From: Octopus bimaculoides
Lineage: Eukaryota
Direction: 5' to 3'
DNA length: 64,000 nucleotides
NCBI RefSeq assembly: GCF_001194135.2
Contig: NC_069000.1
Coordinates: 8,490,688 to 8,554,687, forward strand
Below are positions 1-64,000 of the stretch, piece by piece. The position numbers were made by a program, and so were the translations under genes. Below the pieces are notes generated by a model, which had not been told where the DNA came from, searched no databases, and worked only from the letters and a program-made list of their open reading frames with translations. Within the stretch, counting starts at the first letter, position 1. Each line of letters starts with the position of its first letter.

Positions 1-534
1 TTAGAGAAACGATTAAACTTTTGGACTGAACATGTGACAAAAGAACAAAAAAAAAATAGAAAAAGAAGCAAAAAAAAAATGATTTTATGTACATGCTTTA
101 AAATCAATCATCATCATCATTAATCTTACAAAATAAAAAAGAAACTACAATGGAAATGTGTGTTGTGTTGTTGGACCTGAGAAAATGTCTAAAGGGCAGC
201 AAGTCTTTGTATATATATATTTTTTTTTTTTGCTTGTTAGTTTTATGTTTTTCTTTTGTTTGTTTTTCACAGCCGAATGATTTCAAACAGCAACCACCAT
301 ATGTAAAGAAAGAAAGAAAGGAAGGAAGGAAGGAAAAATAAAGAGAAAGGGAAAGAGAGGCTGATATTGTGATAATAAACTGACATAATAATTTCTACTC
401 TAGGCACAAAACCTTGAAAATTTGGGGGAAAGGGGCTAGTCGATTATATCGATCCCAAGTGTGTAACTGGTACTTATTTCATCAACCCATTAACACTGGG
501 CCATGCTGGGGCACCACCTTGTAAAAAGTAAGCT

Positions 535-652
535 GCTTACAGCACCTAGGTTCCGAAGTGGTTACCCATCCAAGTTCTAACTAAGGCTTGATGTTGCTTA
601 ACTTCGGTGATTGGACAAGAACTGATTCATTCAATGTGATATGGTCGTAAGC
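535..652 (-). pseudogene. 5S rRNA pseudogene (full length, CpG-decayed)
   Basis: Reverse complement reads GCTTACGACCATATCACATTGAA...ATCACCGAAGTTAAGCAACATCAAGCC...GTTAGAACTTGGATGGGTAACC...GTGCTGTAAGC, colinear with metazoan 5S rRNA over 118 nt. A T-run follows at 527-523. Confidence 0.9.
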
Positions 653-1358
653 CAATAATGAAGAATTTAGCAAAATAACTTCCGTCATTATGAAGCTAGT
701 GTTTGGAACATGAATTAGCACGAGATCTTGATGGATGGTTTCTAATTCAGATCCATTTAAAAGAGGAAATTTGTATCATAGGATTAAGGGTAGTTACAGG
801 TGGTTTGGTACCATAAAATTTAATTAACACCTGGAATATATATATGGGTGAGTGTTATGTATGTGGTGAACGTTTGTGTGTACCTTGTTAAGACATCATG
901 TGATGGTTGTAAATGAGCATCATCATCATCATCATCATATAAGCAAAGTTATTTGTTACCAAGTATAGTTATGGGGAAAATATCACCTTGCTTGAAAAAA
1001 TAAGTGAGAGATGGCAGTAGGAAGGGCATCCAACTGTCGAAAATCCACTTCAACAAATTCTGTCTGACTAATAAAAAGTGGACATTAAATCAATTATATA
1101 TAATATATATGCACACACATTACAGTCACAGAGTAAGAGTTAATGTACAAATGCCCACACAGAAGTAGATGTATAAGTGCTTGTATCTGTAATAAACATT
1201 TGCTGTATAGATATGTATACATACATAGATACCACACACATATGATTCTGGATAAAAATTTGAATATATGTGTATGCAGTATGCCTGTATTAACATAGAT
1301 ATGTATATAACACTGAGTTTCACAATTCCAGAATGCAATTCGAGTGGATATTTGAATG

Positions 1359-1402
<44 letters not shown>

Positions 1403-1632
1403 TAATTATCTTACAAACTGTATTTTGGCATTTTGCCAGAAAATTATGAATGAATTCTGTAAACTCTGAGTAAATACCACAGTGTTTTTTTTCTGTAGTT
1501 GGTTATTTCTTTCTCCAAAGATTAGTTTTTATCATATACATATGTATATACATGTGTGTATACAAACACAAACATACATGTATATATATATATATATACA
1601 TACATATAAACACATATGTATGAACATATATG

Positions 1633-1848
1633 TAATCTTATTATAAAAAAAAACCTACAAATCTTGTAAATACAGCTACCCAGGATTTCCAGGTCAAAAT
1701 AATTTATTCTGCTACTTATCAAGCTGAAAACATGACTATTTCTCAGTTGTCTTTCAGGCTTGATGAACAGCAGAATAAATTATTCCTTCAACCAGGAAAC
1801 CCTGGGTAGCAGTATTTACAAGATTTGTGTTTTTTTATTATAAGATTA
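1633..1848. mobile_element. Palindromic (hairpin) MITE-like element
   Basis: About 90-bp inverted arms, e.g. acaaatcttgtaaatac-gctacccagg / cctgggtagc-gtatttacaagatttgt and aataatttattctgct / agcagaataaattatt. Confidence 0.8.
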
Positions 1849-2239
1849 TCTTTACTCTCAGAGCTGATCAAGTGCTTTTTTTACTTGTCGAAGCATTACC
1901 ACATAATATACATACATGAATATATATAACTGACATCATAAGAATTTATAGACTTTTGAGAGAATGTGAAATAATTTTCTTTATGGGGTGAGGAACAGTG
2001 GATCTTGAAGAAGCACATATAAAGCTATAAATAACAGCATGGTTTTTTTTTTCTATCCAAAAGGGTTTTTTCAATTCAATATTTGCATCTTATTATTTAA
2101 AGCTTTGAGTGTGCTTCAGGAGCCACAGTTTCCGAAAAAAAGATTATACACACATATATTGAAACACACACATACATATTCTGAGAAAATTGTTAATTTA
2201 CAACGAAAAGCAAAAGGGGTGAAAAATAGAACATTTATC

Positions 2240-2555
2240 ATTAGTATCATCATCATCATCATCATCATTAATATCAACTATACCATTATCATCATTACCA
2301 CCACCTTTGATGTTATCATCATCATCACCATTTTCAGTAGTACCAGTGTCGTTGTCATCATCACTGTGACCAACTCCATCATCATCATCATTAACATCAT
2401 CACTGTTTACCTTACTATCATGATTCACCATCATCCTTGTTTCATTCATCAACAAAATCATCATCATCAACATTATCATCACTATCATCATCATCATCAT
2501 CATCATCATCAGCAACATTATCATCACTATCATCATCAGCAACAGCAGTAGCAGC
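2240..2555. repeat. Imperfect (CAT)n microsatellite tract
   Basis: Long catcat runs that generate the spurious poly-I, poly-H and poly-M ORFs. Confidence 0.9.
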
Positions 2556-3465
2556 ATCGTCTTAAAGTATTTGTTTTGTTTTTTTTAAATAATTGTTTCA
2601 CACAATCTTACCATTCTTTCTTCCTTGTATTTCTTTCTTTCTTTTTTTTTTTGTCTTTGCAGATGAATTTGGGAGGAGAGAGAAGATGCAGGTATTATTA
2701 TTTTCACTTAATTATTTTTCTTTTTTTCAAATATTTAGTTTAGTTTATTGATTCACCCCCACCACCAGCAATACCAAAGCGTAATGGTGGCGGCAATGGT
2801 TTAATGGGACGAGGAGAAAAGAGGGAGAAGAAGACAGGCGACGACAGACAGAACCGTCATCGTCATCGTCGTCATCACTAATAATGCATTTACCACACAC
2901 TCACGCATACAACAGCATTAATAAAGAGGAAAAAAATAAACAGCATGAAATCCACAACTTCTCATTTCCCATCTCTTACCTGTGACTGTGAAGATTTGTG
3001 CCTAGTCTAGTCTAATTAGAAAATCATTCTAATCATTCTTAGGAATGTGGTTGCTTGGCAACGACCTGAGCCACCCCTACCCTGGTCAGTCTTCACAGAA
3101 CAGCAACTGATAAAAATGGAACCAGCCACGACAATCCAGCCTTTTTGGATCATTTTTCTCAAACACTATGTATCTAGTAGCATTACTAGAACTGCTACTA
3201 CAACCAATACATTATTCAGTGTGTGTCTCCCTATTTTTAATGCAATGAACGAGAATGATCCTTGAAGGAGATTTGGCTGCTATTTCTAGTAAGTCGTGTG
3301 AACACATAGCGGCACCTCTGTTGGCTTTGTGGTGAGGTGTCATGTCTGAGAAAAAGGTGTTTTGTTTGTTGCTAGCCTAAGGCTTCTTCTCTAGTGAAAC
3401 TCTTAATATTATTGACACTAGGTGGCTTCTCCACTTTGGAGGGGGGGGGGGCACAAACACATATC

Positions 3466-3505
<40 letters not shown>

Positions 3506-4349
3506 CCCACACACACATACATACATACACTATTTAAAACAGTTTGATACAGGTTTGCGCTACTTTAAGTTTCACAGGCCCCCTGGGATCCTTCAGGTTT
3601 CTTGAATGCTGAATGGGGAGGTCCAGGGAGTTCATCCAGTCGCCATCTTGGACTTCCNNNNNNNNNNNNNNNNNNNNNNNNNNNNNNNNNNNNNNNNNNN
3701 NNNNNNNNNNNNNNNNNNNNNNNNNNNNNNNNNNNNNNNNNNNNNNNNNNNNNNNNNNNNNNNNNNNNNNNNNNNNNNNNNNNNNNNNNNNNNNNNNNNN
3801 NNNNNNNNNNNNNNNNNNNNNNNNNNNNNNNNNNNNNNNNNNNNNNNNNNNNNNNNNNNNNNNNNNNNNNNNNNNNNNNNNAAAAAGTACATGCAACTCC
3901 TACTAAATGTCGTGTTGAGTTGCCGAGTGCCTTTTTCTTTTGCTTGTCCACTCACTCATGTGTGTGTGTGTATGTATGTATGTATGTATATATATATATA
4001 TATATATATAAGAAAGCACACAACTACATGCATGATCTCTTTAGTACTTAGTTCTTTATTTCTGATAATTGTATGCCAATACCTGTGATTCCAGGAGAAC
4101 TGAGAGGGTGAGCTGGGGGGGGGGCAGAGAGAGACAGTAGTTTTCCTACGAATGTTGTCGATATATCTTTTAGGAAATATAGACCGAGTTGGACAAAAAT
4201 AATTAGGAGAAATCTATTCCCACAGACTATCCCATTTGAGTTACTGTGACAGAAGCATGGGTAGGCAGCTCTTTTGCTTTCTTCTTTATTTTGGCCAGAC
4301 AGAGATGGGAGAATGAAAAGTGAGAATTTACCCAATCACAGACACACAT

Positions 4350-4385
<36 letters not shown>

Positions 4386-4395
4386 NNNNNNNNNN

Positions 4396-4427
<32 letters not shown>

Positions 4428-4586
4428 TATATGTATGCATATACACACACATGCGTTAAATGTATATTTACATACACAGTAAACCCTTGAAAGCTTAAAA
4501 CAGCATACAATGGGCGTAAGAGATCAACTTTTTTAACAGGCATGCACTCACACACACACACATGTATAACCAAACACACACACAAA

Positions 4587-4628
<42 letters not shown>

Positions 4629-6117
4629 ATATATATGTATGTATATATATAAGATAAATTTATACAAACCATACATATCTTTTTAACAATGTTGTTAATA
4701 TTGATTTTAATGTAGTAGTAGTAGTAGTAGTAAAAAAAAAAAAAAAGAGTAGTTTTCCACAGATAAACAAACATTATGCATACACAAGATAGTGTATTAA
4801 GTATAAATACTTCTACACGCACACACACAAAATTACATATATATATATACATATATAAACAAAATTAAGGGATCAGCAACAGGTTGCTTTGTTTATAAAT
4901 GTATAAGAACTTTTAAATAAGTTCCACACCGATAATGGTGCTTACATACCGAAGGGCTTGGTAAAAATTATTAATTATTAATTTATTAATAAATTAATAA
5001 ATTGATAATCCTTTACCCTTTTTAATTGTAATAATATATATACATATATGTATACACACACTCATACATAATACACACATATACGTACAAACAAATGTAC
5101 AGGCACATCTATAAACATGCATGGAAATTACAATTGGCTTACACAAAAATACATACATGCCTACACATATGTACATACACGGAAACAGGCATACATAAAT
5201 ACATGTTAAAAAAACTCCAAAACAAAACAAGTATGTGAAATTTCCATTCTCTGCAAACGCAAACGCAACAAAATATACATACATACATGTATATATATGT
5301 CTGTATAATTACATATGGTTAATGTACAAAAACTTTGATTTGATATATATATATGTATATACACATTCATTATATATATAAAATGTATGCATTTATGTGT
5401 GTATTTATGAGGTGGGTATACAACCCATTGTTATCACACCAACACACACACACACACACGTATATTCATACAAACATACAACTCAGAAAATTATGTATAA
5501 TTCACACACACACACCACTTATATATAACCATATAATTTTTCTGTAGAACTTGAAAATATTTCTCTGAGATATGAAGAACAGAAGCTCTTACCAAGATTG
5601 CTGAAAATAAGTTTCGTATTTTCCTTCTGTTTTTTTTTTGTTTCATTTTTTTTTTTTTTTTTTACCATTTACTGGATTACTTCCCCCTATTTATGATATA
5701 ATTTTTTTTTTTTTCAATAAAACATTCTGAGGGGGTCGGGGGTTCTTGTTTCGTTTCTTTTTCTTTTTTTTTTTTTCTTTGTAGGATTTTTATTATATTT
5801 GTAAAGATTTTTCTTGTCTGTGTATGTATGTATAAATATGTACACAAAGATATATATATCTATATATATATATAAACACACACACACACACACACAAACA
5901 TGAATATGTGCATGTACATATACATATGTGTGTGTGTGCATGTACATAAATATACATATACTTTTTATGCATACAAATATATTTATATATACTGCATATT
6001 CACATATACAGAATATACTGTATAATTCTCTATTTCTCTCCCACAAATGTGTAATGTCTGTATGCAATAATCAGAAACATATGTTATATACATACACTAT
6101 ATATATAATACACACAC

Positions 6118-6168
<51 letters not shown>

Positions 6169-6396
6169 AGATAGATAGATAGATATGTTTCTATGCATGT
6201 GTATGCACATGTGGATGCGGAGTGGGGGGGAAAAATCTTTTTGTTTTTTCGGTGAGGTACACAACAACAATCCTCTTTCAATAAACCATTTCCCGACTCC
6301 CCACAATAAAAAGTAAACAAAAAAAAAAGAAAAAAAGAAAAAAAAACAAGCCCCCTTCCCCCACCCCCGCCTCACTGTTGATCTCCAATATGGATA

Positions 6397-6665
6397 TTAT
6401 GTGACAGAGGGGGCATTGTCTGAAGGGAGTCCGTTGGCTTGTTTGACGTGCATCATTGCCCGCTGCTTTTGTTTCTTGGCAGCAGCAGCAGTCTGCTGTT
6501 GCTGCTGAAACTGCTGCTGTTGCCTTTCAAAGTCTCGTTGGTCACGCCGCATCTGCCAGTTCTTCAGTCGATTGAGGGGCAGCGAAATCACGCCAGACAG
6601 AGTGAGCATGATGCCGCTCATGTAAAAAGTGGCATTCACATCTCCTGTGACCTCTTCGAGGTAAC
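6397..6665 (-). CDS. MCT-family transporter terminal exon B, distal duplicate (GYLEEVTGDVNATFYMSGIMLTLSGVISLPLNRLKNWQMRRDQRDFERQQQQFQQQQQTAAAAKK...APSVT*)
   Basis: Strong polypyrimidine acceptor (cttttcttcctccaacag|GT TAC, phase 1). 29 residues identical to exon A; TAA stop at 6399-6397. Confidence 0.87.
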
Positions 6666-6767
6666 CTGTTGGAGGAAGAAAAGAAAAAAAAAAAGGAAGA
6701 AAATGAAGAAGATGAAGGAAGAAGTGAAATACTAAGTCACCAGTCAGACAGAACACGGGTGGGGGTA

Positions 6768-6811
<44 letters not shown>

Positions 6812-7666
6812 TGAGGATATTTTTCTGATATGCAATTCAGTATGTTGTGCAGCTGCTGCTACATATTCTGTCTTTCCCTAGTTTCTATCCCCTGGACTGT
6901 GGTTATGTTGCCTTTAAAGGTTTTAGTTACTTCATTTCAACCACCAGCACCTACCTATTTCAACCTGGCATTTATTTTATTGATCTATATTGATCAAAAC
7001 ACAGGTATAATTGAGTGGTTAAGAAGTTCAGTGCCAAACTATTAAGTGATTTTGAGTTTAGTCTCACCATCTGGCACCTTGGACAAATGTCCTCAACTAA
7101 TAACCCTGAGCCAACCAAAGCCTTGTGAGTGGATTTGATAAATGGAAACTGCAAAGAATCCCATATTCTATCTATCTTATTGAAAATTTTTTTCAGAGAT
7201 ATCATGAACACTACTGATGGTGCTATATGTGTGATATTGTGAGATTATTGATGGTGTTATCTCTGAGATATTGGGAACATCAATGATGGTGATGTATGAC
7301 TACTATTCAGACATAATCGAAAATGTTTTGCCTGAGAATATTGTGTAGCACCATTGATGATGATGCATGTGCGATATTGTGATGTTATCGAAAGAGTGCT
7401 CTATGATGCTTCAGGACATCAGCCACAGCATTGTATATGGGGACAGCATGTCGTTTTCATACCTGTTTTTATAGGTTTAAGTCTGAGACTGGTGTTATAA
7501 GTACAACATTACAATATAGAAAAATTGAAAAACAAAAATCATATACAAAAGAGTAATTAATACTAAGATATTGCTAAAATCTTTGTAAAACATCATATCA
7601 GTATGGCATGTTGAAATAACACGATGCCACAATGACAACATTGTGACAAACTAGATTATTAAAACA

Positions 7667-7936
7667 CAGTGGAATCTCAGTTTACGAATTTAATTCAATC
7701 CTGAAGGCTGTCCGTCACCTGAAACATTCGTAAATTGAAACTATTTTTCCCATAGGAAATTCAAGAAAAAGTATGGTGAATTCAAGCAGGGATGTGCACT
7801 GAGGTAAAGTTTGACACCAGCTGATGGTCACCTGCTGATACTCCAAACTTGTAGCCAACCATTCTTGCTAGCTTGTGTGTTTGTTAGTCAAGACACTCTG
7901 TCACCCAAAATTTTTTCGTAAACCAAGATTCCACTG
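7667..7936. mobile_element. Tigger/pogo-like MITE
   Basis: TIRs cagtggaatctcagtttacgaa / ttcgtaaaccaagattccactg, followed by TA. Confidence 0.75.
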
Positions 7937-7990
7937 TATTACAAAACCACACATTAAAAATAAGGCAATATAAAAGATCCAATGTCACAG

Positions 7991-8195
7991 GGAAGCATTT
8001 CTGAATGTGGCTATGTTCAAGTGAAGCATTATAAAACCGCTATGTCATAGTGAAGCCTTATGACATTGATGCATCATATAGAAGTGTTATGATGCAGCTA
8101 TGTCATAGATAAGCATTATGATGTAACTATGTAGCAATAAAGCATTATGACATCACTATGTTATAGTGAAGAATTATCACAATAACGTTATGATA
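7991..8195. repeat. Degenerate 29-bp tandem repeat
   Basis: aagcatt-like anchors at 8024, 8053, 8082, 8111, 8140 and 8169. Confidence 0.8.
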
Positions 8196-8697
8196 TTGGT
8201 ATGGCTCAGTGCTTCACTACTGCATAGTGATGTCACAAATGATGATTCAGATGCTGCTTTTCCATTGGGCTAGCTTCAGACTACTGCACTCATGATGCGG
8301 CAGAGGGTTAATATGCTGCTACGAAGTCACAGGGCAAAGAAAAAAGACATCAAAATCAGTTTCACCTCAGGGTTATAACATGAACATTTCATAGTGCAAG
8401 GTTATGATACGAAAGAAAAAAAAAAATAACATAGTGCAGGGGGGTTATGGGTAACGCTGGAACTGGACAACATTAAAGTTAATACTGAAAAGCAAACAAA
8501 ACTAGGAAACAAGAGAAATACAAAGAACAAATGACGAAATCTGAAAGGTAAATAAAGAGATTTCAGTTCCGATCTGTGCTTCACAGCTAAATTACTGGTA
8601 AGGCAAGACACGAGGGTTGTTTTGAGATTAAATAGTATGACAAAAGCATGGTAAACTATGCAAACAGGAAACACTAACAACTTATACATATCATTTA

Positions 8698-8745
<48 letters not shown>

Positions 8746-9399
8746 CATATATATACATACATTTATGTATATATATATATATTTAAATATATATATATAC
8801 CTGTTTAGTGTTGACTGTCAGAAAAAAGAGAGTACTCAATACCATAGCAGAGATTAATTATATTACTTTATTTTAGCTGAGTTAGCCCCTTGTGACTGAG
8901 TTTTGCCTATGGGTGCACACAGGGCTATCAGGTTAGTTATGATATAACTCACCTAAAGACCCTCTGTACCCACAGGTGAAACTCAATATAGCAAGAGACT
9001 GATTTGGCCAAAATAAAGTATAAATACATGTGTATGTGTATATATATACACACACACACACACATATATGTATGTAGATATACATATGAGGGTATGTGAC
9101 TTATTGATTAGGGTGTTGGGCTCACAATCATAAAGTCATGGGTTCAACTCCTGACTTGAGCAGCGCACAATGTGTTTGAGCAAGGCACTTAGGTGACCAC
9201 ACACTATGTCATTTGGCTTTATAAGGATATCCCAATAATCAAATTGACATACACACTTACTAGTATGATAAATGCATATTTAAAAGAAAATGGGTGGTAA
9301 AACAAGGGATTAAGAGATGTGATGAAATAGTATGTAAAGAATAGATGTCTTGTTAATCCTTTTGATACCAGGTTCTATGGTACGAAACTAATGTATTAA

Positions 9400-9616
9400 C
9401 CCTTTAGCGCTCAGATTACTCTGTCAAAGGTAATATTTATTCACTTTGTTTTGAATTGATCATGTATTTATCTCATAGCTTTGCAATTTTGATGATGCAA
9501 TAGTATGTTTTTAGAATGGTATTGTAGGGTAGGTGTGACAGGCCAGCTCTGGCTGTTTTGAATATAAAACAGACAGAACATTTTGGCTGGGTATGTTCAG
9601 TTTAAATGTTAAAGGG
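9400..9616. mobile_element. piggyBac-like MITE (TTAA-CCCTTT...AAAGGG-TTAA)
   Basis: TTAA at 9396-9399 and 9617-9620. Relatives at 21245-21461, ~29370-29567, ~31880-32025 and ~33540-33749. Confidence 0.78.
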
Positions 9617-10107
9617 TTAAAGTGGTATTAATTAAAAAATGTTTCATTAAAATATGTTAATTTATGTTGCAAAGCCAGCTTAATAACTACTAAGTTAATT
9701 TTACTAAATTACTTTCAAAATTAATTCAAACAAAAGCAGCATATTTCAACAGAAATATGCTAACAAAAGGGTTAACTTTTTTGGACCCAGAAATAGGTTT
9801 TAGCAGGCATGATTTTATTTGACTATACCCCTGGAAAACACAAAAGTAGACGGTCACATAGTTTTGGGTTTATGATTAAAGATAATGGTGTTTCTACCAA
9901 TTCATGAGCCAGAAGCACAAATCCATGTGGTTGCCTACTTTTTTGTCTTCCAGAGGTATAGTCAAATGAAGTCATCATTGTTTAACGTCCACTTTTCCAT
10001 GCTTGCATGGGTCAGATGGAATTCATTGAGGCAGGTTTTCTACAGCTGGATGCCCTTCCTGTCACTAACCCTCACTTGTTTCCAGGCAAGGTAATACTTC
10101 CTAAGGC

Positions 10108-10231
10108 TTCAACCATTGCCTTGCAACAATCTTAACACATAGTCCAACATTTCCCGTGTTGTGGATAATTCCTGCCTATCCTTGTCCAATTTGTGCCCAC
10201 CATGTCAACCACAACTCTATCCTCTCCTCCT
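10108..10231 (+). repeat. Repeat copy that is the inverted partner of 16982-17115
   Basis: 10108-10188 equals the reverse complement of 17035-17115 at 80 of 81 positions. Confidence 0.9.
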
Positions 10232-11189
10232 ACACCTGCCCCACCTATAACTACTTCCCTTTCCCTCTTGCCTACCACCCTTCCCTCCTTTACACACCTG
10301 TAGCCTACATAACCTATTCATCTACAGGCTCTTCCACACCCCCATCCTTTACCCCTCAACCAGGATCCCTTCTTTGCTCTGGACCCAACTGCCATACCTG
10401 TCCCCTTTCCAACACCACCCACCTCATTCAACCCTAACCACCCCTCTTTATATGTAACTGACCCTTCCACTGCACCTCTACTGAATCACATTCACCTTGT
10501 AAAATACACCCTCAGCAATCCCCATATATATCAGACAGACTGCATGATGCGTGTCTGATTGCTTCACCAAACCCTTGTTGGACATCAGCTATCTTAGCAA
10601 GGAGTCCCCTGTGACATGCCATTTCCAATCAGCACATCACCCCACTTAGCATAACTCCATCCCCCAATGTGCAAGAGAATCCCAAATATCATTGTCATGT
10701 AATTTTTTTTTTTTAACCACAGAGACTCACTTCCATCTATTATACCATGTGTGTATGTGTAATATTTCTCGTGTACAAAAGGACATGTAAGTTGGTACTT
10801 CACAGAAATGGGACAGACGCTGGACATTCAGTATGGAAGATCTGTGGCTGAAAGTAAAATGGCTTGAGTATTTCTGTAGGGATAAAGAAAAGAAAAGAGA
10901 GAGAGAGAGAGAGAGAGATGCTAACTGGACATTAATGGAACCACACACACAATCATGCTCACTTCAAATACATACATACATGCATATGTATGTGTATGTA
11001 TGTATATGAGTGTGTGTGTGTATAAACACACATATTCATATGTAAATATGTATGTGTACACACATACACACACACACAGTAGACAGTATATACAAAGGGA
11101 CCACAACCAGGCTGCTAATAGCATAAGCAGAATTCACATGTAGCATCTGCATAAGTCTAGTAAGCATTAGGAGCACATGTAGCTCCTTA

Positions 11190-11825
11190 GAATTAATAGA
11201 TGGCTTGTGTCACCCGAGTGACATAATTAGCAGTGGAAGTAGGTGGACCGAAAGCATAGTAACTCTAGTAAGAATGGGATGAAGAGAGAAGAAAATTCAA
11301 AGGGCTTTTACATCTACTGATACCAAAGGGTTTCTTTGACAGAGCGAAGGGAAGGGTTTATGATGCTTATGTACGAGGTGCAATGCCGCACAGAGTGAAT
11401 CGGGGCCTTTGAATACCGAAGGTTTGTGAAGATGGGGAAGAAACGCGACAGACTTGCACTACAGGAAGTGTACGATCAGTATGCATGGACAATGGTGTAG
11501 GAAGGGGCTGAGACAAAAACTAGATACTAGAGGAATGAGAAGTAATGTGCAAGAGGTAAAAAAAAAAACTATATTGATATGGGCTTATGATATGTAAGAA
11601 TGACAACAGTATTATATATGCATATACATATATAGATATATATATATATATATATTTATAAAAGTGCTGAGTGCTCAAAGTAGATGGAGACTAGGGAAGA
11701 GTGAAACCAAGGAGGCCATGAGACAAAGTGATGAAGACTGATCTTGAGATGCTGAGACTCACAAAAGAGATGAGGGACTGTGACAATTAACAATATGCAG
11801 TTCTGGGGATAGAGAAGACTCCCTC
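11190..11825 (+). mobile_element. RTE-clade LINE 3' ORF fragments interrupted by a microsatellite
   Basis: Remnants ESIVTLVRMG..., TKGF..RAKGRVYDAYVRGAM and VDG..GRVKPRRP.DKVMKTDLEML resemble the RTE post-RT region and C-terminus. Confidence 0.65.
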
Positions 11826-12428
11826 TTTCCTGAACAAGGATGGTGATGGGAACATGAAAACAGAGGTAAGTGATGAAGGCTGAGTTGCTCTCGACGACAA
11901 CCACCCTGCCTCTACTCACCCTCTTGCTAATCTGTCATTCACCCTTTTCTCAACTGCCCCTCTGCCTCCTTGACACCCTCTCTCCTCTCTTTTACTATCA
12001 TTTGCCCCTTACGTGCACTGCACCCATGTCACCTGTATATGACATAGGATAGCACTGGATCTCTTTCTGCTCAATCCAGCCACCATCCACAAAACTTTCA
12101 TCCTTATTGCAATAATTTGGGAAAGGGAGGGGGGGGGNNNNNNNNNNNNNNNNNNNNNNNNNNNNNNNNNNNNNNNNNNNNNNNNNNNNNNNNNNNNNNN
12201 NNNNNNNNNNNNNNNNNNNNNNNNNNNNNTATCAACGGCATTCAAACATTGACGAAAGGGTTGACAGAATGGTTTCGTCACTGTCTACATCTCAGGCTCT
12301 CTGCTGACAGTATTTCTGTGCCTGTAGAGTTATCTTGAACCAACAATGCTTCACAGTAGCACAACCAGAGCAGGAAGTTCTGAAAGTTAAGAATCCTTGG
12401 GTATGGAAATCCCTCCAGAGTAGACGAG

Positions 12429-12473
<45 letters not shown>

Positions 12474-12677
12474 ATATGCAAATACACCCACTCACCTTTC
12501 TCTTTCACATTCTAGGAATCTTAAAACTTAGTAATCTTAGAATCACCACCACCACCACCACCAATACTATTACTATTAAGCCCCCATCCATTACCAAAAC
12601 TGCTAAGGCTGAAGAATGAAAGAATACCTGGTATTCATAAAACAAAAGAAAAAAAAAAAAGAAACAAGGAGTACTCT

Positions 12678-12913
12678 CTAATTCTGTACAAACTCCTCGG
12701 TCTTAAACAATTCGCTGACACCGCTGTCTGACGGGCTCGCAGTTTTGGCGTCTTGGTCATTGATTGGCTCCTCTTCGGGGCTGACTTGGTCGCGTTGCTC
12801 TTGCCACTTCTTGAGTCGGTTGAGCGGGAGTGAGATCACTCCTGACAGTGTCAGCATAATGCCGCTCATATAAAAAGTGGCGTTCACATCTCCTGTAATA
12901 TCTTCAAGGTAAC
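12678..12913 (-). CDS. MCT-family transporter terminal exon A, proximal (GYLEDITGDVNATFYMSGIMLTLSGVISLPLNRLKKWQEQRDQVSPEEEP...EEFVQN*)
   Basis: Acceptor ttcccttgcag|GT TAC (phase 1). Encodes the TM12 hydrophobic helix; TAG stop at 12680-12678. Confidence 0.9.
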
Positions 12914-14602
12914 CTGCAAGGGAACAAATTTAGACGATAACTAATCCAGATTATCCGACACTTAAAGTAGCGCCACAGCATTCCAACGCCCGGGTACCAA
13001 AAGAAAAAAAATAATAATAATAAAAAAATAAAATAAAAAACAAAAAAGTTAAAAAATGGGGTTTTGGATGATAACAGGTTTCTGACATAAACACAAGGTC
13101 CTTAATTCTGAGTAGGTCAAAAAAGGGCTTGACAGTTGGTGATATTGACCCTGTCAGTACTTGAGTGGGACTGGTACTTTATTTTATTAACCTTGGGAAG
13201 GTAGCATTCTAAGCTGATATCAGCAGGGTTTGAACTCAGGAAGTATTAAAGAACATATCTAAATTGTGCAAGTTTCTACCAATTCTACCCCTACACTACT
13301 CTTAAAAAAAGACTGTACAACAACCCATTTTATAATGATAAAAATAATTAAGTCTGTAATAATTTTTGATAAGTGTAAGTCCAATAATTTGGTAGGAGTT
13401 GGGGTTTAGTTAATTAAACCAACTCCAGCTTTCACTGGTCCTTTATTTTATTGACCTGGAAGGGTGAAAGCTAAAGCTGATGACTGTGGCAAGATTTGAA
13501 ATCTTGAAAGGCAAAATCCAGAGAGTAAAAGAAAAAGGTCATGGAAAATAATAACAGACATGAAATGAGGAGATCCCACTAAAAGGATGGTCACCTACAC
13601 TCAACCAAGGAACCGTACAGAACCAAGGTTACTCTGGCCATCAAGGCTAAGTCCAGTTGTGTTCTCCGAGCTGTAGGTACATGCAAAGAGTAGGTCGATT
13701 CTTTTGGGCCTACTCCATTCTCTTACTACCCTCACCTGCCTTTCAGCAAATTTATTGGATTACAGTCGCTCCCTCTCCTCATCTTCCTCTCCAAGTGGAG
13801 TTTGGTCATATTGACTGTCACAGGCAAAAGAATAAAATGCCTGTGTTCAAACAGTTCTTTCAATCTTGCCCACGTGTAGACACTATTGAGGGTTTCACCA
13901 GAAGAATATTTCCTGGTGTTTTTAGGGGTGCTGCTTCTTCTGTGGGTCATCTTATCATATATTATGTACCTCAAAAACCCACCACTATTTTTCATACAAC
14001 AATTAAGTTGAAACGGTAAAGCCTTTGTGCGCTTGGCTGTTGGTGTTAACATCACAATCATTGTTTTAATGCCCACTTTTCCATGCTTGCATAGATCAGA
14101 CAGAGTTAACCGAGGCAGATTTTCTGTGGCTGGATGCCTTTCCTGTTGTCAACCCTCATTTGTTTCCAAGCAAGGTAATATGGTAATATTTCCCTATGGC
14201 AGGAGGATACGTTTTTGCAGCATATTGGAAATGAATGAAACTCATTTACAACAATCATGCTGCACCAGAACAAAGACACATAAACATACATCCTTTAGAG
14301 GCAGAGATAATTTTAATCAATCAAGAATTTTTGTTGTATGGTATATGATATACCTGTATTAAGTGTGTTGTTCAAGTGCATGTTGCTAGCCACTCAGTTA
14401 TTTCCCTTGCTCATTTTTGCTTGAGTTGGGAAAATTACCAAAGTCATGGATTCTGTTTTTTTCTAAAGGTTAAGTTCCCTTGGCTGCTATAGATAAGGTT
14501 GGACAATTATGCTGATAGCAGCTGTTGGGCCACAGACACTTGTCCACAACTCTCCTCTTGTCTTTAACAAAACAAAAAGAAAAAAACATTGAAGCATAAG
14601 AA

Positions 14603-15050
14603 GCATTCTCAAGGTTCTTAGGTCCCTCCCCCCCACTGAGGTAATATCAAGGTCCCTCCCCACTGAGATATAAGACCCACCCTCAGAGTGGCATTTATTT
14701 ATAAGGACCCTCCCCACAGTGGCGTTCTCAAGGTCCCACCCCACAGTAGTATTCTCAAGGTCCCACCCCAGTGTAGTATTATTAAGGTCCCTCCTCAAAG
14801 TGGCATTCTCAAGGTCCCTCCCCACAGAGACATTCTCAAGGTCCCTCCCCACAGAGAGGACCCTCCCACAGTGGCATTTCTCAAAGTCCCTCCTCAAAGT
14901 CCTTCCTCACAGCAGAATTCTGAATGTCNNNNNNNNNNNNNNNNNNNNNNNNNNNNNNNNNNNNNNNNNNNNNNNNNNNNNNNNNTTCTCAAGGTCCCAC
15001 CCCAGTGTAGTATTATTAAGGTCCCTCCTCAAGGTTCCACCCCACAATGG
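14603..15050. repeat. ~30-bp minisatellite (ccccacagtggcattctcaaggtccctc-like), spanning gap 14929-14985
   Basis: ctcaaggtccc recurs about every 30 bp; the ORF track shows repeating KVPP decapeptides. Confidence 0.9.
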
Positions 15051-15839
15051 TAATACCAAGATCTTTTCCTGCAGCATTTTGATTCTCCCCGCAGTGGTCT
15101 TATTATAGCCCCGCCTTACAGTGGTATTGCCCTTTCCCTCCCTACAGTAGTTTACACTACATTTAAAATGGATTTTATCTATCATCATCATCATCATCAT
15201 CACTAGACATCTTGCTACTGGATTTGTACATAATCCCATCATAAAATAAAGTCAAACCAAAAACCATTTTTTTTTCAAATTAAGCATCTGAATGTCTGAC
15301 ATGAGGTCTTGTTAATCAGATTATAATTGTTCAGATTATCAACTTCATCTCTAGCAATGGAACAGTTCTTCAAATTTACATCTTCAAAATATATTTCAAT
15401 TGGTTTGATCTGTGATCACTGCCAGGTGTTTTTATCTGGGATATATACAAGTGGGTTGGCAGTAGGTGAATCACAACCCATTAATGGACCACTGAGGTAT
15501 TCTCTTTGGGTCATGGAAACTTTTTCGAAAAACTTTCTCAAATCAAATACATTTGTGAACCATTGGATTGTTGGTGGCTTTTAGATTGTCTTTTGTGTTT
15601 AACTTTTGCTTATATAAATACAACCAGAGATTGAAGTGGGGGTACGGATATGCAAACATATTTTTATATGTAAGGTATGGTATAATTAATATACCATGTA
15701 GGACATGGAGCAAATATGAAAACATGTGAAAACATCACAAGTTGCTGGTCTTTGATGCACGTAGTCCCAGACTGGATTTGAACTACTTTTGAGGTCATCT
15801 ATTTTCACCATTCATTTTGGTAACTTATGCTTTGACCAG

Positions 15840-16290
15840 TGGAGGCGTAGGGTGTATTTGTTGGGGTGTTGGACTCGTGATCGTAAGATTGTGGTTTCAG
15901 TTCCTGGACTGGGCGATGTGTTGTTGACTAAAGCACTACATTTTTTGTCGTTCTAGTTCACTCAGCTGGTGAAAAAGAATAATCCTGTGATGGACTCGCA
16001 TCCCATCCAGGGAGGAGTATATACATCAGTGAAACTAGCCCTATACTCCTTATGGGGTAATGTGGACTGACTATGCTTTGACTAGGTTACAAGACCATAA
16101 CCTAGTGGTTAGAACGTTGTGTTCATGATCATGAGACCACAGGCTCAGTTCCTGGACCAGGCAGCACATTGTGAACTGCAGCAATGCACATTTCATTTCA
16201 CACTGCTCCAGTTTGCTCAGCTGAAAATTATAATGAGTCTAGAGCTGACATGGCCCTTTGCGACTTCCAGCTGTCATGTCCTCAATGTTC
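15840..16290 (+). mobile_element. Two adjacent copies of a third tRNA-headed SINE (family E; gttc/ttcctggactgggc head, gatggactcgcatcccatccaggg block)
   Basis: Head similarity also seen at about 9100-9190 and 21685-21790. Confidence 0.55.
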
Positions 16291-16981
16291 TGCTGGGTCA
16301 AGGGTGAGATGGCTGAGAGGGTATCTGTGTCTGCTCATGATAAGACAGGCACCTAAGATAGATAGTGAAAGAAGAGTACAAGTTACCAGGTCATACTCGC
16401 TTACATGCAACGGGTATATATGTATTTTCTTTTTTTTTTTTGGAGTGGTGGGTGATATGCTTTTAGCAGCAGTCTTGGTTTTGGTTTGTGTGTTCTCTTA
16501 GAAGGGCATGGTTGGCTTGGTCTTCTTTCACTTTGATTTTTCAGCCTTTCATTACTAAAAATAAGATGCTTCATGACAGTGAAAGTTAAAACCAATCAAA
16601 ATATACTTGTAGAAGTGTAAATATTGAAAACAAAGTTTCTTTCTTTAAAATGCAATTAACAGTTTAAAATTATGCCTTAATTACAATGTCAGTAATGGAA
16701 ATAGAAAACCTCTCTAAAACTCTGATGCTTTTGAAGGATGAAGGGCAGTTCACCTCGGTGGGATTTGAACTCAGAATGTAAAGATCTGGAACAACCACCT
16801 CAAGGTATTTTGTTCAACATTTTAATAGTACTGCCAATTATTAATGATAATGACTTTTCAATTATAGGCACAAGGCCTGAAATTTTTGGAGGAAGGGGTT
16901 AGCTGATTACATCAACCCCAGTGCTCAAATGGAACTTATTTCATTGATTCCAATAGGATGAAAAGCAAAGCTGACCTAGGC

Positions 16982-17115
16982 AGGAGGAGAGGATACAGGT
17001 GTGGTTGACATGGTTGGCACAGATGGGGACAGACTGGACAAGGATAGGCAGGAATTATCCACAACACGGGAAATGTTGGATTATGTGTTAAGATTGTTGC
17101 AAGGCAATGGTTGAA
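16982..17115 (-). repeat. Repeat copy that is the inverted partner of 10108-10231
   Basis: Same alignment; similarity continues past a ~10-nt indel. Confidence 0.9.
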
Positions 17116-18884
17116 CAACAAACGATGATGACAACAACAACGATGATGATGATGATGATGATGACAACAGCAACAATCAATGATGATTGTGATGACAATG
17201 ATGTTGGCGAACGCTTATAAGCATGCATGCATGAGGGAGCGAGGGATTAAGTAGGGTTGCTATAGCAACCATTATTGTTTAGCCCCAGGTCAACCTTGTT
17301 CAAGTATGATCAAAGATATTTCAATCTTGACCATCTTGTCAATTACCCTTTTTTTTTCTTCTTTTTTTTTTAATTTTCCAGATTCATGCAATATTTTTTT
17401 TTAAAGACAGTAAGATTATAATTAGAAAGGGATTTGGCATCTATTTCTAGCAGGCTTGGGTATCCATGTAGAGGCTCCCTCGTTGGTTCCATGAAGCAAG
17501 ATCATAGGAGATGGGTACATTCTATTACATAAGGGGTTATGTGGTATGTGTGAAGGAAAATGGTAATTAGCAATGGAAGAGTAAATGAGAAACAGAACAA
17601 TGTCAGGAGTACAGCTCCATCAGAGGCATCAATGCAAATAAAACCCAAGAACTAGTGAACCAATAAGAGAGCCTCTGGCAATCTTGACCATCTCCTATCC
17701 ATCTATATATCCACATGTCTTTATTTTATATATATATATATATATATNNNNNNNNNNNNNNNNNNNNNNNNNNNNNNNNNNNNNNNNNNNNNNNNNNNNN
17801 NNNNNNNNNNNNNNNNNNNNNNNNNNNNNNNNNNNNNNNNNNNNNNNNNNNNNNNNNNNNNNNNNNNNNNNNNNNNNNNNNNNNNNNNNNNNNNNNNNNN
17901 NNNNNNNNNNNNNNNNNNNNNNNNNNNNNNNNNNNNNNNNNNNNNNNNNNNNNNNNNNNNNNNNNNNNNNNNNNNNNNNNNNNNNNNNNNNNNNNNNNNN
18001 NNNNNNNNNNNNNNNNNNNNNNNNNNNNNNNNNNNNNNNNNNNNNNNNNNNNNNNNNNNNNNNNNNNNNNNNNNNNNNNNNNNNNNNNNNNNNNNNNNNN
18101 NNNNNNNNNNNNNNNNNNNNNNNNNNNNNNNNNNNNNNNNNNNNNNNNNNNNNNNNNNNNNNNNNNNNNNNNNNNNNNNNNNNNNNNNNNNNNNNNNNNN
18201 NNNNNNNNNNNNNNNNNNNNNNNNNNNNNNNNNNNNNNNNNNNNNNNNNNNNNNNNNNNNNNNNNNNNNNNNNNNNNNNNNNNNNNNNNNNNNNNNNNNN
18301 NNNNNNNNNNNNNNNNNNNNNNNNNNNNNNNNNNNNNNNNNNAAAAATTTAAAAAGGAAATTGTTTGAACCTCACACCCACTTGCTCAATAATGGTACAG
18401 TCCTGAATTGCTAACCAAACCATCCAACTATGCAAAGACAGAAGTAACCTCCACCTTGTCGTTAGTTAAGCACTCAACTAGATAGTAGTAGGTTTTCTGC
18501 CTACTGCTAACTAGGAATACAATAACATAATGTTTCTATATTGTGAGAGGCAAGATTCTCTGTGAGTAGTACAACGTTTCTACTACTTAAACCCTCAGTT
18601 ACACTCATAGTTCCCCCCCCCCATCACTTGACAACTGATGTTGGTGTGCTTATGTCCCCGTAGCTTAACAGTTCAACAAAAGTGACTGATAGAATAAGTA
18701 CTAGGCTTACAAAGAATAAGTCCTGGAGCCAATTAGTTCGATTAAAGGCGGTGCTCCAGCATGGCCACAGTCAAATGACTTAAACAAGTAAAAGAATAAA
18801 ATAAAAAAGTAAAAGAATAAAAGAATAATAAACAAAAAAAATGAAATGAGGTGAAGGGACAATGGCCCTCCATCACCTACTTAC

Positions 18885-19154
18885 CCACTCCAAGACCATA
18901 GATGCCACTGTAGATATTGAGCGTGGTCTTGTCTTTGAGAAACGGGCAGAAGATGGTGCACAATCCTACCATTATGAGGGCTGTGTTGTTGATGTGTAGT
19001 GCACCGAAGACTGGACGGTCAGCCAGAAAACCTGAGAGTAGCCGTCCAACAATGTTCGTAACACCGCTGACCGACACGAGGTATGATGATTCCTGGCTGT
19101 TCATGCCAATTTGCTGTGCCAATGCGGGCAAATAGACAACCGGGATGAAAAAAC
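18885..19154 (-). CDS. MCT-family transporter coding exon 4 (GFFIPVVYLPALAQQIG...GVTNIVGRLLSGFLAD...IYSGIYGLGV-G; TM7-TM10)
   Basis: 270 nt, phase 1 to phase 1. Acceptor ctcttcctag, donor G|GTAAGT. TM8 Arg motif NIVGRLLSG is present. Confidence 0.93.
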
Positions 19155-19607
19155 CTAGGAAGAGCGAGAAATATACGTTTTTATTTTTGCTTTCTATTTT
19201 TTTTTTTTATAGCAATAGAAGTTAGAGATAGTAATGATGTTGATGATGGTGGTGGTGCTACTTGTGGTCTTGGTGGTGGTGGCAGAGAAGGTGGTGACAA
19301 TAGAGGTGGGGATGATGGTGATGGTGGTGGTGGTGGTGTTAGTAATGATGGTGATGGTGGTGATAACAGCAGAAGTGGGAATGCTCGTAGCAGGAGCCAT
19401 TATCATGGTAAGAAAGCTTATGGCAGTATTGGTGGTGAACGGTAGTCTTGGTGGTGGTGGTGGTGGTGGTGTTGGTAGTGCTTGTAGCAATAGTAGCGAG
19501 TGTTGTTGTAATGGCGACTGAGCTGTTGTCAGTGGAGGTTAGTGTTAGCATTTAGTAGTAAAAGAGACAGCAGTTGATGACAAAAAAAAAAAAAAAAACC
19601 AACGTAC

Positions 19608-20463
19608 CTAACATGCTAAGAAATGTAGAGAGAAGCAAGACACAGAATGTCAAATTTCGGAATAGTGACAGATCAATTATTTCCTGGAACATCTGTAGAA
19701 GTTTTCTTGAGTGTCCATTGTTTTCATAAATGCTTTCCAAACTTCGAATACTGGCCTGGAATTTAGCAATGCTAACAATACTGGAGCCCATAAGGCAAGG
19801 TGGTAAATCACTGTTGCAATTGTAAAGATAACACTTAGGGGGATCTTCATGGTTTGTTGTGTTAATAGTCTGTCGGCTTTCACACCTGCTTTCGCATGGG
19901 CTTGCCGATGTGCTGTTCACAGCCGATGCCTCAGCCGAGGGCGTGTTTATCTCAATACGTGAGTCACTGACGCCGACATAACTGAGACTACGAGTGCTCA
20001 ATGAGCCCTCCTCAGAGAGTTTGTCCCAAGGGTCCTCATGCGTGAGGGAATCACAACTTTTCGCTTTGGGCATACAGGACATACTGTTCGTGATCAGCTT
20101 GTTGCTTTCAGGAATGTCCATCGAGTGGATAGCGGGGGGAGCAGGGGGTTTCAGCAAGTTTGAGCTCATGGGTTTCGTAGTCGTGCCATCCATCCTAAAG
20201 GACTCGACAACTAAGCTTTGTGGTAGCAGGCTGCTCCTGCTGGGGCACTTTGAACTGTGTGGGCTCCTCGACCGCTGAAAGTAGGATGCAATACTGCTGC
20301 GGTTGGAGCCGATACAATCCAATTTGATGAGACGGTTGTCGTTGGTGATGATACAGTTGTCGAGAGATCCGTTAGATATGGTACGCTGTCGCTTTTTCTC
20401 CTCGATAAGGGCTCGCATGATCGAACCCCGTGCGACGAAGCCCCGCTTCATCCGCTTCGTATG
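19608..20463 (-). CDS. MCT-family transporter large exon 3, visible part only (Ser-rich central loop to TM7; HTKRMKRGFVARGSIMRALIEEKKRQRTISNGSLD...DLSLFRNLTFCVLLLSTFLSML-G)
   Basis: 285 stop-free codons ending in the MCT pre-TM7 motif IIDLSLFRN and donor G|GTACGT. The 5' part (expected TM4-TM6) runs into N-gap 20464-20740. Confidence 0.88.
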
Positions 20464-21244
20464 NNNNNNNNNNNNNNNNNNNNNNNNNNNNNNNNNNNNN
20501 NNNNNNNNNNNNNNNNNNNNNNNNNNNNNNNNNNNNNNNNNNNNNNNNNNNNNNNNNNNNNNNNNNNNNNNNNNNNNNNNNNNNNNNNNNNNNNNNNNNN
20601 NNNNNNNNNNNNNNNNNNNNNNNNNNNNNNNNNNNNNNNNNNNNNNNNNNNNNNNNNNNNNNNNNNNNNNNNNNNNNNNNNNNNNNNNNNNNNNNNNNNN
20701 NNNNNNNNNNNNNNNNNNNNNNNNNNNNNNNNNNNNNNNNAAAATTTTAATTAAAAACCGTATTTCTTTTTCATAAAAAAAAAAATACATATAAAATAAT
20801 CTGGTGCAGGCATGGCTGTGTGGTTAAGAAGATTGTTTCCAAACAATGTGGGCTCAGGTTCAGTCCCACTGAGTGACACCTTGGGCAAGTGTCTTCTACT
20901 ATAGCCCCCAGCCAACCAAAGTCATCAATTTGGCAAAGAGACTGATAAAACCCTGTTTTTATGTGTGTCTGTGTGTACCCTTATTCTAACATCGTGTAAT
21001 GATTGTAAATGAGCATCACTGTCATACAAGCGACGTTGCTCATTTGCAGTCTTCCATGCAAAACACATCTGGACATAGAGAAAAATATTACCTTACTTGG
21101 AAAAATGTGAGGGTTGGTGACAGGAAGGGCATCAAGCTGTAGAAAACCTGCCTCAACAAGTTCTGTCAGACCCAGGCAAGCATGGAAAAGTGTACATCAA
21201 ACAATGATAACGAAATATTAATTAACTGTTAAAATTTTCATTAA

Positions 21245-21461
21245 CTCTTTAGCATGTAAACCAGCCAAATCGAATCAAAATATTCTACCTGTTTTATGTT
21301 CAAACTGGCCAGTTCCGGACCCTCATACCAACCTTACAATATCATTCTAAAATTAAGTTACCTCTTCAAAATCTCAAGGCTATAAAACAATGCATGATTA
21401 ATTCAAAACTATGTGAATAAATAAGCAATACATTTGACAAAGAAGTCTGAATGCTAAAGGG
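21245..21461. mobile_element. piggyBac-like MITE, same family, opposite orientation
   Basis: ttaa-ctcttt...aaaggg-ttaa; internal sequence is the reverse complement of 9400-9616. Confidence 0.75.
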
Positions 21462-21815
21462 TTAAATATATCACAGGTACAGGCATGGCTTGAGGCTGAG
21501 AAGCTTGCTTCCCATCAAATAGGTCTTGGGTTCAATTCCCACCATGCAGCAAATTGGTAAGTCTCAGGCAAATTGGTAAGTTTCAGGGATGATTCTAAGT
21601 CCTTTGAGTGATTTTGATAGACTGGAACTGAATGAAGCCCATCACACACACACACATATGTGTGTGTGTATGTGTGAAGGTGCATAGCTCACTGGTTTGA
21701 GCATTATGAGGTTGTAAGTTCGATTCCTGGACTGGGATATGTGTCGGGTTCTTGAGCAATCACTTCACTACATATGCACAACCACATCAATACACAGACA
21801 CAACACAATCACTTC

Positions 21816-21864
<49 letters not shown>

Positions 21865-21920
21865 CACACAGAGAGCAGCAATAAGCAAACATAGAAACCA
21901 CCATCACCATCATCACTTAC

Positions 21921-22064
21921 CTCCCAGAATTCCATAGGTCACTATCAACATCTGGATGCTGGATGAAAAACTACTAATAAAAAATGCAGCTGCTGCAAAG
22001 ATGCTGCCAGCAATGGTAACCTTACGACATCCATATTTCGTGGCCAGTGTACTTGCAAAAGGAC
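21921..22064 (-). CDS. MCT-family transporter coding exon 2 (GPFASTLATKYGCRKVTIAGSIFAAAAFFISSFSSSIQMLIVTYGILG-G)
   Basis: 144 nt, phase 1 to phase 1. Acceptor ttttccag, donor G|GTAAGT. Typical MCT loop 2-3 motif (KYGCRKV) followed by TM3. Confidence 0.93.
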
Positions 22065-22479
22065 CTGGAAAATATGGAATAAAACAAACAGCAATAAATG
22101 GTGAGGAAACTTGTGGCAGGAGAGAGGGTAAGAATATTTTTGTCGAGAACATAGATTTGCTTAAGAATCCCGTCTGTGTTCAAGGGCTCTACATAACTAA
22201 TAGAATCTTCTGTACATCTTTCGTTCTTTCCGATAGAATCTACTTCTATAACCTTGGCTCAAGTTTCTATCTATGTTAGCTAAGAATCAAAGCCAAGCTT
22301 GGTTTGTAGCCATGTGGTCTCTGGTTCAGGCTCACTGTGTGGCACCTTGGACAAGGGTTCTCTACTACAACCACAGACAGAACAATAATGTCTTGCGAGT
22401 GAAATTAGAAGACGGAAACTGAGGAAGTCTGTTGCACGCACATGTGTGCGCGCGCGTGCGTGCATGCGTGTGCGTGTAA

Positions 22480-22775
22480 TTCTTTATTGCCCACAAGGGG
22501 GTAAACATAGAGGGGACAAACAAGGACAGACAAAGGAACTAAGTCGATTACATCGACCCCAGTGCGTAACTNNNNNNNNNNGGTAAACATAGAGGGGACA
22601 AACAAGGACAGACAAAGGAACTAAGTCGATTACATCGACCCCAGTGCGTAACTGGTACTTATTTAATCAACCCCCGAAAGGATGAAAGGCAAAGTTAACC
22701 TCAGCGGAATTTGAACTCAGAACATAGCGGCAGACGAAATGCCATTAAGCACTTTGCCCGGCGTGCTAACGTTTC
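22480..22775 (-). mobile_element. SINE family A, young intronic copy
   Basis: Near-identical to 55819-56036 and retains its CpGs although it lies in the CpG-poor gene body. Confidence 0.85.
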
Positions 22776-22890
22776 TACCATCTCGCATATACATGCATGT
22801 GCACGCGTGTGTGTGTGTGTGTGTATGCCTTTGTGTTTGTTCCTTTAATGCAACATGGCTGTAGTCCAATGACTGAAACAAGTGAAAAAG

Positions 22891-22968
<78 letters not shown>

Positions 22969-22988
22969 GATAGATAGATATGACTTAC

Positions 22989-23262
22989 CAATCATGAGGT
23001 AACTGCCTGTCAACAGAGAGCCAATCAGGGCCGAAGCTGTTGCCGTGACACCAAAGTGATCCTCAAAGACTTGCTTTATTGACCCATACGAAAGACATAT
23101 CCCATCCACAATCACATTGCAAAGGAACGAAGCGAAGGTCACGACCCAACCCCAGCCGCCGTCCGGTGGTTCAATGATTTGGGGCCTTGGCTGTTCGTGA
23201 CCAGACACCCTAATAGGTGTGGCAGGATCTTTTCCCTTGTCCTTTGGTTTCATCATAGTCAT
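22989..23262 (-). CDS. SLC16/MCT-family transporter, first coding exon (MTMMKPKDKG...PPDGGWGWVVTFASFLCNVIVDGICLSYG...GSYLMI-G; TM1-TM2)
   Basis: Contains the MCT N-terminal signature PPDGGWGW. Acceptor ttgttacag before 23364 and donor G|GTAAGT after 22989 (phase 1). An in-frame TGA lies upstream within the exon, so the first ATG (23262) is the likely start; 23263-23364 would be 5' UTR. Confidence 0.93.
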
Positions 23263-23467
23263 CTTCTGACTCCGATATAGTGATGTATAGGGTCCAGCTC
23301 GGAAGCCAGATTGACCAGTGAACAGTGAGGGAGGGGTCGGGGCTGCCACACACCTAGGTCACACCTGTAACAAATAAGAAGAAAAAAAAACAAAGATTAA
23401 CATATGTTTTAAAAAGGAGCAAAGACAAAAAAGTAAGAGAATAGGTACATACCACTACCCTGCCATA

Positions 23468-23691
23468 CACGAATGGGGTGGGGGCTGAAAAGTTCCTGGC
23501 TTTGGGTAAAAGAAAATAGAGGAGGACCGATTAATTATGATTTTATTCAACTTATTCCCCTCTCAGATTCACACACTTATTACAGTGGTCCTTCAGTTTT
23601 TCTAAGCCCTGTAAAAGAACTCAGAAGGTTGGGCCTCCAGCCAGGCCTTTCGTGATACCCTTAAAACCAGGAACTTTGCAGCACTCCCTTG
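23468..23691. mobile_element. mariner-like MITE
   Basis: Terminal inverted repeats ...gctgaaaagttcctgg / ccaggaactttgcagcactcccttg, flanked by TA, with no ORF. Confidence 0.75.
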
Positions 23692-25193
23692 TATAATATG
23701 TATGTGTATATTCTTAGAAATTAGGAAAATCTCGAACACAGGAAAATAGTTATGAAAACAGTTTTGGAAAATTAGGCAAAAATACATCCATAGATGATAA
23801 AGTGTGGCCAGTAGCCACTACGGAGTGTGATTATCTGTAGCGGCTGTTGGCCACTTTTTTCTGTCTTTCGGAGTATTTTTTCAGCTATTCTCCTGTGATT
23901 GAAAATTTCTTGATTTCTAAGAAAATGTCAGCTCATCTGATGTGTCAATGTTTGTTTGTATATATAACAGACAATGAATAGCACAATAAAATGTTACATA
24001 AGTTTGATATTGAATGAACGAAGGAAAAGAAATATAAAAAAAAGAACAGAAAAAGACACAAATTAATCCACTTGCATCTACAGATTTTGGGGACAAGATG
24101 GTAGTGAGAGGAAAAAAAAAGTGGTGACCAACATAGAAGAGTTCACAAAGAGTAGTAATGATCATGTTTATGTGTCAGCTGTTGAATACATTGATGGTGT
24201 GCATGAGAATGTATTTTTGGCATATATGTAGACAGCTGTGTATGTGTATTTATGTGTGTCTGGTATTGAATATGTTTGGTGTTTGTGTGGGTGAATGCTG
24301 ATTTCATGTGTATAGCTACTGTTTCTCTCCCATGTATGTGTGTGCATGAATTTATGTATTTGACTGTGAATGTGTGTGCATGCTGAATTGTGGTAGTGTG
24401 TATGTGTGGTGTAGGAGTGATAGGAAATGAAAGGTGTATCTGTGTGAGTAATTATGTCAATAGCTGGTTTACATGCACGTGATTATTGAACTGTGGTGAC
24501 CTGGTGTGACTGTTTGTCTTCTAAGTGTAGTGTGAGCATTTAAAGAAGAAAAAAAAGAAACTGTTAGGAAAAGCTGAGTAGGTTCCAAGAAGGAGGATAA
24601 GCTACTGTTCTCTTTGTAGGTGAGAGATGAGGGATACAAATCCCTCATCTCTCACCTATAAAAGCAAGACAAGAAATAAAGAGATCCTGATGGTATGATT
24701 TGCTGAGGGGAAATAACATGCAAAATATGATCCATTGCTGAGCTGAATGCCCCTCTTGAATCCATTTGCTAATCTTTTTCCAAACTGAGCATGACTTTAT
24801 GATAGCAGCGAGAGTGGGCAAGTATGCGCATGTAAATGTAAATGTGAATATATGTACTGCATGTGCACGATTTAAAGCATCAAAGCAGGGAGGCAGAATT
24901 AGTACAAGTGCACTACAGACAGTGATGGCAAGAGAGAGAGAGAGAGAGAGATAGAAGATAATGGATATGAGAAAGTAAAAGGGGGAGGGATGAAGAGAAG
25001 AGATAGTGAGAGAGAGAGGGAGTAGTGAGAAGAAGAAAAGAGAGAAATGAAGGAATGACAATGGAATGGAGAACAAAAGAAAGGAGGGGAAACAGGAGAG
25101 AGAGGAAAAAAGAGAGGGAGAGATAGAGAGAGGAGAGTTTATCAGAGAAAGAACTGTGTAGTGAATGCATGAGTGTGTGTGTATATATATCTT

Positions 25194-25257
<64 letters not shown>

Positions 25258-25297
25258 AACACATTATATATAAGTACGTACATATGCATGTGTGTGC

Positions 25298-25342
<45 letters not shown>

Positions 25343-25521
25343 AAGATATATTAATACTCATACACACCCATAGATATTGGTACCCACAAATACAAGTGTG
25401 TACGAGCATGTATGCATATATATATATGTTATATACACATACATATTTGCATGTAAAGAGAGGGAGTGGTATACATTATGTGAGAAGCAGAGAGAGAGAG
25501 ATAGAGAGAGAGGGAGTGTGT

Positions 25522-25560
<39 letters not shown>

Positions 25561-27329
25561 TATGAACATTAAATTGTTGGTAAGCTGTAATTTCTCTTAC
25601 TTCCCGATGGAGAAGTGGAGTAAATGACAACGACAGCCCACATGACACTTGTGTAATTTGAACCTTTCAAGGCAACAGAGCTCAACCATTAGTTGTTTGT
25701 AAACAACATCTCAACACAGGGCGTGTGTGTGTGAGAGAGAGAGAAAGTGTGTGAGAGGGAGAGAAAGTGTGAGAGAGAGAGAGAGAGAAAGTGTGAGAGA
25801 GAGAGAGAGAGAGAAAGTGTGTGCACGTGTATACGTCTAGTGTATAGCAATGTAAGGTTTATACATTTACACTATGCATATAAACACTTCCGCATGGACA
25901 TATACTGGGTTTTCTACATACACACACAATTTATGCACACGCGCGCGAGTGTATAAATATATGTATGTATATGTGTGNNNNNNNNNNNNNNNNNNNNNNN
26001 NNNNNNNNNNNNNNNNNNNNNNNNNNNNNNNNNNNNNNNNNNNNNNNNNNNNNNNNNNNNNNNNNNNNNNNNNNNNNNNNNNNNNNNNNNNNNNNNNNNN
26101 NNNNNNNNNNNNNNNNNNNNNNNNNNNNNNNNNNNNNNNNNNNNNNNNNNNNNNNNNNNNNNNNNNNNNNNNNNNNNNNNNNNNNNNNNNNNNNNNNNNN
26201 NNNNNNNNNNNNNNNNNNNNNNNNNNNNNNNNNNNNNNNNNNNNNNNNNNNNNNNNNNNNNNNNNNNNNNNNNNNNNNNNNNNNNNNNNNNNNNNNNATA
26301 TATATTAAATCTCAAATGCACACACACCACACACCTATTCTATCTAGACACACACCAAAAAAAAAAAACACACACGCAATTTTTTTTCTTAGCTAAGAAG
26401 TTGCAGGGGTAACTAAAAGGCCTAGAATTTGGGGGTCAATGCCCTTATCTGATACATACATTAAAACAAAAACCTAGTACCTTTCTTTAGTAGCTTCTGT
26501 AGCTTATTGCCTGATGAGGCTAAGTCTCCCCCACACACACACACACACATATGTTGAGCATGTAAATTACATAAACCCAGAAATGTGTCATAGAACAATT
26601 TTGAAGTGGATTGGGTTGGGAAGAACATTCGTAGGTTTGGCATCAGGCTTCTACACTAAATACTATATTGTATTCAGTCATGACAATATATTCTGACTGC
26701 AAGTTCATATTACACCAGGGTCACCATTGTATTTTTTTTTCTTTTATCTAGAAATAGAAATTTCTAATGATGTTATGTATTTAAGAGATGAGGAACTATG
26801 TACATTATTTACATTTGACGGATATTTGTCCTCATCTTGTTAACACGTTTCAGTTGATATACCTTCCATGTGTCTTGGGGAAATTTCAAACCTGGGTTCT
26901 CATTCCTAAGGTATTTTTCGATGTTATTATTACTATTATTATTATTATTCAGGTGACAGCCTGGAATAGAACTCGGAATCATGGTTGATATTCCTTGTTG
27001 ACATTAAGACCAATCACTCAGCACTTTCAAAGACCTCTGGAATGAAAAATCCTTCCCTTGAAATGAGGAAAGAGATCACGCACACGCGCGTGAGTATGTA
27101 TGTATGTATGTATTATCATCATTATTTAACGTCTGTTTTTCATGCTGGCATGGGTCGGACAGTTTAACAGGAGCTGGCCAGGTAGAATACTGCACCGGGC
27201 TTCAGTGTCTGTTTTGGCATTTTTCTGTTTTGGCATTTTTTTATGGCTGGATGCTCTTCCTATCGCAAGTGGACTGAATATGCACAGGAAGTGAACACTG
27301 AAGAAGTCTTGGGGGGAAAAAAAAAAGTA

Positions 27330-27640
27330 CTGACGGTGAGTAATCTTGTAACGAAACACCCTGAAGTGCAAAGCATGATAATTTATTTTATGCTTCAGCA
27401 ATCCTGAGCGTGAATATTTCCAAAAGTCATGGGTGGTATTGTTAAACATATGGAATTCAAAAAGGTGCCTAAAGTTGTTGTTGTTGGAAAGATGGTGAAT
27501 AATCTTATGGGTGTCGACCAAGTCAGTTGCCAGACGTTGGAGCTTGAATGTGTCCATGCCCAGGGGAAGCAAGTTTTGATTAAACCCCTCAAGGCAGTAC
27601 CCCAGTATAGCTGCAGTCCAATAAATGAAGCAAGTAGAAT
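27330..27640 (-). mobile_element. CR1-group LINE C-terminal fragment
   Basis: LGMDTFKLQRLATDLVDTHKIIHHL...HLFEFH...THDFWK matches the CR1/L2-type L-x-x-R-R-L-x-x-D-L-x-x-x-x-K-I C-terminal pattern. Confidence 0.72.
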
Positions 27641-27760
27641 AAATAATGTCGATCCAGTACTGAGGATCTCTACATGCTAGAAACAGCAGCCAAAGCACCC
27701 CCTCAGGTTAAATGCTAGCATCTTAAAAAGAGGAAGGACATGTTGAATACCCTAATCTTA

Positions 27761-27980
27761 CAAGGGAGTGCTGAAAAGTTCCTGGCTTTGGGGTAAAAGA
27801 AAATACAGGAAAATCACTAATTTTTTTTCTCTCTGTTGGATTCTGGCTTATATTTTTGTAAAGCTTTAATTGCAGTTAATTAAGATTCACACACTTATTG
27901 CAGGGGCCCTTCAGTTTTTCTAAGTCCGGTAAATGAACTCAGAAGGTTGTACCTCCAACCGGGCCTGTCATGATACCCTA
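27761..27980. mobile_element. mariner-like MITE, second copy, 3'-truncated and carrying a foreign 63-bp insert
   Basis: ta-caagggagtgctgaaaagttcctgg; internal agattcacacacttatt...agaaggttg shared with 23468-23691. Confidence 0.75.
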
Positions 27981-28712
27981 ACCCTAAACCCCCCACACAC
28001 ACACAGTGTTCCTTATGAAAGAAATTAACTTAACAATAAGAACAACAACAACAACTGGCCTTCTGCCTAAATAAAGAAACTAGTTTACTTAGAAAAAAAA
28101 AACAAAAAAAAATCAAATGTGTAAATTGAAATAAAAAAAAACAAAAAAAAATACAGAAAAATATCCCCCACCACTACACACACCTACACTTCCTCTCACC
28201 CTTCCAGGGCAGCAGCTAACTTATTTTGTTATCTGAGATGACAAACAAAAACAGAGAAGCAGAGAAAGAGGGGGGGGGTGAGAAAGAAAGGAAGACAGAA
28301 AGGAGGGAAGTAAGGAAGCTGTATTTGTTGGTATAAATTCCTATTTTAAACACTAATTTTTTTTCTCTCTGTTGGATTCTGGCTTATATTTTTGTAAAGC
28401 TTTAATTGCAGTTTGTATTCTTACATTGGCTTCAGCTGTTTTTGTTGTGATTGTTATTATTATTATTATTATTATTGTTTTTCTTGCACACCTGCAGCTC
28501 TCTCTCTTTCTCTCTCTGTCTCTCTCTCTCATATATAAACACATATGCATACACACATGATAAACAGACAGATTGTTAGAGAGAAATGCATGCATGCCTA
28601 CATACATTATATAAATACACACACACACACACATGAGCAAAGCCATTGGCAACGTAATTTGTGAAAAACAATTAAACCAAATGGTAAATAGTAGTTATAT
28701 TTACATGGAGCT

Positions 28713-28762
<50 letters not shown>

Positions 28763-31089
28763 TCTCTCTCTCTCTCTCTCTCTCTCTGGGCTCACCCAAA
28801 CCTATTGAATACCTCCAGTTTACCTATAAATAGATTCACACATTGATCCTATTACCTTGTCACCCCCACCTCTAAATAACCACTCAGAAAAGTGATATAT
28901 TGGTGGTGGTGTTGTCATTTAAACCAAGGTCAGCTCTGAGCCAGTAGGTCTATGACCAACAAGACATTCCGGTCACAACCACAGAGATTTCATCTAGGTA
29001 TATGGCTGTGAATGCATGTTATTGAAAAGATTCAGGGACGTTGAAATGTATTTAGTGTTCTCCCTATCTGCTCCTGGGATGATGTTCCTTTTTGTCTCCC
29101 TCTAATAGGTATTATACTTTTAGCACAACACTCCAATAAGAGATTTTATCTCTGATGAAAACCACAGCAACTTGGCCTTTTAAATCGTCCAGGATTCCTG
29201 AAATTCGCCAATAGTACACATGAGGCTTCTTCCCCTTTTTTAAATGACTCAGTTTATTTCCTGTGCATTATTCTATGTACTGTTCATACGCTTTTAGCTA
29301 CTTTTCCTGATGAGTTGTAGTGAGCCTGAGCAATGTATACAATAAATTCATTATGATTTTAATGATTAGCAGTCAAACTGGCCATATCTAGCCTACATAT
29401 TCTACTAGTTTTATGCTAAAACTGGCCAGATTTGGCCTTTCATAGCTATCCTGCAATGCCATTCTAAATGTGAGCAATCACCTCATGAAAATCTCTTAGC
29501 CACAAGATTCACAAAACAACAAATAAATAGGCATTGCATTTGAGAGAGTAATCTGAATGCTAAAGGGTTAAGTAGAATACAAAGACAGGTATTATTAATT
29601 CAATACCAATACAATTGCATTGACAGAATTAATTTCCAGCCTGCCATCTATTTGCAATGTCAGTGAATGTTTTATTTGCTGATTGCCATGTTAGAGGCAA
29701 AAGATTTCATGCAGACATGTGGCTGTGAGTACATGTCATTAACAGGAATCGAAAAGGCCAAAACGCTTCTGGTATTTATATATATATATCATCATCGTTT
29801 AACGTCCGCTTTCCATGCTAGGTGCGTGTGTGGCAAGAATTTGATTCCAAGTTTAGTCCTATGGCATGGCACCTTCTATTATAGACTTGGGTTGACCAAA
29901 GCCTTGTGAACAGATTTGTTAGACAGAAAATGAACTCAGAACTACATGGGTTGAAAAGCAAACTTCTTACTACACACATACATATATTATTACATGGGAA
30001 AATGCAAGCAAGAGAAATAATATTCTTAAGATTATAAACCTAGAAAATTACAGGACAAGTTATTACATTTGGAAAAGTTCAGGACAACTTATTACATCTG
30101 GTAAAGTAGAGAACAAGAAAATTTTTACTTAAAATATTGCATATTTCCATGCAATCCATGTTTTTTCCAGGCTATTCTATTATGCTAATTAATAATGTGT
30201 CAAATGTGTCAATTAGCAGTGTCCTTGATAATTTTATCATTACTTCAATGATGCTGGTGACATATATTGAAAGATCCTTATAGAACTATATTCATAAAAA
30301 AGTATAGAACTATATTATCACCCTCAAATTTGAGAAACAAACACTCATAACTAGTTTCTTTCAAAACTTCATTGCATCAGATTGATACCATGAAATTCCT
30401 TGAATTGAGCTCCATCATTTAAGCTTAATTAAAATATAGTTTGTTTTTAAAATAAAAAAGTTAATTTTACTTACATCCAATTTTTTTACTTATATTTTTT
30501 TCATGATATTTTACCTCACAACTTTTTTGGTACAAATTTTTGTTGCATGGGACCAAAACTACAAAATTCTTCATGCTTTTTTCTATCATTGAAGCTAAGA
30601 TAAATATATTTTGCTGTTAAAATAAAAAAGTCATTTAGATCTAAACTTGATTGGTGGTGCTACTTACTTTCCTATAACATCGCTAAAAATTTTGATGTAA
30701 ACTTTTTTTTCTACTGGACCAAATCTCAATTTTTTTTATGCCAAAATGTAGCTAGAGACCAGATGTCTTCAAAAATGTTAACAGTTTTCCATTTAGTTAA
30801 GAACTGAATTAGTAACAAGCTCTGAAAGATGCTGCATGTGAATAAGTCGCAGTCTTAATATTATCCGACTACTATCGTAGTTGAGTGATATGTGGCTATG
30901 TGTTGTGTATGAGTGTATATATGTGTGTATGGCCATAGTCTGTACAAGACTGTGTGTATGTGCGTGTGTGTAGACAGTTACATAATCCATGGAAGCTAGA
31001 TATGCGAAGAAGTAACTTAATGTGAAAATCTCAGACATTGGAGTCTGGTAGAGTTAACGACCCAACCAATAGATATTGTAGATATGAGA

Positions 31090-31123
31090 ACATTAGTGCA
31101 TCTGTACCGAGAGAGAGAGAGAA

Positions 31124-31185
<62 letters not shown>

Positions 31186-31202
31186 NNNNNNNNNNGAGAG
31201 AA

Positions 31203-31269
<67 letters not shown>

Positions 31270-31696
31270 AGAAGGAGAATGGGCAGTGGGGTGGACATAA
31301 TTGTCAAATGTAGTAGTAGGACAAGAGTTAAAAACTAGAGGGAGGAGCATAGAGACCGAGAGAGTGATAGAGATAGAGATAGAGTAGGAGAATGATAGAA
31401 GAAAGAATGGAAAAGATAGAGGGGGGAGTTGGAGAAAGACAGAGAGAGGGGTAGGCATATAATGAGACAAATAGAGAGATGACGAGAGAGAGAGAGAGAA
31501 GAAGAGAAAGAGAGAGAGGAAGAGAGAGAGAGGAAGAGAAACAGAGAGGAAGAGAGAGAGAGAGAGGGAGCAAGCGAAAGAGGAAGAGAAACAGAGAGGA
31601 AGAGAGAGAGAGGGAGCAAGCGAAAGAGAAAGACAGAGGGGGGAGAGACAGAAAGAGAGAGATGTGTCAGAGTGCAGTGTAAAAATAAAGCAAGAT

Positions 31697-31750
<54 letters not shown>
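31090..31750. repeat. (GA)n microsatellite and purine-rich low-complexity cluster
   Basis: Repeated gagaga runs around gap 31186-31195. Confidence 0.9.
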
Positions 31751-31757
<7 letters not shown>

Positions 31758-32224
31758 TACAAGAGAACAGAATGCTAGGACAAAGTACCTTGTGGTATTA
31801 ATTTAGATTCTTTGCATTCAGCGTTTTGAATGGTAAATTTAATCAGTCTCCTAATTTAACAGAACCACCGAGTCCTTAACTCATTAGCATTCAGATTGCT
31901 TTGTCAAATGTAACATTTATTCATGGTTTTGAATTAATCATGCATTATCTCGTAGCTTTGAAATTTTGATGATGATATTGTATATTTTTAGAATGACATT
32001 GTAGGGTAGGTGTAAGAGACCAGATCCCTTTTCCATGCAGGCATATATACTAAATGATGGTAATATAGATATTGTTTTCTCAATTGTTTTTAGTTACCAG
32101 TTGAGGCCATAACAGAAAGACTAAGTGACCACAAAGAGATTCTCTCATTGAATCTTAATCTTGTGTTGTTGGTGAACAAAGAAAAAGGTTGCTATTTGGC
32201 CTTAGATAATTTCTGATCCATATC

Positions 32225-32390
32225 TCTCTGAGTGGTTGGCGTTAGGAAGGGCATCCAGCTGTAGAAACTCTGCCAAATCAGACTGGAGCCTGGTGTTGCC
32301 ATCCGGTTTCACCAGTCCTCAGTCAAATCGTCCAACCCATGCTAGCATGGAAAGCGGACGTTAAACGATGATGATGATGATGATGATGAT
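32225..32390 (-). mobile_element. RTE-tail-like repeat with (CAT)n end (catcatcatcgtttaacgtccgctttccatgc...ggatgcccttcct)
   Basis: Young copy. Relatives at about 870-1090(-), 9965-10100(+), 14055-14240(+), 21030-21215(-) and 27110-27280(+). Confidence 0.75.
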
Positions 32391-33039
32391 CAGATCTATG
32401 ATCAGAAATACTCCAGTTGTGACCACCATGTCTTTTTAAGGCTGTTACGGATTACATTGTCCAATGTGTTTCCCTTTTTTAAGATGATAGAGTATTGCTT
32501 GAGGAAGATTTGGCTACTATTTTCCACTGCTCATGTAGAGGCCCCCTTCATTGGATCAAAGAAGCAAGGCGGCAGTCGTTTAGCCACAAGCCAGCAGTGT
32601 ATTATTAAGTAGACTTATCACCAGAGATATTCTAGCCATGACCACCTCATCTAGACACACATCTGGGATTACATTACCCAAAATAGTTTTTCCCTTTATT
32701 AAAGACGCCAGGGTGTGATTTGAGAGGGATTTAGCTGTTGTTTCCGGTGGGTTGAGTGACAATGTAGAGGCCTCCTTCTCAACACGATGGATCTGGTTCC
32801 AGCTACATTTGGTTTCTAGGTGTTTGACTTTAGGGTTGAACCAGCAGCTGTCCCTGGAGAATGGTAGGAAATGGTAACTGAGGTGCCTTCTTATGAGACT
32901 ATGTTTATGCTTTGCAGAGGTGTGTACCAACCATATACACTGTTTAGGGCCCAAAATTCTTTAACCCTTTGACTGCGAAATTAAATTTCATGGTTATTCC
33001 AAAAATAGAATTGGAATTTATGTAAGTCATGTTGCTTTT

Positions 33040-33390
33040 ATATAGGCAAAGGTGTGGTTGTGTGGTAAGAAGCTTGCTTTCTAACTACATGGCTCTGGGT
33101 TCAGTCTTGCTGCGTGACCTCAGGCCAACCAAAGCCTTGTAGTTAGATTTGGTAGATGGAAACAGAAATAAGCCTGTTTTGTGTGTTTGTACAGTGCTTG
33201 ACAATCGGTGTTGGTGTGCCTTATGTCCCCATAAATTGGCAGTTTGGCAAAAGCAACCGATAGAACAAGTACTAGGCTTAAAAAATAGATCGGGGGGGGG
33301 GGCAGTCTCTTTGACTAAAACCCTTTAAGGCAGTGCTCCAGCATGGTCACAATCTCTAATGACTGAAACAAGTAAAATATAAAAGATATC
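33040..33390 (+). mobile_element. tRNA-headed SINE family B (ccttgggcaagt core-like block; 3' gtgctccagcatgg...actgaaacaagtaaaa)
   Basis: Same module order recurs at about 7000-7150(+), 18600-18820(+, 3' part), 20805-21020(+), 21480-21640(+), 22265-22440(+), 40180-40330(-), 52840-52995(-), 56202-56310(+), 58190-58700(-) and 60820-61200(+). Confidence 0.8.
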
Positions 33391-33391
33391 T

Positions 33392-33443
<52 letters not shown>

Positions 33444-33849
33444 AAACTCCCAAAAATCGTTTCATACAAGACATTCCTCTACAAAAGATAGGCTGGTATA
33501 TAAAAATGGCACCTTAGTAAAACAGCTAGGATGATCTATTGAATTAAAACCAGTTATATTCAGCCAAAATATTCCACCTGTTTCATCTTCAAACTGGTCA
33601 GATCTGGCCTTTCATACCTTCCCTACAGTGTCGTTTTAAAAATAAACAATCACATCATCGAAATATCAACGCTATGACATAATGCATGATTAATTTAAAG
33701 TGAATAAGCAAGCATTACGTTCGACAGAGTAGCCTTGAATACTAAAGGGTTAATCACCAGAGCTGGCGCAGCAGCTTAAAATTTATCCCTGTGAGTGTAT
33801 GAGCGGGGAGGGTAAGTGGACAGAGCTTTGCAAGTTCGTTGGAGGAATG

Positions 33850-34000
33850 GGGTACTGCCCCATGACCTTTGTAGACCCTGAGACAGGTGAGGCTGATGCT
33901 GTTAATGTTCTGTTTAAGATATTGTTAAGACTTGCAGGAAAGACATGAGCAGGGAGAGGATTCCAAGGAGCTGATAGTTTGGGAGAGGCTCGAGCGAGGA
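33850..34000 (-). mobile_element. CR1/L2-group LINE 3' end fragment
   Basis: WNPLPAHVFPAS resembles the WN(S)LP...VFP terminal motif of these LINEs. Confidence 0.55.
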
Positions 34001-34619
34001 CGTAGGAAGGGTGGAGGGGGCGTAGCTAGAGAGAGTGTCGCCCAGGGCAGCCCTTGAATTTGTCGTCCTCACTCACACCACACTCGTCTCTATACAGGCT
34101 TATACAGCGGACCCAAAAGAAGCTCCCCCACCACAACCACCCAGAAGGGTTGCCCGGGGGAAGATCAACTCTCGCCACTTCAATCCTAGCTACTCTACTG
34201 GGGGTGTCTTGAACTACAGGCTCGACCTTATCAACGAGTTGTGAATTTGGTAGAAGGGTTGGCCCATCGTATGTGTGTTCATCACATCGCTCGGTATTAA
34301 GTGTTGGTTTGTTTACGTCATTATAAATTATCGGGTCGACAAGAGAGATTGGTAGAATAAGAACTAAACTTTAAAAAAGGGTATTGGGATGGATTTGTTT
34401 GACTAAAACCTTCAATTCAGTGCACCAGCATGGCCAGTCCAATGACCAAAATCATGTGAAAAGATCAATATCTCACTCTCCTTTAAAAAAAAATTAGATT
34501 TATCGAAAAAAAATCGCATCATGAAACAAGAAAAAGAAATGGGATAGTAGCGGCTGGAATGGCAGTTGGTTGATAAAATAGTCAGAACATAATACAAAAT
34601 ATTGAAATTAGTACTTAAT

Positions 34620-35250
34620 GTGACGAACACGATGACTTAGGTAGCTGGGTGTGGGGCGGAATGAATGGGAAATGACGATAGAGAGAGAGGCGGAGGGAGG
34701 GAGGGTAAGAGTGGATGAGGAGGAAGAGGAAAAACGGTAGGAGGAGGAGGAAGGGGAAAAACGGTAGGAGGAGGAGATGGAGAGAACAGCAGAAGCAGAA
34801 GATGAGGCCGAATGAGGGTGGAGTGGGACGGCGATAGAGAGCAACAGAGCGCGAATAAAAGAGAGAGGGGGGGGAGAGCAAGAGAGAGGGGGGAGAGCAA
34901 GAGAGAGCGCGTGCGAGAAAGAGAAAGCAAGAGAGAGTGCGCGAAAGAAAGAGAGAGAGAGAGAGAGTTAAAGAGCGATTCAACAACAGTCGAGGCCAAG
35001 AAGAGGAAGAGAAAGAGGAGAACGGAAAAACAGCAGATAATAAGAGAGAGAGAGAAATGAGAATGCTAACAATAGCAGCTACGAGCAGAGGAGGAGGAGG
35101 AGGAAGTGAAGTAAATAAATAAAAGATATCAAATAAATATATAAATATACAAATAACGTAAAGCGAAGTCTATTTATAAAACAGAACCGTACAGTTGCAT
35201 CTATCAGAAGTGGTACTGTTGCTAAGGCGTCATCTCTCACCCTTATACAC
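34620..35250 (-). promoter_or_regulatory. Candidate promoter and non-coding first exon of the MCT gene
   Basis: CpG-retaining and CT-rich on the minus strand, with TATAAATA at 35178-35171; sits just outside the CpG-depleted gene body. No splice donor could be assigned confidently. Confidence 0.3.
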
Positions 35251-36334
35251 TCCCACTTCCCCTCCTTTCTCTCTCTCTCTCTCTTTCTGTCAGTCACTGT
35301 CTCTCTTTCTCATTTACTCACTCCCACCTCTCCCACTGTCATTCATTTAACACATGCAATGGAGAAATGTAGAAATGTGTTTGTGTGCGCGAGCATCGCA
35401 TAAAATAGGTTTGATCTCTTTTCGTTAGAGATTACACATAGACACATACCCACATACATACACTGATATATACTTACATACATACATGAACATGCACATG
35501 TCCATATATACATTCCCATATCTATACACTCATACATACACACGTTCACACATACAAATTCCCAAACTCTCTTTCTCTCTCACACACACACACGCACAGA
35601 AGGTTCTCCGTCGGTTTCGACGAGCAACAATCGTTCAACCATCTAAATGTCCTACCTCATGAGATTAACGTTTCAGTGGCACATGAAACGTACCTCAAAA
35701 CATAATTCTTAGGCCGTACCAACATCACAGTGTGACAAAGCCGAGGGCATTTGAATCCCAGGTAGGAAAGGGTGATGGGAAGCAAATAAAAAGGGCATAG
35801 GTGCATGAACGAAATTTGGTAAGGGAACTCAAACCCAGGACCTTTTTTTTTTATTACAAAACAATGTCGATTTTTTTTCAATTTTGATATCCAAACAAAT
35901 AGTTATATTTGTTCCGGATCGTCTGCAGCCTATTCTCCTCTCCCCTCCATCTTCCACTGCTTAATTTCCACGTTTTTCTTTCTGTTTCTTTGTATTTAAA
36001 TATTTTCATTTAAAATATACAAGAGTTACAAAATAAAATCAAATAAATTGTACATCAATCAAATCAGCCAAATCTAATAATGGAAAAGTGATGTTTTAAA
36101 TCAGTCCAATAATGCTTCTATGCTCGTTCGTTTTTGGCGATGAAGTTTTTCAAAGCGTTTTCATTGGCCACCCTCATCCCCCAAAATTAGAGTGTGCGCT
36201 CACACTCTCACCCTTCCTGCACTACCTGTTCCCGAACCTGTGAAGAGGGGAGGGGAGTAAAAACTCAATAAAGGATTCAATAAAGGGAGCTCAATGAGTG
36301 AGAGTTACAAGAATATATATATCATCAACATCAT

Positions 36335-36640
36335 TTAACGTCCACTTTCATCTGAGAAAATCACTCTATTCCAAAATGAACTAGGTTTTTCTGACGTCTC
36401 CTGAGCCCATTTCTTTCTTTTCATGATATTAATTGGTTGAAGGAGAGGTTTTCTTCTAGCTGCTCGTCCATAATACCCAAACTTATGCAGATATGTAACA
36501 CACGTTCTTGGACTAACTTCTAGCTGTTTTGCAATGTCAGAAGCCTTCGAACGTGGTTCGTTTTCCACAATTCTCTTCAGACAGCGAAACTTCCTTTGCG
36601 AATATTGTAAATTCTACACCGATGAAAACATATTAAGACG
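36335..36640 (-). mobile_element. Tc1-family transposase fragment
   Basis: Translation ...LKRIVENEPRSKASDIAKQLEVSPRTCVTYLHKFGYYGRAARRKPLL...RKKWA...FWNRVIFSDES contains the Tc1 HTH linker (RKPLL) and the first catalytic Asp motif (FSDES). It is truncated by flanking repeats. Confidence 0.9.
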
Positions 36641-36761
36641 CTTAGATAAGAAATTTTGAAAATGAAAGGTGTCTATTTACTTCCTGCATGTCTGTGTACA
36701 TATATACATACATACATACATACATATATATATATACATACATATACATACATATACATAC

Positions 36762-36821
<60 letters not shown>

Positions 36822-37408
36822 GACGGGCTTCTTTCTGTTTCCGTCGGCCAAAACCACTCACAAGGCTTTGGTTGGCCCCAGGCTATAAACAATGAGTTTG
36901 TTTGTTTTTTTGTGTTCACTCGACCTGTTAGACAGAGCAACCAAACTTCCACCGCAAATAAACAACCTAAGGATACACCAGAGAGTGTATGGCTGTTACT
37001 CAAACTCTGTATCTAAGAATATAGACAGGATGGTCACGTCTGGAGCATCTTTCGTCAGTTTTCCTTGACATCAGAGCTGGTTTGGAACTGAACAACATGA
37101 ATGGCGTCGGGATCTGCTGCTCAAAGCACTAACCACCACCACTCAATACCTGTGATTTCAGGTACTACTGCAATCACTACCACCACCACTACTACCACTA
37201 CAATTACCACCATCACTACCACTACTACTACTACCACCACAACCACCGCCACCACCACCACCACTAACATAGCGATATTACAATTATTATTGCCACCACG
37301 ACCTCGAACGACTTCAGCTGATACAACAATCATTACCACCACCACTACTACTACCACCAGCTGATTGATGTTGTTTAGTAACCCCAAATCCAAGCCTGAT
37401 GAGAGAAG

Positions 37409-37452
<44 letters not shown>

Positions 37453-40400
37453 NNNNNNNNNNNNNNNNNNNNNNNNNNNNNNNNNNNNNNNNNNNNNNNN
37501 NNNNNNNNNNNNNNNNNNNNNNNNNNNNNNNNNNNNNNNNNNNNNNNNNNNNNNNNNNNNNNNNNNNNNNNNNNNNNNNNNNNNNNNNNNNNNNNNNNNN
37601 NNNNNNNNNNNNNNNNNNNNNNNNNNNNNNNNNNNNNNNNNNNNNNNNNNNNNNNNNNNNNNNNNNNNNNNNNNNNNNNNNNNNNNNNNNNNNNNNNNNN
37701 NNNNNNNNNNNNNNNNNNNNNNNNNNNNNNNNNNNNNNNTGGGATTATTTTCTTGACACAATGTTTCAATAACATCCAACACGTCATTTTTTTACTTTTT
37801 TTTTTTTTTTCAAAATAATGCGAATCGAAGATTTGACTGCTATTTCTAACCGGTTTGAACGACCACGGAAAAAAAAAAAAGAGACTCAACCTACTGTTTA
37901 TTAGTGTCATCATTATCAGTTTTATTATTATTAGTAGTAGTAGTAGCACAGCTGTCACCCGTCCATGTTAACGGTTGACTAGGCTTCGAGTACAGTCACC
38001 GCACCCTTGACAAACATTTTATCAAAGGACGTTTCACGTTCAAACTCAAACGCTAGTGTCCTTCCTTCATCTACCCGAAAACACACAACGTCCCATCATT
38101 TCCAGCATCTCTTGTAGTGGTACAAATGATAGTACCACTACTATCATTACCAAACTAGCGCCACTACTACATCACGTAATCGTTCGTTTTAGCTAGAAAT
38201 AACAGTCAATTCTCACTCAAATCGCACCATCACGTCCTAAAAAAAAACGGAGCGGAGAGGATTTATTGGAGAGTGTTTAAGATACGCTGACGGAAAAATA
38301 ATTGGCGGGATGGTCACAAATGGAATATCTAACTGATCATAGAGTACTGATCCTTTAGAGCTCACTTGGATCTAAACAACCATTACACTATCAGGCCAGA
38401 TCTCTGCGAGTTACGGCCTAGTCGTTAGGCGCGATTACCAACGGACCATAAAATTGCACGTGTAGAGCCGGCCTAGGATTATATAATTTCCACAACAAAC
38501 ATCTTACAAATGAGCGCATGCGTGTGTGTGGGTGTGATCCCGCACGTACGTACGTACGTAAATGAGGCGTTCGTTAGGTCCATGCTACGGACCTGTGGTA
38601 TAGTCCTTAATCTAGATTTAATGTAATGTCCAAGAAGTTAACCTTTATACTACACTTTCCGAAAGATATATAGAGACTGTAGCACCCAACCCCGCCTGCC
38701 GGTTTTCTGACCCTTTCCGGCTAAGACTTGGGAACTTCCGAAAGCGATTAGGAGAACGTCATCCCTATAGAATCCGTAAACCTAATTGAGAGATTCGTTT
38801 ACGTTCATAGGCATTCTTGTCATCCCAGGTACGTCGTCGGAGGCTTGATTAATAATATCTCCATTGGGGTAGCCATCCAATCTTTACGCCAATGAACGTA
38901 ATCTGAACAATAATGCAGAATACAATAATGAGGCTCTGTGGGGTGGGGTATGATAGAGTGTGTGTGTGTGCGCGATAGATAGATATTTCAGTAATGACCA
39001 AACCATCGTCCAGTTAAATACCAATTATCTAGTCCTAGGGTACCTTCAGCTGAGTCCATTCTGTTAGAAGTAAAGATCTCCAGTATAAGACTGTTTTCCT
39101 TCGGCCCCTTTTCTTCCTCTATGTGATGATCGGGGGAAAATGTATTATTGATCAGCAATTTTGATTAAACTGAATTAGCTTTGAACCAGTTGAGGAAGCC
39201 TATCGTTCCACATGCTAGAAATAGCAGCAAGCAAACTCCTCCCTCTGAACAACCCCGCCCCGAACACCTTAAATAAAGAATTGCGATAAAGTAGTACTGG
39301 TGAGGCTTATTAATTAATATTATTAACTCAGAACGTAAAAACGAACGAAATGCCGCCACGCTGAGTTCAAATTCCAGTCGTGGTCCACTTTACCGTTCAT
39401 CCTTTCCGGGTCAATAATGGTAGCAGGAACGGAGAAAGCTATGAAACCGAGCGACAGATTAAGACCACGACACAACAAAACAAAAAAAAAAGCAGTTTGG
39501 TCACTCACGGCTGGAACGTCTTTGATCACAGGATATCTGCCACTCGATTAGGTGTGACCTAGGGCTAAAACAACAGCAGCGTCAACTAATGACGGAACCG
39601 CTATTAGTCGTTTACTATTAAAATGCTTGTCAACATCGCCCTGTTCCAAGTTTTATATATAATCTACTCTACTATCAGAGCTCGTCACCACCATCACCAC
39701 CACCACCACCAACAACAACAACAAGTCGCTACTACCATCACCAGCGACACACTTACGTAAACAAACATCAAGCCAGAAAGAGAGCCCGTAAGGAGGTCAC
39801 TAGCCTTGTTAGAAATAGCAGCCAAATATTTCACAGATGTCTACCGTCTTAGACTAGAACGCCACACGGGATAAATGTTACATAATGTCTGGAGGGGATT
39901 AAAAAAAAGACAGCATGGTCATGGTTAGAATGTCTTTGATTATAAGTCTGCTTGATCAGGGTTAAACACCAACAGCGACAATCTTCTTTTACTGGTTTCA
40001 GTCATTGGACTGCGGCCATGTCGGAGCACGATACTGAAGGTTTTCTTCTTTTTTTCTGAAGTGTCTGTTACTTATTCCACGCTCTCTTTTGATACCAGTT
40101 GTCAAGCGGTAGTTGGGGCGGACAGCACCCACCACCACGTATATATGTACACACACACACACACACACACACACATGCGATGGGCTTCTTTCAGTTTCCA
40201 TCTACCAAATTTACTCAGAAGGCTTTTTAGTCGGTTTGGATCTGTACTAGAAGACATTTACTCCAAGATGCCAAGCAGTGGGACTGAACCTGAAACACGT
40301 AGTTGGGAAGCAAACTTCTTACCACACAGCCAAAACGAAGAAAAAAAGGAAACCAAAAAAAAAAAAAAACTCAACGAAATATTCTCGTCATCATTATCAC

Positions 40401-40970
40401 AATTATCCCTACCACAACACTATCATCGTCATCATCATCATCCAGAGATACCATGCCTTATACAAAACACATCAACACTCCTTATATTCTATTATATAAC
40501 GTCACTGCTACGATTACGACGACCACCTCCACCTCCGCCGCCACAGTTTAAAAAGAAAACCTGATGACTAGTGTCAACATCATCGTCATCATCAACACCA
40601 TCATCATCAAGTTGCCATTCCCAAATACAATATATAAAAAAACAAAACAAAACGGAAAAGAAATCCATCACCACTTAAAGACTACATTTATTACATAACA
40701 ATTGCCGTCACCGCCACCATCAAGTACTAACCACCGTTGTTACCACAACCGCCAGCACTGAAAAACAAATAACCAGCATTTTTACCACCATTACTGATAA
40801 TTAACTATCACCATCACCACCATCAATGTAACTAACGATTCCACCACAACCACAAACACCATCATCGTCATTGAATAACTAACCACCACCACCACCACCA
40901 CCACCACCACCACCACATAACTAACCCATTCCCGTTCCCGTTGTCACCACCACTTATAACGAGTCAACCA

Positions 40971-41530
40971 GGGAGCCTCTATGTACTCCACGAGCTAGAA
41001 ATAGCAGCCAAATCTTCCTTAAATCACCGCAGTCCTACCATACCGTTTCTATTTTACATCGGATAATGTAACCGCTGTTCCCTTTATATACGAAAAAAGA
41101 CAGGATGGTCACGGCTGGAATGCCTTTGGTGATCATTGGTCTGTTTGTAAGAGAGCCTCTATGTACTCCAAGAGCTAGAAATAGCAGCCAAATCTCCCTT
41201 AACTGCCCCAGTCCCACCATACCGTTTTTTTAAAAAATAATACATTGGATAATGTAATCCTCGGCTCCCTGTACGTACGAAAAAAGACGAGATAGTCACG
41301 GCTGGAATATCTTTGATGATCATAGGTCGGCTTATAAGGGAGCCTCTATGTACTCCAAAGGCTAGAAATAGCAGCCAAATCCCCCTTAAATAATCCCCAG
41401 TCCCACCACAACTTTTTTTTTTTAAATAATACATTAGATAATGTAATCCTCGGTTCCCTGTAAATACAAAAAAAAAAGGGGGATGGTCACGGATAGAATG
41501 CCATTGGTGATCATAGGTCTGTTTGTAAGG
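40971..41530 (+). repeat. Three head-to-tail ~185-bp units of dispersed family C (gctagaaatagcagccaaat...gatggtcacggctggaat)
   Basis: Units start at 40971, 41151 and 41338. Single copies at about 3200-3330, 17280-17480, 32395-32560, 39790-39970, 46900-47220, 48490-48690, 48820-49020 and 55300-55500. Confidence 0.85.
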
Positions 41531-43729
41531 GCGACCTTGGAGCGACCTAAAACAACATTAGCAAGAACAGCTATCATCATCATCATCATAATACCATTAA
41601 CATTGATACCATCAAATTCTTGAGAGTTAATTCACCATAATCGCCAGCATCATCATCAAAGCATTACCATTCCAATAATAAGCCTAAATATAAACAAAAC
41701 ACCACCACCACCATTCCAACATCAGCGAAACCTTTGTAACTATTTTGTTATTTCAGCAACAATAATTAATTCTGGTGCATAATTACACCACAACCGCCGC
41801 CGCCACCACCACAACAACACGAGCCAAAGAAGAAGCCTCGAAGTAGTCGCCAGACTTGCTAGAAAGAACTGTTAAAATCTCACTTAAAATCACGTCCTTA
41901 AACCGTCATCTCAAACCGCTAGAAAAAGGTTCTCAAAATTCTTTGATTTCACAATGATACTAAACACACACACACACACACACACACAATGGTTTCACGT
42001 TTCGGCACAAGGCCAGCAATTTTATGGGGAGCGGGGAGGTTCATACTTAACTAGTACTTAACTTTATCGCCTCCGAAAGGATGAAAAGGCAAAAATCGAC
42101 CTCGGTGAAATTTGAACTAGAGCCGGAAGAAATGCCAAGAATCTTATCCAATTCGTTAACGAATCTGCCAGCTCGAACGCGCATACATGCACATGTATGC
42201 ATGGATGTATGTGTATATATATATATATGTCTGTGAGTTCCATACTATATTGGTGGTATGCTAGTAATAGTTGGAGAGTGTGATCTTGGATAAACGATGA
42301 GTGAATAAACGACTGGGTGGTGATGGTCACGGCTGGTATGTTTCCTGATTCTGATTGTATTTGGTTAGTGGGATTAAGTTACTTTAGCACCTCAAACCCG
42401 CCTGTCTTACAAACCATTTTCCATTACTGTGCTGTGACCACTATACCTGGGTCTCGTCTAACGCTACTGCGACAGTCTCCGCTCCCATGAACATTGCTGA
42501 TCGTTGTATTATAAAAAAAAAAAAGGGTGAGGGGTAAGAAGAGTTATGAATGACCATGGGATTGCACCTAGAAAGTTCCCCTCCGAGGCACAAGTCCGGA
42601 CAAGGTTGTTTATGGAAGACCATAATTTTTCAGATCGCACAATCTTCACTACGGTGTTAGGGTTAGGGTTACGGTTCAAGAGGGTTAGAGAATTCCATCA
42701 CTAACCGTAACCGTAACCCTAAAAAGAAATTACCGAATTTTGACGAGAGAAGAAAAATGTTTCCATTTATTCATGTATTTGAGACGTGGCCCAGAGTGTG
42801 TGAGAAAGATCGTAACTTGGATATATATTTTTATTTTGTTTCATTGGTTTCAAGGCAGGTAGCATATCGCGTTTAAGGGTCTTCAAAATTTGTTGGTAAG
42901 GTAGGATTGTATTAACACTATTAACACTAAGACAACTGGGCAAAGAAATTCACTAGGAGCCCCTACACACAAAACCACAGCATGCTCAGTTTAACTGGAT
43001 CCTTACACCTGTAGGCCTTCGGGCAACTGCCCAGTGTGCCCATACACTTTCAGTATGTTAGGTTTGATAATTTAAGAAGATATCTAAGAGGATTCTTATC
43101 TTTAAGAATCAGAATTTTAAATGAAATGTTTACAAAGCCTTCGAGGCGAGGCTCGATAAAATACAACGCCAGTCTAAGTCGACTGACTGGCGGAATTTGT
43201 GACAGCGACGGACGAGAAATCGTCTGGTATTCGTTCTCCGGTTCTTTGTATTCTGAGATCTCGGATGTTTAACAGAGCTCAGCTCGTCTGTTTTTAACGC
43301 CACCATCATCAGGTCATCGGGTGCTTTTAGCAGAAATCGGACCAAGTTCCTGGTCTGAAGATACCGTGCTCACTTCGACTAGTTTAAGAAATCCATTAAA
43401 AAAAAGATGGGAGACGAGGGATTTTTGAACTCTGGTTTTCCCTCGTTAATAAATCAAATAAATAAGATAATAAAATAAAGTCACTAACGCTACCCAAAAC
43501 GGGTGGCAACACTGTTTATATAGATAAATTATCTTATAGTAACTGGTTTGTCCTTTTACATTCTGAGTTCAAATCCAGCCTAAGTAGACACTGTTTTTTT
43601 TTGGGGGGGGGGGGTTCTTATCGTTCCAGGGATGGATAAAATAAAATTACCAGTGAATAAATGGGGTTGACTGATTTCATCGAATTTCTAGCGTCATACC
43701 GAAATTAGATATCATTATTATTGATTTTA

Positions 43730-43945
43730 GGCGGCGAGCTGGCAGAAACGTTAACACACCGGGCGAAACGCTTAGAGGTATTTCGTCTGCCGTTACGTTC
43801 TGAGTTCAAATACTGCCGCCGAAGACGACTTTACCTTTCATCCTTTCGGGGTCGATAAACCAGGTTCCAGTTGTGTACTGGGGTCGATGTAATCGACTAT
43901 CCCCTCCCCCAAATTCCAGGCCTTGTGGCTATAGTAAAGAGGATC
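43730..43945 (+). mobile_element. SINE family A copy
   Basis: ggcgagctggcagaaacgtt...gagttcaaat...ttcatcctttcggggtcgat...gccttgtg. Confidence 0.85.
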
Positions 43946-44972
43946 ATTATTATTAGGCGACCTTTCATACGTCTTTACATTCTGAGTTCAAATGCCGCCG
44001 AGGACGGCTTTTCCTTTCATCCTTTCGAGGTCGATTGAAATAAGTACATGTTGAGTACTGGAGTCGATGTAATCGACCACCCCACTCTCCGAACTTGCTG
44101 GCCTTGTGCCTAAATTTGAAATCCTTATTAATATTATTGATAATAGTTCAATCACTAATACATTGCATTTCTCACGGCGAGAATGACAAACAGTGTTTAA
44201 ATTCAGCACAAATATTTCTCAAGAGACTTCTTTCGTAAAGCACCGGTTTATTTGTTTTTTTTTCTCATCGATGTTTAATATCCTTTGCCAGTAAACATCA
44301 GTGAAAGATATATAAAAGTATGTGTGTGTGTGCGTGCGTGTAACACATACCTGACGAGCTTCCACAATTTCTGTCTAGCAAATTTCATTCAAAAGCCTAA
44401 CCGAGGTCCAGATAGAACATGGCATAAAGCATTTGCCCAAAGTGCCGAGCGGTGAGATCGAACCTACAGCCAAAGTGTTGCGAAGTGAACTTCTTAACCA
44501 CACACAAATGTTGGAAGGGGCTATAAAGAAACAATATACTGGAATCTCCGAACGTCTACAAAAACTCGAATGTAACGGTTTATTGTTTATAAAATATGAA
44601 GTTTAATTAGTCATAATAATTAAAGACTTCCTCACTGCTTCATAAATTATTATTTACATTTCATGCGCGGAATCCTAAGGAGTGTCTCTTTTATGTTTAC
44701 ATAATATACCATATAACAATAATGAATTCAGTTTAATCCTAACAGTCACTTATGTAAAACGATGATAAAATTCTGAGGTGTGCTGTTTTATGTCTATGAA
44801 ATATATCATAAAAAAGGTTATTCAATTCAGTTAATCTGGGTATAAATTTCGATAAAATGACGATTTATTAGTAAATAGAGTGCAGCTGCTTGACAGCAAA
44901 GGAACTACCTCTGAACAGAAGTAGCACCTTGCCAAGGATAGTTAGGTGGACAGTTATCATCGGTCCTTATTC

Positions 44973-45033
44973 ACTTGATGGCTCCTCGCGTCACACGCCA
45001 GTACCCCACTTCAGCTGGTGGGCTAAACCAAGC
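44973..45033 (+). ncRNA. Degenerate HDV-like ribozyme fold (5' strand of P1 not found)
   Basis: Elements occur in the canonical order: P2 acttgat, P3 ggc, L3 tcctcgc, P3' gtc, P1' acacgcc, P4 cccac...gtggg, J4/2 ctaa, P2' accaagc. Confidence 0.5.
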
Positions 45034-45739
45034 ACCAGTAGGCGGAAGATTCAGGTAAGGCTTCCCAAGCAGCCACCGGCTAGGGCGGAAGACCTTGCTC
45101 AGCTCAACGGTCTTGTGTTCGGGGCCAAGCCGTGTCTCGGGTAGAGGCATACAGCCGTGGTTAACAGCCTGACGAAATACCGGTAAGTATTTCGCTCGGC
45201 GTGTTAACGGTTCTGCCAGCTCGTCGCTTTAGTAGTAATGGTTTCAAATTTAACCACAAGGGCAGCAGTTTTTAGGAAGAGGGAATGAGTCGAGTACATC
45301 CACCACAGTGTTTCACTGGTACTTAATCTATCGACCCCGAAAGGATGAAAGCCAAAGTCGACCTCGGCGGAATTTGAACTCGGAGCGTAGCGACGGACGA
45401 AATGCCGCTAAGCATTTTGCCCGGCGTGCTAACGATTCTGCCAATTATAAAACCAAATAGAGTCGTTTAGTTTCTTATATTAAACCTAAAACTCCTCAAA
45501 GTTATATAACTCAAAATCTTCACCAACCCGGTCCTCAGTTACAAAATGTGTGCACGTGCGCGCGTGAGGATGGGTGCACGAGTGTGCGCGCGCGTATGTA
45601 TGTGTGTGTGTATATATATATACGTAGCGTNNNNNNNNNNNNNNNNNNNNNNNNNNNNNNNNNNNNNNNNNNNNNNNNNNNNNNNNNNNNNNNNNNNNNN
45701 NNNNNNNNNNNNNNNNNNNNNNNNNNNNNNNNNNGTTAG

Positions 45740-45789
45740 AAAAAACTGTCCGATGAACGGGAACGTGAAACTCAGAGTAACGGTTTTTT
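45740..45789 (+). ncRNA. Minimal type-I hammerhead ribozyme motif (U4C core variant) in a Penelope/retrozyme-like repeat
   Basis: aaaaaactgt-CCGATGA-acg(ggaa)cgt-GAA-actc(a)gagt-A-acggtttttt. 10-bp stem I, 3-bp stem II with GNRA loop, palindromic stem III and a GUA cleavage triplet. Confidence 0.78.
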
Positions 45790-45888
45790 TGTTATATTTC
45801 TGCTGCTTTTAAATAAAGCATATTACTCTACCTCTGGTATTTGAGTACTCTTTTTTCCACCTTGTTGCACATTGCATGTGCTTACTCC

Positions 45889-45923
<35 letters not shown>

Positions 45924-48900
45924 TCATATGTATATAAATATGAATGCATATATACATATATGCAGAGATACATAAATACAGTGTATGCATATGTGCTCTG
46001 TGTTCGTGTGCAACTATGACAATGTGTTTGTGCATATGCACGTTTATGCATGCGTGCACACAACTGCATATAGACATGCATGCATGCACGTGCATAATGC
46101 ACCTATGTTGTGTGCTCGCATGTACCTGTGGCAATGTATATATACACGAGTGTGCGTGTGCATGTATGTGTGAGTGTGTGTATGTGTGTGAGCATGAGTG
46201 TGCGTGTACTTGGCTCATGTGCAAGCTTGTTTGTGTACCGATTCGAGTGACCTGGAGAGAAAAATTAATGTATATAGGGGAGGGGAGGTTGGGAAATGAG
46301 GAAAACAAGTCATACATACTATATATAAATGAGAGAGAAATAAAGAAAGAAACTGAAGGAGAGAGAGAGAGAAAGAAAAGAAGGCAAATGATAGTCACAG
46401 TATAGACGAAAGACAGAGGGAGGGAGAGGGGAAAAGAGAGAGAGAGAGAGAGACGGAAAAGAATATGAGAAAGAGTGAGGGAGGAAAGAGAGAATAATAC
46501 GAGAAGGAATAAAAGGGAGGAGGAGGAGGAACAGGAGAGAGAAAAAGTTCATCAAAAGTATTTTCCTCCTCCTCCTCCTCTTCTTATGCTTGTAGAAGAA
46601 AAATATATTTCCATATTTAGGTCAGTGTTTTCGGGTGGAGGAGGGTGGATGGCAGAAAGGTTGGGGTACCTCAAAAGATACTCGTTGGCTACTGGTTGTG
46701 ATGATAGCTGTTCAAGTAGAGGCGGTGGTAGTGTTGTTGGTGGTGGTTCTAGTAGGAGTGGTGGTGCTGTTAGAGATGTAGCTGTGGTGGCTGTGGTGTG
46801 TTATTAGTGATGAGGTGATGGTAGTAGTGCTACTAAACGTAGTTCGTAGTGGTGTTTCTGGTGGTACTGCTAGTGTGGTGGTGGTGGTTAGAGGGTTAGT
46901 GTTCGTTGTTTAACTCTAGGTTAACCTTGATCAGTCAGACGTGTATACCCATCACCTAAGTTAGTCTCTGTGCATGTGGGACTACATCTTGCAATATGTG
47001 CTTCTTGTTTTTCTTTTTCTTTTTTGTTCCTGTAACGTAGGGTGTGGTTTGAGGAAGATTAAAGCTACTATTTCTAACAAATCCAAAGACAACGTAGAGA
47101 CTTCCTTAGCAGGGTGGTGGTGGTTAGGGCAGTGATACGAACATTGTTGTTCGTACTGCTGTTTCGCTCCAGATCAGCTACGACAGAGCAGCCTATAACC
47201 AAAATCATTCCAGTCATGACTATCCAGTCATATTTTTTTAAAGACATCATTTATTCAAAACTATATTATCGAACGTATTTATCCATTTGTTTGAAGACGG
47301 TAGGAATTGGTTTGACGGTTGTTTGGCTGTCATTTCTAACAAGCTGAGCGACCATCTCAGATGCTCCTTCGTTAGTTCGAGTGAAAGCAGTGTTTGTGTT
47401 TACAGGTGTTAATGATAATGAAGGAGCGGGTGTTAGTGCAGTCTTTGAAAGAGACATGGGTGCTACTAGTTAATGGTGGTGGTGGTGTGTTAACATTGTG
47501 GAGATAGTATTGGTAGTAGTAGTAGTAGTGGTAATATTAGCAGTGGTTGTTGTCGTTGCAGTTGTGAAGCAGAAACCAGTTCTAATCAAATTATTCTAGT
47601 CATAACCATCACGTGTTCCTTGTAGCATACAAGGGGACTGGACCATGCACGGGCAAACTACCACCCGCAAGGCTTTCTGATTGGCACACCTAACGAAATA
47701 TTTCAAGATAGTAGTGCCTGTTTCCAGAGCGGTTTTGGTTACTATTTCTAGCATGACGAGCGGCTACACAGATGCTCTTTCTCTCCCCCTCTCTCTCTCT
47801 CGTTGGCTCGGGTGATAACAAAGATGGTGGAAATACGACGAGGTATGATAAATAGTAGTAGTAGCGCTAGTGTTAGTGGTTGAAGGTGAAGTAGTTGTGG
47901 AGTTAGTAATACAGAAATAGCGAGTGGTATTATTTGGCGTTGGCAGTGCAGAGCGGTGGAGGTGGCGGTAGGGGTGGGGGGGGCCAGAGTGCGTGTGAAT
48001 AGCTGGGCAAGTAGGTCGAAAGGCGGGTAGATACGTGAAGTCGCCTGGTGTTGATGGATGACGCTTCGTGAGTGCGTGCGCGAGCGATTAAACCCTGAAG
48101 CTCACATAGAAATAATAAACATTCACGCGCACGCGCGCGCACTCACACAAGGAGAGAGATTAAGAGGAAAATACGCAGGGGCGCCAGCTGGATGGAAACT
48201 CAATAGGCAAGGGTGTGCGCTAGTATACTTGCTAGATGTTAGTAAGAGGTTTCGAATAATTAAAATTATTAAAATTCAGACGTACTGACAGTAAGACGTT
48301 CTTTGAGGGAGATTTGGTTGCTATATCCAGCGAGTTGAGCGATCACGTAAAGAAACACAATATAGTAGTAGTAAAATGATTTGACACAAAAAAACTGCCG
48401 GCAGACCATGCATGACTATCTTCTTCGATAGTCAGTCAGTCGATGATGGCTCATTGGTCGTCGCTTCAAACTTTGCCATACCCTAAATAAACCAGAGAGC
48501 CCCTACGTGCCGCTTGACATGCTAGAAATGACAGCAAAAACCTTCCTCGTAATGAATAAAGACGTATTAGACGATGCTGCCTTAAAATAAGAATAATAAT
48601 AAGGCGAGATAGTCATGGCTGAAAATGAATGCTTTTTGATCAGTGAGTTCTCTTTAATCAAGGCTGAGCTGGGGCTAAATGAGAACGATAGCCGAACAAT
48701 GTCTTCGGCAAATCACTGTCGTACGACCTTGTTCTCGTAAAATGAAAGAAAAAGTAAAGATAAAAAAACATTTAAAAAGCCTCGACAATGTTTTCAGTAA
48801 ACGGGAGGTACTCTAAGGGAAGAATACGACTAGGTCGCTGGGTACGGTAGAAATAACAGCCAAACTTCCTTCACATCATATCATAGCTACCGCCTTACAG

Positions 48901-50677
48901 GAAAGAGATAGGGACACATTAGAGATAATGTGGTCCTGGATGCACTATGGGAAGGTCACAACTGGAACGGTTTTGTCGACAGATATGTTCAACCAGAGCT
49001 GACTTGATGCGAAACATCAACAACATGAGTGGACTTGGGGAATTCGTGTTCATTTCTTAAGCAGCTTCCCTTTTTCGTATGCTTCTCCCACACCCGGCTC
49101 CAGCCATACTGTCAAGCTAGCAACTCCGGGATCGATCTCACTGCGCAGCACCTCGAACCTTTGACTCTTTACCACGAGCCGAGCGAAACTGTACTCATTC
49201 TTGAACGGTCATTCTTAGATTCGTCGTCTATTTCACCTCTACGACCCCTTTTCCAGGCAAAGCAATGCACTAGTGTCCCTTCAATACTCGACCCCAGTAT
49301 ACGTAGATAAGTGTATCCACTTCCACAACAGCTAGCACCCAGCTTTCATATGGGTGCCTTCAACGGAGTCCACTGTGTTGCAAGTATTTTGACCAAGTTC
49401 CCGGTTTGAGGATAAATTTGATAAGTTGGATCGCCGTTTTTTTACCGCAACAACCTATGGAGTTGTTGTTTCTCTATACCCTTCACGAGCCTCACCCATT
49501 TCGGAGGCCCTGGCAAATAAAGGTCAAGGTTACAGATCATTGCCCTTTCTCTTCCCTCGAAGCTTTAAAAACATACAAAGCAGACGAGAGAGAGGTGGGA
49601 AAGGAACGAGACTATTTTGAAACATAGATAATGTAGACTACTACTTCTAACAGAAGAGAAATGGAAGGAAGTAAACAAAAGAACGGTTCAACGTAAGGCA
49701 TAGAGGAGCAACAGTCATTAGCTTGGTGGTTGCTTTAGCTTCAAGTTGGCCCTGATCAAGCATACATATAAACAAAAGCATTCTAATCGAAACCGTCCCA
49801 TATATTAACGAATATATGCGATTATATATTGTCATTTTATTTTCTGTTTGAGACGGTAGGGTGTTTGATTTCAGGATAATTTGACTACTATTTCTGACAG
49901 GTAGTTCAACTACGCAGAAGCTACCACAAAAGCTCATATAATAGTTTGTTGTTTAGTACGAGGTCAACGATGATCGAACAGACGTATGATCAGAGGCGTT
50001 CCAGCTGTGACCATCTCGGATTAAGGACTATTATTATTATGTGTTCTTCTTTTGTCTCTTTAAGACGGCAAGATGTGTAGTTTGAGTGAAGGAGAGATAG
50101 AGGGGGGGATTATTGCTGGTGTTTCTTGCATTGCTACGCCATTTCTTTAGTGCGCAGTAGAATACGCCGAGGAAAAGAGAGGTGGCTGCGAGAAGGAACT
50201 GTGCAGAAAGGGAAGGAAAGTGTGTGTGTGTGTGTGATGAAATACGAAAAGAAGGGTTAAAAATATGCGAAGTAGAAAGCAACAAGCACCGGGCGGCTAG
50301 GAAAGACGGGCTGGCTGCTTAGTCGGTTGGCAAAACGAAAACAGCTGATCAGGATTTAAGGTACTGAGATGATGTTTGAAGCGAGGCCAACTGACAGATC
50401 CAAATCTGCCGGTGACCACCATCACCACCACTACGCACAACACCTGTCGCATTCTCCGAGCCTGTGTGTGTTTGTGTGTGGGGGGGGGGAGAGAGAGAGG
50501 AAGGATTATTTATGTGTGTCGCTTGAACTAACGCAAGAAAGGCGATTTAACTACTCGGAGTAGCGACGGAGTGGACTCGCCAGTTTTGAACGAACCAATA
50601 ATATACTTTAGTGCATGTGTTGAATACTAGTATATCTCCATTTTGTAATATATACAGACACACAGATATACATATAT

Positions 50678-50737
<60 letters not shown>

Positions 50738-52119
50738 GTGGGGAGAGATAAATTCTGTTTTGGGTAGTATTGTGTGATTGCGTGTAAATAGAATGTGTTA
50801 TATACTGATTACATATAATTAAGTGTATATATATATGTATATATATAATGCATTTATTTAATATGTACATAGCTAATACTACCTGTAACAATCTCTCTCT
50901 CTATCTCTCTCTCTCACACACACACACACACACTTCTGCTGTCTGTTCCTGTTTTTGACAGAATACAAAACACCTTACAGCTTCATAGAAGAAAATACAA
51001 TGCAACACTGTGATGTCCATGCCTTCCTCTCAGGCACTAAGCCACGTAAATTAAAAAAATATAATTAAAAAAAGAGTTGCCGGTAGCTTATTTCACGCTC
51101 CACAGCACTCGCCAAGTGTTACATAACAAATATTTATTTCTCTTGAATGTGAAACCAGGTCAAATTTCGTAAAAGAGGGAGGACAAAAGAAGAGACGGGT
51201 GAGAGGAATGGGGAAAGAGGGTGGAGGGAGTGAGAGGGTGGAGGGAGTGAGAGGGAGAGATAAGGCGAGAGGAAAGGTGGGTGAAAGAGTGAGGGACAAG
51301 GCGGAAGGAAGGGCAGGAGAGATGAAAGGGAGAGGGCGAGATGAAGAGACAGCGGGAGAGAAAGAGACAGAAAAGGTAAAGAAGGGGAGGGAAATAAGAA
51401 AAAACGGTTTAACATCCACACTAACTTTGCTCTGATGAAGAAGCTTAAAAGCAAGAGGGGATGGACACTTAGTTCGTTGTTCCTATCTCTGCTAAGACAA
51501 AACCTCGTCACTCGTCTTGTGACTTGTAAAGCCTTAAGTATACGTGCCAACGAAGGGGGCTCTATGTGGCCGCTCAATCTGCTAGAAAAAGCAGCCTATC
51601 ATCTTGAAGATTAAGAAACTCATGTTAGATAAGGTTGTCCTAGATTGAGACGTGGTGCTCATATTCGGAATAGTTTTGAGCATCGGTCTGTTCCATAAGA
51701 ATTTGACAACAGAAACAACCTTAACCTCAGTACACACACACAAGCGCGCGCATATAAAATATAACATACAAATCTGCATACATACATACATACAAAAATA
51801 CCCTGTTCCTGTTGAAATTCCAGTGAAGGAGCCTTGGATCTAGATTAGAAACCGGCTCTTTCTGTATTGGTAAGAAATCATGAAATAAAACTGAACACAC
51901 ACACACACAGATCTCTTCTAAACCTTGATAACTTGTTTGAATATGTTTCGCTGAACTAATAAAGCTAAAATATGTCCGTTACTTTTTACTAGTTGCCTTT
52001 AAAGTCAAGCTTTATTTCCACCACCATCTCCAACCATCGGTTGTCAGCTATTACTGGAGTTATCTACCCTGCTTTATAGATGCTAAGCATCCCTTTTATT
52101 ATCTTTAATATCTTTATTT

Positions 52120-52660
52120 TCTGTCAGGTCGCTAACGAGTGCTAATGGCAACGCACTGCATAGTCGGGTCGTTGGTGGCTAAACCAGCACCCTACTCCTT
52201 ACTATGCTAGCCTAGTGATGAGGGGTGTCACAGACACAGCCAGGTCAAAACAATACCTGTCAGAAGTATGGATAAAGCCAACACAGAGTCAACGCGTTCC
52301 TTGCAATAAGCGCAGTGATTTAAAAATTCCAGATTAGTGTCCAGCCTGCCAACCCAGTATGAGGTACAGTATGGAGCTTTCGTTAAAGCACGTTTCTCGG
52401 AAAAGGTAATATTGCATCAATAGAATAATACACCGCCGGTGTGACTTAGCAGGCAACTCAGCGATCGGCAATCTTGGAAGGCAGCTAAACTGAGAGCAGG
52501 GCAATTCCGAGCAAAAAGTCTCACTGCCTATGAGTGATTAGGAGGAGGTGAAAGTTAAGGGAGTTAACTCTAGAAGTAAATCGATTCGGATGCAAACTCG
52601 GGGTCCACTAGCGCTAGACATCCTTATTCTGCCTGGAGAGGTAGCGAGTGACTTAATAGT
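52120..52660 (+). mobile_element. GC-rich non-coding repeat, probable RTE-type LINE 5' UTR relic
   Basis: Shares ggtgg(g)ctaaacca(a)gcacc with 45017-45036; GC-rich, with no ORF. Family assignment is inference. Confidence 0.35.
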
Positions 52661-53639
52661 GCATTAGGGGTGGAGTGTTAAATATTGTGGAATAAACCAA
52701 AGAACATATTTAGCAATGTATGCAAGAAGAAAACAAAAAACACAAGACAATACTGAAATCTTAAAATGAATTAAATATGGAATGCAGTAGAGTGGGAACG
52801 ATCTGTAGCAATATAATGACAAATTGGGACATACATAACGGGATTCATTCAGTTTTCGTTTACCAAATCCAGCCACAAGGTTTTGGTCAGCACGAAGCTA
52901 TAGCAGAAGACACTCACCCATGTTGCCACACTGTAGAACTGAACCCGGAACCATGTAGTTGAGAAGCAAGCTTCTTATCACACAGCTACTCCTGCACACA
53001 CACACACACACACATGTATATTTAAAATTTGGGTTTAAAAAAACCTTTAGTATGCTACGCAAAGCTCATCCACAATTATTGGCTGCCTGGTGTGCTAAAA
53101 GGTACTTCATTTTTACCAATCTGCTACTAGTGTTTAAATGTGTCAAAACAATTATGACTTTAAATTAAGAATGTCGTTCAATCCCTCCTCTTTCATGTAT
53201 CTATCTACATATATAGCATTCTTCCGGTTTAAGATGATAAAGTGAAAGTGGAAATATCGACACTATTATCCAGGTCAACATGTGGGACAGGCACCCCACC
53301 TTTTCTCATCCTTCCATCCCAGTCCTTAAAGTTTCTTCCGATTCCCAAGTTTGACTATTTCCCCTCACTCATCCCCCAAATAAGAAGTTTCCAAATTTTC
53401 AAACCAACATCATCCCCATCCGAATATTTTTCAGTCTTAACTTTTTGCAAGATTTTGGGCGGAATTCCATGTTTAAAAATATGGTGATTTCGATTCTTTA
53501 AAAAGTACCTTTAATTTTTATTTTTTCTATTGTTCATAATATTAGCCTAGTGCTAACAATGATTTTCCACTTTCACTTCATGATCATAAAATCCAATACG
53601 TTGTTAATATCGCTATGCCTAAGTCATATATATATATAT

Positions 53640-53914
53640 TATTGTGTCTGGAGAGAGTCATTCTGTTTTAATACCTTATCAATTAACACACTCACCGGTT
53701 TGATTTCCACTCGTTTACTTATTCATTTTCTCCAAAATTTTCGTTGCTTCTTGCAACCTCTTCAATAGTCGTTAGCTCTGATAATGGACAAGTCAACGAC
53801 AATTGAAGAGGTTGCAAGGAGCAACGAAAATTTTAGAAAAAGATGAGTGGAAATTGAACCGGTGAATGTATTAATATGGTATTAAAAACAGAATGACTCA
53901 CCTCAGACACAATA
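53640..53914. mobile_element. Palindromic (hairpin) MITE-like element
   Basis: tattgtgtctg..gagtcattctgtttt / aaaacagaatgactc..cagacacaata, plus an inner arm aaaattttcgttgct..ttgcaacctcttcaat / attgaagaggttgcaa..agcaacgaaaatttt. Confidence 0.8.
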
Positions 53915-53970
53915 AAATATGCTTCAGCGCACGAATTCACATAAAGAATCTTGCAAACCAAATACAAACA

Positions 53971-54023
<53 letters not shown>

Positions 54024-54447
54024 ACGAAGTTTTGTTTTAAGATCGCTGAGTGAAAGAAATATTAGGCATTACATATCATTAAAATTAAAGTGAACGTTGC
54101 CTATTTATCTATATAATGATAAAAAACCAAATGATTCATGATGAAATGAAGAGGAGGTACTATGATTTATCTCCACAGGTCAAGCTCGAATGTATGAATG
54201 TTTCTGTTACTAAAACACTGTTTCTAATTTAGGCCCAAGGTCAGTAATTTCGGTGGACGAGGTTCTGTTGATTAATTCGTCTTCAGTACTCGGCTACTAC
54301 TTTATGCTATCGACAGCAGAGGGAGGACAGGCGAGATTGCTCTCGGCGGGATTTGAATTCAGAAAGAGAGAAGACCGACGGCTCCTAACAGTTTTGCCTA
54401 TCCATCGCCCTGCTCAACTAAAATATGAAAGCAAAAATACTTAATTT

Positions 54448-54665
54448 GGGTACTACTAAAGCAGCACGGTCCCGAGCGCGCGGTCGTGCGTCCGCGCTAG
54501 CTAGTCGTGAGTGGTCGATCCTAGCCCTGACCCTGTCCCTAATCCTAAGCCTGCCCCTAACCCTAACCCGCGTATGCAAATGAATACGTGTTTAGGGTTG
54601 GGGTTGGGGTTGGGATCGACCACTCGCGACTGCGCGTTCGGGACCGTGCTGCTTTAGTAGTACCC
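54448..54665. mobile_element. 218-bp hairpin element with perfect 28-bp TIRs and internal telomere-like repeats
   Basis: gggtactactaaagcagcacggtcccga and its exact reverse complement at the two ends; inner gtcg-gagtggtcgatcc arm; ccctaa-like versus ttaggg-like tracts. Confidence 0.8.
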
Positions 54666-55818
54666 TTCACTTACATTTAGCAACCATAAAGAGAAGGATC
54701 ACCACACACACGTGTGTGTGTGCGTGTGCGTGTGTGTGCGTGCGCGCGCGCGCGAGTGTGCGCAGGTATTAACTCCGGGTTTGCTCATCGTTTCGCTTTT
54801 CGCATTTAAACATTCCACTTTTTATACTTTTGATCCACCTTATTTTAAAGAGTAAATGTTTAAAAGTTATTTCGTTAATTGATTTGTTTCCATTGTTATG
54901 TAGAAATATTTTCCTAAAAATAAAGGTGGCTGGGGTGACATTTTAAGTATGCAAAAATGTCAAACAAAAAAAAAAGAACAAATGTGAAAAAAAAAAGTAA
55001 AAAGTAAAAAGCGGAAGTGCTAAAAAGCGAAATTGTTCAATGTCAAAAGAGAAAAAGAAAATAAAAAAAACGAATCCGGATTAGAACCGAAACGTCGCCA
55101 ACAACCGCTACTATAAGCCAAGACTAAAATTAATACAGCAACAGTTGTGGTGGCAGAGGTGGTTATGGTAACATTAGTTATAGCACTGAATACAGGCGAT
55201 GCCTTTGACTATGGACACGATTTGAACACGAAACAACTAAATACTGTTATGAGAAAAGGCATTGGCAGTAACAGCAGTAGCCATATGTGGTTGTTGAGGT
55301 TTAACCAGAAGTCTGTATTGATAAAGACCACATACGAAGCTGACAGTATTCCAGCCGTGACCATTTCATCTCACTCTCTTTTTATTTCTTTCTTTATTTT
55401 TTCGAACACAGTTTATTTAGTATAGCATTGACTAAGTGTTGGTTTTCGTTGAAGACTGCAAGATGCGGTGGTTTGAGGGACATTTGACTGCTATTTCTAG
55501 CAAGCAGGCTAGCCACCCACCCCCCATACAAAGAGGCGTATCTCGTTGGATTGGTGGCGCTGTGGCAGTTGGCAGTTGCGTTAGTTAAACGGAGACTCAG
55601 CAGCAGTAGCAGTGGTGACGGCAGGTTAGACTGCATATAAACAGCTGTGACTTGTTTACTATAAACACAAAGGAAGTTTGGAGTCGAAACCAACGCACAC
55701 GCAAACAAACAAACAAACAAACAAACAAAGCGCGCGCGAGCGTGGATATGCAGACTGAGACACCCAAAGAAGTGACAGGAAAAGAGAGAGAACATAAAGA
55801 AATGGCTATGCACACCTA

Positions 55819-56036
55819 GGCGAGCTGGCAGAAACGTTAGCACACCGGGCGAAATGCTTAGCGGTGTTTCGTCTGCCGCTACGTTCTGAGTTCAAATTCC
55901 GCCGAGGTCGACTTTGCCTTTCATCCTTTCGGGGTCGATTAAATAAGTACCAGTTACACACTGAGGTCGATATAATCGACTTAATCCGTTTGTCTGTCCC
56001 CTCTGTGTGTAGCCCCTTGTGGGTAGTAAAGAAATA
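55819..56036 (+). mobile_element. tRNA-headed SINE family A, full-length young copy
   Basis: A-box/B-box-like head (ggcgagctggcagaa...gagttcaaattcc) and central ttcatcctttcggggtcgat block. Other copies at about 395-490(-), 13085-13280(-), 13370-13510(-), 16860-16980(-), 22480-22775(-), 41990-42175(-), 43730-43945(+), 43965-44125(+), 45240-45443(-), 54235-54420(-) and 61230-61380(+). Confidence 0.85.
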
Positions 56037-56170
56037 ACACCTACTGTGAATAGTGTGTGCACGTGTGTGTGTGTGTGTAATGATAATAATAATAATAATA
56101 TATNNNNNNNNNNNNNNNNNNNNNNNNNNNNNNNNNNNNNNNNNNNNNNNNNNNNNNNNNNNNNNNNNNN

Positions 56171-56201
<31 letters not shown>

Positions 56202-58094
56202 GCGCAGATGTGGCTGCATGGTAAGAAGCTTGTTTCTCAACCACATGGTTCGGGTTCAGTCCCACTGCGTGGTACCTTGGGCAAGTGCCTTCTGCTATAG
56301 TCTCGGGGGCTGGCTAAAGCAGCCCGTCGTGTAGCTTAGTTTTTTTTTTCTTCTTAGGACTGGCCAGATTGGAGCAATCTCGAGTATAATCAGCCGAAAT
56401 TGCGAAGATAATCTGGAACTCGACTGAGGAAAGAAAACTCCGAATGACCCGTCCTTGTTTTCTTTGTATCGTGTATCTGGATGTTTTGTTGTCCCATTTT
56501 TGTATCACCTAACTGTCCGGATGTTTTGCGTTCTTGTCCCATTTTGTTTATATATATATATGCAAGATGAACATACAAGAAATTTCCTATTTGAATTTTT
56601 TCAGACAGATAATCAAATAATACAAATTTTACATTTGGATGATTGGGAGAAAGAATAAAGAAGCAAACCAAGTAGCTAATTAGATTTTACTCTATCTATA
56701 ATACATGTATATGCTACCCTACTGAATAAAGTCGGAAATTATCTAGAGCACCCGAAATCATAACTTCTTTGGATGTATGGTCTAAGCGTAGATTGCAAAT
56801 GTGGTAAGAAAAAAAAAAATACCGCAAGAGGCGGGTGAAGCGTAAGTTTTTAGTTTTAAATTTTTATATCGAAAATTGTTTCAGATTTATGTTACGCACG
56901 TCTTTGAAGAATCATGAATCTCAGACGAGAAAAAATTTTAAAAGAAAGTCGAGACTGAGAGAAATTCTTCATTTTATTTTATCGTATTTATTTAGTTTTA
57001 CAGGATCGTAATTTGAGACGATTTAAAACCCACAACCAAAGAAAGTACAGTTTGGGGCGAATTAAATCATTTCCGACTCTATTCTACAGGAATGCATATA
57101 TCTCGAAGTTGACAGTCTGTTCCGAGTTGTGTGGGGGTGAGGGTACGCGCGAGTAGGTGCGTGCGTGTGTTATTTAATAACAGTTTGACTCAGCCCACAA
57201 AATTTTAAGTTGCATGAAACCGAATCAAACTTATTAAATATGGAACTTCTACCACACGTGTTGAGTACCATTTTCTTTCGTTTGTCCACTCTCATATGTG
57301 CGTATGTATCCATACATTGATGCATTCAACTACATTAATTTAAAAACACTACACATGCATATATATATATATATACATGTATATATATTATATTTTACGC
57401 CTATTAATCGAAATGAAATTTAGCATATATATATATATATTATACATACGACAGCATCCATCATCAACAGTAGACAGAATTTTCCCTCGTTTTACAAATA
57501 ACAACAGCACCTCCATGTCGTCTGAAGACTTCATTACGCTTTCTTAGGAAACAAAAGGTTCCGCGCTTGAATCTCGTCGGGGGAGACTAAATATGTACAC
57601 GATCCTGGAATAAAACCACCAGATGACGATAGAAAAGTAGAAGAAATATAAAGAGTGAAAGATGTTAATGATACAAAAATTGAGGGAGTCTTTCGTTAAT
57701 AAGTTGCCTTGATTGATTTTGCAACCGAAATGGTGTTTCATACAAAGATCCCGACATACTGTGATGTGTGAATAGATATATACTCATGAACTTATAAATG
57801 GACGGCCATCAATGTATACACTCAAGAGCTAACCGGCCAAAGCAGGTTCCAAGCCATAACAACCGGTATAGGCTACAACCAATAGTAACGCTATCAACAC
57901 CACCACCACCATTATCACCATCCTCCTTATCATCATCCTAATTAATCATTAGCACTAAATCATTAGCACTAAATCATTATATCCGATTTCATACATACAT
58001 ACACCCAGCCCAGCACATTACAATGATCATCACCTCATTCACGATAGCATATTTATATATGTGTATGTATACGTGTGAATGTATGTATGTATGT

Positions 58095-58175
<81 letters not shown>

Positions 58176-58189
58176 CTCATATATGCACA

Positions 58190-58700
58190 CACACGTTTTT
58201 TTAAATTCTTTTACTTGTTTCAATCATTTGACCGAGGCCATGCTGAAGCACCACTTTGAAGGGTTTTTAGTAGAAGAAATCGATCCTAGGACTTCTCATT
58301 TTCTAAGCCTAGTACTTATTCTATCTTTTACTTGTTTCAGTCATTTACCTATGGCCATGCTGGAACAACCGCCTTTAGTCGAACAAGTCGACCACCGGAC
58401 TTATTCTTTGTAAGCCTTGTGCTTGTTCTATCAGTCTCTTTTGCCGAACCGCTAAGTTACGGGGACATAAACACACCGACATCGGTTGTCAAGCGGCAGT
58501 GGGAGGGGGGCAAACACAGACACACAAACATATAGATATATATATATATAAGACGGGCTTCTTTCAGTTTCCGTCTACCAAATCCACTCACAAGACTGGT
58601 CGGCCCGAAGCTATAAGGTGTCACGCAGTAGGACTGAACCCGGAACCAGGTGGTTGGGAAGCAAGCTACTCACCACACAGCCACAACTGCGCCTATATAN
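58190..58700 (-). mobile_element. SINE family B, near full-length copy
   Basis: Reverse complement of the head, gacgggcttctttcagtttccgtctaccaaatccactcacaag block and 3' module. Confidence 0.8.
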
Positions 58701-58736
58701 NNNNNNNNNNNNNNNNNNNNNNNNNNNNNNNNNNNN

Positions 58737-58785
<49 letters not shown>

Positions 58786-59949
58786 CATATATATAAACAG
58801 AAGTACAGAGATGCAGGCATGCCTGGGGGTAATCTCTACGCTGAGGCTCGACCTACAAGTAATAGTAACTAAAACTTCTTTGAATCACTCACTCCTCACC
58901 TTAGCAGACGACAAATTGAGCAATGTAACCCTAAATTCCCCACACAGAGGAAAAGGGGCAGTAGGATGACGGCTGGAACGCGTTTTATCAGTTTTAGTCG
59001 ATTCGGGCAACAGTAAACAACAAGAGAATATACACACGCCAGAAAAAAGAAAAAGGATGGAGGGAGAACCGGAGAGACAGACAGGGCAACCACCCAAACA
59101 CAGCCACAGCAATCATCTCGCATTCACACACAGCAACGGTCACAATTATACAAGGACGCATGCGCACATATACATACACACTCACAGCAAGAAGTACATC
59201 CAGATCAACAACTACAGACAGACACACACACAGAGAAAGAAACAAAGCAATAAACACATACACCTTAACAACAACACAGGGAGAGAAAGCGAGAGAGAGG
59301 GAGAGAGAAGTTACCAACAATTACATACGTTCATACACAGTAACAAATGCATATAGATCAATTGTACACGCATATACATTCACTACACACAACTATGACA
59401 TCACTGCTATTCTAAGCGTTAATATATTTTAACTATTTCGCTCTACTTACAACTATCTCTCTCTCTCTCTCTCTCTCTCTCCTTAGACCACATCTGTCAT
59501 AACAAAGGACGTATTATTCAAATGCGTTGCGAAGTACATATTCTTGAAATAAAACGTCACAGTCAGATCGCCCTTTAACGTAAACGCACCCGATCAGCAC
59601 CGACCTGGGATTTGAACAGCAGAAGCTAAAACTAAAAAGCTATAACAATGGATTTTTGTGAATATTATGTGTATACATCTATATTCTTGGATATGACTAA
59701 ACTATATTTGGCAGTGGGTATCTGGTTCGGGATTTCCAAGGTTTCAAGGGGGTGTGGAAGCACCTCTTACATACTATTGTTCCCAGGTCTATTCTGACCT
59801 TTCAGGGTCCCCGATTAGGGCTAATTAGCATATCATGAAATTTCCAAGGGAAGGTCACTCACAATCACCCCATCAGATTTCGAGCAGATGAGGGGGGGGG
59901 GGGCTCAGCTCTTTGGTTATTTATCTAAGAGAAGGTAAACTAATGCACA

Positions 59950-62690
59950 ATCCTTCATCCTGGTAACAAATGGCCTCGTGGCACTTGTTGAACCAGACCA
60001 ATACAAGCTTGAAGGACGAGAGAGTGGAGCTGGTTCTGCACAAACCCTGCCCACTACGATAATACTCGCTGTGCAGGTTGTTCACCACTCCAAGACATTA
60101 GCACCGACATCAATACATTTTCTTCATATGTCCAGTGGCGATAGGGAAAGAGACGACAGTGACACGATGCATAGAGCGCTACTTGAAGGTTTCAGCTTTG
60201 ACCCAGCACATAAGCGACCAGTAAGTAGGTGGATAAGAATGTAAGGACCATACTAGAAAGAGATATGGACGAAATTTTGAAATCGTGGAAAATACTGAGA
60301 GCTAGGTCAGTATTTAATGCAAGATAGTCCTCGCATCGCACAACTGTACATGACAGGGCTAAAGAGTTGTTTGAGAAACCAAAGACACATTAAGACTGAT
60401 TTTGTTGCGAGGATATAACTCTTGTTTTCCTGTTAGAGCAATGATACCAAGGTCAGTCAAACTATCTCCTGGCTCCCAACATTTAATCAAGTTCTGTTAT
60501 ATTCAGAGAAACCAAGAGGAAGAAAGGTGGGTGGTGGGGCAACAGTATATCTGCAACAAAATGAAGCTGAAGTAGTAGAAAAAAAACAAAGAAACAAAGC
60601 GATCGAGTTGCAAACCTTCGCCGATTTCAATTGGTTGTAACCAGGACAACCTCAAGGAGAAAGGCGCAAAGAGTGAACAGGATTGTGCCAGAAATGTGGT
60701 TAACAAAAGAAAAAAAAGGAAGGACACAGGCTCATTAAAACATTTATGTAAAGCGATGCAGGAACCATAGGAGGCTGGTGATATCCCTCAAGACAAAAAA
60801 GATGCTGGGATTGTCTCTATACTATATAGGTTTAAAAGCTCGCTTTGCAATCACGAGGCTTTGAGTTCTGTCCCACTTCGTGACACCTTGGGCAAGTGTC
60901 TTCTACTATAGCCCCGAGCCGATCAATGCCTTGAGAGTGAATTTGGTACGGAAACTGTGTGGAAGCCTGTCATAGATGTATATGCGTGTGTGTCTTTCTG
61001 TTTGCGTTTATCCCACACGCCTCGCGTTTGACAACCGTTGTTGGTTAGCTTACGCCCCTGAAACTTAGTGGCTCGGCAAAAGTGATCGAAAATTACTAGA
61101 TTTAAAAGAGCTGGGGCAGATTTGTTCGACTAAAAGCCTTCAAGGTGGTGCTCCAGCATGGTCGCAGTTTGGTGACTGAAACAAGTGAAAGATAAAGAGT
61201 AACCAAGAAAGAGTGATAGAAATGAATGCGGGCGGTCGACTTTGCCTTTCATCCTTTCGGGGTCGATTAATTAAGTACCAGTTACGCACTGGGGTCGATG
61301 TAATCGACTTAATCCCTTTGTCTGTCATTGTTTGTCACCTTTATGCTTAGCCCCTTGTGGGCAATAAAGAAATAAGAAATGAATGCGAGAACTGTGGAGG
61401 GATTTATGTACTTGATAAGGTCGAGAAGGCGTTTGCAAATCTGTTACGCAACAAACTGAATGAAAAAGAACCTCAGTAGTTCTACTCGAAATTCAATGTC
61501 AGTTCAAAAGAGAAAGAAGCAACATAGCTGTGCTGTTCTGCCTTCAACAAATCCAAGAAAACGTGTAGAATAGAACAAAGTATTGTATTCAGTCCTAGTT
61601 GAGACAAAAAAGGCGGTGGATGCAGTATGTTAGTTGAGACAGTGACAAAAGGTCTGGACATCTGAGAAAGATCACTCGTATGACAGCCATTACACATGTA
61701 CACTGCAGTTCAGGTCACGTGAATTAACTCAAGCTTTGTATAGTTTGATGTAGCATTGGGAGTCAAACAGTAATGTATGCTAGTACCAATGTTATTGCTA
61801 CCCCAACAGTGTTGCTCTACGAGGCATTCCACAGCGCATCTGAAAGTGTATGCACAGAGACAAGAAACGAGGCGAATCTAGGGAGTTGCACTTCAGAATT
61901 ATGACACAAGAACATAAAAATATTATTTGCTGATGATTACATTCCTGTCTTGCATAGTGTGGAGGATATGCAGAACTTAGTGGATGCTTTTTACAGTACA
62001 AAGTTTGGCTTTTAGCATCCACATTCTGAGGTTTTGTAACAGTCAAGTACCGATTCGATCCGAGTGTTACCAACTCGGTCCATCATTTTCGAAGGACAGG
62101 CGCTGGTAGAGGTAATCCACTTTACCTATCTAGACAGTAAAATTTCTAATAAGGGGTACACCAAACACTGCTTGGAGCACTTATCTACTTAGGCAATACA
62201 ATTTACAATGATCTGGTTATAGTAAAGCCAGCTCGGATTTATAATGCTCTGATTATAGTAAAGCCAGCTCGGATTTCAAAAGGTTCAGAAAGAGTGACTA
62301 TTAAACAAGCACGTGTAGAGTCCAAGCGAACTGCAATGTACTATTCAGCACATTATAAGAATAGGATACGTGGATTATATATCGCCAACTGGTAACAACA
62401 GCTACAATAAAAAAAAATTACGGCTTTCAATAAGATACCTGAGACAGATCAAGAACATTACATGAAAAGACAAAATGAGCAATATGTACACGTGAAAGAA
62501 AACCAAGCTCCTTGGTATGGAAGAGATTATTGGTGCAACGACACGTCCGCTAACTTGGAGACGTCCAAAAACTGCCAAAACCTCGACTATCTTGACAAGC
62601 ACTATTCTTAGTTGTCGAGTGGTCCGAGAACGCAATGCAGAAGGCACCTAGCTCCCTACGCATCGGCCGAGATTCAAGCGTCCACTATCG
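59950..62690 (+). mobile_element. Long, heavily decayed RTE-clade LINE (endonuclease start to RT C-terminus) interrupted by SINEs at about 60.8-61.4 kb
   Basis: Frameshifted remnants in the expected order: NVRT-like start (~60238), Q(C/G)xFxxxRS and LQQIQE (~61490-61560), ILFADD...HSVEDMQNLVDAF (~61920), FTYL (~62120) and the C-terminal RW-LG region (~62550). Confidence 0.7.
60820..61380 (+). mobile_element. SINE family B plus 3' half of SINE family A, nested in the RTE LINE
   Basis: Both motif sets are present back to back between LINE fragments. Confidence 0.75.
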
Positions 62691-62696
62691 CATATT

Positions 62697-63060
62697 CTAT
62701 CACCTGTCAACAAGCGCAAATTCGATCTACTGTCCACAAGCGCAATGTATAGTGGTGTAAATTTGGTCAACTGTCCACTAACGCAAATTTGATCAACTGC
62801 CCACTAGCGCAAATTCAATTGATTGAACTTGCTCAAGTATATAATTAATTGAATTTGCACAAGTGGAGAGTAAGTCGAATTGGTTCAGAAATACACTTGA
62901 TCGGATTTGCTCAATTAGACATTTGATCGGATCTGCGCTGAAGGTGATCTGATTGAATAAGTTCTAATGGATAATTGATTGAATTTATTTACGTAGACAC
63001 GTGAACAAATTTATGCTAGTGGACAGTTGATCGAATTTGCGCTTGTGGACAGTTGAATCA
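62697..63060. mobile_element. Foldback-like element with ~26-bp subterminal repeats in inverted orientation
   Basis: Left (a)ctgtccacaagcgcaaattcgatc repeats; right gatcgaatttgcgcttgtggacag repeats. Confidence 0.65.
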
Positions 63061-64000
63061 GGACAGAAATCAGTAAAGGAGAACAATTCACATCTGCACT
63101 TTCCTGGTCACTTTCTGTCCTTCGATCACTTGAAAGATGGTGTTTGAAATGGTGAAAGAAATGTTGTGTTAAACTCAAACTAATATTTTTACTTTTAATG
63201 AGCTGACACAAGACTCGCAATTATTTAAAACTAGAAACAGGTAATGATATAAGTTAATTGTTTTACTAAATACTAAACGCCCACCAACCATCACACACAG
63301 GCATACAACAATTCCTGATCACTTTGAAAATTAATTTGTAACGGCAAAGGTGTTGTGTATTCCATTGGAAATACGGTCACGAGCGGGAGTTAGAACTGCT
63401 GAAAGGCAGGGTAGGGGTTTCAGTACACATGCAACCTCTGAGCTCAGAGAAGAGGCGACCGCGGTGAGTAAACGTTGACAAGAAGCAGGACACAGCTTGG
63501 AAGTGGGCCAAACGTTCTCGAATGTCAACGACTGAACAGATCGTGGTTGGTGAGTGCGATGGTGGCAGCGATGACGAAGGTGGTGTTAGGGGTAACAGGG
63601 GGAGAGAGAATGGTGCCCAGGCTATGTGCTTGTGCCTGATGCATGTCCCATCACATGGCATTCAATAATATCAGCTGACATCACTATTTTTGCACCGGAA
63701 CATGTCAAAACTGCAAAGTAGACTAAAATTTATATATATATTTTTTTTATTTTTAATCTATTATTAGATAAGACAATAAAGTAGAAAAGATAGCATTTGT
63801 ATGTGAAGCGTGGGGTGGGATAGGGTAAGTGTACCCGTGTCTGTCTCTGTGTGTGTCTATATACACACACGAGTAAGAACATATACATTTGTATGTGACC
63901 AGAGAGTATATATTAAACACACACAAAGAGCATATGCTAGAAAGAATTAGTGAAGTCAGTACTTGTCTGAAGTCCTAAGACTAACTACAACTTAGAGCCC

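What the first reader, a model, noticed from the sequence alone, without database searches (positions are those of the whole stretch)
6397..12913. Tandemly duplicated terminal exon gives an MCT transporter two alternative cytoplasmic tails
Seen in sequence: two minus-strand exons (12913-12678 and 6665-6397), 6.2 kb apart, each with its own phase-1 acceptor, begin G-Y-L-E. They share 29 consecutive identical residues (TGDVNATFYMSGIMLTLSGVISLPLNRLK, TM12) while differing at 13 synonymous positions and no non-synonymous positions in that stretch. They then diverge into an acidic, Ser/Pro-rich tail (A) and a polyQ/polyA, basic tail (B). No upstream MCT exons lie between them, and the only intervening gap is 92 N. 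Inference: an old exon duplication retained under purifying selection, giving mutually exclusive last exons that swap the C-terminal tail and the 3' UTR. Established knowledge: MCT C-termini mediate trafficking and partner binding. I am not aware of this arrangement being described for SLC16 genes but could not search.
Basis: partly seen in the sequence, partly recalled or inferred. Interest (0 to 1): 0.8.

Follow-up and report, generated by a model that had tools for sequence, protein, structure and literature searches.

The report
Octopus MCT gene, two alternative tails
An octopus SLC16 (monocarboxylate-transporter family) gene carries two tandem copies of its last coding exon, which give the protein either an acidic or a basic, glutamine-rich cytoplasmic tail; the arrangement is real and conserved across octopods, but it is a well-known kind of alternative splicing and is already annotated as two isoforms in sister species.

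Summary
Exons A (12913-12678) and B (6665-6397) on the minus strand both follow an AG acceptor in phase 1. They share 29 identical residues, with 13 synonymous and 0 non-synonymous differences (dS about 1.1-1.3, dN/dS about 0.05).

The window is Octopus bimaculoides. Only the last exon is duplicated. The 92-N gap lies in non-coding DNA between A and B, and both sides are collinear with O. vulgaris and O. sinensis. There the gap corresponds to about 1.9-2.0 kb, and no SLC16 exon lies between A and B.

Both species annotate one gene with two products, identical for 636 residues:
- tail A: XP_029647735.1 / CAI9737888.1
- tail B: XP_029647734.1 / CAI9737887.1

Alternative forms in the O. vulgaris annotation come from PASA transcript assemblies. 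Argonauta hians keeps an intact, unannotated exon B 2 kb after A. Thirteen decapod sequences show only A-type tails.

One correction: the exon that really precedes A and B (E5, TM10-11) is hidden in gap 17748-18342.

Tandem-duplicated terminal exons that swap C-termini are common (77 of 236 such human events). This is a new member of a known kind, of modest interest. The function of the swap (sorting, partners, 3' UTR) is inferred.

The parts
22989..23262 (-). Exon 1 of the SLC16 gene: start codon, N-terminus and TM1, including the signature DGGWGW
   Evidence: ATG at 23262 and donor G|gtaagt. 100% identical to O. bimaculoides XP_014782001.1. Orthologous exon mapped in L001-L004.
21921..22064 (-). 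Exon 2 (PFASTLATKYG...ILGG, TM2-4)
   Evidence: ag|GT...G|gtaagt boundaries, phase 1 at both ends. tblastn 100% to the O. vulgaris protein.
19608..20463 (-). Exon 3, 3' part only: long TM6-7 cytoplasmic loop and start of TM7. Its 5' part (TM5-6) is lost in assembly gap 20464-20740.
   Evidence: Open frame running from the gap edge, donor G|gtacgt. The orthologue's exon covers residues 135-517. Collinearity places the missing part in the gap.
18885..19154 (-). Exon 4 (GFFIPVVYLP...GLGV, TM7-9), with a phase-1 donor
   Evidence: ag|GT...G|gtaagt; tblastn.
17748..18342 (.). Assembly gap (595 N) that hides exon 5 (TM10-11, AAFVSL...GLPLG), the true splice donor for exons A and B
   Evidence: Exon 5 is present in O. 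vulgaris, O. sinensis, Argonauta and Sepia between exon 4 and exon A. The flanking window sequence is collinear with L001 on both sides of this gap. RefSeq XP_014782001.1 for this assembly lacks it.
12678..12913 (-). Terminal exon A: TM12 plus the acidic tail (KWQEQRDQVSPEEEPINDQDAKTASPSDSGVSELFKTEEFVQN*)
   Evidence: The tail is identical to XP_014782001.1 and orthologous to O. sinensis X2 and O. vulgaris CAI9737888.1. A-type tails are also found in Argonauta and all decapods examined. dN/dS about 0.11 against O. vulgaris.
12138..12229 (.). Assembly gap (92 N) in the non-coding stretch between A and B; it probably hides part of isoform A's 3' UTR and poly(A) signal
   Evidence: Both flanks are collinear with L001 and L002. 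The gap corresponds to L001 25472-27343 and L002 24715-26753, about 1.9-2.0 kb. No SLC16 exon lies there. No AATAAA or ATTAAA occurs in the visible 450 nt after A's stop.
6397..6665 (-). Terminal exon B: TM12 plus the basic, Gln/Ala-rich tail (NWQMRRDQRDFERQQQQFQQQQQTAAAAKKQKQRAMMHVKQANGLPSDNAPSVT*)
   Evidence: 96.6% identical to the C-terminus of O. sinensis X1 XP_029647734.1 / O. vulgaris CAI9737887.1. dN 0.015 and dS 0.11 against O. vulgaris. Intact orthologue in Argonauta. Strong polypyrimidine tract, 37 of 40.
5100..6396 (-). Conserved sequence downstream of exon B; candidate 3' UTR of isoform B (extent uncertain)
   Evidence: About 1.2-1.3 kb after B's stop aligns to O. vulgaris. Identity is mostly 75-98% up to +1000 nt, with dips to 64%, and 60-73% beyond. 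AATAAA lies at +603 in the window. The poly(A) site was not determined.

Best explanation
The window holds one Octopus bimaculoides SLC16 (monocarboxylate-transporter family) gene on the minus strand. Its last coding exon (half of the TM11-12 loop, TM12 and the cytoplasmic tail) was tandemly duplicated long ago, at least before the Octopus-Argonauta split.

The phase-1 donor of exon 5, which is hidden in an assembly gap, can be joined to either copy:
- the proximal acceptor of exon A, after which the transcript ends downstream of A;
- the distal acceptor of exon B, when A is skipped, after which the transcript ends downstream of B.

Each copy carries its own stop codon and its own 3' UTR, so the two are mutually exclusive alternative last exons. 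The two proteins have the same 12-TM core and a nearly identical TM12. They differ in the cytoplasmic tail:
- A is acidic and contains an EEE cluster.
- B is basic with a poly-Gln/Ala run.

This charge contrast is kept in Argonauta.

Shown: the gene anatomy, the duplication, purifying selection on both copies, conservation in four octopod assemblies, and annotation of both isoforms in two sister species.

Inferred: the swap changes membrane sorting or partner binding of the transporter, and the two 3' UTRs give each isoform its own post-transcriptional regulation, probably in different tissues.
For: Anatomy
- AG acceptors, phase-1 junctions and intact ORFs for A and B.
- The exon 5 donor is phase 1 in the orthologues.

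Single gene
- No second copy of exons 1-4 anywhere in the 64 kb.
- No SLC16 exon between A and B in gap-free O. vulgaris or in O. sinensis.
- The window is collinear with both across every gap.

Selection
- 13 synonymous and 0 non-synonymous differences in 29 codons; dS 1.1-1.3 and dN 0.065 over 42 codons.
- Orthologous comparison with O. vulgaris: B has dN 0.015 and dS 0.11; A has dN 0.019 and dS 0.17. For the tail-only part of B, dN is 0.028 and dS 0.11.
- Exon identity is 95-96%, against about 60-87% in most flanks.
- In the TM12 region, Octopus B against Argonauta B has dN 0.037 with saturated dS.

Isoforms
- P0122 (XP_029647734.1 / CAI9737887.1, 725 aa) ends in tail B.
- P0002 (XP_029647735.1 / XP_036366873.1 / CAI9737888.1, 714 aa) ends in tail A.
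- Everything upstream is identical.
- Only the longer product is indexed for the gene.
- O. vulgaris alternative forms come from PASA on Iso-Seq and RNA-seq (PMC10700109).

Depth
- Argonauta has A at L003 18082 and B at 20401. B there has an acceptor and a 148-codon ORF, and keeps EEV...KNWQLRRDQQDFEKQQQQQQQQ.

Tails
- The charge contrast is conserved.
- A strong polypyrimidine tract precedes distal B and a weaker one precedes proximal A in Octopus.

Precedent for tail function
- Acidic EEE clusters in the MCT1 and MCT4 tails bind carbonic anhydrase II (PMC5986270).
Against: - I saw no reads. Expression of isoform B rests on annotation in other species (Gnomon and PASA models), not on junction counts, and nothing is known for O. 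bimaculoides itself.
- RefSeq for this assembly lists only a tail-A model.
- Exon B is not annotated in Argonauta.
- No canonical poly(A) signal is visible after exon A in the window, and the nearest ones in O. vulgaris and O. sinensis are not obviously conserved. The 3' end of isoform A is therefore undefined.
- The polypyrimidine asymmetry is reversed in Argonauta.
- The functional reading is by analogy with mammalian MCT1/4. In the HMMER alignment this protein lacks the MCT1 K38 and D302 equivalents, so a proton-antenna partner may be irrelevant here.
- The low-complexity parts of both tails evolve fast between Octopus and Argonauta.
Confidence: 0.85

Rival explanations
1. Exon B is the last exon of a separate, tandemly duplicated SLC16 paralogue. 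Its upstream exons are missing from this fragmented assembly, hidden in the 92-N gap or mis-scaffolded.
For: A, B and exon 4 lie on different contigs joined by N runs. The 92-N gap is underestimated relative to sister species, where it corresponds to about 1.9-2.0 kb. The last intron of the gene is about 6 kb, similar to the distance from B to the gap.
Against: In the O. vulgaris locus, which has no N, and in O. sinensis, no SLC16-like exon lies between A and B or in the 10 kb after B at tblastn E <= 1e-3. In Argonauta, A and B are only 2 kb apart, too little for five upstream exons. The window is collinear with both chromosomes across the gap. Annotators treat A and B as products of one gene.
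Confidence: 0.02
2. Exon B is a dead or dying duplicate, a pseudo-exon that is rarely or never spliced in. The X1 isoforms would then be annotation artefacts.
For: No read-level evidence was available here. The O. bimaculoides and Argonauta annotations list only tail A. All decapod transcripts examined carry only A-type tails. Searches for further B-type proteins found none.
Against: The reading frame, the AG acceptor and the pyrimidine tract are intact in four species. There are 13 synonymous and 0 non-synonymous changes against A. dN/dS is about 0.13 against O. vulgaris over roughly 34 My, and the protein is conserved against Argonauta with saturated dS. Exon identity is 96% against lower identity in the flanks. 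The O. vulgaris alternative forms derive from transcript assemblies.
Confidence: 0.06
3. The duplication is an assembly artefact: haplotype or repeat-induced false duplication of the terminal exon.
For: This is a short-read, heavily gapped assembly. The window has 13 N runs.
Against: The copies differ at 27 of 131 aligned nucleotides and have unrelated tails. The same A-then-B arrangement occurs in three other independently assembled genomes, two of them long-read or chromosome-level.
Confidence: 0.01
4. Both exons are used, but the meaningful difference is regulatory rather than in the protein. The switch would mainly exchange 3' UTRs (stability, localisation, miRNA control), and the tail sequences would be largely unconstrained low-complexity spacers.
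For: About 1.2 kb downstream of B is conserved with O. vulgaris, with 95-98% identity at +300 to +500 nt. The distal parts of both tails are replaced by different low-complexity runs in Argonauta.
Against: The juxtamembrane 15-20 residues specific to each tail, the charge sign of each tail, and the terminal motifs (A: SPSDSGVS.LFK.EE; B: KQK..VK..NGL) are conserved between Octopus and Argonauta. Tail-only dN/dS for B is about 0.25. This rival does not exclude a role for the protein tail; the two are compatible.
Confidence: 0.25

Closest known systems
[quoted passage not shown] 2022, PMC9741552), for example the 3' exons of tropomyosin genes
   Same: A homologous pair of adjacent exons arose by tandem duplication and is used one at a time, giving isoforms that are identical except for a homologous region. 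In human, 77 of 236 such events exchange the C-terminal region. These regions are enriched in TM helices and disordered tails, as here with TM12 plus a disordered tail. Such events are typically ancient and under purifying selection, as here.
   Different: No SLC16 gene appears in the text or held supplement of that catalogue. This event is seen so far only in octopods. Because the exons are terminal, the choice involves cleavage and polyadenylation as well as splicing, rather than the steric or RNA-structure mechanisms of internal mutually exclusive exons (PMC5740500).
Mammalian MCT1/MCT4 (SLC16A1/A3) C-terminal tails as partner-binding modules
   Same: A cytoplasmic tail follows TM12. Tail A carries an EEE cluster (SPEEEPIND), like the E489EE cluster of MCT1 and the E431EE cluster of MCT4 that bind carbonic anhydrase II (PMC5986270). 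Swapping the tail would be expected to change such interactions.
   Different: In mammals each tail belongs to a separate gene, not to alternative exons of one gene. In the HMMER alignment to MCT2 the octopus protein has Asp at the MCT1 Lys38 position and Asn at the Asp302 position (residue roles from PMC2740427). It may therefore not be a proton-lactate symporter at all. No partner is known.
O. sinensis LOC115221672 isoforms X1/X2 (XP_029647734.1 / XP_029647735.1) and O. vulgaris CAI9737887.1 / CAI9737888.1
   Same: These are the orthologous gene, with the same two terminal exons in the same order. The tails are 96-97% identical to those in the window.
   Different: They are database models only, and I found no paper discussing them. 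A-B spacing is 11.4 kb there against about 6 kb plus a gap here. The O. bimaculoides annotation itself has only a truncated tail-A model.

Membership tests
SLC16 / monocarboxylate transporter family (MFS) | Major facilitator superfamily fold with 12 TM helices | tested here: met
   Pfam MFS_1 PF07690, E = 1.3e-47 for the full-length orthologue P0122 and 6e-16 for the gapped O. bimaculoides model. Two matched halves flank a long TM6-7 loop.
SLC16 / monocarboxylate transporter family (MFS) | Closest solved structures are SLC16 members | tested here: met
   Top PDB sequence hits are MCT2 (8e-57), MCT1 (1e-53 to 5e-51), MCT8 and MCT10. The bacterial SfMCT scores 2e-21 and other MFS proteins are far weaker.
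SLC16 / monocarboxylate transporter family (MFS) | Signature [D/E]G[G/S][W/F][G/A]W leading into TM1 (family signature recalled from established reviews, not re-derived here) | tested here: met
   PPDGGWGWVV is encoded in window exon 1 and aligns to PPDGGWGWIV of MCT2.
SLC16 / monocarboxylate transporter family (MFS) | Signature YFxK[R/K][R/L]xLAx[G/A]xAxAG in TM5 (recalled from established reviews) | tested here: inconclusive
   The motif region is lost in window gap 20464-20740. The O. vulgaris orthologue has GYWFEKKRAFATGVAVCG, which aligns to GKYFYRKRPMANGLAMAG of MCT2. It is therefore met in the orthologue but unreadable in the window.
Proton-coupled lactate/pyruvate MCTs (MCT1-4 type) | Lys38 (TM1) and the Asp302/Arg306 pair (TM8), needed for proton-lactate translocation in MCT1 (PMC2740427) | tested here: not met
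   The HMMER alignment to MCT2 puts Asp at the Lys38 position (a 4-residue gap nearby makes this less certain). It puts Asn at the Asp302 position, and Arg306 is kept (vtNivgR against fvDmfaR). The protein should be filed as SLC16 family with unknown substrate, not as an MCT1-4-type lactate carrier.
Tandem-duplicated alternative last exons (C-terminal substitution events) | Two adjacent exons homologous to each other | tested here: met
   43 aa at 88% identity, E about 1e-22. The tails retain a shared PSD...S(VT) end motif with the decapod tail.
Tandem-duplicated alternative last exons (C-terminal substitution events) | Both exons belong to one gene, with a single set of upstream exons and compatible splice phase | tested here: met
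   One annotated gene with two products.
Tandem-duplicated alternative last exons (C-terminal substitution events) | Each exon is used in mature mRNA, one at a time, and each has its own poly(A) site | not testable with these tools
   Only indirect evidence: Gnomon X1/X2 models and PASA-derived O. vulgaris isoforms. No reads or 3'-end data were available. The poly(A) signal after A is not visible in the window.

The most novel reading that the evidence does not exclude
The duplicated terminal exon is an octopod-lineage innovation, absent from squids and cuttlefish. It gave one SLC16 transporter a second tail that is basic and poly-Gln, with its own long conserved 3' UTR. That second form would be used in a tissue- or compartment-specific way, for example neural against epithelial, or a different membrane domain. 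The same transport core would then be re-addressed without gene duplication. The acidic tail A would recruit a carbonic-anhydrase-like or other basic partner that tail B cannot bind.
Probability: 0.3. Interest if true: 0.45.

Novelty: new member of a known kind. Interest (0 to 1): 0.3.

Why it matters
The case shows that raw sequence alone can correctly flag a functional alternative terminal exon, and that the O. bimaculoides gene model is wrong. The model lacks TM5-6, exon 5 and the whole B isoform because of assembly gaps.

Biologically, it offers a clean natural experiment on what an SLC16 C-terminal tail does. The two isoforms share the same core and a nearly identical TM12 but have oppositely charged tails, and the contrast is conserved at least from Octopus to Argonauta.

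It does not open a new class of mechanism. Tandem-duplicated C-terminal exon swaps are frequent in animals, and this one is already in RefSeq and ENA annotation.

Tried and rejected
1. The search for homologous proteins with exon A alone found only the window's own 63-aa ORF. The search with exon 5 + exon B gave 71 candidates and none scored. Both were dead ends. The full-length query was the one that worked.

2. Exact look-ups of the ORFs a prokaryotic gene caller would make from exons A and B found nothing, so no extra assemblies or transcript contigs of this species were found.

3. The representative search with exon B found only terminal-exon fragments of other animals' SLC16 genes and the A-type cephalopod exons. 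No further B-type tail turned up.

4. I tried to bound the Sepia locus by synteny with the gene downstream of exon B. tblastx gave only microsatellite and low-complexity matches. The annotated 160-aa neighbour in O. vulgaris looks like a low-complexity ORF. Absence of exon B in decapods is therefore shown only for the 10 kb after exon A in Sepia pharaonis and for the 12 decapod full-length proteins examined (11 Logan contig ORFs plus the S. pharaonis model). It is not proven.

5. Separate paralogue, pseudo-exon and assembly artefact were considered and rejected; see the rivals.

6. I looked for conserved canonical poly(A) signals. None lies within the visible 450 nt after A. Several lie after B, but their positions are not strictly conserved, so no 3' ends are claimed.

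7. A scan of ORFs of 110 aa or more elsewhere in the window found no other convincing gene.

Full report
**What is in the sequence**

On the minus strand, exon A (12913-12678) and exon B (6665-6397) each follow a polypyrimidine tract and an AG. Each begins GT|TAC CTN GAA, which completes a Gly codon in phase 1 and reads (G)YLE. Each runs to its own stop codon, TAG for A and TAA for B.

The two translations are 88% identical over 43 residues, with tblastn E about 1e-22 inside the window. The block TGDVNATFYMSGIMLTLSGVISLPLNRLK is identical in both, with exactly 13 synonymous and no non-synonymous differences. Over the 42 alignable codons dN is 0.065 and dS is 1.2-1.3, so dN/dS is about 0.05.

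After the shared part, tail A is acidic (net -7, pI 4.1, with SPEEEPIND). Tail B is basic (net +5, pI 10.95) with 14 Gln and an Ala run.

**The gene around it**

The window is Octopus bimaculoides. UniRef A0A0L8GEM4 and RefSeq XP_014782001.1 match at 100%. The upstream exons of one SLC16 gene lie on the same strand:
- E1: 23262-22989
- E2: 22064-21921
- E3: 20463-19608, with its 5' part lost in gap 20464-20740
- E4: 19154-18885

All junctions are phase 1 with ag/gt boundaries. tblastn of E1-E4 against the whole 64 kb finds no second copy of any of them (best off-target E > 0.06). Only the terminal exon is duplicated.

The orthologous proteins show one more exon between E4 and the terminal exon. 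This is E5, AAFVSLRSVLLVDLLGLGQLTKSFGLLTLFQGIATMAGLPLG, covering TM10-11. It is not visible in the window. Collinearity with O. vulgaris places it in the 595-N gap at 17748-18342. In the orthologues E5 has phase 1 at both ends, so both A and B join it in frame.

**The assembly gap**

The 92-N gap (12138-12229) lies about 450 nt after exon A's stop, in non-coding DNA, so frame continuity is not at issue. The window is collinear, in the same order and orientation, with O. vulgaris OX597833.1 (L001, no N in the locus) and O. sinensis CM016876.1 (L002) on both sides of this gap and of all other gaps in the gene. In those species the gap corresponds to about 1.9 and 2.0 kb. The 92-N estimate may therefore be too small, and the A-B distance of 6.2 kb in the window is a lower bound.

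**Test of the separate-paralogue rival**

In O. vulgaris the exons map as follows:
- E1: 10001-10276
- E2: 11687-11833
- E3: 13288-14448
- E4: 16701-16973
- E5: 17870-17989
- A: 23840-24075
- B: 35519-35787

No other SLC16-like exon lies between A and B or in the following 10 kb. O. sinensis gives the same picture. In Argonauta hians (L003), A starts at 18082 and B at 20401, only 2 kb apart. That leaves no room for a second set of upstream exons. The artefact rival fails too, because four independent assemblies agree.

**Are both exons used?**

Cluster look-up and the sequences show two products:
- O. sinensis LOC115221672 isoform X1 (XP_029647734.1), identical to O. vulgaris CAI9737887.1 (725 aa), ends in tail B.
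- Isoform X2 (XP_029647735.1 / XP_036366873.1), identical to CAI9737888.1 (714 aa), ends in tail A.

The first 636 residues are identical. The gene index, which stores only the longest product of a gene, returns the locus for the tail-B protein and nothing for the tail-A protein. This is what one gene with two products predicts.

The O. vulgaris genome paper states that UTRs and alternative splice forms were added by two rounds of PASA updates, using Iso-Seq and RNA-seq assemblies (PMC10700109). This is indirect transcript evidence. I saw no reads, and the O. bimaculoides and Argonauta annotations list only tail A.

**Selection and age**

The comparison is between O. bimaculoides and O. vulgaris, which diverged about 34 My ago according to PMC10700109.
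- Exon B has dN 0.015 and dS 0.11.
- Exon A has dN 0.019 and dS 0.17.
- The tail-only part of B has dN 0.028 and dS 0.11.

Coding identity is 95-96%, against about 60-87% in most of the flanking intron.

Argonauta's exon B keeps an acceptor, a 148-codon open frame and the B-specific residues (EEV, KNWQLRRDQQDFEKQQQQQQQQ, then HKQKAA..VKEPNGL). dN is 0.037 and dS is saturated relative to Octopus. The charge contrast is kept as well: Argonauta A has net -17 and B has net +2 with pI 9.1. A decaying pseudo-exon is not compatible with this.

All 12 full-length decapod proteins examined have A-type tails. These are 11 ORFs from transcript-sized Logan contigs and the Sepia pharaonis model. A separate squid or cuttlefish genomic ORF is also A-type (P0135). 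No B-like exon lies within 10 kb after exon A in S. pharaonis.

Octopus tail B ends LPSDNAPSVT* and the decapod tail ends SPSDSGVSVT*. The whole exon, tail included, was therefore duplicated from an ancestor ending in ...PSD...SVT. Whether the duplication predates the octopod-decapod split cannot be decided with the data available.

**How it most likely works**

The E5 donor is spliced either to the proximal acceptor of A or to the distal acceptor of B. Each terminal exon brings its own stop codon and 3' UTR, so the choice is an alternative-last-exon decision that couples splicing to cleavage and polyadenylation.

In Octopus the proximal acceptor has a modest pyrimidine tract (23 of 40) and the distal one a very strong tract (37-38 of 40). 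This fits regulated use of A with B as the default. The asymmetry is reversed in Argonauta, so I give it little weight.

About 1.2-1.3 kb after B's stop aligns with O. vulgaris, with 95-98% identity at +300 to +500 nt. This is compatible with a functional 3' UTR. No canonical poly(A) signal is visible in the 450 nt between A's stop and the gap.

The protein consequence is a swap of the cytoplasmic tail on an unchanged core. By analogy, the acidic tail A and the basic tail B should differ in partners or sorting. The analogy is to mammalian MCT1 and MCT4, whose tail EEE clusters bind carbonic anhydrase II (PMC5986270). That step is inference.

**Family placement**

The protein is an MFS transporter (Pfam MFS_1, 1e-47). 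Its closest solved relatives are MCT2, MCT1, MCT8 and MCT10. The DGGWGW signature is in window exon 1. The TM5 signature is readable only in the orthologue.

In the HMMER alignment it has Asp at the MCT1 Lys38 position and Asn at the Asp302 position, with Arg306 kept (residue roles from PMC2740427). I file it as SLC16 with unknown substrate, not as an MCT1-4-type lactate carrier.

**Comparison with what is known, and novelty**

Tandem exon duplication followed by one-at-a-time use is a classic route to isoform diversity. In the human catalogue, 77 of 236 such events swap C-terminal regions. These regions are enriched in TM helices and disordered tails (PMC9741552). Terminal cases are treated as alternative polyadenylation events rather than true mutually exclusive splicing (PMC5740500).

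No SLC16 gene is mentioned in that paper or its held supplement. My literature searches found no description of an SLC16 tail swap by duplicated terminal exons. The two octopus isoforms are, however, already in RefSeq and ENA.

I therefore rate this as a new member of a known kind, with interest about 0.3. It is a correct and tidy finding, useful for fixing the O. bimaculoides gene model and as a natural tail-swap experiment. It is not surprising to a specialist.

Noticed in passing
window 17748-18342 and 20464-20740 (gaps); RefSeq XP_014782001.1: The public O. bimaculoides model for this gene (596 aa) is wrong because of assembly gaps. It lacks TM5-6 and the whole of exon 5 (TM10-11). It bridges the missing exon with an invented 'GSLA' junction (GLGVGSLAGYLED), and it has no tail-B isoform.
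   Followed up: yes
P0122 residues about 50-55 and 520-530; window exon 1 (NVIVDGICL) and exon 4 (VTNIVGRLL, about 19070-19040): In the HMMER alignment to human MCT2 the octopus protein has Asp where MCT1 has the essential Lys38, and Asn where MCT1 has Asp302. Arg306 is kept. The protein may therefore not be a proton-coupled lactate carrier, and its substrate is unknown.
   Followed up: partly
L003 18082-18440 and 20401-20850 (Argonauta hians): In Argonauta both tails have grown by low-complexity insertions that exaggerate their character. Tail A gained a 30-residue Asp/Glu/Gly run (EEEDDDDEDDDEDYDDGDGDGGEGGD). Tail B gained a Thr/Asn/Ala-rich run of about 50 residues. Exon B is unannotated there.
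   Followed up: partly
window 12453-12428 vs L001 24333-25280; window 12138-12229 vs L001 25472-27343: The A-B interval is 11.4 kb in O. vulgaris and 11 kb in O. sinensis, but about 6 kb in the window. About 0.95 kb just after exon A's conserved 3' flank is present only in O. vulgaris and O. sinensis. Another roughly 1.9 kb corresponds to the 92-N gap, so gap lengths in this assembly can be strongly underestimated.
   Followed up: partly
window 22786-22584 and 18801-18614 (and many copies in L001/L002): Short interspersed repeats of about 170-200 bp in the introns match several other places in the O. vulgaris and O. sinensis loci at 80-88% identity. One contains a 10-N gap flanked by a duplicated 60-bp stretch (22630-22500), which looks like a local assembly stutter.
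   Followed up: no
window 14490-14906, minus strand: A tandem array in the last intron translates as repeated 'VGRDLEN(A/T)T(L/V)' units. It aligns to itself at several offsets in O. vulgaris and O. sinensis. It looks like a minisatellite rather than a coding exon.
   Followed up: no
P0137-P0150: ORF fragments from many other animals' genomes start at the same point (G.L.D.TG...) as the octopus terminal exon. The phase-1 intron before the TM12 exon therefore seems to be widely conserved in invertebrate SLC16 genes. One fragment (P0146) also has a poly-Gln run right after TM12.
   Followed up: no
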